A stretch of 62,866 bases of DNA, the filler included, from Octopus bimaculoides (Eukaryota), in assembly GCF_001194135.2 (NCBI RefSeq). It is 7 parts of 6 records of this genome, joined end to end, with 100 filler letters (N's around TTAATTAATTAA, not from the genome) between each part and the next. Parts side by side here need not be neighbours in the genome. Positions count along the whole stretch, not along the records: positions 1 to 10,593 come from NC_068985.1; 6 more parts are not named here. One strand, written 5' to 3'. Positions 1 through 62,866 of the stretch are shown piece after piece (the first letter of the stretch is position 1; each line of letters opens with the position of its first letter). The notes below the pieces were generated by a model that saw only the letters and a program-made list of their open reading frames with translations, ran no database searches and was not told the DNA's origin. Both the position numbers and the translations under genes were made by a program.

Positions 1-66
<66 letters not shown>

Positions 67-103
67 GTGTGTCTGTGTGTGTGTGTGTGTATATATATAT
101 ATG
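1..103. repeat. (AT)n/(GT)n microsatellite
   Basis: Directly visible dinucleotide runs. Confidence 0.95.
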
Positions 104-140
104 CACACTATTATATTGATATAATAAGTTGCTACCTTAC

Positions 141-966
141 CTTTTTCAAACATCTTCACCGTGAAAATAGCTGGTTGAATCTTGTTTCGAAAGATCGCCT
201 TGAATTCTTTCCTGAAGGCAGGAGTGATTAGTATGTACATCACAAAATTGAAAGTGTTGTTTGCAAACAGCACCAACACAGTTATACTGTCCAATTCATT
301 TGCAACCGGGTGAAAAGCCAGTGATATAGATATAGGCAAGGTGGAAACAAGAAAGGAAAAGTTCAGTGCCAATATCAGTTTTACACTACTGCTATTGCTT
401 CGGATGTTTTTATGCGTTATCTTATATATTAAGGTGATACTTGCCAGAATTAAGATAAATGCTGGCAAAAAGCAATAAATACAGATTTGGATTCGAATAA
501 CTTGATCTTCGCTAAGGAAACCTGTGACATTGTTGACAACACATCCAACGTTGAAAATACAGAGAACCCCGAAAAGCTTCAGAATGGATCGTTTCGGGGA
601 CATATTTACATGCCTGAGTTGATTACAAAATGGTTGGTGCACGGCGATTGTTCTCTGTACAGCTATCAAAACTGTGAGCCATGAAGAAGCTTGCAAGCAG
701 ATATTCAACAAAAACAGCGAAATTTTCTCGTAGAGCGGGTTGAACGACATAGAGATGAGAAAAGTTTTCAGAATGAAAGGGCTTAGTCCAAAACATAAAG
801 ATAACAAATCCATTATGCAAAGAAATCGGAGATATAGTACGAGTTTGAATTCCTGCGTTGATCTCTTCCGTAGGATTATCAACGATACGACATTTCCTAG
901 AGTTCCAATGAAAATCATCAATATTCCCAAAATAATTACTATGATGGAGTCTATGCGTTCAGCCAT
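141..966 (-). CDS. Rhodopsin-class (class A) 7TM GPCR of peptide-receptor-like/chemoreceptor-like type; one exon holding all 7 TMs, C-terminus probably completed by an exon outside the window
   Basis: Hand translation of the minus strand from ATG at 966 (in-frame TAA upstream at 991-993) gives 275 stop-free codons: MAERIDSIIVIILGILMIFIGTLGNVVSLIIL (TM1 GN), LRFLCIMDLL (TM2 D), SSWLTVLIAVQRTIAVHQP (TM3, ERY-like), YCFLPAFILILASITLIYKI (TM5), KLILALNFSFLVSTLPISI (TM6), LFANNTFNFVMYILITPAFRKEF (TM7/helix 8). It ends at a consensus donor AAG|GTAAG (GT at 140-139). Confidence 0.9.
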
Positions 967-1046
967 CGTGAAATAACTCCGTTCTAGAATTTACCAAAAG
1001 TTCATTGAAGTAATTATATTATTTATAATAATATTTGGCTTTGTAC

Positions 1047-1472
<426 letters not shown>

Positions 1473-1928
1473 ACAGAACCAGAACAGGTTGTAATTGAGG
1501 AGTGAAGAGCAATGGTAGAACAACTTGTTGAAGTAATGGCCAATTACTTTTGACGTTACACGTAGTTTTGGTGGTATATTTGGCTGAAATAGGAATATTG
1601 CATGCCGCCTTCGTAAACAAACGTATTGAAAACATACAATAATTGAATATTGTGTTCCTAATGAAGACACAACAATTGATAATCTTTGAAGTAATTGCTT
1701 CTTGCTTTCTTTCTCTCTCTCTCCCTCTCCATCCTTCTCTCTCTTTATCTTTCTCTTTCTCTTTTTCTCTTTCTTTCTCTCTCTCATCCTCTCTCTCTCT
1801 CCCTCTCTCCCCTTCTCTCTCTTTCTTTCTCTTTCCTTGACTTTCGATCTTTAATTGTCTTTTTATTTCCTTTTTCTTCCTCTCTTTCTCAATTTGTATT
1901 CATTAGTTTGTGCAAACGTGTGTATTCA

Positions 1929-1966
<38 letters not shown>

Positions 1967-2289
1967 TATATACATACATAGAAACACACGCGCAAATACA
2001 CGCACACACATACATACACACAAACGCAGAGAGAGAGAGAAACAAATCGCCACTACTTCGTAGATTTTCCATAGGTACGTACACACACTCGCGCATATAT
2101 AATATACACACTCAATATGTAGGTATATAAGGCGATTGAGAATATAAGGCTAGCCCCTAAATTAGCGTTTAAAATGCAAGGTTTGAGTTTTGCGATTACC
2201 GATTTGCATAGAGTACCCAGCAATATTTTACAATCTCATGTACAGGAGTTGAATTTAGCTCAACGTATAACAGTCTTTTACAAGACGGT

Positions 2290-2735
2290 CATGCGTTCCG
2301 GTTAGCTTATATTTGTAGATGTTGAATCAAATCTAACACTTGAAACCTATAGCTAGTTATATAAGGTTATCAAAATTATAAAGGCTTCTTGTTAGTGATT
2401 GGTGAAGACAATATTCCAATAGTTACAGAGGTATTGTAGTTTGGCAATTACCACTGAGCAACTACTACCTCATCATTCCTTTAACAACTATGTCAGTGAC
2501 TAGTGGAATGATGTTAGTTAAACATACAGCTAATTAATATTGTCTTGGTTATTAAAATTTAGGTCAATTCATTTCAAATAATAGCGAAACAGTCAATAGC
2601 ATAGCTACTGGTGTAGCCATGGATTCTAAGATGGGTCATAGTTATGCCAACTTCTTCATAGGATAAATAATTGGGACTGGATCTTCTACTAGTTCAAACA
2701 GTCCGAATTTGTACAATCGTTGTATTAATCAATGA
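2290..2735 (+). mobile_element. Penelope-like element reverse transcriptase remnant (degenerate)
   Basis: Fragmentary translation FVDVES...GVAMDSKMGHSYANFFIG (2610-2663)...PNLYNRCI resembles PLE RT motifs (GxAMGSxxxPxYANLFM, xYxRYIDD); many stops and frameshifts. Confidence 0.65.
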
Positions 2736-2739
2736 TGGC

Positions 2740-2890
2740 CAAATGGTTTAAGAAGTTTGCTCTGCAGTCACGACGTTCTGAGTTCAATTCCACTGCGCGG
2801 TATCTGAGGGAAATGTCATTTTCTATAGTCTCGGTTCAATCTGTACTTTGCCAGAGAAATTAGATAGGTGGAAACTGCATTTAAGCCTAT
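2740..2890 (+). mobile_element. Degenerate tRNA-derived SINE head (family 1)
   Basis: Diverged match to the 11170-11330 copy (...ttctgagttcaattccactgcgcgg...ggaaactg). Confidence 0.55.
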
Positions 2891-3267
2891 CGAATGGCTT
2901 ATATCTGTCATTCAAAAATATAAAACCTTGTTACACGGTGTGTTATACTGAGATTCTACGTGAAAATTCTGTTAAAGGTACACGTGTCTATGGAATAGCC
3001 AACTATTTACACTATTACGCTACTTACACTTACATTAATTACAAATAGATTAATTACGAATACTTGCAACTATTTCAGGAGCGAGTGATTCTATTGATCG
3101 GGTAAATGAATCTTCTTCGTTGAACGATGGAGAACCACCATACCACCATTTCCACCATCATACTAAAGATTCTATTGGTGCAATGTTCTCTTTCCCTCTC
3201 TCTTTCTTTCTTTTCTTCTTTCTCTCCCGCTCTGTACATCCATATATCCGGTACTATCAGAAAACAT

Positions 3268-3302
3268 CACTCAGATGAAAGACATTGTCCGAAACGTTAC
3301 AG
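3268..3302 (+). ncRNA. Degenerate Penelope-type minimal hammerhead ribozyme motif
   Basis: CAGATGA-A-AGAC-ATT-GTCC-GAAACGTT (3272-3298): core with U4->A, one stem II mismatch, palindromic ACGT stem III. Confidence 0.4.
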
Positions 3303-3854
3303 CTTGCTCGTCGTCGCTCCGAACCAGTTAATTAAACTCGTTAAACGGGATCATTAGGCAGAATTTTTAGAACGTCAGACAAATATCTTAGGGTAATTTT
3401 TTCGGCACTTTGTATTCTGAATTCAAATCCTACCGAAGTTAGCATTGCCTTTCAGCACCACCGCCTGGGATGAAAACAAAAATAAAGAACTCTCAGAATT
3501 GAATATACTACGCTGTGAAAGATTCATAGGGAACATCATAGTGAGGCATTCGCAACACCAGTGAATATTTATGAACTGCTTGCTCTGTGGGAGGCGACGA
3601 GTTCTCATTCAAGTATGTGGCTGGGTGGTTGTGGGTAAACAATCATTGATGAGGCCTAAGAAGACCGAAATACCTCGAACGTCCTCACTGGCTGTTGCTA
3701 GGCCGATTTTCCTCTCCCTCCAGTATTTATTGTTTATCACACAGCTCGTCCCTAAGAAATGTTATCATGGGATGAATACCGCAATAACTAGCCTATCAGC
3801 GATTTATATGCATTAACTGTGATATCTAGATGACTTATTTTAATTTAATACTAG

Positions 3855-4105
3855 TGGTTAGGCTATTGCACTTACGATCACTAGATCGTGGGGTCGATCT
3901 CCTGATTGGGTGGTGCGTTGTGTTCTTGAGCAAAACACTTCATTTTACATTGCTCCAGTCCCCCTTCGATCAGGTGGGGATTGTTGGCCTGCTCACCTAG
4001 CCATCAGGATGGCGTCTTTTGAAGGCTAAAACAATGCAAAACTGCATTGTGATCAGCGATGTGTAACAACATCTGATAGCCTGGTTGGTCACGTGATCAC
4101 GTGAC
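3855..4105 (+). mobile_element. Old tRNA-derived SINE ending in a palindromic double E-box
   Basis: tRNA-like head gtggttagg...ggggtcgatctcc; body gttcttgagcaaaacacttc...ttgctccagtc, related to 13675-13720; ends gtcacgtgatcacgtgac. Confidence 0.55.
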
Positions 4106-4189
4106 TGCTTCAATTAAGTTTATCGGCGAAATGAGACCACCCCGGAGGTGAACAAAAATGACAGTTATCGATATTTTGCAGATTTTTCT

Positions 4190-4350
4190 ACTCGCTTCCA
4201 CACAATTTTCGCCTACCAATTTCACTTACAATGTATTGATCAGCTCGAGGCCACGGTAAAAGACAATTGCCTAAGATGCCACGCAATGGGATTGAACCCG
4301 AGACCACGTGGTCCGAGGCGAACTTCTTAACCATGCACGCAGCCATGCCT
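4190..4350 (-). mobile_element. Degenerate SINE family 1 head
   Basis: Diverged reverse complement of the 11170-11330 copy (gccacgcaatgggattgaacccgagaccacgtgg). Confidence 0.55.
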
Positions 4351-4446
4351 ACACCTATATCGAATATATGATGAAAAAACAATTCAACCACCAAACAAAA
4401 GCATTATGAAAATAAAAACAAAAATAATCTTGCAAAAACACTTCAC

Positions 4447-4479
<33 letters not shown>

Positions 4480-5337
4480 TCTCACACACACACACACATC
4501 TCACACACACACATCTCATACACACATCTCTCTCTCACACACACACATGCGCGCATATCTCACTTATGATAGAGCCTCTACAGAGTTGCTTGATATGCTA
4601 AAAGTAACAGTCAAATATCCATCAAATCAAACCCCATCATTTTAAAGTTAGGAAGGTAGAATCGGATAGCACTCGACAAGTTGGAATGGTCTCAGCCGGA
4701 ATACTTATTGGTCATAGGCCTTTTCGGTTAGAGTTGCAACAACAGCCGCGGCAGGAGCAACAACAGCCGCGGCAGGAGCAACAACAACAATAACAAGAAC
4801 TACCTTTTCTTGCAGTATGTTAATGTCTTTATGTTGTCTTTATGTTGTCTTTATGTTGTCGCTCGAACTGCGAGAAATGGTAGAGAAATTTTCTTCCAGT
4901 TACAATGTTAATGCCATGAAAAGTGCTGAGGTTGTTGTGGTGTGGTGGTGGTGGTGGTGGTGGTGGGGGTACCTTGTACAAATGTAGTCCTAGATACACA
5001 AAGCGCTTGAGAAAAGACGGGATGGTAACGGTTGAACTACCTTTAAGTTTCAGGTTTACTCAGTAAAACATTGATCTGTGACTAAATAACAATATAAAAC
5101 AACAGTGACGACGACGGCAGCAACACCAACAACAGCAGCAATAACAATGATGACACTAACAACTACAACTACAATAGTAACGGCAACAACAACAACAACA
5201 ACAATGACGATAACGACGACAACAACAACAACAGCAACAACCTTACTTCCAATAAGCTTCGCTTCTAAAGGCGCCTGTTTCGTTGTTTGCTCAATCTGAT
5301 AGTTTTGATTTGGAATACAAGAAATAGCAGTGAAGTC

Positions 5338-5605
5338 TCTCTCTTACTCTCTTACTTGTTTCAGTCATTTGACTGTGGCCATGCTGGAGCGCCACCTTTT
5401 AGTCGAGCTAATCGACCCCAGGACTTATTCTTTGTAAGCCTAGTTCTTATTCTATCGGTCTCTTTAGCCGAACCGCTAAGTTACGGGGACGTAAATACAC
5501 CAGTATCGGTTGTCAAGCGGTGTTGAGGGGATAAACACAGACACACAAACATACACACACACACACACACACACGCACACATATATATATATATATATAT
5601 ATATA
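5338..5605 (-). mobile_element. SINE family 1, 3' half plus internal (CA/AT)n
   Basis: cttacttgtttcagtcatttgactgtggccatgctggagc...gccgaaccgctaagttacggggacgtaaa, near-identical to 25163-25378 and 58680-58860. Confidence 0.85.
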
Positions 5606-6376
5606 NNNNNNNNNNNNNNNNNNNNNNNNNNNNNNNNNNNNNNNNNNNNNNNNNNNNNNNNNNNNNNNNNNNNNNNNNNNNNNNNNNNNNNNNNNNNNNN
5701 NNNNNNNNNNNNNNNNNNNNNNNNNNNNNNNNNNNNNNNNNNNNNNNNNNNNNNNNNNNNNNNNNNNNNNNNNNNNNNNNNNNNNNNNNNNNNNNNNNNN
5801 NNNNNNNNNNNNNNNNNNNNNNNNNNNNNNNNNNNNNNNNNNNNNNNNNNNNNNNNNNNNNNNNNNNNNNNNNNNNNNNNNNNNNNNNNNNNNNNNNNNN
5901 NNNNNNNNNNNNNNNNNNNNNNNNNNNNNNNNNNNNNNNNNNNNNNNNNNNNNNNNNNNNNNNNNNNNNNNNNNNNNNNNNNNNNNNNNNNNNNNNNNNN
6001 NNNNNNNNNNNNNNNNNNNNNNNNNNNNNNNNNNNNNNNNNNNNNNNNNNNNNNNNNNNNNNNNNNNNNNNNNNNNNNNNNNNNNNNNNNNNNNNNNNNN
6101 NNNNNNNNNNNNNNNNNNNNNNNNNNNNNNNNNNNNNNNNNNNNNNNNNNNNNNNNNNNNNNNNNNNNNNNNNNNNNNNNNNNNNNNNNNNNNNNNNNNN
6201 NNNNNNNNNNNNNNNNNNNNNNNNNNNNNNNNNNNNNNNNNNNNNNNNNNNNNNNNNNNNNNNNNNNNNNNNNNNNNNNNNNNNNNNNNNNNNNNNNNNN
6301 NNNNNNNNNNNNNNNNNNNNNNNNNNNNNNNNNNNNNNNNNNNNNNNNNNNNNNNNNNNNNNNNNNNNNNNNNNNN

Positions 6377-6850
6377 CGCCGCCGCTGCCTCGCCACCACC
6401 GCCACCATCCCGACCAATAACAATAATAACAACAATCTTGCAATTTAATTAGATTACTACTGGCAATTGAAACGTCAATTTTTCCGTGACTAACAGGCTG
6501 GACCGAATTCATTTTGTTTTGTATTTAATTAGAAACAAGAAATACAACAGCAACAAGTATTAGCAAAATAACAGCAGCAGCAACAACAATAACACCGTCA
6601 CAATGAACCTGATGTTGGCGTCCACTACCACCATCACCACCACAGCAACAACAACGGTAACATCATTGCCACCCCTATCACTACCAACAACAACACAGCA
6701 ACCATCACCATCACTAGCACAAGTTCCACCACCATCACCATCTCCACCACCACCAATTACCTCCGCCAACAGCAACACCGCTTCCTCCAGCACCAGCAGC
6801 AACATCAACAACGCCGTTACCATCACCACCATCATCATCTGCAACAGAGA
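6377..6850. repeat. Trinucleotide-rich low complexity (GCC/CAC/AAC/CAT)
   Basis: Directly visible; similar tracts at 5100-5240, 10694-10920, 13830-14110 and 17460-17700. Confidence 0.9.
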
Positions 6851-7430
6851 CAACATTACGTGATAGCGAGGACGCTTCTACAGCGTTGCTCGTCTTGTAT
6901 GAAGTCAGAGCCGAATTTTCGTGAAATAGCTCACCATATCGCCCTCAAAAACCGTTAAATATACAGGTTAGCTTAAATATGATATGCCAGAAAAGAAGAC
7001 AGGATGGTCATAGGAAGGATGTATATCAAATGATAGATTCCTGAGCCGCAAAAATATTTCTCTCAGCACGAAGGTACTTCGCCAGTGCACGACTGAAGCT
7101 CACGAAGTATCACGAAGTATCACAAAGCACAGTTCTAAAACCCTTTGCAAAGCTGTCCTACACAATACCCGTACAATCCCACACGCAACCAAATGATAAG
7201 GGTGATGGCAGAGTCGTTAAAACGTCAGATAGAATGTCTCGCAGTATTTGTTCTGGCTCTTTTCAGTGTGAGTTCAAATTCTGCCGTATCAACTTCATTT
7301 TCATTTAGATGAAAAAAAAAAAAGACCCATAGCAAAGCATTGGATTGGCGGAACTGTTAAAACGTTGGACTAGGTAGCTTAGAATATTTGTTCCTGTTCT
7401 ATGCTTTCTGGTTTCAAATTTTACCATGGG

Positions 7431-7586
7431 TTATTTTGCTGGAACACTTAATCTGTCACCCGGTTGAACATCATCACTTGGCACCTTGGGTGCCTTTAGT
7501 GGAGTCTCCTCAGTTAAAAGCATTCGGACCGGGACTCCAGATTGAGGATATCCCCTTCCTTCTTTCCCACAAGGCTCAGAATCCTT
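7431..7586 (-). CDS. Possible orphan terminal exon
   Basis: gaccttttag|AAG GAT... reads KDSEPCGKEGRGYPQSGVPVRMLLTEETPLKAPKVPSDDVQPGDRLSVPAK*; unique sequence, no family recognised. Confidence 0.2.
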   Translation of the reverse strand, partial: KDSEPCGKEGRGYPQSGVPVRMLLTEETPLKAPKVPSDDVQPGDRLSVPAK

Positions 7587-7924
7587 CTAAAAGGTCATGA
7601 ACAATGTACTTCCCTCATGATTAAAACATATTTGCGCAATTAATCAAGAAATACGACTTAACTTCAAACAACACAGCTTGAAGGATAATTACATGAATAG
7701 TAACAATGATTGCATCAATAATGATAATAAAAAGAAGATAACTACTGTGAATTCACTTCCTAATATTATGTCATCGCAGAACATTTAAAAATAAATAACC
7801 GTTTCACACAAAAATTAACTTTGTAAACACGATATACAAATCTAAAAATATTTCGAGTCAACATGAACGGCATTAAAACCATCGTTATCGAACTAAAAGA
7901 TTTTATCATGATGCAAGATAAGAC

Positions 7925-8130
7925 AGCGAGCTGGCCGAACTGTTAACGAATCAGATAAAATGCGTAGCCACATTTCTTCAGGCACATTACGTTCTGAGTT
8001 CAAATTCCACCGAGGTCGACTTTGCCTTTCATCCTTTCGAGATCGCTAAAGTAAGTACCAATCAATTACCGGGATCAATGTATTCTCCCCATAAAATTAC
8101 TTGCTTCGTGCCAAACTTTGGAACCTTTAT
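7925..8130 (+). mobile_element. SINE family 2
   Basis: gcgagctggccgaa...ttctgagttcaaattccaccgaggtcgactttgcctttcatcctttc...taagtacc; partial copies at ~3340-3480, 7205-7310, 7330-7440 and 12700-12790. Confidence 0.8.
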
Positions 8131-8436
8131 CACTCATGAAACATAATATTCTTTTAAGAAGCATTTTTACTGCGAGAATACAAAATACCCAACATTAGAA
8201 AATATACTCAAACCAGATCAAGTAGATCCTTATATAACTTGCTTTCAAAGATATAGAACATCACAAATGACATCCATAAACTAATGTGAAATGATAGAAC
8301 AGTATTAGATGTAGGCTTCCAAAATATATATACAGCAGAGAGAGAGAAGGAGAGAGAAGAGAGATACATACACACACACACACAGAAAGAGATATATGTG
8401 CACACACACATACACACACACACTCATATACATGTA

Positions 8437-8890
8437 CAGGATGTCCCCAAAAAATATACTCACATTTTGACTCCCCATAACTCACTGAATTTTTCAATTC
8501 TTTTCCGATCAATTTGACCCTAATAATGGCAGCAGTATGACTAAATTTTCAAGTAAGAAAATCTAACATAAAGTGCTATTGGAAGCATGAAAATATCATG
8601 GAAGTGCAAAGACAGTTTAGAGGACAGTTTCACAAAGATCCACCAATGCCATGCACCATTGCACGCACATGAGATAAGTTCGAATCAGGCAGAACTGATT
8701 AATGTCCATGAGGAGCATTCAGGAAGACCACGGTCATCAACCGGCTCCACAAAGGAAGAACAATTGCTGGAAACTTTCTAGCAATCCCCACAGAAATCTG
8801 TATGACAAATGGCTCGTGAGATGGGGGTCCCCAAATCAAACGCCCATCACATCTTAAAGTGAGTTGGTTGGAAATGTTGGACGAAATAAC
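8437..8890 (+). mobile_element. 5' fragment of a Tc1/mariner-superfamily (DD37D-like) transposon
   Basis: TA|CAGGATGTCCCC terminus; decayed HTH region ...INVHEEHSGRPRSSTGSTKEEQLLETF...KSVxQMAREMGVPKSNAHHILK. Confidence 0.65.
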
Positions 8891-9079
8891 ATGGATCCTG
8901 GAATACATCACGGGAAGTCTGTAGCTTATTCCCCTTCCTATACCCAAATAATTTTGATAAGTTGTGCTTCACTAACATCCTCATGTTTGCTCCTATTCTT
9001 TTTCTGCCCTTTCAAAAAGACAAACACACTGTACCTATTGTTAACTATTTCCCTATATGTATTAACCCTCCCAACCACT

Positions 9080-9215
9080 TAGACCCTCTGAAGAAGCCTA
9101 GAGGTACATTCATCATCTAAACTTTATCTGCCCATTCCTGCAGAACACTGAGGAGATGTAGATGGCATAGAGGATTTCGTTGCCTTTTGGCAGAAACGGC
9201 CGTAATTAACTAGAA
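9080..9215 (+). ncRNA. Hammerhead-like core in a probable Penelope terminal repeat
   Basis: CTGAGGA (9148-9154)...GAAACGGCCGTA (9193-9204) with palindromic stem III ACGGCCGT and a GUA triplet; second CTGAAGA at 9088; stems I and II poorly paired. Confidence 0.35.
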
Positions 9216-9560
9216 CCTAGTGTCAATCTGATCTTTTGCCCTTTTCTGGAATATTAGTGCATGCGTGTGTAACACATAGTTATTATATGTGTATGTATTC
9301 TTCTAATACTTTCTAATACTTTAGAATAAATAGACATACTAGCATGTCTACAGGCTGATGTATGTCATTTTTGTATCCTCTCCATTTTCTCATTTGCCGT
9401 ATAAATTAAGGGTAAACCACTTTTTATCCCCGCCCATGTATAACACTCAATTGCGAGATTGCCACGCAATAACCAGCACTTGGGTATGAATAATTGGGCA
9501 CTCTGGCAGCAGTATATTGGATAGCTGCTATCCCTTGGTTGGTTTCCCAACCTCTAACTA

Positions 9561-9656
<96 letters not shown>

Positions 9657-9663
9657 ATGTATG

Positions 9664-10530
9664 TATATATACTACATATGTGGGAAATCCTGTCTGTGGG
9701 TGTGTTTGTGACGTTGTTAGCTAACTCCTCCTACATCGTTTTATCGATTTTCCTGAAACTTGACACGTGAGTAGAACTTATGCTGGAAACCTCATGTCAT
9801 ACTCAGATTATTGAAAAAAATCGATAACAGGACGCCTGGAAGGGATCCTTATATATAGCCAAGGGAAATAACCCATTCATTTTCCTAAGTTATTTGGCAA
9901 AAATGAAATTGAATATGCTTATTTCTTAATATTTGAACTGTTAGAGTTATTTTCGCAATTTATCCAGTACAACCCTTAAACAAGTAAATAGTATTTTCCT
10001 AAACAATAGATCCACTTATTTCAGTTAGTGTCTTATTCACGAATATACCAACACTAGCACCGCTGAGGATAATATTCTCTGAGAACGCACAAAAGCCCTT
10101 TTCAGAGTTATTTACTTTGAATTGTTATTATTTCATATCTGATTGGCCTGTTATTACATAACACGCGTCATGATTTTTGTATACATACCTTATTAGTATT
10201 TCCTCCTATGTTCTATATACTCTGGGAACACATTAAAGCCCTTTCGAGGCTACTTTATTTGAATTCTTACTATTGGGTAACTAATTTCATGTTTTCACAT
10301 AACTGACTTCACAATTTGGTTATTCATAACTTATTGGCAATCCCTAAAAACAAGATCATGTGTAAGACAGTTTGGTATTCTCTGTAAATGCACAAAAAAC
10401 AGTTTTCATTGGTACATACTTCGTATTGTTGTTATTGGATTATTGGATTATTGGATTAGCGAAACAATTATGTGAATGGAACCAAGGGATAAGCCCCGCT
10501 TTCCCGGGAATTACCGGGTACGTCGGCTAG
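9664..10530 (+). mobile_element. Non-autonomous Helitron
   Basis: 3' hairpin CCCGG-GAATTA-CCGGG (10503-10518), then CTAG (10527-10530) and T; 5' region tatactac...tgtctgtgggtgtgtttgt...aactcctcctacatcgttttatcgattttcctgaaacttg resembles Helitron-N 5' ends. Confidence 0.7.
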
Positions 10531-10593
10531 TATATATATATATATATATCTGTGTGTGTGTGTGTATACCTATATATATATATATATATATAT

Positions 10594-10693
10594 NNNNNNN
10601 NNNNNNNNNNNNNNNNNNNNNNNNNNNNNNNNNNNNNTTAATTAATTAANNNNNNNNNNNNNNNNNNNNNNNNNNNNNNNNNNNNNNNNNNNN
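10594..10693. other. Artificial scaffold linker N44-TTAATTAATTAA-N44
   Basis: Exactly 100 nt with a 12-mer carrying stops in all six frames; recurs six times. Confidence 0.9.
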
Positions 10694-11169
10694 GTGGTGG
10701 TGGTGGTGGTGGTAAAAGCGTTTGTGGTAGCGGTAATACAGTCAGTGTGGGTGGTGATAGTCACGGTTGTAGTGACGGTGATAGTAAGTAGTGTTGGTGG
10801 CAGTGGTGGCGGTTGTCATGATGGTGGTTCTGGTAATAATGTCGTTGAAAGCAATAATAGGTGGTAGCAGTGGTGGTGTTGGTGGCTGCGGTGGTGGTAG
10901 CGATGTTGGTGGAGGTCGTCATCGTGAAAGAATACTATAGATAATGACAGCGTTGAGATACTTCCAGAGATGAAATAACATGACCACCACCACTTAGGAT
11001 GCCATATTGTCGTCGCTGTTTAACTCCGGGTCTCTCTTGATCCAGCTGTCCCATAATGAAAAGCGCTCCAGTTTTGACCATCCATCAAACAAGCTCCATA
11101 TTTTTCGAACGGACTTAACCAAAAGCAGACAGAAATCTATATAATCATCCTAGTTTTCCTTAAATAGAC

Positions 11170-11327
11170 AGGCGTGGCTGTGTGGTAAGAAGCTTGCTTC
11201 CCAACTTCATGGTTCCGGGTTCAGTCCGACTGCGTGGCACCTTGAGGTAAGTTTCTTCTATTATAGCTTCGAGCCGACCAAATCCTTGTCAGTGGATTTG
11301 GTAGACGGAAACTGAAAGAAGCCCGTC

Positions 11328-11370
<43 letters not shown>

Positions 11371-11400
11371 CGTCTGTACTTATGTTTGTCCCCCCACCAT
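11170..11400 (+). mobile_element. SINE family 1, tRNA-like head plus internal (GT)n
   Basis: ggcgtggctgtgtggtaagaagcttgcttccc...gggttcagtcc...gtggatttggtagacggaaactgaaagaagcccgtcg, then (GT)n and an N gap. Confidence 0.85.
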
Positions 11401-11641
11401 NNNNNNNNNNNNNNNNNNNNNNNNNNNNNNNNNNNNNNNNNNNNNNNNNNNNNNNNNNNNNNNNNNNNNNNNNNNNNNNNNNNNNNNNNNNNNNNNNNNN
11501 NNNNNNNNNNNNNNNNNNNNNNNNNNNNNNNNNNNNNNNNNNNNNNNNNNNNNNNNNNNNNNNNNNNNNNNNNNNNNNNNNNNNNNNNNNNNNNNNNNNN
11601 NNNNNNNNNNNNNNNNNNNNNNNNNNNNNNNNNNNNNNNNN

Positions 11642-11674
<33 letters not shown>

Positions 11675-24400: not shown

Positions 24401-25162
24401 ATTTGGTCAGTCCAATCGTGATGGTTTTGTATGAAAGTTTAAACTGGATCAAACTGGATCAAGCTGCAACCTCCTTGAGCTCTGGGAAGGTAAAGACGAT
24501 CCACATCTGCCCTTGCGTGGTGCATCTTATTACAAGTCATCAGTTTCTCTCTATGCACGCTTGCAAACTATTAGAAAATGCAGTCAAAATTAGTCCAAAA
24601 GGAGGAAAGGACACTAGATAATGTAGCCCAGCATAGCCCTATAAATATGGAATCGCTGTGGTTGGAATGCTTTTGATCACGGATGTACACGACCACTGCT
24701 GGCTTTTGAGGGTTAAACAACTACAATTAACTGAGCAGGAATAAAAAAATTAATGGATACATAGACAGGTAGATAAATAGACAGATAAATAAATAGATAG
24801 ATAGATAAATAAATAAATAACAACAGTTCAATGAAGAGCTTATTTTACGTGGTCGGCTACGTGACTAGGACGTGACAGTGAATATATTTTGCGTCCCGTT
24901 TAAACATTCTGCCCGATCTAACGACAATGCCGGGTTCAAAAGACGCCATGTTTAATAATGGCAGCTAAATGACTCTGTAGGCAAGAAGAAAGCCTGGCTT
25001 TTGTTGATGACAACTCGATCCATGCAGGCGCGCGCGCATACACACACGTATGAATTTATACATATTACACATAAAAGTTACAATGATATGTGTGTGTACA
25101 TATATGTATGTGTATACGTTTGTAAGTATGCATATTTATATATGTATGTAGCATATCCCTCT

Positions 25163-25390
25163 TCTTTTATTCTTTGACTTGCTTCAGTCATTTGACTGCT
25201 GTCATGCTGGAGCACCGCCTTTAGTCGAACAAATCGACCCAAGGACTCATTTTTTGTAAGCCTAGTACTTATTCTATCGGTCTCTTTTGCCGAACCGCTA
25301 GTTTACGGGGACGTAAACATACAACGTCAATTATCAAGGGATGGTGGGGGGGGGACAAACACACACACACACACACATGTATATATATAT
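25163..25390 (-). mobile_element. SINE family 1, 3' half
   Basis: Matches 5338-5545; abuts an N gap through its internal microsatellite. Confidence 0.85.
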
Positions 25391-25602
25391 NNNNNNNNNN
25401 NNNNNNNNNNNNNNNNNNNNNNNNNNNNNNNNNNNNNNNNNNNNNNNNNNNNNNNNNNNNNNNNNNNNNNNNNNNNNNNNNNNNNNNNNNNNNNNNNNNN
25501 NNNNNNNNNNNNNNNNNNNNNNNNNNNNNNNNNNNNNNNNNNNNNNNNNNNNNNNNNNNNNNNNNNNNNNNNNNNNNNNCAGTCATTCCTGCACCTATAA
25601 CA

Positions 25603-26876
25603 CAGACATGCAGGAAGTAAATAGACACCTTTAATTTTCAAAATTTTAAATCTAAGCGTCTTAATATGTTTTCAGCGGTGTAGAATTTATTATGTAATTA
25701 TTCTTTTTTCATTCCAGGTGCCATTATATTAAACATTTGCGAAGAGTAATCATGCCACGCACAAAAATATTCAGCAGAACTGTCAGATTTTCAAAGAGGT
25801 CGTATTGTTGGGCAATCTGAGACTGGTCTTAGCCAGCGAAAAATTGCCGAAAATCTTCAAATTCTTCTTGCTATTGTTAATAGAATTATAGTGCAATTCA
25901 AAAGCCAAGGAAAAGAATCAACATATTCTTGTCCCGGCCGATCTGGGCCCTCGGAAAGGAAGCTTGGCTGTTTGAAGAGAATTGTGGAAAACCAACCCCG
26001 TTCGAAGGCTTCTGACGTTGCAAAACAGCTTGAAGTTAGTCCAAGAACGTGTTTTACATATTTGCCTAAGCTTGGGTATTATGGATGAACAGCTAGAAGA
26101 AAATCTCTCCTTCAACCAATTAATATCATGAAAAGAAAGAAATGGCCTAAGGAGATGTCAGAAAAATCCAGTTCATTTTGGGATAGAGTGATTTTCTCAG
26201 ATGAATCCAGATTTGCATTATTTTCAGACGGTGGACATGTTTGGGTCTGGAGGCTTCCCGATCAAGAATTTGATTTGAAACGACTCCAACCAACTGTGAA
26301 ACATGGCGGTATCTCTGTAATGGTATGGGGAGCTGTCACCAGCAATGGTCGTTCTGAGCTGATCGAATGTGTTGGAACCGTAAACTCTGAAAAAGACATC
26401 AAAATACTTAAGCAAGGACTACTTCCGATGTATTCACGCGATAACATAACAAAAAAAAAAGTTTTTATTCATGGAAGATGGGCTCCATACCACACGGCGA
26501 AAAGGAATCAACAATGACTGACTGAAAATGGAATCAAAAAACTTCCTTGGTCGAGAAAAATCCCTGACATGAACCCAATTGAAAATCTTTGGAGAATACT
26601 AGATAGAGCTATACGAAAAACTCGACAGAAGCCTAAATCTAAAGATGAATTGTTTCGATTGTTGCGTGAAAGTGGGCAGAAATTCCACAAGAGACAATCA
26701 CAAAGCTCATCAGTTCAATGCCAAAAAGGGTTTCTGAATTAAAAACTGCAAAGGCAATGTCAACTAAATACTAAAGTATGTAGTTCTACCTATCGATTAC
26801 ATTTCAATTGTTTGCTTTGCGTATTAAATAAAAGATTTTGAAAATTAAATGTGTCTATTTACTTCCTGCATGTCTG
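25603..26876 (+). mobile_element. Full-length (1274 bp) Tc1-family DD34E transposon with an inactivated transposase
   Basis: ~45-bp TIRs CAGACATGCAGGAAGTAAATAGACAC at both ends, TA at 26877-26878; transposase ~25752-26774 with ELSDFQRGRIVG (HTH), [21 protein letters not shown] and PDMNPIENLW; several stops and frameshifts. Confidence 0.92.
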
Positions 26877-26894
26877 TATGTATATATATATAGT

Positions 26895-27631
26895 TCTGTA
26901 GCGGGCCAACAAATGGCAGCACACGGTTGCGTGCGCAGTGGGAGCTAGTAGTGATCTTCATGAGGCAGTGTATCGAGTGACATCGCTGTGTTTACTTGGC
27001 AAGTTGTGAGATTTGTGTTTTTGTGATCACGTGTATGCTGTAGTCTGCAATTTCGTCATAGACAGAAAGCTGGAACAAAGAGCCAACGTGAAATTTCGCG
27101 TTGAACTTGAGAAGTCTGCTACAGAGGCATTGAACATGTTTCGACAAGCTTGCAGTGACGAGGCAATGGGTTATACTCAATGTTTCAAGTGGTGTGGATA
27201 CTTCAAAAGCGGAAGAACGTTGCAGGAAGACGATAAGTGATCTGGAAGACTTACAATGAGCATCACCCGCGGAAATGGGGAGAAAATTCATCAGCTTCTG
27301 CACGAATTTCGTCGGAGAACAATCGACGACGTTTTGAGACTTTTGAGGGCAGACATTCGGTGAAAGCAACCGCATCTGTGGAGAGCAAAGAATTGGATCC
27401 TTCACGACGACTATGCACCCTATCACTGAGCTCTCCTCACCCGTGAGTTTCTCGCCAAAAACATGGTATTGCTTGCACACCCGCCAGATTTAGTACCTGC
27501 AGACTTCCATCTCTTCCCCAAGATGAAAATGCAGCTCAAAGGTCACCGTTTTAACATCGTTTTCGTGATCAAGAGCGAATCGCAGAAGGTCCTCGACTCA
27601 CTTACGGAAAACGACTTCCAGGCCGGATTCC
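26895..27631 (+). mobile_element. Internally deleted mariner (DD34D) remnant
   Basis: DRKLEQRANVKF..L.KSATE..NM.RQA.SDEAM (HTH) and HPPDLVPADFHLFPKMKMQLKG (SPDLAPxDF-like); truncated by a linker. Confidence 0.85.
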
Positions 27632-27731
27632 NNNNNNNNNNNNNNNNNNNNNNNNNNNNNNNNNNNNNNNNNNNNTTAATTAATTAANNNNNNNNNNNNN
27701 NNNNNNNNNNNNNNNNNNNNNNNNNNNNNNN
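27632..27731. other. Artificial scaffold linker
   Basis: N44-TTAATTAATTAA-N44. Confidence 0.9.
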
Positions 27732-28057
27732 ATATATATACATATATATATACACATACATGTATTAATAATTATATACATAATTACAATAAGTGATTGG
27801 CAAAATGCCCCACCATGCATTAGAAGTATGTATATAATTATTATAATAATTGATAGCAATCCAGATATACACATATATATACATACATATATGTGTTTAT
27901 ACACCCACACACACACACATATGTATATATATATATATATATATACTCATACATACATTTATATTTCTCACACACACACAAATATACAACTATAACTTTA
28001 TTTAAATCTATATGAAATTGTGTGTGTGTGTGTATGTCAACAAAGACACAGAGAGAG

Positions 28058-28111
<54 letters not shown>

Positions 28112-28358
28112 GTAAGAAAAATGTATTTAAATGTGTGCGTATGTATGCAGTGAAAGAGAGAGAGACAGAGAGAGAGACAGAGAGAGAGAAAGAAATGGGA
28201 CGGTTGAGAGAAAGAAAGAAACAAGATGTATTAGTCACAGACCAACTATGTAAAAAAATCTGAAAGCCCACCAGAACAGTGGGCAGGGGTCGTAATTAAG
28301 GACCTCACCCTGCTGCCATTTACCCACCCAAGAACCCCTCTGTCCTGCCATTTGCAGA

Positions 28359-28552
28359 TCAGTAATTGGTGCCATAGTGTGGCGCGGCTGTTTTTGTGTG
28401 TTTCTCGAAGAGAGTGTCCTGGGAATTGAAGGAATCGGAAGTCGATGAAGAAGACATCTCATGGCCGGAGTTGCGGTCCGCATCGGATAAATGGTGATTG
28501 CTTTCACCCTTGGGCTGAACTGGAGACTCTTGCATATTGCTGCTCAACCAGG
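28359..28552 (-). CDS. NIPAL2: NIPA-like protein (NIPAL2/3-like), terminal exon
   Basis: tatgtcttttgcag| phase 1; PWLSSNMQESPVQPKGESNHH...APHYGTNY*; in phase with the upstream exon. Confidence 0.75.
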
Positions 28553-28659
28553 CTGCAAAAGACATACAAGATTATATATATATGTATATATATATGGGGA
28601 GAATTCACAAAGAAAAAACAACAGACGAAGACAGGTGGTGCAGAAAACAAACAGATATA

Positions 28660-28875
28660 GTGAATTCTAGAGTCAAAATTCTAGCAAATTCTAGAGTCAA
28701 AATTTTAGTGAATTCTAGAGTCAAAATTCTTGCAAATTCTAGAGTCAAAATTTTAGTGAATTCTAGAGTCAAAATTCTTGCAAATTCTAGAATCAAAATT
28801 GTAGTGAATTCTAGAGTCAAAATTCTTGCAAATTCTAGAGTTGAAATCTTAGCAAATTCTAGAATCAAAATTCCT
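28660..28875. repeat. 24-bp minisatellite (~9 units) with alternating GTGAATTCTAGAGTCAAAATTCTT / GCAAATTCTAGAGTCAAAATTTTA units
   Basis: Directly visible; lies in the last NIPAL intron and causes ORFs 28537-28926 and 28605-28868. Confidence 0.92.
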
Positions 28876-28908
28876 AAGTTGAAACCAAGAGAAAGAACTG
28901 GTCCTTAC

Positions 28909-29027
28909 GTGGTACATCGGTATTAACCGGTTTCTCTTCTGCGTCAGACAAAGGTTGTGCATCATCAGAGTTTGGTGTCAATCGGTTTCCAGTAACAAAG
29001 TAGACACCAATGAACGACAGAAGACAT
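28909..29027 (-). CDS. NIPAL2: NIPAL2/3-like exon (last TM)
   Basis: ttctttaccattccag|...|gtaagg, phase 2->1; GCLLSFIGVYFVTGNRLTPNSDDAQPLSDAEEKPVNTDVP resembles NIPAL2 GCFLSFLGVFLVTRNR. Confidence 0.88.
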
Positions 29028-29069
29028 CTGGAATGGTAAAGAAAACAGAACAACAATTATGTTGAAGGC

Positions 29070-29362
29070 TTTTGCTGTTGTTGTTGTTGTTTAGTTCTCG
29101 GTTGAACTATGATCATAGATTGTTCCAGCCATGACCATCCCCACTTTGATTCAGGCATAGTGTATCTAGGACTACATTGTCTGATGTGTCCTTCCCTAGT
29201 GTTTGTTTTTTGCTGTTTAGCCCCAGGTAAGTCCTGACCCAAAAGACCTACAATCACAGCTGTTCCAGCTATGATCATCCTGTCTTCTATTCAGGCATGG
29301 TGTATCTAGGACTACATTATTTAATGTGCCATTCCTTGCTGTTGTTTGGTCCCCAGGTCAAA
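29070..29362 (+). repeat. Partial tandem copies of a ~135-bp interspersed repeat
   Basis: ttccagccatgaccatcc...tcaggcatagtgtatctaggactacatt...tgtttagccccaggt occurs twice plus a partial copy; related reverse fragments at ~4660-4720, 4985-5040 and 6965-7030. Confidence 0.65.
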
Positions 29363-30149
29363 TTATTTATTATTATTGGGTGAGAGAGCAGTGCATGCCA
29401 TCAGAGTGACCCTGGGGCACAAATATACGAAGCCCAATGTACCCATCATTACTACCCGTCTGACAAGGGTAAACACGGTTTTGTGCTTAAATCAGAAACA
29501 GCAACCACCACCATTGTTATTCATTATCAACAATCATAAATATTTATATTAACGAGTCTTATACAACAACAATTAAAAATTATTTTTATGTTAACGAATC
29601 TTACACAACAGCTGTCGTACACAACTCATACGAGAATGGTGTCATGATGAATGAATGTCCCATCTGTTGCCCATGGTTACACTGATTACTACCAAAATAT
29701 TTAGAGAGCCTAATGAAGACGCTTCTATGTGGGTCTGGCTGAGAATTGATCTTCACTGAAAAAGGTTGTAATAAGTTATGAAAGAACTTTAGTTAACAAC
29801 CAACTGGTTGATTGCTTAACCTGCACATTAAATAGCCAATCAATTGATTGATTAGTTGGTAAGATATCTAGCCAATTGACTAATTATAAAGAAATGAAAT
29901 TGAACCAGTGGGTGTGTTATTGTTGGTGCACTGACCCTCCCGAAATAAAACAAAATTTACTAAACTAATTTCTTCATAATTTCTTTTAATTAATTGAGGG
30001 AAAGATAGCATATTCCAGCAAGAATATGGTAACAGAAGGGTTGAAGAATAACAATACGTTCTTTGGCTCCCCTGGATCATGGATTGGATCCTGGTACTCC
30101 GAGAAAGAAACAGCAACAAATTTTCGCACAAGGCCAGCAATTTCAGCGA

Positions 30150-30325
30150 GCGGGTAAGTCAATTGCATCAACCCCAGTACACAACTGGTACTTATTTTAT
30201 CAACTCTGAAAGGATGTCAAGCAAAGATGGCCTTGGCGGAATTTGAACTCAGAACGTAAAGATTGGACAAAATGCTGCTAAGCAATTTTACCTGCATGCT
30301 AATAATTCTACCAGCTCACCACCTT
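30150..30325 (-). mobile_element. SINE family 2
   Basis: Reverse complement of the 16590-16775 type. Confidence 0.75.
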
Positions 30326-30359
30326 CAGTAATAATAATAATAAAAATAATAATAATAAC

Positions 30360-30728
30360 AACAAAAGCACTCAGAGAGCGCAAACCTCCACCAAGGCAAC
30401 ACCAAAGTCCTCTCAACGATTAGCCAGAGATGATTTTTAAAATGAGAATATCTGAAATAAACTCGACTGCTCTCACAAACGAGAAGACTAAAAATGAACC
30501 CAACCGCTCTCAAGAATTAAGTAAAAAACAAATAGGAAAAATAATCCAGAATCCTTGACCGGTACCGGATCAATTCCAAAGTCTAATCAGTTTGTGCCAG
30601 TCACGAGGCCAAACATCCCTGAAAGTTTCATCTGAATCCAGACATTGGTTCTTGAGATATCTTATCCACAGACAAACAAACAAACACAACTGAAAACAAT
30701 ACTTCTGCCTTCGCTAAGGCGGAGGTAA
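30360..30728 (+). mobile_element. Non-autonomous Helentron-type (HINE/DINE-like) element
   Basis: 5' aaaagcactcagagagcgcaaaCCTCCACCAAGG; internal (CAAA)n; 3' hairpin CTGCCTT-CGCT-AAGGCGGAGG complementary to the 5' subterminal motif. Confidence 0.55.
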
Positions 30729-30729
30729 C

Positions 30730-30955
30730 AATCCTTTCTACTGAAGGCAGAAGGTCTTCAAATTTGGGGGGAGGGGACTTGTGGATTACATCGACCCCAG
30801 TGTTTCACTGGTACTTAATTTATCGACCCCCAAAAGGATGAAAGACAAAAGTCGACCTCGGTGGAATTTGAACTCAGAACATAAAACCGGATGAAATTCA
30901 GCTAAGCAATTTGCCTGGGTCACGGTAATGATTGCGCCAGCTCATTGCCTCGGAA
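30730..30955 (-). mobile_element. SINE family 2
   Basis: cgaccccagtg...ggtacttaatttatcgaccccc...aaagtcgacctcggtggaatttgaactcagaac. Confidence 0.8.
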
Positions 30956-31019
30956 TGAGTAAATATTAATTAGAATGATGTCGATGACGATGATGATGAT
31001 GATGTGAAGAGGCACTTAC

Positions 31020-31083
31020 CCAAACAGGAACATACAGATATCCAAAGTGTTCATACCAAAAAATTCTTTATAGAATATTGTAC
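31020..31083 (-). CDS. NIPAL2: NIPAL2/3-like exon
   Basis: tttctcatttttcag|...|gtaagt, phase 1->2; GTIFYKEFFGMNTLDICMFLFG resembles GIIFYQEF...FIYLFG. Confidence 0.9.
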
Positions 31084-31254
31084 CTGAAAAATGAGAAAAG
31101 AAATGCAAAGAAATCCAGATCGATGGAAGAGCATTGTAGAAAATGAAGGAGAGGATATTTCAGATTAAAAAAAGAACTTTGTTTATCTTAATTTTGAAAA
31201 ATAAAAAGAAGTGTAAAAAAAAACAGCATTATTTATGGGATGACCCAATATATA

Positions 31255-31605
31255 TCATCATCATCATCATCGTTTAATGTCAGCTTTCCATGCTAGCATG
31301 GGTTGGACGATTTGACTGAGGACTGGTGAAACCGGATGGCAACATCAGGCTCCAATCTAATTAGGCAGAGTTTCTACAGCTGGATGCCCTTCCTAACGCC
31401 AACCACTCCAAGAGTGTAGTGGGTGCTTTTACGTGTCACCCGCACGAAGGCCAGTCAGGCGGTACTGGCAACGGCCACGCTCGAAATGGTGTCTTTTATG
31501 TGCCACCCGCACAAGAGCCAGTCCAGGGGCACTGGCAACGATCTCGCTCGAAAACCCTACGAAGGCCAGTCAGGCGGTACTGGCAACGGTCACGCTCGAA
31601 ATGGT
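31255..31605 (-). mobile_element. SINE family 4, (GAT)n tail and internal tandem repeats
   Basis: catcatcgtttaa...ccatgctagcatgggttggacg...ggatgcccttcctaacgccaaccactc, with repeated gaaggccagtcaggcggtactggcaacgg units. Confidence 0.85.
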
Positions 31606-32256
31606 NNNNNNNNNNNNNNNNNNNNNNNNNNNNNNNNNNNNNNNNNNNNNNNNNNNNNNNNNNNNNNNNNNNNNNNNNNNNNNNNNNNNNNNNNNNNNNN
31701 NNNNNNNNNNNNNNNNNNNNNNNNNNNNNNNNNNNNNNNNNNNNNNNNNNNNNNNNNNNNNNNNNNNNNNNNNNNNNNNNNNNNNNNNNNNNNNNNNNNN
31801 NNNNNNNNNNNNNNNNNNNNNNNNNNNNNNNNNNNNNNNNNNNNNNNNNNNNNNNNNNNNNNNNNNNNNNNNNNNNNNNNNNNNNNNNNNNNNNNNNNNN
31901 NNNNNNNNNNNNNNNNNNNNNNNNNNNNNNNNNNNNNNNNNNNNNNNNNNNNNNNNNNNNNNNNNNNNNNNNNNNNNNNNNNNNNNNNNNNNNNNNNNNN
32001 NNNNNNNNNNNNNNNNNNNNNNNNNNNNNNNNNNNNNNNNNNNNNNNNNNNNNNNNNNNNNNNNNNNNNNNNNNNNNNNNNNNNNNNNNNNNNNNNNNNN
32101 NNNNNNNNNNNNNNNNNNNNNNNNNNNNNNNNNNNNNNNNNNNNNNNNNNNNNNNNNNNNNNNNNNNNNNNNNNNNNNNNNNNNNNNNNNNNNNNNNNNN
32201 NNNNNNNNNNNNNNNNNNNNNNNNNNNNNNNNNNNNNNNNNNNNNNNNNNNNNNNN

Positions 32257-32290
<34 letters not shown>

Positions 32291-32374
32291 TATGTATGTA
32301 TATATAAAACTGTTGGAGAGAGAGAGAGAGAGAAAATCAAAAAGTATAATGAGAAAGGTAGGAGGTGTACAAAC

Positions 32375-32463
32375 CAGCTAAAATGGCGCTTATTGTGAAG
32401 AATACAAAATTGGTTGGCACAACAATGGTGGCATTGAAATGCTTCATTGCAAGGTTTAAATAC
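32375..32463 (-). CDS. NIPAL2: NIPAL2/3-like exon
   Basis: tttctcttttacag|...|gtttgt, phase 2->1; KYLNLAMKHFNATIVVPTNFVFFTISAILAG resembles KFLNQA..YNTTTVVPVNHIFFTISAIIAG. Confidence 0.92.
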
Positions 32464-32589
32464 CTGTAAAAGAGAAACAGAGGCCCCAGAAGAAATGGGG
32501 AGGGGTTAGGGTTAGTAAAGGGATGTTGGCAGGTTTGAGATAGAGTTTGTTGGGGGTTTTTTCTAGTTGTTTTTCTTTTGCTATTTCTT

Positions 32590-32852
32590 TACATGATGAT
32601 GGTGATGATGATGGTTACACAACAACAACGGTGATGGTGGTGATGATTATTATGGTGATGATGATGATGATGATGGTGATGGTGATGATGATGATAATGG
32701 TGGTAGTGATAATGATGATGATGGTGGTGGTGGTGGAGGTGACAATGACGACGACAACGACAATTGTGATGATGATGATGGTGATGATGATGGTGAGTGT
32801 GATGAAGATGGTGATGATGATGATGATGAAGATGATGGTGATGATGATGAAG

Positions 32853-32883
<31 letters not shown>

Positions 32884-32904
32884 AGATGGTGATGATGAAG
32901 ATGG

Positions 32905-32935
<31 letters not shown>

Positions 32936-33010
32936 GATGACGACGATGATGATGATGGTGATGGTGGTGGTGGTGGTGGTAGTGGTGGTGGTGACGATGA
33001 TGATGACCAG
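32590..33010. repeat. (GAT/GGT)n trinucleotide tract in a NIPAL intron
   Basis: Directly visible; source of poly-M, poly-H and poly-S ORFs. Confidence 0.95.
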
Positions 33011-33080
33011 AAATGTTCAAAGACAATAAAAATATGAAAAATATATAAAAGAAGAATATAGAAATCGGTTGGCGACGTAC

Positions 33081-33216
33081 TTGATCTGTAAGATGATGGT
33101 GATGACCATGAGAAGCAACATGATGTAGAAGATGGCATTGTGGAACTGCGAGAAACCGTTCAAAGACAGATGCAACATACTGGAGACGGCTTTGGCAGAG
33201 ATCACTGTGAAAGAGG
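33081..33216 (-). CDS. NIPAL2: NIPAL2/3-like exon
   Basis: ctctccctttcag|...|gtacgt, phase 1->2; ASFTVISAKAVSSMLHLSLNGFSQFHNAIFYIMLLLMVITIILQIK resembles ASLTVISVKAVSGM...YPIFYIM...FQVK. Confidence 0.93.
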
Positions 33217-33297
33217 CTGAAAGGGAGAGAGGTGAGAGGAGGAGAATGGTTAGGAGAGGGAGGGAAGAGAGAGAGAGGGGGAGAGAAGAGAGAGGGA

Positions 33298-33347
<50 letters not shown>

Positions 33348-33389
33348 GATAGCGTGAGTTTATGTGTGCAGATATAAAAGGATACATAC

Positions 33390-33486
33390 CTGTGATGGAC
33401 GTAATTAACAGGTAAATAACTACATGGACAATATGGAATCTGTACAGCAATACACAAACAACAGCTAGGGCTGCCACTTCTATACA
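33390..33486 (-). CDS. NIPAL2: NIPAL2/3-like exon
   Basis: ctatctttctacag|...|gtatgt, phase 0->1; CIEVAALAVVCVLLYRFHIVHVVIYLLITSIT. Confidence 0.88.
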
Positions 33487-33791
33487 CTGTAGAAAGATAG
33501 AGAGTGAGAGAGGGAGAAAGATTAGTGAGTGTATATTGTAGAGTGTAGAGTAGGGGTCAGCTCAACAGACTGAACTGAGATGGGGGGAGAGAGAAACACC
33601 TGGGAATGTTGTAACAAAGCACAGGCAACCCTTAATGATAACAAAGTTATTTTACTAAATTCTTTGTTATATTTAAAATTAATTGAAAGAAACACAGAGC
33701 ATCTCAACAGAAATAGGGTAACGAAAGGGTTAAATAATGATGGGGATGACAAAAGGGGAGAGTTAGAATGTAGACAGTAAAAGAGACTTAC

Positions 33792-33860
33792 TATATACAC
33801 AATAAAAGACACTTCAGTAATGGACTGTGTTATCTCGTCTCCGTTGAGAATGCGTTCCTT
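33792..33860 (-). CDS. NIPAL2: NIPAL2/3-like exon
   Basis: tcattctacaacag|...|gtaagt, phase 0->0; KERILNGDEITQSITEVSFIVYI. Confidence 0.82.
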
Positions 33861-33959
33861 CTGTTGTAGAATGACAGAATAGAATTAGTAGAATGTCAGA
33901 ATGGTGGAATTACAGAATGATGGAATGAGAAAATCAGTAAATCATAATAATAATAATGA

Positions 33960-34140
33960 TAATCCTTTATACTATCTTAGGCACAAGGCCTGGAATTTGT
34001 GGTACTTAATTTATCGACCCCGAAAGGATGAAAGGCAAAATTTGACCTGGGCTGAGTTTGAACTCGGAATGTAAAAACGAATGAAATAACACTAAGCATT
34101 TTGCCCAGCGTGCTAATGGTACTGCCAACTCACTGCCTCA
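33960..34140 (-). mobile_element. SINE family 2
   Basis: ggtacttaatttatcgaccccgaaaggatgaaaggcaaa...tttgaactcggaatgtaaa. Confidence 0.75.
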
Positions 34141-34147
34141 TCAATTG

Positions 34148-34207
<60 letters not shown>

Positions 34208-34467
34208 GATTATTCCGGAGTATATTCACCATCAGACTTCCAGTTTCCGAGCCCTGGTCAAACCGCCCAACAACCCATACCAGCATGGACAACGGACGTT
34301 AAATGATGATNNNNNNNNNNNNNNNNNNNNNNNNNNNNNNNNNNNNNNNNNNNNNNNNNNNNNNNNNNNNNNNNNNNNNNNNNNNNNNNNNNNNNNNNNN
34401 NNNNNNNNNNNNNNNNNNNNTATATATATATAAATACAGACACACATGTGCGTACACAAGTATATAT

Positions 34468-34498
<31 letters not shown>

Positions 34499-35027
34499 CA
34501 AACACACAAACACATATATGTTTATATATGTATGAATGTACAATATATATATATACACATGAGTGGGTGTACGCTGATATATGTATATAAAAATATATAC
34601 ATACACACTTTAATTCCAATTTCAATTTTAATAAAACTAACGCGTGTGTTTGTGAGTGACGAAAGCCACAACATTCCAGCACTTCCCCCACTGACACAAT
34701 TACCACAATAATTGAGTTATTAATGAATCGTGACTTTTCATTATTTCACTCAATCTCAATAAAGCTGTCTTTGTAACTATTGCATTCTTTCACTAGAACC
34801 ACCAGCCTTTCACAGTCCCAATGTAGCATCCTTTGTGTGATTCATTATCAGGAATGTAATGAAAAATGTTATTGTTTAGTGGGAACTTACAAAGAATTTC
34901 TAAATACCTTAATACAAAAGATATTAAATACACTCTCACATGTAAAAGATTAACTGTCCTTCTGAATGAGTATGACCTGGTAGCTTGTACCACAAATTTG
35001 CTTCCGTTTTATGTATCTAAGTAATTG

Positions 35028-35902
35028 CAAGGGTGAGTCAAAAAGTTTCCCAGTTATAAATGATTATATCATTTACGTTCTGAAATATTTTGTTTCCTAC
35101 TTTTCAGGTTTTTAGACCAGTAAGGAAAATTCAAAATGGTTGCCCCCTTAGAGTTACGTCAAAACCAAAGAGCAGTGATTGAATTTCTTGTTGCTGAGGG
35201 GGGAAACCCCTGTGAATAAATCACTGACGGTTGCAAAATGTCTTTGAGGACAATACTTTAGATTAAAGTAATGTATGCAGGTGGGGCCGTCATCTGAAAG
35301 ATGAAAAGGTGGGAACTGTGAGTGTAGCAGATAAACCCCATTCTGGCCGACCGTCCGTCCATCCGCTTCTGTGAATCCTGCCAATAAAACAAAAGCAGAT
35401 GCTCTGATCAGAGAAGACAGACGCATAACTCTTGACGAGTTGGCAGAAAACCTTGAAGTGAGCCATAGAAGTGCTTACAACATTGTCAAATCATTTGGCT
35501 TTTCAAAAGTGTGTGTCCGTTGGGTACCGAGAGAACTGACTACCGAACACAAGACCGACAAAGTCAATGCTTGCACTGAACTTCTCAAACAAAGAGGGTT
35601 TGAGAGGCAAACATTATTCCAGTGACGAGGAAATGAAAACTGTAGTGAAGAAGTGGCTCAAAGAACAGTCAACAGAATTTTATGGGGCAGGGATACATGC
35701 TCTCATTCGAAGGTGGAACATTGCTATTATAAAAGGCCTGCCTGGTTGAAAGCCCAACCTTCCAAGTTCTTTTACAGGGCTTAGAAAAACTGAAGCATTA
35801 AGTGTGTGAATCTGAGGGGAATATGTTGGATAAAATCATAATTAATTGATCCTCTTGGATTTTCTTTTACCCAAAGCCAGGAACTTTTCAAAACCCACCT
35901 TT
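35028..35902 (+). mobile_element. Internally deleted, apparently chimeric mariner
   Basis: MVAPLELRQNQRAVIEFLVAEG, KVCVRWVPRELT and LRGKHYSSDEEMKTVVKKWL; the last ~170 bp match the 3' end of the 54545-55787 mariner family. Confidence 0.8.
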
Positions 35903-36011
35903 TGTGTGTGTGTGTATGACGACGACGACAAGGACAATGATGATGATATGCTACCCATCAATTTGATGGGATCATATCCTCAATTACCAAAATTAGGGTT
36001 TTGCCACTTAC

Positions 36012-36064
36012 CTTCTGGGAAAAGGTGACCAGCAGACAGGCCCCTACAATGGCTAAAGCAGAAC
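36012..36064 (-). CDS. NIPAL2: NIPAL2/3-like exon (most 5' exon found)
   Basis: tctgtatttgtag|...|gtaagt, phase 1->0; GSALAIVGACLLVTFSQK resembles GTTLAFAGTYLLVNFAP. Confidence 0.85.
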
Positions 36065-36153
36065 CTACAAATACAGAGATTGATAGAACTGTTAAGCCCG
36101 TCCGAGGATTTAAGAAGAAAAATTCACACACACACACACCACACGCACGCACA

Positions 36154-36184
<31 letters not shown>

Positions 36185-36250
36185 CAGACGCTCACACACA
36201 CACACCCACACACACAAGCAAACGAACCCACCCACACCCACACCCACACA

Positions 36251-36350
36251 NNNNNNNNNNNNNNNNNNNNNNNNNNNNNNNNNNNNNNNNNNNNTTAATT
36301 AATTAANNNNNNNNNNNNNNNNNNNNNNNNNNNNNNNNNNNNNNNNNNNN
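36251..36350. other. Artificial scaffold linker
   Basis: N44-TTAATTAATTAA-N44; interrupts the NIPAL gene. Confidence 0.9.
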
Positions 36351-36379
36351 ACACACACACACACACACATGTATATATG

Positions 36380-36785
36380 GGTGAGGACAGCTGCACGAAG
36401 AAGTGCCATGCTCTAATTGTGGAGAGTACCTGTGGAAGGGGTAGACCCAGGAAGGCATGGGATGAAATGGTGAGAAAAGATCTTTGGATGCTGAGCCTCA
36501 CTGAGTAAATGACAAGGGATCGGGAGATGTAGTGGTTTGTTGCATTTGATAAGACATATCAAGCTAAGTAAAATCTTCTTCCACACATACTGGCTTGTCC
36601 TTTCAGGTGCCAGTGCCACTTAAGAAGCACCTGTACCAGTGCTCCATAAATGCACCCATTCTTGTAACACATAAAAAGCACCCAGCACACTGTTAAGTGG
36701 TTGGCATTAGGAAGGACATCCAGACATGAACCGTCCAACCCATGCTAACATGGAAAGTGGACATTAAACGATGATGATGATGATT
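36380..36785 (+). mobile_element. RTE LINE 3' end with a family-4-type 3' UTR and (GAT)n tail
   Basis: KKCHALIVESTCGRGRPRKAWDEMVRKDL is the RTE C-terminal RGRPRKTW motif; ends ggacattaaacgatgatgatg. Confidence 0.75.
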
Positions 36786-37119
36786 TATATATATATATTA
36801 TCTGAAGTGTACAGTATTATATTTCTATTATGGCTGATCTTACCAATCTATTTTGCACAAGGTATTCAGCGGAGCATTAGGTAACAATCTGATTATGTAA
36901 TCCTGCACTCATCAGAGGTAGCTGATATGAAATGAAAAATGGAGATCCAGAGATGTTCAATATAGAAAACAATTAGTAGCACTCAAGTGATTTGAACTTA
37001 AACTCTGAAATCTTTACCGAGGACTAAGTCTGCCGGGTAAAGAGTGACTAGAAGAGGAATCCAAGTGAGCAGATATGAAGATAATGATGCAAATAAGGAA
37101 ATGAAACTGCCAGTTCTGG

Positions 37120-37400
37120 TGCCATGTTAAAAGCATCCAGTCCACACTCTAACATGGTTGGCATTTGGAAGGGCATCCAGTTGTAAAAATCATGCCAAAA
37201 CTAACCTCACCTGTGCTAGTACCACGTAAAAAGCACTGAGTCCACTCTATGGAGTGGTTGGTGTTAGGAAGGGCATCCAGTCGTAAAATACCTGCCAAAA
37301 CAGACACAGTAGACTAGGGTAGTTTTTCTATCTGGCCAGCTCCTGTCAACTATCCTATCCTTGCATGCATGGAAGATTGACGTTAAACGTTGACAATGAT
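37120..37400 (+). mobile_element. SINE family 4 fragments (CpG-decayed)
   Basis: ggttggcatttggaagggcatccag...; ggttggtgttaggaagggcatccag...ggaagattgacgttaaacg. Confidence 0.7.
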
Positions 37401-37553
37401 GAGGAAGAGGATGATATACATGTAAATAAAGAGAATACAAAGACTGGAAATATCCAGATAATGAATATTCATGTGTGAACATATAGATATATATTTACAC
37501 ATGAATGTTCTTTTTCTGAATATGTGCAGTCTTTGTCTCTATATACATGTATA

Positions 37554-39845
37554 CAGTAGTACCCCAGTATTCACGGAATTTACGTTCCTAGAGCACCCAC
37601 AAATAGTGAAAAACCGCAAATATTGGACGTGGTCCATAAAAATGCCTATAAATGTCAAAATATAATGTAATATATATATNNNNNNNNNNNNNNNNNNNNN
37701 NNNNNNNNNNNNNNTATATACATATATATATATATATATGTACATATATATATATTTATATATACATATATACTCTCTGAGTGGTTGGCGTTAGGAAGGG
37801 CATCCAGCTTTAGAAACTCTGCCAAATTAGACTGGAGCCTGGTGTTGCCATCCGGTTTCACCAGTCCTCAGTCAAATCGTCCAACCCATGCTAGCATGGA
37901 AAGCGGACGTTAAACGATGATGATGATATATGTATGTATATATAAAATATATGTGTTTATATAATATTTAATAATAATTTAATAGAAAATAAAGTAAAAT
38001 GCACAGTTACTTACCAATAATGAATGATATTGATTTAAGATGATGATGATGAAAATAATGAAGGTAATGACTGCTGCACAGCAGAGAAGATTTAAACTTC
38101 TTCAGGTGATGCCTCTTCAAGTGTTTTAGGGGATGCCGTATCTTCGTGCCGTATCTTGGTGGGCTTGAGGAACATTGTGATGAGAAGTTGCTGTCGTTTC
38201 TTCATGGTGGTGAGGAGAGTTTTATATGTCTGTATGGCAGCATTGATGGCACTTTTAAAATGGAGATATAGGGATTCCATGCTTTCACCTTCCCTTGCAA
38301 TTCCTTTGCTGTCCTTAAAAGGTTGGACAGACGTTCGATTGCCAGGCTCACCTCATCCTCCTCTGGATCTGGCACTTCCTCTCCTTCTTCGTTGGCAGAC
38401 TTCGTTAATTCCAGCAAATCTTCATCTGTCAGGTTTTCAGAATGGGCATCGATGAGGTTGTTGACCTCATCTCACCTGATGGTGTCAAAACCTTCACCAC
38501 TGCATTGTTGGCAGCCTTGTACTGAATATCTTCAGGTGAGAAGCCCTCATAGTCTTGGACACACTCTGGCCATACCTTCTTCCAGAATGCGATGTAAGTT
38601 TTTTTTTTATGTCTTTAAGAGCAGCGTGGATGACTGACAGGCATGTTGTGATCGTGAAGTTAGGCCAGTACACCTTTACTTGAAATTCTTGTCTGAATCC
38701 ATTGCGTCCACATGGTGGCGGAGAAAGTTCCGAGTGTAAAGTGCCTTGAAGGCAATGATCATGCCTTGATCTATAAGCTGGTTGAGGGAGGCGGTGTTGG
38801 CAGGGAGGAACTCGACTTGGATACCCTCATGATTCAAATCCAAAGAGTGACCTCCAGCATTATCCATCACAAGTAACACCTTGAATTCCATGCATACATT
38901 TTGGAGATATTCCTTGGCTTGAGAGATGAAGCATTGATGGAACCAGTTCAAAATTAGACTTTTTTAATCCAGGTCTTGGGGTTGTGCATCCAGTGGATAG
39001 GCAGAAAGTTTTTAGTCTTATTTTTGAAGGTCATTGGGTTCGTGGACTTGTAGATAAGTCCTGGTTTCATCATGAAGTCAGCAGCATTGCCACACATAAT
39101 TAGCGTCACTTTGTCCTTCTGGGCCTTAAATCCTGGGGTTCTGGCTTCGTCCTTCATGATGTACATTCTGGAAAGCATCTTCTTCCAGAAGAAGCCAGTC
39201 TCATCCATACTGAAGACCTGTTCTGGCTTGTATCCCTTGTCCTCAATGATCTGCCTGAAGGTCTTGAGGTACTTCTTGGTGGCTTCTTTGTTGCCAGATG
39301 TTGTCTTTCCATGCAGGGAAACACTTTATTTTAAACCGTTTCTGGAAACAGTCAAGCCATCCCTTGCTGGTTTGAAAATCTTTGTGCTTGGGTGCTGTCA
39401 ATTGTCTTGGTTGTAGTTCTTCAGTGCCTTCTGCTCCGTCTCCTCTGTCAAACTGCTGGTATAATTTCCGCACTTTCTTGTGGATCATGTTACTGCTCAA
39501 AGGAATGTTTTTCTTCTTGCAGTCACTGATCCACAATGCCAAGGTAGATTCCATCCTGATGAAGTTTAGCATGTTCATTGAAACTTATTGCTATGGTAGT
39601 CCTAGCTGCCACCTCACTCTTCTTTATATAGCGTATGGTGCTTTTGTTGACGACATAATAGTTACCTACTGCAGCATAACTTTTACCTTCCCGGAGCATA
39701 TCCAGCAGTTGTACCTTCTCATGGAGCATCATAACCTTTTTCTGGTGCTTAGGTTCACTGCCAGAAGCCTTAGAAGGTGTAGGGCATTTGGGCAGCATCT
39801 TAGGGCTTTAAAGATGCCGCCCAAATGCCCTACCCAAGGTGTCGG
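37554..39845 (-). mobile_element. Tigger/pogo (TIGD1-like) DNA transposon remnant, 5'-truncated, with a nested SINE
   Basis: TA|CAGTAGTACCCC terminus at 37554; CENP-B-type HTH KKVMMLHEKVQLLDMLREGKSYAAVG; DDE_1 motifs MDETGFFWKKM, KDKVTLIMCGNA and VLLVMDNAGGH. Confidence 0.9.
37785..37925 (+). mobile_element. Young SINE family 4 insertion inside the Tigger
   Basis: gagtggttggcgttaggaagggcatccagc...gcatggaaagcggacgttaaacgatgatgat, CpGs intact. Confidence 0.85.
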
Positions 39846-40216
39846 AGAGAGTTCCGAGTGTAAAGTGCCTTGAAGGCATGGATCATGTGAAAAACAAAAC
39901 ACTCGAGATAGCTGCTGGACACAGTTAAAAGAAAGAACATACAAAAAATCTTCCTTGCCTCTAATATGCACATACCACAGATGGGAGATTGAGTAGAGAT
40001 TAAAAATAATCAGTTTGTATTACCACTAGACACAGTAATCTATACTATAATAATAAGAGTGAGTATATTGGCTCATGACCTTAGAAATTCTTTTGTTATA
40101 TTTAAAATTAATTGAAAGAAACACAGAGCATCTCAACAATAATATGGTTACAAAAGGGTTCAGTTGGTGTTTGGAACATAAATTAATGTGAAATTGTGGT
40201 GGAAGGTTTTAATTTA

Positions 40217-41096
40217 CAGGGTGGGTGAAAAGTAAGTAGGTATTAAAAACTGATAATAAAATCCATTTTCCTTTTACAAATTTATTGAAATAAATGACAC
40301 GTGTTCTTTATTACATTGGAAAATGACAGTAAATCTTCATATTTCAATGTAAGCACCAGTGGCATCAGCCAGTTTCCTCAAACTGGTAGGGGTGGAATGA
40401 ATAACTTTCTGAAGGACGTTGTCTGGGATATCATTGAGAACCTCCTGAATCCATGTCTCCAAGTCCTCCAGTGTGTGAGGTTTTGTCTTGTATGCCTCCT
40501 CTTTTGTGTAACCCCACAAGTAAAAGTCACATGGAATGAGATCTGGGCTTCTTGGAATTTTGGACTTCTGTGGTTACAGTCTTCAGGTTTTAACTCCTGC
40601 ACATAATGGGGTTTCTACAGACAAAAATTCAATTCTTTATGCAACACTGTACATTTTGTGTCTTGTTAGTTCACTTTCACGAGCTGCTTGATGTGTTGAT
40701 TTTTGTGGGCTGTGACTAAACGTTTCCTGCACTGTTGCCACGTTCTCCATTGATTGGGATATGGTTGGACAGCCACTTCTGGCATTGTTCACAGAGCCTG
40801 TGATCATGTAATTTGCATGACAACTTTTTATTATCTCCGGACGTAGTGTTGCATGCTTACCTTTTCCATGTACACCACATCTCTGAACCAAAACAATAGG
40901 ATTCCTCACTTCATAAAGTGCTGCTATCTTAGCTCGCAGCTGAACAGTTAAGCGACCAGTGATCTAGAAAACAAGAAATAAGACTAAGAACTCCCCATTA
41001 GTGTTGTCTGTTTAAAAAATGTTTTCATTATGACTGCAGTAATACTAAAAATTCTATAAACAATTTCTAATGCCTAGTTACTTTCCACTCACTCTG
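40217..41096 (-). mobile_element. Internally deleted DD37D-like (maT-type) Tc1/mariner element
   Basis: Imperfect TIRs TA|CAGGGTGGGTGAAAAGTAA...TTACTTTCCACTCACTCTG|TA; PRSPDLIPCDFYLWGYTKEEAYKTKPHTLEDL. Confidence 0.82.
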
Positions 41097-41199
41097 TAGA
41101 TCACTTTAAATAGGAAGTTTGTATTGTAGAAGTAGGTGCAGTCTCTGTTGGGTTGATGTCAGAACAATTAATCATTATTAGGGTCACTTTGCTTTTCAT

Positions 41200-41580
41200 C
41201 TCTATGGAATCAATTAGTACTGAAGATCAGAAGCATAAAGTATTCTAGACTGCAATAAAGTGTGCCAAGTGAATCAAAATATTGAAAGTGAAAAATGTGT
41301 TTGAAATGACAGTGGTGTAATTAGTTTCATTGATGCCGAGAAGAAAAAGTCCTTGAAATGTTATTACAAGAAGTTGCTGAATATAAAAAAATATATAGGA
41401 AGAAGAGGATCTATTCCAAGTAGACCCAAAAGAGAGACCAACTTTTGAAATAGACATTGAAAATGACCTTTAAGAATATGAATTCATAGAAAGCTGCCAG
41501 ACCATCAGATATAGCTGCTGAGATAATGAAAATATCCAGCAAAGTAGAGATGTTGAAAAGATCCAGCAAAGTGAAGCTCA
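41200..41580 (+). mobile_element. RTE LINE fragment (pre-RT region)
   Basis: KNMNS*KAARPSDIAAEIMKIS resembles the RTE KAAGPSGIxAEMLK motif. Confidence 0.55.
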
Positions 41581-42189
41581 TTTTTCATTCGCTGTTGACT
41601 GAATTAAATATTTGTTCTATTAATTGTATTAAAAACAAAATTATGGCTTAGTCATAGAAAGAAATGCAAGCCCATGACTCTTTTCAGGGTGTCTGAGACT
41701 GGTGGATGGAAGGGAGGAAGTTATTCTTAGATTGTAGACTGGCCTGAATACTTTCATCAACCAGATGGTGGCATTAAATCAATCAAGAGATTAAGTATAT
41801 GACTCAAGATTTTTGGTGTATGTATGTATGAATGCTTGTGTGATAACATGCATGTCTGTTAGTCTGTAGCTTATATTGTATCTGTACATTGATGTATGTA
41901 TTTTGAAGTGACTGTCTGTTGTGGAGGTGTATATGTATATACACAATTATATTCATATGCTAATTATATTTAAGTTAATGTTGTACAATCTTGCTAATGT
42001 TATAAATATATTTGTGGCATTAATCCTATTGCTATTTCTAATCTTTGTATTAAATATTCATCTACTCAAACCCTTGACATGATATCAATTTCTAGTGGTA
42101 AAATATGATGATGAGGCTTTTATCTTATTTTGCCCCAAATATTGGAATGCTTTTCAAACATAAGGGTAGGTTTAGAGAGAGAGAGAGAG

Positions 42190-43450
42190 AGACAAAAAGG
42201 GAACAAATATATTTGGAACAAAGAATTTGGAAAGAACAGTGGTTATCTTTGAGGTGTATTGCTTGAGAGTAATAGGAAGTGCAAATGGCTTTGTTGTTTG
42301 AAACGACTAGAGATGCTCTAGTACTTGACACATGGTGAATCTAATGGAACAGAGAAGGATTTTGGAAGAAATTTATTGTTTGTGTGGAGAGAGAGAGAGA
42401 GAGAGAGAGAGTTAGGTGCAAAGTGGACAGCAAATGTGGTTGGATTCTCTACAAGAACCCTGTTTATAGAACCATAATTTTGAGGAGTGGAGAGAAGGAT
42501 TTGACAGAATTGGTAAAGACCATTTTTGATAAGAAATTGGAAGGACTGGCTGCATAGAGCTGAGTGAACCACTTGAAGGGTTTGGAGCTTTGAGTTGTGG
42601 TATGTGAAATGTGGAAAGACATTCCTAAAAGGATAGTTTCAGGTGGTGAAGGTTGGATCACATACCGCAGAGATAACAGAGAATGGGCATAATTCCAACT
42701 AGTCAGCTGATTTGAAGAGTCATAGGGTTGGGGATGTATTGTATATGGGTGTGTGGTGGATCACTGAGATAAGCCAGTAGTTGAACAACTGATAGATGCA
42801 GAAATAGTGATGAATTTTGGAAGTGAGAAAAAGATCAAGGATGCTTAGAGTGTCTTTGTGTAAGCCAAGGATGAATCTAAGAGATAAAACTAATTTGTGT
42901 AGAGTTGAGGATTTCAAAAGGTCCGGTTTCTGTACTGGCAGCATCAGTGTAAGTGTGAGAGCCAAGAAGAGTGGTGAGTGTTAGTCACTGAGGATGATGA
43001 TTTGATGGGGGAGTAAAATGAGAAAAATATCCTTGATGCAGGAAGGGATATGGTCAAAGAGTTGGAGGGTAGTAGAGAAAACAGATGTATTTAGATAAGT
43101 AGAAGGTGGAGACTGAGCAAGAGTAACTGGAAACCTTTGTTGATGATATCCAGGTGACTGGGTGCAAGATTTAAAAAAGATGTGCAGACACTACCTTTCA
43201 GAGTGAAGTTTGAGTATAAAGTGTAATCTGAAAAGCAGTGATGATTTGCCTAAGGGTAGAAAATTTGCTATTCAGAGAGGAACAGTATGTGTATTTTGTG
43301 TGTTAATAAGAGAGGATGTGTAGGTTCTAGGTTGAATCAAAATCTATAGCTTTTAGAAAAGAGGAGGGAAAATTATCCAGCAGATTTACTGTTGTTATTT
43401 GGCATTTAAAGAAGTGTAGTGGTTATTAGAGTACTGTGAAAGCACACTAA
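42190..43450 (-). mobile_element. Highly decayed CR1/Jockey-group LINE (APE endonuclease and downstream)
   Basis: Reverse strand LSILDLFLTS...SDxH-like segment at ~42760-42860; boundaries approximate. Confidence 0.5.
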
Positions 43451-44559
43451 CAATAATTGTAATCCTATCATGAGTTTGGTCTGAATGTTTCTGAACGTAA
43501 ACTTCATGAGAGGCACCTATTAGCCAGATGATGACAGAAAATGGTAGAATGATGTGGCTGCCCCCTCACTTAAACAATGCGATCAGAGAAGAAAATCCAA
43601 AGAAATTGATAAACAATCTAATGTAGTACAAATTGCAAAAGAGACATAGTGTGTATATGAGGTTGATAGATGTGTATTGGGAAGAATCCTTGATGTAGGA
43701 AGTGCAATGATTGGATTTGATGAAGGTAGTGGTGTTGGAAATGTAAGAGGAGGTGTGGCTGCAGGGATGAGCATAGGGGAAGAATCTAGGAGTGGGTTGG
43801 AGTTTGGAGAAGGAAAAGCTGTGGATGAAGAGGCTGCTTAGGTTACAAACCTGCTTAACTCAAAACTTGGCAATGAATTGTCTGTCTTTCAATGCTTTTA
43901 ATCAGCTGATCACTCTTCTCAGTATCTCTCAGTCTTTGGTTGGGCCTCCAGCATCAGATTTCCTGCCACTTGCTTCCTGAGAGAACAAGAGGTCATCTTT
44001 CTGAAAACACAAATACCTTTTTATTGTATGAATTCATCCCTCTATTTTTTTCCAGCTTCCACTTCCTGATCTCTACTCCCCTTTTCCCTTTCACCCTGCA
44101 TTTCTACCCACTACTTACACCTCACTCCTCTCCACTTCTGCACTTACTTCTACACATTAACAAGGCTTTCACATACTCTTCCCTTTGATCATCTATCCCC
44201 TACACATTCACAACTTTCACTTATGCATGCATATACACACATATTTTTACCTACCATCTTGTCTTTTTGGTGTACACACATACATGCACCAGCACACTGG
44301 CACACTCCATCACATGGCCATACACCAGCTCATAGACATAGACCAGCACATACAGCATTACACACACACACACATACACCAACTGACAATTACTCCTTAC
44401 CCACTCTTATTCACCTACCATCATCTGTCTTTGACACATGCACACACACATAAGCGCATATTCAAATACTCTTTACATATGCACACACACACATGCACAC
44501 TAATTGGTACCCTTTTACATATTTTCTTCCCTTCACTTACATATACTGGTTCCTAGCTA

Positions 44560-45595
44560 ATTGTCTTTTCATGTTGGGGATCAGATGATAGTCAGGGTGA
44601 TCAACTAGTTCAAAGCCACATTCATGCACAGCAGCCATTGAAAGCAAGGACTTGTGAGCTGGAGCACTGTTCTGATGGAACAAAACTCTTTTCATCAGTT
44701 TTCCTGGACATTTGGTCTTGATAGCCTTTTGTAACTACCTTAGTGAGTTGGCATAGTACTCTCCATTGATGGTGTGGCCCTTTTGAAGATACTCAATAAT
44801 GAAAATGCCTTGTGCATCCCAAAAAATTGAGGCCAACACCTTCCCTGCTGATGAAAATACCTTGGCCTTGGAGTAGGTGAGGAGCAGTGTTTCCACTGCA
44901 AGGATTGTCTGTTTGTCTCTGGCTGAAAGTGATGAACTCAACACACATTATGGGTTAGAAAATGTTTAAGGAAACCAGCTAGATCTGCCTCAAACAATGT
45001 CAGATTTTCCTGTGATATCAACCTGGTGTGCTTTTGATCAGGTGTCAGAAGACGTGGCCCACACCAAGTAGAAACCTTCGTGATTGCAAGTTCATTATAC
45101 AGAATATTCTCTACTCTCTTACAAGATATGCTAATAGAATTGATTATTTGATTTATAATCAATCGCCTGTCATCCATTAGTATGTGGTGAACACGGTCGC
45201 TATTTTCCTCATTAGTGGCAATTGCAGGACATTCAAACCCTGGGTCATCTTCAAGGTTCTCTGTTCCCCTTCTAAATTTAGCTGCCCACTTTTGCACAGT
45301 TAATAAAGCTGGAGTGTTATCCCTTAATGTAGTAACCATGTCAGCATGAATATCATTGGGGGCTAAATCCTTTTTTTACAGGTACTTGATAACATTGTGA
45401 TGTGAAATTTTGTCCATTTTTCACGAGAAATCACTACTAGTTACATTTGAAATCTTTTTTGAACAGTGAAATGTCAGTTTACCCTGAAAGAAATGATGCA
45501 GTTATTAAGAAGAGTTGAAGTTAATGCATGCAAGATTTCACAGCTCTAGCATCACTCTTTCTTAGTCAGCTTATGAACTTTTCAGTCCACCCTTG
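44560..45595 (-). mobile_element. Mariner remnant
   Basis: Terminus TA|CAAGGGTGGACTGAAAAGTT at 45595; TVQKWAAKFRRG..NLEDDP, PRLLTPDQK and SAGKVLASIFWDAQGIFIIEYLQKGHTINGEYYA. Confidence 0.85.
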
Positions 45596-46039
45596 TAAAA
45601 CCAACTGAATCCAAGATTCTAACTAACATTATAATCCCAGTTGTTCTAAATAAGCATTTTTTGGTGAAGAGTAAATTGAAATCTCAATGATCTTTTTTCT
45701 TTGGCACCTTTTCTTTGACAAACTTTGGCTATATTTAGATGGTGTGCCTGCTAGTTAGTGGTTGTACGCAGCCAAGATCAATGGCTACAAAAACATACAC
45801 TGCTTGACTTAGGCTACAAAATTCAGTGACTGCTACACCCATCTCTTATGGACACTAAAATGGATCCACTTGCTGGTCTCACATCCCTTTTCTATTGTTA
45901 CCAGAACTACCACTGTTCTTTCATTATGCACACTTTCATATTACCCAATTAACAAAAAACTCACACATACACATCAACATGCTCCACTCTCATTAACCAA
46001 TGTTACAATACTTGCATGCATTTATGCACATGTTGTTGT

Positions 46040-46410
46040 TGTTGGTACTCCGTCACTTACGACGTTGAGGGTTCCAGTTGATCCGATCAACGGAACAGCC
46101 TGCTCGTGAAATTAACATGCATGTGGCTGAGCACTCCACAGACACGTGTACCCTTAACGTTGTTCTCGGGGATATTAAGCGTGACACAGTGTGACAAGGC
46201 TGACCTTGTCACAACAGAAACAGGAAGTAAGAGTGAGAGAAAATTATGGTGGAAGAGTACAGCAGGGTTCGCCACCATCCCCTGCCGGAGCCTCGTGGAG
46301 CTTTAGGTGTTTTCGCTCAATAAACACTCACAACGCCCGGTCTGGGAATTGAAACTGCGATCCTATGACCGCGAGTCCACTGCCCTAACCACTGGGCCAT
46401 TGCACCTCCA
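46040..46410 (-). mobile_element. SINE family 3, full length
   Basis: Reverse complement of 12085-12462. Confidence 0.88.
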
Positions 46411-46674
46411 CATTTATACACATACATGCATCAAACTAACACACACACAAACAACTTGAATTACCCTGGATTATCACCCAGATTACAAAGGATTAGCAGG
46501 TTGGGCAAAATGCTTAGCAGTATATTGTCTGTCTTTGTGTTCTAAGTTCAAATTCTGCCAAGGTTGACTTTGCCTTTCATTCTTTTGGGGTTGATGAAAT
46601 AAGTACCAGTTCAGTACTAGGATTGATACATTATTCATATTTGACAGATATTTGTCCTCATCTTGTTTGTTGCT

Positions 46675-46715
46675 AACGTTTCGGCTGATATACCCTCCAG
46701 CCTTCACCAGGTGTC
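46675..46715 (-). ncRNA. Minimal hammerhead ribozyme motif (left arm)
   Basis: gacac-CTGGTGA-A-GGCTG-GAGGGTATAT-CAGCC-GAAACGTT; A6->G variant, perfect 5-bp stem II. Confidence 0.55.
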
Positions 46716-46961
46716 TTGGGGAAATTTCGAACCTAGGTTCTCATTCCTAAGGTATTTTCGATGTTGTTGTTGTTGTTGCTGCTGTTGCTGTTGTTGTTGT
46801 TGTTCAGGTCACTGCTTGGAATCAAACTCGGAATCTTGGGGTTAGTAGCCCACGCTCTTAACCCCAAGATTCCGAGTTCGATTCCAAGCAGTGACTTGAA
46901 TAATAATAATAATATCGATAAATACCTTAGGAATGAGAACCGAGATTCAAAATTTTCCCAA

Positions 46962-47006
46962 GACACCTGATGAAGGCTGGAGAGTATATCAGCTGAAACG
47001 TTTTAA
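46962..47006 (+). ncRNA. Minimal hammerhead ribozyme motif (right arm)
   Basis: gacac-CTGATGA-A-GGCTG-GAGAGTATAT-CAGCT-GAAACGTT; canonical CUGAUGA/GAAA core and palindromic ACGU stem III; stem I 3' strand degenerate. Confidence 0.6.
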
Positions 47007-47299
47007 CAACAAACAAGATGAGGACAAATATCTGTCAAATGTAAATAATGTAAATAATGTACATAATTCCTCATCTCTTAAATATAGAACTGTACTAGGA
47101 TTGATGTAATTGACTTATCCCCTCCCCCAAATTGCTGGCCTAGTGCCAAAATTTGAAACCAATATAATGGGGTTACAGTGGCAAATAGTGACTACATACT
47201 AATAATATTTGAAAGTGACAAGGGACCAGGAGATGTAGTGATTTACTGTACTTAATAAGATGTGTCAGCTAAGTAGAATTGCTGTCTTCCACACATACA

Positions 47300-48010
47300 G
47301 GTTTGTCTTTTAGGAGCAGGTGCCATTTAAAAAGCATCTGTGCTGGTGCTGCATTAACACACCCATACCAAGCGAAATTGTGATGGCACCTGTACCAGTA
47401 AATCACTAAGAGCACCGTCCGAGCATGATCGTTGCCAGAGCACCAGCTGTCTGGCTTTCGTGCCGGTGGCACGTAAATAGCACCATTTGAGCGTGACCGT
47501 TACCAACGTCGCCTTCCTGGCACTTGTGCCAGTAGCGCTGGACTGGCTCCTGTGCAGGTGGCACATAAAATATACCATTTCGAGCATGGCCGTTGCCAGT
47601 ACCTCCTGACTGGCCTTCATGTCAGTGGCACGTAAAAGCACCCACTACACTCTTGGAGTGGTTGGCGTTATGAAGGGCATCCAGCTGTAGAAACTCTGCC
47701 AAATCAGATTGGAGCCTGGTGTAGCCATCTGGTTCACCAGTCCTCAGTCAAATCGTCCAACCCATGCTAGCATAGAAAGCAGACGTTAAACGATGATGAT
47801 GATGATGATGATGATGATACGAGCGCTATGTAACTAGCAACCATGCCAGTGATGTGTAAAAAGTATCCAGCACACTGTTAAGTGGTTGGTATTAGGAAGG
47901 GCATCCAGTCATAGAAACTATGCCACAACAGACAGTTGGAGTCTGAGCAGCTCCATGTCAAACTGCCCAACCCATGCAAGCATGGAGACTGGACATTAAA
48001 TGATTATGAT
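47300..48010 (+). mobile_element. SINE family 4, long copy plus a second decayed copy
   Basis: Internal tandem units, then gagtggttggcgttatgaagggcatccagc...gacgttaaacgatgatgat (to 47815); second copy 47860-48010. Confidence 0.8.
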
Positions 48011-48173
48011 GACATTGTAATCATATTGCTTTATATTGATGTTCACTGAATCTTTCTCTAATGTAAACATTACCTATTGCTAAGATACCTAAAATTATAG
48101 ACTTGAGAATCATTTTATATGATAAAGCTCTTTGACAAACTATCTAATTTTATTCTATTGTATTTTTTTCCAG

Positions 48174-48326
48174 AATATAATATGATTAAATCCTATACCC
48201 GAATTCCCTTCAAACTGTGGAAACATCCAGCAAGTCTGGATCAAATAAAACTGAAAGGATCAATTGAACATGCACATAAAAAAGTTCCAAAACCAAAGAA
48301 TAGCAAAAATGATAAAGACAAGAATG
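48174..48326 (+). CDS. Candidate internal exon of an unidentified gene
   Basis: ttgtatttttttccag|...|gtaatg, 153 nt, phase 1->1, only one open frame: EYNMIKSYTRIPFKLWKHPASLDQIKLKGSIEHAHKKVPKPKNSKNDKDKN. Confidence 0.5.
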
Positions 48327-48589
48327 GTAATGATATTTGACAATTGAATTTACTCTTATTGCCAGCTTATCAAGCAACTGCAAATATAATTAGACTTCAT
48401 AAGTCACTCGAATGATTTCTGGTAGGCATTGGGCAAAACCACTATACTGCATCATTACATATTTTCTGGTTATGTATGGTTTCCAGTTAGTTCATTCACC
48501 AGAAATTTCCCTATACCTATTATGATTGCATTATATTCAGGAATTCCATCCTGTAGTGTTTTGTCTAATTCCTTTCAAATGAAGGACAT

Positions 48590-48910
48590 GTATTAGAGCA
48601 TTGTCCTGATGAAACAAGACCCTTTTCATCATTTTACCTGGGTATTTGGTCTTGATAGCCTTATGTAACTGCTTCACCGAGTTGGCATAGGACTCTTTGT
48701 TGATGGTGTGGCCCTTTTAAAGATAGTTAATAAGCACAATGCCTTTTGCATCTCCCAAAAATTGAAGCCATCACTTTCCCTGCAGATGAAATGACCTTGG
48801 CTTTGGAGCAGATGAAAAGCAGTGTTTCCACTGCATGGATTGTCTGTTTATCTCTGGCTCAAAGTCATGAAACCAACATTCTTCCTGGGTTAGGAAATGT
48901 TCAAGGAAAC
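48590..48910 (-). mobile_element. Mariner fragment, same family as 44560-45595
   Basis: Shared sequence gcagtgtttccactgca..gattgtctgtt; ASIFWE..GIVLINYLKRATPSTK-type region. Confidence 0.7.
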
Positions 48911-48943
48911 CAGTTTCAATCCCTTTTTACATTCTATTCCCAG

Positions 48944-48995
48944 ATGGATCTTACTTCAGGTTTCATCTTTTTGGAGACAGGACCTACAGATACAG
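48944..48995 (+). CDS. Candidate 52-nt internal exon
   Basis: tttttacattctattcccag|...|gtaatc; reads DGSYFRFHLFGDRTYRY (phase 1->2) or MDLTSGFIFLETGPTDT (phase 0->1); frame ambiguous. Confidence 0.4.
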
Positions 48996-49184
48996 GTAAT
49001 CTAAAATATAATGGAAACATTCTAGCCTTATATAAAAAGAATAAAAGAGATTACCATACAGAATTCTGGAAAAAATATCGAGATCTCAGTAGGCTAAAAA
49101 GAAAAAAATAGTATACTTTTGAAGAAATTGCTCTTTCCTTCAAGCTTATTCAAAAATGGCAAGTCAAGGCAGCAAAGAAGCAGA

Positions 49185-49385
49185 ATCATGAGCATGCTGG
49201 CAAAATGCTTAGCGTCATTTCCTCCATCTTTACATTCTGTGTTCAAATGCTGCTAAGGTCGACTTTGTCTTTCATCCTTTTGGGTTCAATAAAATAAGTA
49301 CTATTTGATCACTGGGGTCAATATAATTGATTTACCCCCATCCCCTGGACTTGCTAGTTTTGTCCCAAAATTTGAAACCAGCATA
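49185..49385 (+). mobile_element. SINE family 2 (CpG-decayed)
   Basis: atgctggcaaaatgcttagc...tacattctgtgttcaaatgctgctaaggtcgactttgtctttcatcc. Confidence 0.75.
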
Positions 49386-49399
49386 TTGACATATCTGTA

Positions 49400-51450
49400 T
49401 TCTATGTCTGGACACCAGTGGTTGTTGCATCTTATCCTCTCCACTTTCATTACCTATTAGTTTATGACTTTATCACCTTCATAACTTAGTCCTTCAGTTT
49501 GAAACTTTCCCCTTGCAATTTCTTTCAGTCTAATGCACACCTGCTATAACTCTTGTATTAACTGGCCATCAGGGATAATGCCTTACACAATCTCATTAGA
49601 TTAATGACTGGCTAATATAATAATCATCTTGCAGCAACCATCTTTGAAGGCCCTGCAGTTTTTCTTCTTTTTGTAGCCTTACTTACTTTACGCACTATCC
49701 ATTTTGTCATCAATACAGCTAGCACCCCACAACTGTTTCTTGTGGATCCAATGTGAATTAACACTTTGTCTAGTTGCATCTTTTGTTTAGCCTCTCATAG
49801 TAATGCTTTCATGCACCTTTTTTTATTTATTCATTAAAAGTGTGATTAAATTATTTCAAAATAATTTCATTCTCTTCCCTCTCTCTTTCTGTGTCTGTCT
49901 CTATCTCTCTGTGTCCATCTGTCTGTCTCTCTCTGTGTCTCTCTGTTTGCCTGTCTGTCTCTCTCGCTGTGTCTGTCTGTTTGTCTCTCTCTTTATGTCT
50001 GTCTGTCTGTCTTTCGCTGTGTCTGTTTGTCTCTCTCAGTCTGCTTCTCTGTGTGCCTGCCTCTGTGTGTTTGTCTCTCTCTATGTCTGTCTGTGTGTGT
50101 GTCTGTCTGTCTCTCTCTGTGTGTCTCTCTCTGACCTTCATAACCTGATCCTGTAGTTTGATACCTCTATAATTTCCTAGCTCTAAGGCATTTCCTTTGT
50201 CTTTGTAGCAGCTTACAGTGATACTCCTATGCTAGTCATTGGATACAACACCTTCCAGTATAACTTGATTAACTAACTAGGTGGTAATCATGTATCCTAC
50301 CTCTCCAGATACTTTGAACATATCTGCAACTATCCCTGATGTAACTGCAGCTTTACTTCTCATGTCCTTAATCACATATTTACCATGCTGCTGTCAACTT
50401 GAATAGCTGCCCCCGTGCAGGGTCAATTTGAGGTAGAGCCTCTTTATTCCATGCATTCTCCCTGTTCAGTATTCTATCATAATAAGACTTTCATACTACT
50501 TTCTTCTCTTTCATATTAATAGCAAATATGTCTTCATCCTTTCAAATATACTTCTTGTTAATGGCATCTTGATTCTCTCTCACTCACTGTCTTGCAACCC
50601 TGAATGCTTGTTTGATTCTCATGATGCATGACATACACAAGTAACTTCCTTTCTACTTCACCCTTAGCAAGGATATCTGTCACTTAGCAGCCCCTCTAGC
50701 CATTTAGTAATGTTCTCTACTACTATCATCCTTCTAGGCTTTTTAAGCCTTTCTCTTAGTCTTTATTGCTCTATCAGTGGTATCATTCCACCTCCACATC
50801 GTCTTCTGTTTGGCTAGGACTTTGCCCCAGTCATATGTCTGATCTCTATCTATAAGCAGGTTATTTTGTAGAAATTCCCAGTTGTCATCTATGCTGCATC
50901 TATCTAAATCTTTCTCCCTAGAGTCATATGCATCAATTTGAATTTTTCTAAACCCATTCCTAAGTGTGGAATCTTTTGGCTTTCAAATCTTTCTTCTCCA
51001 TACTGTCTTGTTTTTGTGTCTACCTAACTCTGAAGTCACTAGCCACTCATCTATATTATATTGAGTATTCTTCATCAGGAAAGGCTGTGGTATTGCAATA
51101 ACCCTTCTGTTCTATTTCCTAGTAAGAATAATTCTGACTTGTGTGGTCACCTGTTTGGTAGGTGGTAAGGTTGTTGGCTAAATACTATAAGAGAGTTGCA
51201 AATTGTTAGATTATTTGCATCACAACTCCAGGAGCCTTACACTCTCCTCATTTCTTGAATTATATTCATAGCTTTCATGTATGTCACAGAAGTCATCGTT
51301 GTATTGACTAACTGTACCAAACCTTGCCTATTAGATATTCATCTTGCTCTCATCTAGTGGACACTACGAAAGTATTTGCAGGAAAAAGTTCAGGTAGGTT
51401 TTCTTTCTTTGCACTGTTTCACAACTGGACATTGCTGGTTGATATTAGTA
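49400..51450 (-). mobile_element. Decayed RTE LINE (APE endonuclease to RT), interrupted by a (CT/GT) microsatellite at 49870-50130
   Basis: Reverse strand HLITYQTGDHTSQ...FPDEE..I.YR.VASDFRVR, typical of the RTE endonuclease C-terminus. Confidence 0.65.
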
Positions 51451-51875
51451 TTTTTTTAGTTTATTAGTTTTATTCGTTTTAGTTTACAAGGCTGGGCAAG
51501 AGGAGACAAAGGATAGGGAGTCACTGAAGATATCACAGAAATGTGTGACAAAAGAACCTTGATGAACAAATAAATTAAAAATAATAATAACAATAATAAA
51601 ACTAAAGTGAAGATCATGTAAATAGTGCATGTGTTTAGTTGGCAATAGATGACCATCCCCAAGTATACCAATATCTATTTCAGCACACATTTTCACATTG
51701 AGAATCTTTCAAAACAAATATATAAATATAAAAAAATACATTTGATACAAAATAATAATTTAAGAATCCACATCACTAAACCTTTAAATGTTATTTAAAT
51801 TTGAATAAATATTATTATACTTAAATTACTGTTTTAGCTAAAATACAAAAATTATTGATTTTTTTTTTTTTGCAG

Positions 51876-52012
51876 CTATCAAAAGCCCTCAACATTCTTC
51901 AGATGATAAACTTTTACCTGCTGTTAATGTGCACAAGATATCAAAAATAGTTCCTACTTTCAATGCATACAAGCTACAGCTTGCTCGTGAAAGAACAGAA
52001 AATGCTATAAAG
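51876..52012 (+). CDS. Candidate internal exon of an unidentified gene
   Basis: Very strong acceptor (T)13gcag|, 137 nt, single open frame phase 1->0: xIKSPQHSSDDKLLPAVNVHKISKIVPTFNAYKLQLARERTENAIK|gttata (weak donor). Confidence 0.5.
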
Positions 52013-52084
52013 GTTATATTTTACAATTTTTAAAACTTTTATATGTAAAATATTCTACATTTCTGAGATAATCTATATTCATTC

Positions 52085-52310
52085 TAAGGTGGTGATCTGG
52101 CAGAATGGTGTTCGTCAGCATGCTGGGCAAAATGCTTAGCAGCATTTTGTCTGTCTTTACATTCTGAGTTCAAATTCTACCATGATCAACTTTGCCTTTC
52201 ATCATTTCAGGGTTGATAAAATAAATACCAGTTGAGTACTGGGGTCGATGTAATTGACTTAACCCCTCCCTTGAAATTGCTGGCCTTGTACCAAAATTTG
52301 AAACCAATAT
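52085..52310 (+). mobile_element. SINE family 2, near full length (CpG-decayed)
   Basis: ggtgatctggcagaat...catgctgggcaaaatgcttagcagcattttgtctgtctttacattctgagttc...ccaaaatttgaaacca. Confidence 0.85.
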
Positions 52311-52454
52311 ATATTCATTCTTCTTAGAAGTAACTGGACCTCTTCCTGTATAACCAACTTTTCATTTTTTGCATATACATACTTCTGCTTTGATTTCTTA
52401 TTAAACAAATAAATTTATATTAGAAGAGATGTCAAAGATGAGTTGACTATATGT

Positions 52455-52760
52455 TGTTTGTTTCTTCTCGAGCCATGCTTGGCTCATAAGGGCTGCTTTC
52501 CCGGTTTCATTGGCGTATAGGTTCCCCACCTGGACGGGATGCCTGTCTTTCACAGGTGAGCTGCTAGATGCAGGAGGAAAGAGTGAGAGAAAGTTGTGGC
52601 AAAAGAGTCAGCAGAAGTTCACCATTACTTTCTGTCAGAGCTGTGTGGAGCTTAGGTGTTTCGCTCATAAACACACACATCGCCCAGTCTGAGATTCAAA
52701 CCTGCGATCCCTCGACTGCGAATCTGCTGCTCTAACCACTAGATCATGTGCCTCCACATT
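52455..52760 (-). mobile_element. SINE family 3-related copy
   Basis: ggaaagagtgagagaaagttgtgg...gagcttaggtgtttcgctcataaacac...ctaaccact, shared with 46220-46400. Confidence 0.75.
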
Positions 52761-52824
52761 GACTATATACTTATGAGTAAACAGGGAATTATTAATATCT
52801 ATTTATCTATGTACAAGCTGGATC

Positions 52825-52975
52825 TATAGGCATGGACATGGCTGTGTGGTAAGAAGTTTGCTTCCCAGCCACATGGTTTTGGTACTTTGGGTAAGTGTCT
52901 TCTACTATAGCCCCAGACTGACCAAATCTTTGTGACTGTATTTGGTAGATGGAAACTGAAAGAAGCCCATTATAT

Positions 52976-53044
<69 letters not shown>

Positions 53045-53290
53045 TATATATATATACACAATATATATACATACACATACACACACACACACATACACAC
53101 TGTGTGTGCATGTGTGTGTGTGTGTGTGTGTGTGCATGTGTGTGTGTGTGCATGTGCATGCTATTGTCTCCTTGCCTTGACTACACATGATAATTGTAAA
53201 ACAAGTGCCACTGTCATGCAATTCATTTGGCTAAGAATTCTTTAAAGCGGTACCCCAACATGGCCACTGTTTAATGACAAAAACAAGTAA
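52825..53290 (+). mobile_element. SINE family 1 with an expanded internal (AT)n/(GT)n
   Basis: Head ggctgtgtggtaagaagtttgcttccc...gaaactgaaagaagccc, microsatellite 52968-53160, tail aatgacaaaaacaagtaaaaga. Confidence 0.75.
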
Positions 53291-53629
53291 AAGATCAAAG
53301 ATAATAAATAACCTAAATCTTACCTTATTTGACACCTGGGTAGAAGTAATAAGGTTCAACCTAAACGATAAGAAATTAATAACAGAAGAATGTGCATTAC
53401 AGTTCCCAGTGTAAGGATGGCACACAGTCAGGGAAAATCATCAACATCAAGGTGAGATCAACAAATTTTGACTTTACACTGCATTCTTGATTCATTATCA
53501 ATAAACTATCCTAGCTTTTGCTTAAAAATATTGGTATTTTGTGTAGCTTTGTTGTCATCAGACAAACTACTGTACGCAGAATGTGCAGCAAAATCTAACA
53601 TGTTCTCTAATCTATTTAGACTAATTTTC

Positions 53630-53830
53630 ATCATCATCATTTAGCATCTGCTTTCCATGCTGGCATGGGTTAGATGGTTTGACTGAAACTGGTGAGTTAT
53701 AGAGCTGCACCAGGTTCCAATCTCATTTGGCATGGCTCTATGGCTGGATGCCCTTCCTAACACTAACCACTCCAGGAGTGTAATGGGTGCTTTTTATGTG
53801 CCACTGGCACAAGTACCAGTTACATGACAA
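53630..53830 (-). mobile_element. SINE family 4 (CpG-decayed)
   Basis: catcatcatttagcatctgctttccatgctggcatgggttagatgg...ggatgcccttcctaacactaaccact. Confidence 0.75.
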
Positions 53831-54544
53831 GGGCATCTGACACTTATCAATGAATATTTTGTTCTGGTTTCTATTTTCTCAACCATTCACTTTGAAGTTG
53901 GTCATTTTGCTCAATGAGAAAGACATTTACATATCAAGTTCAGTTTAACTCTGTCTTTTACCCAATTTAGTTCATTCCTGATGTTTCCTATTCAGAACCC
54001 ATGTCTCACTGCTAAATAGTATTGTTCATGTTATTCAGGCATCAATTTGTCTTTGCTTAGAAAGAGTAACTTGAAAATAGGCAATATCTCCCTCAACCTC
54101 ATCTATATTCTTACTCAGTCTATGATACTTTCACCACAACTGCTTACATCACAAATCATGTCACTTAGATTGTGGAAAGTATTATTTGAATTGTCTATCT
54201 GAGTAGTACATGGATTTCATTATATGGCTGTCTTGTACCTAGGATGCTGTTTCCTGTCAACCTACCATAAATTCACTATAATTTTTTTTTTTCATCAGTA
54301 ATTGTTTCTACTGAATTTCAACCAACCCACTTCTTACATATTGTGCCAGTTTACTTCTTAGTTAACACTTGGTGTTTGTACTTTCTCACAAATAACCAGT
54401 ACCATGTTTTGCCATGTTTACATTTAGGTTTTTCCATTCTAAAACAGTTTTGCTGATATCAAATCTTATATTCTATTATGAGAAACAACTCAGAAGCATA
54501 TAAAAATTCCACTAACATCTAATCTTGAAAGCTATAATTTAGTA

Positions 54545-55787
54545 CGAGGGGGTGCTGAAAAGTTACTGCTTTTAAGGGTATTGTGAAAGGATAGAGCTGT
54601 TACCTTTACAGGGAGATAAGACAACTCTTTAGAAGATATGCAAAAAAATCACGATGGCATACAATATATCTTTCTTTTTTTCGCAGATTTAACGCATGAT
54701 GGCAACTCCAAAAGTGGATTTTGGTACAATTGAAGCATGAGCAGTCATGAAGTTCTTCTTTGTGCAAGGCAAAGGAGTGGCAAAATCCATAACACGATGA
54801 AGAAATTCTTGAAAAATGGCTGCCCATCTTACTTCACAGTGAAAATCGGGGTGTCAAGGTTTCAGACTAGTCATTTCGATGTCAAAGATGAACCCTGGTC
54901 AGGATGACCAACTTCTGTGAGAACAGAGGATAAAGCCAATGCTGTGTATATCATGATTTCTGATAGAGTCATAGCTGAGACTGAGGAATTCCTGAAAAAG
55001 AGTTGGCCACATCATCCACAACATTCTGGTCATGAGAAAGTTTTCTGCAAAATGGGTGCCGAAATATCTGAACATAGATGAGAAGCACATCAGAGTAATA
55101 ACATCAAAGGCGATTTTGGACTGATTTGCAGTGGGAGAGGCTTAGTCACTATGGATGAAACTTGATCCCCAGACCAAGCAGCAATCAGTGGAGTAGTGCC
55201 ACTGCGGTTCACTGTATCCCATGAAGTTTTGGACCCAGAAGTCAGCTGGAAAGATTATGGCTTCAGTGTTCTGGGACAAAGATGGAGTATTCCTCATAAA
55301 ATACCTGCCAATGGGTCGGACCATCAATGCAGAATACTACATGTCTCTGTTGGATGAACTGCATGAAGCTTTGAAGCAGAGACACCATGGAAAGTTGAGC
55401 CATGGTGTCCTGTTTTTGCAGGACAATGCACCAGCACACACAGCACATGAAACTCTATGGAAAATATGCAACTTTGGCTTCAAGTTGGTAGACCACCGAC
55501 CTTACTCTCCTGACTTGGCTCCCTCTAACTATCACCTCTTTCCACAATTGAAGAAACATCTCAAGGAACAAAATTTTACTCTGATTCAGAAGTGATTGAT
55601 GCTACAGAGGCCTGGTCAGAGGCCCAAACTTCCAAGTTCTTTTTACAGGGCATAGAAAAACTAAAGGACTACTATAATAAGTATGTGAATCTAAGAGAGG
55701 AATATGTTGAATAAAATCATAATTAACTTAACTGATTCTCCTGTATTTTCTTTTACCCAAAGCCAGGAACTTTTCAGCACTCTTTCA
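54545..55787 (+). mobile_element. Full-length (1243 bp) decayed mariner (DD34D)
   Basis: TIRs TA|CGAGGGGGTGCTGAAAAGTT...AACTTTTCAGCACTCTTTCA|TA; KWVPKYL, SAGKIMASVFWD, FLQDNAPAH and HRPYSPDLAPSNYHLFPQLK. Confidence 0.9.
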
Positions 55788-55859
55788 TAAATAGTATTAA
55801 GAATAGAACCATAGTAAGCACTATTTGTAGACTAGATTCTTAACTGAAATCACTGCTAT

Positions 55860-56255
55860 TTCCTGATGTTGCTTATAAATGGTCTGAACAGTACCATCCA
55901 TTTACAACCATCTTTTCCAGTTTGCATCAGACTACAGAATCTAGGACCTTCAAAGCAGAATTCATTGTTCTTAGTTGAAAATTTTTCTTGCAGATAAATG
56001 ACTAGAAGTATGGAAATATGGAAAGATCCTTGACCTGGTACATACTCAAAGCAACTCTTATGGAACCCAACTTTGTCTTTAGCACGATTCTGTACTAACT
56101 TGACCCAACAGCCAAGTCTTCTTGTTTCCTTACTCTTGTTGTTGTCTCCAAATAGGCTCTGATTGAGTAGACCTATAATCATCCTCCTGTGAGGATCTTT
56201 GTCTAAATATCCAAGACCACCTTGTCTTATTTTGGTGAATAGTAATATCATAGAC
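55860..56255 (-). mobile_element. Possible non-LTR retrotransposon remnant
   Basis: Open frame containing RQGGLGYLD, reminiscent of the GGLG motif downstream of LINE RT; no other motif recognised. Confidence 0.25.
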
Positions 56256-56881
56256 TACTTCATCTAGTGTATTCTTTTTTTAAGTACTAAGGTATAATTT
56301 GAGGGGTATATGGCTTCTATTTCTAACAATTTGAGCCATCACATTGAGACTCTTTTGGTTACTCTATCCACGAGTACCAGCTGTACTGCTACATAAGTTA
56401 ATGAATGGGGTCAATACTTTGTGTCAAAGAGAAGCAAGATAACATTGAAGCATAATTACAATGTATGGGTTAAAATGAATGCTTAGAGCTAAGAGATTAA
56501 GTAATAAATATTCGAAGCATTTTAGTTAATAGGTTTAAAGTATAAACACATGTTTCTAATGTAGTGGAAGTATTTTACCCTAAGTTCACCACAGGATTTA
56601 TTAAGAGCATTACCTAAACATTTAGGCAATTATGGAATCCTAATATAATCTAATGATTTCTACACCTCAGCAGCTGTCCCTAATAGAAGTGCACCTCTCG
56701 TTTCATTAATTTGTCTTGTATATATATCTACAGATTACCTCTCTGTTGATTCCTCTTGAGGCTGACCCTCATAATTCTATTCATATTCTTTGTTCAGAAG
56801 AGACTTCTATATCTCTTTCTTTTCAGATTCACTGATTTATCAGTTTTATTTTGAATATAATTCTTTGTAATTATCTCTTTT

Positions 56882-57243
56882 ATCTTTTATCTGTTTCCAT
56901 CATTAGACTGCAGCAATACTGGGGCAACGCCTTGAATTTTTAGTCGAATGAATCGACCCCAGTAATTTTTTTCAGCCTGGTACTTATTCTGCCTGCTTGA
57001 CAATGTAGCAGTTTGGCAAAAGTGACCGATAGAAAAAGTACAAGGTTTAGAAAGAATAAGTCCTGGGGTTGATTTCTTCAACTAAATAACCCTTTAAGGC
57101 AGTACTCCAGCATGGCTGTAGTCAAATGACTGAAACAAGTAAAAGACTATACATATATATGACGGGCTTCTTTCAGTTTCTGTCTACCAAATTCACTCAC
57201 AAGGCTTTGGTTAGCCCAAGGCTATTGTAGGAGACACTTGCTC
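56882..57243. mobile_element. Head-to-head inverted SINE family 1 3' halves plus a reverse head fragment
   Basis: 56882-56990 (reverse) and 57015-57147 (forward) are diverged inverted copies; reverse head fragment 57150-57243. Confidence 0.7.
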
Positions 57244-57479
57244 AATATGAATACATTATCCTGCTATTTGGAATTATTTCATGCTGCTTATTCTAAAGGC
57301 ACAGAACACTAGTAATCTTGTTTTTATCTTGGTTAAGTAAATCTTAGCTCACTTTCCGACCCTTGATATTGCTTCATGGTTTCTACTTTATTCACATAAG
57401 TTTGGCAGCCTGTTCCAGTGACAGGACTGATCAGTGGCTTGCATCCAATTGTCCATTAGGAATACCTACATATGTATCC

Positions 57480-57890
57480 TTTATCCTTTACTTATCTCAG
57501 TCATTAGACTGTGGTTAGGCTGGGGCACCACCTTAAAGAATTTTTAGTTTAATGTATCGAGCTCAGGACTAATATTTTTAACAGCCTGGTACTTATTCTA
57601 TCAGTCTCTTTTGCTGAACCACTAAGTTATGCGACATAAACATACCAGCACCAATTATCAAGCAGTGGTGGGAGACAAACACAGACACAAAGATGCACAC
57701 ACATTTATATATATGCATCTTTATGACAGGCTTTTATCAGTTTCCATCTCCCAAATCTTCTCACAAGGTTTTGGTCAGTTCAAGGCTATAGTAACAGACA
57801 TTTGCCCAAGGTGCCACACAGTGAGATTGAACCCTGAACCATGTGGTTGGGAAGCAAACTTCTTACCACACAACTATGCCTGCACCTATA
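57480..57890 (-). mobile_element. SINE family 1, full length (older)
   Basis: 3' half, short microsatellite and tRNA-like head all in reverse orientation. Confidence 0.8.
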
Positions 57891-58224
57891 TCTGTATATT
57901 AATATAGTAGCACATTCCTACTTACCTTTTCTATCATGCTTGGGAAAGTAATTCATAAGAGGGAGAGAAAAAAGAAGGGAAGATAAGAGATGTTAATGAT
58001 AAATAATGATGGCAGCGGTGAAGATGTTTGTCATTTGTAACAATTACTTGCACTAAGGCACATACAGTAAACCATATAATGCTTTTTTTTCTTTAAATTT
58101 TAGCTAAAAATTAAATTGTTAGCTGTTTGTTCTTCACTACTTACGTGAACCACCACCACCTTAATGCTCTAATCAACATCATCACCACAACAAACTATTA
58201 CAGTTCAATATGCGAATATATATA

Positions 58225-58660
58225 TATCATCGTTGTTTAACGTCTGCTTTCCATGCAAGCATGGATTGGATGATTTGACGGAGGACTGGCGAAACAGATG
58301 GCTACGCCAGGCTCCAATCTGATTTGGCAGAGTTTCTACAGCTGGATGCCCTTCCTAACGCCAACCACTCAGAGAGTGTAGTGGGTGCTTTTACGTGCCA
58401 CCGGCATGAAGGCCAGTCAGGCGGTACTGGTGTATTTTACGTGCCACCTGCACAAGAGCCAGTCCAGGGGCACTGGCAACGATCTCGCTCGAAAGTCCTT
58501 GCACATGCCGCGGGCACAAGTGCCAGAAAGGCGATGCTTGGCACAGGTGTCATCACGATTTCGCTTTCGCTTGCCCCAACAGGTCTTCGCAAGCTGAGTT
58601 TCGTGTCCAATGAAGGAGACGACGTTGGCATGGGTGCCAGTCGTCGAATTTAATTCGATT
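58225..58660 (-). mobile_element. SINE family 4, long copy
   Basis: Shares gctggatgcccttcctaacgccaaccactc and acaagagccagtccaggggcactggcaacgatctcgctcgaaa with 31255-31605. Confidence 0.85.
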
Positions 58661-58679
58661 TCGATTTTTTTTTTTTTTT

Positions 58680-59048
58680 CTTGTTTCAGTCATTTGACTG
58701 TGGCCATGCTGGAGCACCGCCTTTTAGTTGAGCAAATCGACCCCCTGGATGCCTAGTACTTATTTTATCGGTCTCTTTTGCCGAACCGCCAAGTTACGGG
58801 GACGTAAACACACCACCATCGGTTGTCAAACGATGTTGGGGTACAGGCACAGATACACAAACATATAAACATACATATATATGACAGGCTTCTTTCAGTT
58901 TCTGTCTACCAAATCCACTCACAAGGCTTTGGTCGGCCCGAGGCTATAGTAGAAGACACTTGCCCAAGGTGCCACGCAGTGGGAATGAACCCTGAACCAT
59001 GTGATTGGTAAGCAAGCTACTTACCACACAGCCACTCCTGCGCCTACA
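58680..59048 (-). mobile_element. SINE family 1, full length (young)
   Basis: Continuous reverse copy joining the 3' half (58680-58850), spacer and head (58880-59048); shows both halves are one element. Confidence 0.88.
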
Positions 59049-59055
59049 TATATAT

Positions 59056-59155
59056 NNNNNNNNNNNNNNNNNNNNNNNNNNNNNNNNNNNNNNNNNNNNT
59101 TAATTAATTAANNNNNNNNNNNNNNNNNNNNNNNNNNNNNNNNNNNNNNNNNNNN
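59056..59155. other. Artificial scaffold linker
   Basis: N44-TTAATTAATTAA-N44. Confidence 0.9.
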
Positions 59156-61046
59156 AAAAAACAGCAAAAATGCTCAGTTATTAGTAGGGAAAAGGAAAGT
59201 AAGAATACATTAGAACCACAGATATGGTCCACCATCACAGGCCAAGGGATCATGGATACACCGAGGAGCACCAGCAACCGGAAAACTCCAGGGATAGAGA
59301 AGGTCCCCAACTTCTGATTGAAACACCTCACCAGTATTCATAACCACTTAGCGGTAGCGTTCAATTTATTGATAAGTGAGCCATAATCNNNNNNNNNNNN
59401 NNNNNNNNNNNNNNNNNNNNNNNNNNNNNNNNNNNNNNNNNNNNNNNNNNNNNNNNNNNNNNNNNNNNNNNNNNNNNNNNNNNNNNNNNNNNNNNNNNNN
59501 NNNNNNNNNNNNNNNNNNNNNNNNNNNNNNNNNNNNNNNNNNNNNNNNNNNNNNNNNNNNNNNNNNNNNNNNNNNNNNNNNNNNNNNNNNNNNNNNNNNN
59601 NNNNNNNNNNNNNNNNNNNNNNNNNNNNNNNNNNNNNNNNNNNNNNNNNNNNNNNNNNNNNNNNNNNNNNNNNNNNNNNNNNNNNNNNNNNNNNNNNNNN
59701 NNNNNNNNNNNNNNNNNNNNNNNNNNNNNNNNNNNNNNNNNNNNNNNNNNNNNNNNNNNNNNNNNNNNNNNNNNNNNNNNNNNNNNNNNNNNNNNNNNNN
59801 NNNNNNNNNNNNNNNNNNNNNNNNNNNNNNNNNNNNNNNNNNNNNNNNNNNNNNNNNNNNNNNNNNNNNNNNNNNNNNNNNNNNNNNNNNNNNNNNNNNN
59901 NNNNNNNNNNNNNNNNNNNNNNNNNNNNNNNNNNNNNNNNNNNNNNNNNNNNNNNNNNNNNNNNNNNNNNNNNNNNNNNNNNNNNNNNNNNNNNNNNNNN
60001 NNNNNNNNNNNNNNNNNNNNNNNNNNNNNNNNNNNNNNNNNNNNNNNNNNNNNNNNNNNNNNNNNNNNNNNNNNNNNNNNNNNNNNNNNNNNNAAAGCAC
60101 CATGAAACAGAGAAATCTTATCAAAATTGTTCAGGGTTTCAGCAGTGACATCGGAATGAGCGTAGGGCTGGACAAATGTGTCAGAGTCACACTGAGAAGA
60201 GGCAAATTATTCAACACTGAAACCACTGTACTTGACATAGACACAGAAATTAAAGAATTAGACCACAGCCACCCATACAAATATCTAGGTATAGAAGAAA
60301 CAGCTAAAATACAACTCACAGAAATGAAAGAGAAAATTAAGAGAGTGTATTACAGAAGAGTTAGACTAATATTAAACACTGAACTTAATGCTAATAATAA
60401 GATNNNNNNNNNNAAGAGTTAGACTAATATTAAACACTGAACTTAATGCTAATAATAAGATAACAGGGATAAACACGCAAGCCATACCAGTCATAAATTA
60501 TAGCTTTAACATAATAAACTGGAAGACCAGTGAATTAAGAAACCTAGATGGAAAAACCNNNNNNNNNNCATAATAAACTGGAAGACCAGTGAATTAAGAA
60601 ACCTAGATGGAAAAACCAGAAAACTACTAATAGCGTACCGAAGCCACTACCCCACTCAGAATGAGGCCGTGGTCTGATACAAATAGAAAACTACTATAAA
60701 ATAACATCAGTTTCTCGCTGCACAAAATTAATGCCTGACTACAAGCAATTATAGAAACAAATGCAGAATGTGCAACCAGCATAATGAGACAGTTGACCAT
60801 ATCATCTCAGGTTGCCCAATCCTTGCCAAGTCTGAATATGCATACAGACAAGACAAAGTAAGCAGTTATACCCACTGGGCAATATGCCAACGTTACAACA
60901 TCAAAACTGAGATGTGGTAGTATAAGCATGTGCCAAGCAAAGTTCATGACAACGACCAGGCGACAATCATCTGGGATATGCCGGTCCAAACCGACAAAGA
61001 AATAAAAGCTAATCGCCCAGAATAATAGTCAAGGATTGGGGAAAAA
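59156..61046 (+). mobile_element. R4-like non-LTR retrotransposon (RT, CCHC finger, start of RLE), gapped
   Basis: KTPGIEKVPNF*LKHLTSIH (RT N-terminus); FSSDIGMSVGLDKC, YKYLGI and INTQAIPVINYSF; CRMCNQHNETVDHIISGC (CCHC); IIWDMPVQTDKEIKANRP. Confidence 0.88.
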
Positions 61047-61146
61047 NNNNNNNNNNNNNNNNNNNNNNNNNNNNNNNNNNNNNNNNNNNNTTAATTAATT
61101 AANNNNNNNNNNNNNNNNNNNNNNNNNNNNNNNNNNNNNNNNNNNN
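61047..61146. other. Artificial scaffold linker
   Basis: N44-TTAATTAATTAA-N44. Confidence 0.9.
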
Positions 61147-61732
61147 ATATATATATATATATATATATACATAAATGATAATGCATAAGTTGGTCGTATG
61201 GGTTTTCTGATATTATCCCTCGTTAGTGATATATAATATATTTATGAAAACGTTGAGTACACATGTGCCAAAATTGATTTTAATACCAAAATAACTTTTT
61301 CTCATTAAATCAACTTGCGAAATATACGGTAGAGGGAAATGAAAATAAAATAAATAATCAACCGGTGAAAATTAATTAGCATTTCAATTTTCTTTTCTGG
61401 TTTCAGAACGAAACATATTGAAGTATAAAGAAGACTGTTATCAATAATCAATCAAGGATTTTATATATTGTATTCAATCTACACACACACACTCACAAAC
61501 ACACACACTCACATGTCTGTCTGTCTCTCTCTCAATCTCTCTCTTCCCCCCTCTCTCTCTACCTCTCTTCCCTCTCTCTCTCTCTCTTACTCTATTTCTC
61601 TCTCTATCTCCCTTACATAGACGATCTGGGTATCATTTTCTTTCTCTGCCTTTGTATCTTTTCTTTTCTCTCTGTATCTCTGCCTGTGTCTTGTGTTTCT
61701 TCCTGTATATGTAAAGATGTTACCATACACAC

Positions 61733-61794
<62 letters not shown>

Positions 61795-62264
61795 NNNNNN
61801 NNNNNNNNNNNNNNNNNNNNNNNNNNNNNNNNNNNNNNNNNNNNNNNNNNNNNNNNNNNNNNNNNNNNNNNNNNNNNNNNNNNNNNNNNNNNNNNNNNNN
61901 NNNNNNNNNNNNNNNNNNNNNNNNNNNNNNNNNNNNNNNNNNNNNNNNNNNNNNNNNNNNNNNNNNNNNNNNNNNNNNNNNNNNNNNNNNNNNNNNNNNN
62001 NNNNNNNNNNNNNNNNNNNNNNNNNNNNNNNNNNNNNNNNNNNNNNNNNNNNNNNNNNNNNNNNNNNNNNNNNNNNNNNNNNNNNNNNNNNNNNNNNNNN
62101 NNNNNNNNNNNNNNNNNNNNNNNNNNNNNNNNNNNNNNNNNNNNNNNNNNNNNNNNNNNNNNNNNNNNNNNNNNNNNNNNNNNNNNNNNNNNNNNNNNNN
62201 NNNNNNNNNNNNNNNNNNNNNNNNNNNNNNNNNNNNNNNNNNNNNNNNNNNNNTATATATATAC

Positions 62265-62410
62265 GATGCGCTTCTTTTCAGTTTCCGTCTACCAAATCCA
62301 CTCACAAGGCTTTGGTCGGCCCGAGGCTATAGTAGAAGACACGTGCCCAAGGTGCCACGCAGTGGGACTGAAACCAGAACCATGTGGTTGTTAAGCAAGC
62401 TACTTACCAT
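62265..62410 (-). mobile_element. SINE family 1 head
   Basis: ttcagtttccgtctaccaaatccactcacaaggctttggtcggcccgaggc...aagcaagctacttacc. Confidence 0.85.
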
Positions 62411-62866
62411 GCATGAATGTATGCGTATGTGTATATGTTATGCTGCCTATCCGCAGTGACTTGCTAACACAGCTCTTTTAACTGCATAATTCATTCTTCA
62501 AAATGATCAATTTATTTGGTCAAATTTTTTCATTCACCTCTATTATTCTAGCATGATAACCATCATTTTAATGCTTGCCCCAGACAATCCTGTGTCGACC
62601 GTAGCACACTTATTAACATCTTTATTTCCTGGCTACTTTCAGCCTACACTTTATGCTCTGTCTCCATCCTGTCAACACTATTAACTAAAAAGCATGGACA
62701 ATGGTTTGCACTGAATCCCATAGCATCATGTTCCAGCAGACATTTAACACTTCAAATATAAAGAACATTTGCATTTTATAGTATCATTACGTACTCTCAT
62801 ATATGTGTGTATTTCTATGTATGTATACATACATGTAGATACATTTATATATATATATATATATAT

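What the first reader, a model, noticed from the sequence alone, without database searches (positions are those of the whole stretch)
141..966. Hidden intact, minimal seven-TM GPCR missing from the ORF track
Seen: 275 uninterrupted codons with seven hydrophobic segments, an N-terminus of only ~7 residues, very short ECL2 and ICL3, QRT in place of D/ERY and NFVMY in place of NPxxY. The track omits it because the frame runs through the microsatellite to the window edge without a stop; a GTAAG donor sits right after helix 8. Known: such single-exon, FMRFamide/Srw-like class A receptors are lineage-expanded in molluscs and include candidate chemoreceptors. Inference: a divergent chemosensory or peptide receptor, possibly at the edge of a tandem cluster.
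Basis: partly seen in the sequence, partly recalled or inferred. Interest (0 to 1): 0.7.

Follow-up and report, generated by a model that had tools for sequence, protein, structure and literature searches.

The report
Compact orphan octopus GPCR gene
The stretch is the main coding exon of a real, intact but very compact G-protein-coupled receptor gene of Octopus bimaculoides that public annotation already lists as an uncharacterised protein, so it is a sound but ordinary finding.

Summary
On the minus strand, window 966..141 carries an ATG followed by 275 sense codons. They fold into seven TM helices plus helix 8, with QRT at the DRY position and NFVMY at the NPxxY position. An AAAG|GTAAGG splice donor sits at 141|140.

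It is a class A GPCR. Pfam Srw scores 28.3 bits against a cut-off of 22.2. The AF2 model has pTM 0.80, and its Foldseek matches are all class A receptors.

The window is 100% identical to O. bimaculoides chromosome CM046605.1. RefSeq already annotates the gene there as LOC128247874 (XP_052824037.1, 325 aa). That model uses exactly the predicted donor, then an 18.1-kb intron and a 50-aa terminal exon.

NFxxY is not decay. 136 of the 150 nearest relatives have it, and so does human GPR139, the best solved-structure match to the family profile.

The gene is unusual in three ways:
- It has the shortest 7TM core of 136 relatives.
- It lacks the TM3 cysteine (Glu80 instead).
- No relative above about 36% identity was found.

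No paralogue lies within the 39 kb examined, so a tandem cluster is not supported. Ligand, expression and selection remain untested. Interest is low: a new member of a known kind.

The parts
141..966 (-). Coding exon 1 of the GPCR gene (O. bimaculoides LOC128247874): ATG at 966-964, 275 codons, plus the first base of codon 276 (base 141).
   Evidence: Translation. Residues 1-275 are identical to XP_052824037.1. Exon 1 joined to exon 2 reproduces the 325-aa protein exactly.
991..993 (-). In-frame TAA upstream of the start codon, which fixes Met1 as the first possible start.
   Evidence: Read from the sequence. The stop-free run begins at 990.
135..140 (-). 5' splice donor GTAAGG (exon ...AAAAAG | GTAAGG), phase 1.
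   Evidence: The RefSeq model uses it, joining to the acceptor TTCATCTTTCAG|AT at L003 28948/28949.
1..134 (-). First 134 nt of the 18.1-kb intron. It includes the compound (AT)n/(GT)n microsatellite (about 1-111), which abuts an assembly gap.
   Evidence: TRF. Window position 1 equals L003 10966, and an N run starts at L003 10967.
868..963 (-). TM1 (residues 2-33), containing G24-N25 (N1.50).
   Evidence: AF2 model; alignments.
763..840 (-). TM2 (residues 43-68), containing D53 (D2.50).
637..738 (-). TM3 (residues 77-110). E80 sits where 90% of relatives have Cys3.25. W96 is present, and QRT (104-106, window 657-649) takes the place of D/ERY.
523..597 (-). TM4 (residues 124-148), followed by a 4-residue ECL2 with an NVT sequon.
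   Evidence: read from the sequence.
409..510 (-). TM5 (residues 153-186), containing P168 (P5.50).
313..393 (-). TM6 (residues 192-218), containing F205 and T209-L-P211 (P6.50; no W6.48, as in the rest of the family).
226..288 (-). TM7 (residues 227-247), containing N236 and NFVMY (240-244, window 249-235).
190..222 (-). Helix 8 (residues 249-259), containing F251-R252.
967..1838 (-). 5' flank of the gene. It is almost wholly microsatellite: (CT)70 at 1047-1187, AT-rich repeats at 1198-1275, (TATC)48 at 1281-1472 and a CT-rich array at 1705-1838. No promoter was identified.
   Evidence: TRF; sequence.

Best explanation
Window 966..141 (minus strand) is the first and main coding exon of an intact orphan class A (rhodopsin-like) GPCR gene of Octopus bimaculoides, RefSeq LOC128247874.

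**Where it belongs.** It sits in the spiralian expansion of receptors that carry NFxxY in TM7. These relate to the FMRFamide-type-1/MIP/proctolin receptors and to vertebrate GPR139.

**Shown here.**
- The whole 7TM bundle and helix 8 lie in this one exon.
- In the RefSeq model a phase-1 donor at 141|140 joins the exon, across an 18.1-kb intron, to a 152-nt terminal exon that adds 50 residues found nowhere else.

**Inferred mechanism.** It works as a conventional ligand-gated, G-protein-coupled receptor.
- The sodium-site and activation residues are kept: N1.50, D2.50, R3.50, N7.49 and Y7.53.
- The P112-F113 pair in ICL2 (34.50/34.51), which docks G-alpha, is kept, as are P5.50 and P6.50.
- The extracellular face is pared down: a roughly 7-residue N-terminus, a roughly 4-residue ECL2 and no TM3-ECL2 disulfide. 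The pocket should therefore be open and lidless. This suits a small, perhaps aromatic, ligand or a short amidated peptide better than a large one.

**Selection (inferred).** Its nearest paralogues are only 30-36% identical, yet the ORF is open and every invariant family position is kept. It has therefore been under purifying selection for most of its history.
For: **Identity and locus**
- Open frame and donor.
- ORF length far beyond chance: 330 codons against a maximum of 190 in 500 shuffles.
- Window 100% identical to CM046605.1.
- XP_052824037.1 equals residues 1-275 plus a spliced tail; the acceptor has a polypyrimidine tract followed by CAG.

**Class A GPCR**
- Pfam Srw 28.3 bits against a gathering cut-off of 22.2.
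- 15 of 16 aligned family members hit 7tm_1.
- PDB phmmer: galanin receptor 2 at 1.2e-6 and GPR139 at 1.3e-5.
- Exhaustive phmmer: 451 relatives with E < 1e-3; the named ones closest to it are O. bimaculoides GPCRs.
- AF2 model pLDDT 80.8, pTM 0.80, seven TM helices plus helix 8.
- Foldseek top 50 are all class A receptors, TM-score 0.68-0.78.

**Family features**
- All 12 invariant and 10 near-invariant columns of the family alignment are kept.
- NFxxY in 136 of 150 relatives, and also in GPR139, the best profile match at 1.2e-25.

**Literature**
- The FMRFa-type-1/MIP/proctolin receptor clade is sister to GPR139/142 (PMC8557429).
- Cephalopod class A expansions have been described (PMC6408891, PMC11886862).
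Against: - Pfam 7tm_1 itself gives no hit for this protein at E <= 1. The Srw hit covers only TM1-3.
- It keeps only 65% of the 52 family consensus columns, against a median of 83% for relatives.
- Cys3.25 is Glu, whereas 134 of 150 relatives have Cys.
- Its loop deletions make the core the shortest of 136 relatives, and the family's RRPxLGQ motif in ICL3 is missing.
- No relative above about 36% identity appeared among 5.8 billion clusters, and no transcript-derived copy was found. Neither expression nor current selection is therefore shown.
- The relatives examined are single-exon genes with their own stop codon. The 50-aa tail has no homologue apart from an older 78-aa model at the same locus. 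The second exon therefore rests on gene models only.
Confidence: 0.8

Rival explanations
1. It is a recently disabled or never-expressed relic. The frame is still open, but the receptor no longer works. The loss of Cys3.25, the missing ICL3 motif and the trimmed ECL2, ICL3 and ECL3 would then be early decay of a lineage-specific duplicate.
For: - It has the shortest core of 136 relatives and keeps only 65% of the consensus columns.
- E80 replaces Cys3.25.
- No orthologue and no transcript-derived protein were found in the collections.
- The ancestral stop position seen in relatives is absent here.
Against: - 275 AT-rich codons contain no stop or frameshift, although the gene has diverged more than 60% from any paralogue.
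- All invariant and near-invariant family residues are kept.
- AF2 builds a confident 7TM bundle.
- The deletions fall in loops, not in helices.
- Several octopus relatives (P0003, P0009, P0011, P0015-17, P0021, P0023) also lack Cys3.25, so that loss is a feature of the subfamily.
Confidence: 0.15
2. The gene is really single-exon, like its relatives. The transcript would read on past residue 275 into the microsatellite, giving a (Thr-His)n-type tail, and stop inside what is now an assembly gap. The RefSeq second exon, 18 kb away, would then be a gene-model artefact or a rare isoform.
For: - P0008 and P0002 are single-exon genes with their own stops.
- Homology to relatives runs right up to the exon end (IFTVK aligns with IFAVN and IFAIS), and P0003 stops a few codons later.
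- The tail is unique, and an older model assigned it to a different gene, P0170.
- 5.6 kb of the intron is N.
Against: - The donor AAG|GTAAGG matches the consensus at 8 of 9 positions, and the acceptor has a strong polypyrimidine tract followed by CAG.
- The two exons join in frame and give a complete protein.
- Two independent gene models use the same acceptor and the same phase.
Confidence: 0.25
3. It is a chance open frame in AT-rich, repeat-rich DNA, with hydrophobic stretches produced by T-rich codons.
For: The window is 35-40% GC and full of microsatellites that hold frames open.
Against: - The run is 330 codons against a maximum of 190 in 500 shuffles.
- There are significant HMM, sequence and fold matches to GPCRs.
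Confidence: 0.01

Closest known systems
Octopus bimaculoides short class A GPCR paralogues (e.g. UniRef A0A0L8GGA3, 288 aa; XP_014770947.1 / LOC106869642, 287 aa)
   Same: - Same species and the same compact build (270-335 aa).
- Very short N-terminus.
- (E/Q/H)R at the DRY position and NFxxY in TM7.
- TxP in TM6 and FR in helix 8.
- The 7TM domain lies in a single exon.
   Different: - Only 29-36% identical.
- The window gene lacks about 10 residues of ICL3, including the RRPxLGQ motif, and about 5 of ECL2.
- It has Glu at Cys3.25.
- In the RefSeq model it has a spliced 50-aa tail in place of its own stop.
Human GPR139 (PDB 7VUG, 9M42) and the protostome FMRFamide-type-1/MIP/proctolin/myosuppressin receptor supergroup
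   Same: - GPR139 is the best solved-structure match of the family profile (1.2e-25).
- It is the only full-length PDB match of the single protein.
- GPR139 also has NFxxY in TM7.
- The literature places FMRFa-type-1-like receptors as sister to GPR139/142 (PMC8557429).
   Different: - GPR139 keeps DRY and Cys3.25 and has longer loops.
- No tree with reference receptors was built here, so membership of the clade is inferred from the motif and the profile score only.
- The ligand is unknown.
Nematode Srw chemoreceptor family (Pfam PF10324)
   Same: It is the only Pfam model the protein passes (28.3 bits against 22.2). Srw is the nematode chemoreceptor family that most resembles peptide receptors (PMC2576165).
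   Different: - The match covers only TM1-3 (profile positions 5-136 of 319).
- Relatives score as well or better on 7tm_1.
- Srw is a nematode expansion, so this is similarity within a clan and not orthology.
Melanocortin receptors (MC1R-MC5R): compact class A receptors (from general knowledge, not tested here)
   Same: - Short N-terminus and an ECL2 of only a few residues.
- No TM3-ECL2 disulfide.
- About 300 aa in all, yet fully functional.
- They show that the pared-down build seen here is compatible with signalling.
   Different: - No specific sequence relationship was found.
- Melanocortin receptors keep DRY and a (D/N)PxxY motif.
- The resemblance is architectural only.

Membership tests
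Class A (rhodopsin-like) GPCR | Seven transmembrane helices followed by an amphipathic helix 8 | tested here: met
   Seven hydropathy peaks. AF2 gives seven long helices plus helix 8 at 249-259, with pTM 0.80.
Class A (rhodopsin-like) GPCR | Significant profile match to a family of the GPCR_A clan | tested here: met
   PF10324 Srw scores 28.3 bits, above its cut-off of 22.2. PF00001 7tm_1 gives no hit for this protein itself, but 15 of 16 aligned relatives hit it.
Class A (rhodopsin-like) GPCR | Fold superposes on solved class A receptors | tested here: met
   The Foldseek PDB top 50 are all class A GPCRs, with TM-scores 0.68-0.78 and E-values near 1e-6.
Class A (rhodopsin-like) GPCR | Signature residues N1.50, D2.50, R3.50, P5.50, P6.50, N7.49 and Y7.53 | tested here: met
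   N25, D53, R105, P168, P211, N240 and Y244 are all present. P7.50 is Phe and W6.48 is Thr, as in the rest of its clade.
Class A (rhodopsin-like) GPCR | Conserved TM3 (C3.25)-ECL2 disulfide | tested here: not met
   E80 sits in the column where 134 of 150 relatives have Cys. Several octopus paralogues lack both cysteines as well. This feature is not universal in class A.
Class A (rhodopsin-like) GPCR | Ligand-dependent G-protein or arrestin signalling | not testable with these tools
   This needs heterologous expression and signalling assays.
GPR139 / FMRFamide-type-1 / MIP / proctolin receptor supergroup | NFxxY instead of NPxxY in TM7, shared with GPR139 | tested here: met
   NFVMY lies at 240-244. 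136 of 150 relatives have Phe at 7.50. GPR139 aligns with NFFLY, whereas galanin receptor 2 shows NPIVY.
GPR139 / FMRFamide-type-1 / MIP / proctolin receptor supergroup | Closest solved or characterised receptor is a member of the supergroup | tested here: inconclusive
   GPR139 is the top profile hit at 93 bits, but the alpha-1A adrenoceptor (86 bits) and galanin receptor 2 (83 bits) are close behind.
GPR139 / FMRFamide-type-1 / MIP / proctolin receptor supergroup | Phylogenetic placement inside the clade alongside de-orphanised reference receptors | not tested
Nematode Srw chemoreceptors (PF10324) | Full-length match to the Srw profile | tested here: not met
   The match covers only residues 16-139, which is profile positions 5-136 of 319.
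Cephalopod lineage-specific class A expansion (Ritschard 2019 groups 1-2; Nath 2025 LSEs) | Nearest relatives are confined to cephalopods, with no one-to-one orthologue elsewhere | tested here: inconclusive
   The named nearest relatives are from O. bimaculoides. Other top hits come from unnamed ENA and Logan assemblies. The next named hits are Haliotis, Owenia and rotifers at E of about 1e-13 or weaker.
Cephalopod lineage-specific class A expansion (Ritschard 2019 groups 1-2; Nath 2025 LSEs) | Tandem arrangement with paralogues | tested here: not met
   tblastn finds no second copy in the window or in the 39.1-kb locus L003, about 30% of which is N. One relative's locus, L002, does hold a tandem pair 8.4 kb apart.
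Cephalopod lineage-specific class A expansion (Ritschard 2019 groups 1-2; Nath 2025 LSEs) | Tissue-specific expression outside the brain (sucker, skin, axial nerve cord, testes) | not testable with these tools

The most novel reading that the evidence does not exclude
This may be close to a minimal working class A receptor. It has the shortest 7TM core in its clade: 219 residues from N1.50 to Y7.53, an ECL2 and ICL3 of about 4-5 residues, no TM3-ECL2 disulfide and Q instead of D/E at 3.49. If so, it may signal constitutively, or sense a small molecule in a lidless pocket. It also gained a new C-terminal tail when it lost its stop codon and captured a distant exon. That would make it a recently remodelled, octopus-specific sensory receptor.
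Probability: 0.1. Interest if true: 0.5.

Novelty: new member of a known kind. Interest (0 to 1): 0.2.

Why it matters
Little changes if the finding is true. It adds one more orphan to the known lineage-specific class A GPCR expansions of cephalopods, and the gene model is already public.

Its modest value has three parts:
- It gives a clean example showing that QRT and NFxxY are hallmarks of the GPR139/FMRFamide-receptor-like clade and not signs of decay.
- Its very compact build could serve as a natural test of how little loop a class A receptor needs.
- It shows that the scan's ORF track misses exons whose frame runs off the end of a piece.

Tried and rejected
- **Word-indexed protein searches.** With the protein and then the family alignment, these returned almost nothing beyond the self-hit. 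The exhaustive HMMER search was needed to find the family.
- **P0001 locus look-up.** An exact look-up of the 220-aa fragment P0001 found no contig. The locus was reached through its cluster mate P0161 instead.
- **Paralogues.** tblastn for paralogues in the window and in L003 found none.
- **Non-coding RNA.** An Rfam scan of the piece found nothing.
- **Was exon 2 borrowed from a ZC3HC1/NIPA-like gene?** The only evidence is a sub-threshold Pfam zf-C3HC hit (20 bits against a cut-off of 22.2). The peptide occurs nowhere else except in an older local model. The idea is left as unproven.
- **Tc1/mariner-like remnant at about 8587-8900.** Only weak HTH hits turned up: Pfam HTH_IclR at 22.7 bits and a PDB match at E = 0.72. 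It is not confirmed.
- **dN/dS.** It could not be computed. No orthologue exists in the searchable collections, and the paralogues are too divergent (30-36% identity), so synonymous sites are saturated.
- **Literature.** No paper mentions LOC128247874 or XP_052824037.

Full report
**1. What is in the sequence**

The feature lies on the minus strand. An ATG at window 966-964 is preceded nine codons upstream by an in-frame TAA (993-991). It opens a frame of 275 sense codons that ends with ...TVKMFEK at 142. Base 141 (G) is followed by GTAAGG at 140-135.

Read without splicing, the frame continues through 17 more codons and then through the (AC)n/(AT)n microsatellite to window position 1, 322 codons from the ATG. 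A microsatellite of that composition cannot contain a stop in any frame. The ORF listing leaves out frames that run off the source, and this explains the 'missing from the ORF track' remark.

The stop-free run of 330 codons compares with a mean of 113 +/- 19 and a maximum of 190 in 500 shuffles of the piece. It is not a chance frame.

**2. It is a class A GPCR**

- Hydropathy gives seven peaks.
- Pfam gives one hit, 7TM_GPCR_Srw, at 28.3 bits against a gathering cut-off of 22.2 (E = 1.4e-6). It covers only TM1-3. 7tm_1 does not hit this protein itself.
- phmmer against PDB sequences finds galanin receptor 2 (1.2e-6), GPR139 (1.3e-5, over the full length), neurotensin receptor 1 and others.
- An AlphaFold2 model built on a 16-sequence family alignment has mean pLDDT 80.8 and pTM 0.80. 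Its helices are 2-33, 43-68, 77-110, 124-148, 153-186, 192-218 and 227-247, with helix 8 at 249-259.
- The 50 best Foldseek matches in the PDB are all class A receptors, with TM-scores of 0.68-0.78.

**3. Where it comes from, and whether it was hidden**

The word-indexed protein search found one protein, P0001. It is 220 aa long and identical to residues 1-220. Its 90% cluster also holds P0161, which is XP_052824037.1, 'uncharacterized protein LOC128247874 [Octopus bimaculoides]', 325 aa.

The locus of P0161 (L003; GCA_001194135.2, chromosome CM046605.1) is 100% identical to the window on both sides of the window's N gap. Window position 1 abuts a 3.7-kb assembly gap.

P0161 equals window residues 1-275 plus 50 further residues. 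Joining L003 10001-10826 (window 966-141) to L003 28949-29100 reproduces it exactly. The junction runs from the donor AAAG|GTAAGG to the acceptor TTATGATTTGTGTTTGTATTCATCTTTCAG|AT. The intron is 18,122 nt, of which 5,602 are N.

The gene is not hidden from public annotation. It simply has no name and no literature.

**4. The family**

An exhaustive HMMER search of 1.84 billion representatives gave 451 hits at E <= 1e-3. The nearest non-self hit scores 1e-24 at 32-36% identity.

The closest named relatives are O. bimaculoides proteins of 287-288 aa, annotated only as 'GPCR family 1 profile domain-containing' or 'uncharacterized'. More distant named hits come from Haliotis, the annelid Owenia and rotifers.

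Fifteen of the 16 aligned members hit Pfam 7tm_1, and 12 hit Srw. Two relatives whose loci could be fetched are single-exon genes with their own stop codon. One of them has a tandem paralogue 8.4 kb away.

**5. The odd motifs are clade features, not decay**

- Phe at 7.50 (NFxxY) occurs in 136 of the 150 best hits.
- Position 3.49 is E in 103, D in 23, Q in 12 and H in 4. R3.50 is nearly invariant.
- The family profile's best solved-structure match is human GPR139 (1.2e-25). Its TM7 aligns as NTAINFFLY, so it too has NFxxY.
- This fits published work. That work places the protostome FMRFamide-type-1, NPY-4, MIP, proctolin and myosuppressin receptors as a clade sister to deuterostome GPR139/142 (PMC8557429; see also PMC12208981).

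I did not build a tree with reference receptors, so clade membership rests on the motif and the profile score.

**6. What is unusual about this copy**

It keeps all 12 invariant and all 10 near-invariant columns of the 16-sequence alignment. It also keeps the ICL2 Pro-Phe pair after R3.50.

Several features set it apart:
- It keeps only 65% of the 52 consensus columns of the 150-sequence alignment. The median for relatives is 83% and the 5th percentile is 47%.
- It has Glu80 where 134 of 150 relatives have Cys3.25, so the canonical TM3-ECL2 disulfide cannot form. Several octopus paralogues have also lost both cysteines.
- It is the most compact of 136 relatives. N1.50 to Y7.53 spans 219 residues against a median of 266. 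P5.50 to P6.50 spans 43, the shortest. P6.50 to Y7.53 spans 33, the second shortest.
- It lacks about 10 residues of ICL3, including the family's RRPxLGQ motif.
- In the model, ECL2 is about 4 residues and ICL3 about 5.

No protein between about 36% and 100% identity exists in the collections searched. No orthologue is in hand, and dN/dS cannot be computed.

**7. The C-terminus**

Homology to relatives runs to the very end of the exon: IFTVK aligns with IFAVN and IFAIS. P0003 stops a few codons later. The window gene has no stop there.

The 50-aa tail of the RefSeq model occurs elsewhere only in P0170, a 78-aa protein from the older O. bimaculoides set. P0170 uses the same acceptor and phase but has a different upstream part, which is not found in L003.

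The tail gives a sub-threshold Pfam zf-C3HC hit of 20 bits against a cut-off of 22.2. I do not rely on it.

Whether the splice is really used, or whether the transcript reads on into the microsatellite, cannot be decided without RNA data. The splice signals are strong, and two gene models agree on the acceptor. I favour the spliced form at about 0.7.

**8. Context**

RefSeq annotates no other gene in the 39-kb locus. There is no second GPCR copy either, although about 30% of the locus is N. The suggestion that the gene sits at the edge of a tandem cluster is not supported.

The 5' flank of the gene is almost entirely microsatellite.

**9. How it most likely works**

- **Shown:** the fold, the family and the gene structure as modelled.
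- **Inferred:** it is a ligand-gated G-protein-coupled receptor with a small, lidless extracellular face, so a small ligand or a short amidated peptide seems most likely. Given the long divergence with an intact frame, it has been under purifying selection for most of its history.
- **Untested:** ligand, coupling, expression and present-day constraint.

Published surveys describe cephalopod class A expansions with tissue-specific expression outside the brain and signs of positive selection (PMC6408891). They also treat lineage-specific class A subsets in Lophotrochozoa as candidate chemoreceptors (PMC11886862). I could not establish whether this gene is in those sets.

**10. Verdict**

The gene is an ordinary, already annotated, uncharacterised member of a known receptor expansion. 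Its only notable trait is its extreme compactness. Interest is 0.2.

Noticed in passing
window 967-1838: The kilobase just upstream of the start codon is nearly all microsatellite. On the plus strand it holds (AG)70 at 1047-1187, AT-rich repeats at 1198-1275, (TAGA)48 at 1281-1472 and a TC-rich array at 1705-1838. That leaves little unique sequence for a proximal promoter.
   Followed up: partly
window 5340-5551: An interspersed repeat of about 205 bp, SINE-like in size. Copies of 81-85% identity lie on another chromosome (L001 14756-14960) and in the gene's own intron (L003, about 21846-22032).
   Followed up: partly
window 5606-6376 and flanks 5105-5299, 6560-6863: A 771-N assembly gap is flanked on both sides by long (CAA/ACA/ACC)n low-complexity runs. 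These give spurious Thr/Gln-rich ORFs.
   Followed up: no
window 8587-8900 (+): A broken frame reads ...HEEHSGRPRSSTGSTKEEQLLETF.QSPQKSV.QMAREMGVPKSNAHHILK... It looks like the helix-turn-helix of a Tc1/mariner-type transposase. Only weak hits support this: Pfam HTH_IclR at 22.7 bits, HTH_32 at 14.8 bits and a PDB match at E = 0.72.
   Followed up: partly
window 4736-4786 and 4824-4860: Two perfect short tandem arrays lie close together: a 21-mer (GCAACAACAGCCGCGGCAGGA, 2.4 copies) and an 11-mer (TGTCTTTATGT, 3.4 copies), both at 100% identity.
   Followed up: no
L003 28949-29100 (exon 2, outside the window): The terminal exon's peptide (...SHEPLCPWSSNPSP...) gives a sub-threshold match to Pfam zf-C3HC (NuBaID/NIPA-type zinc finger). 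An older model, A0A0L8G7Z0 (78 aa), assigned it to a separate gene. It may be an exon captured from elsewhere.
   Followed up: partly
L003 28542-28884 (outside the window): An inverted repeat of about 240 bp at 81% identity, overlapping itself and MITE-like, lies 65 bp upstream of the exon-2 acceptor.
   Followed up: no
L002 695-1594 and 10001-10954: A relative (P0002, unnamed ENA assembly ERZ21867824) sits in tandem with a paralogue that is 62% identical and 8.4 kb upstream. This shows that the family does form local clusters elsewhere.
   Followed up: partly
window 307-966 (-): The older public protein P0001 (220 aa) ends at ...AFHP, just before a weak GT (CCG|GTTGCA) inside TM6/ECL3. That early gene model truncated the receptor within the 7TM domain.
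   Followed up: yes
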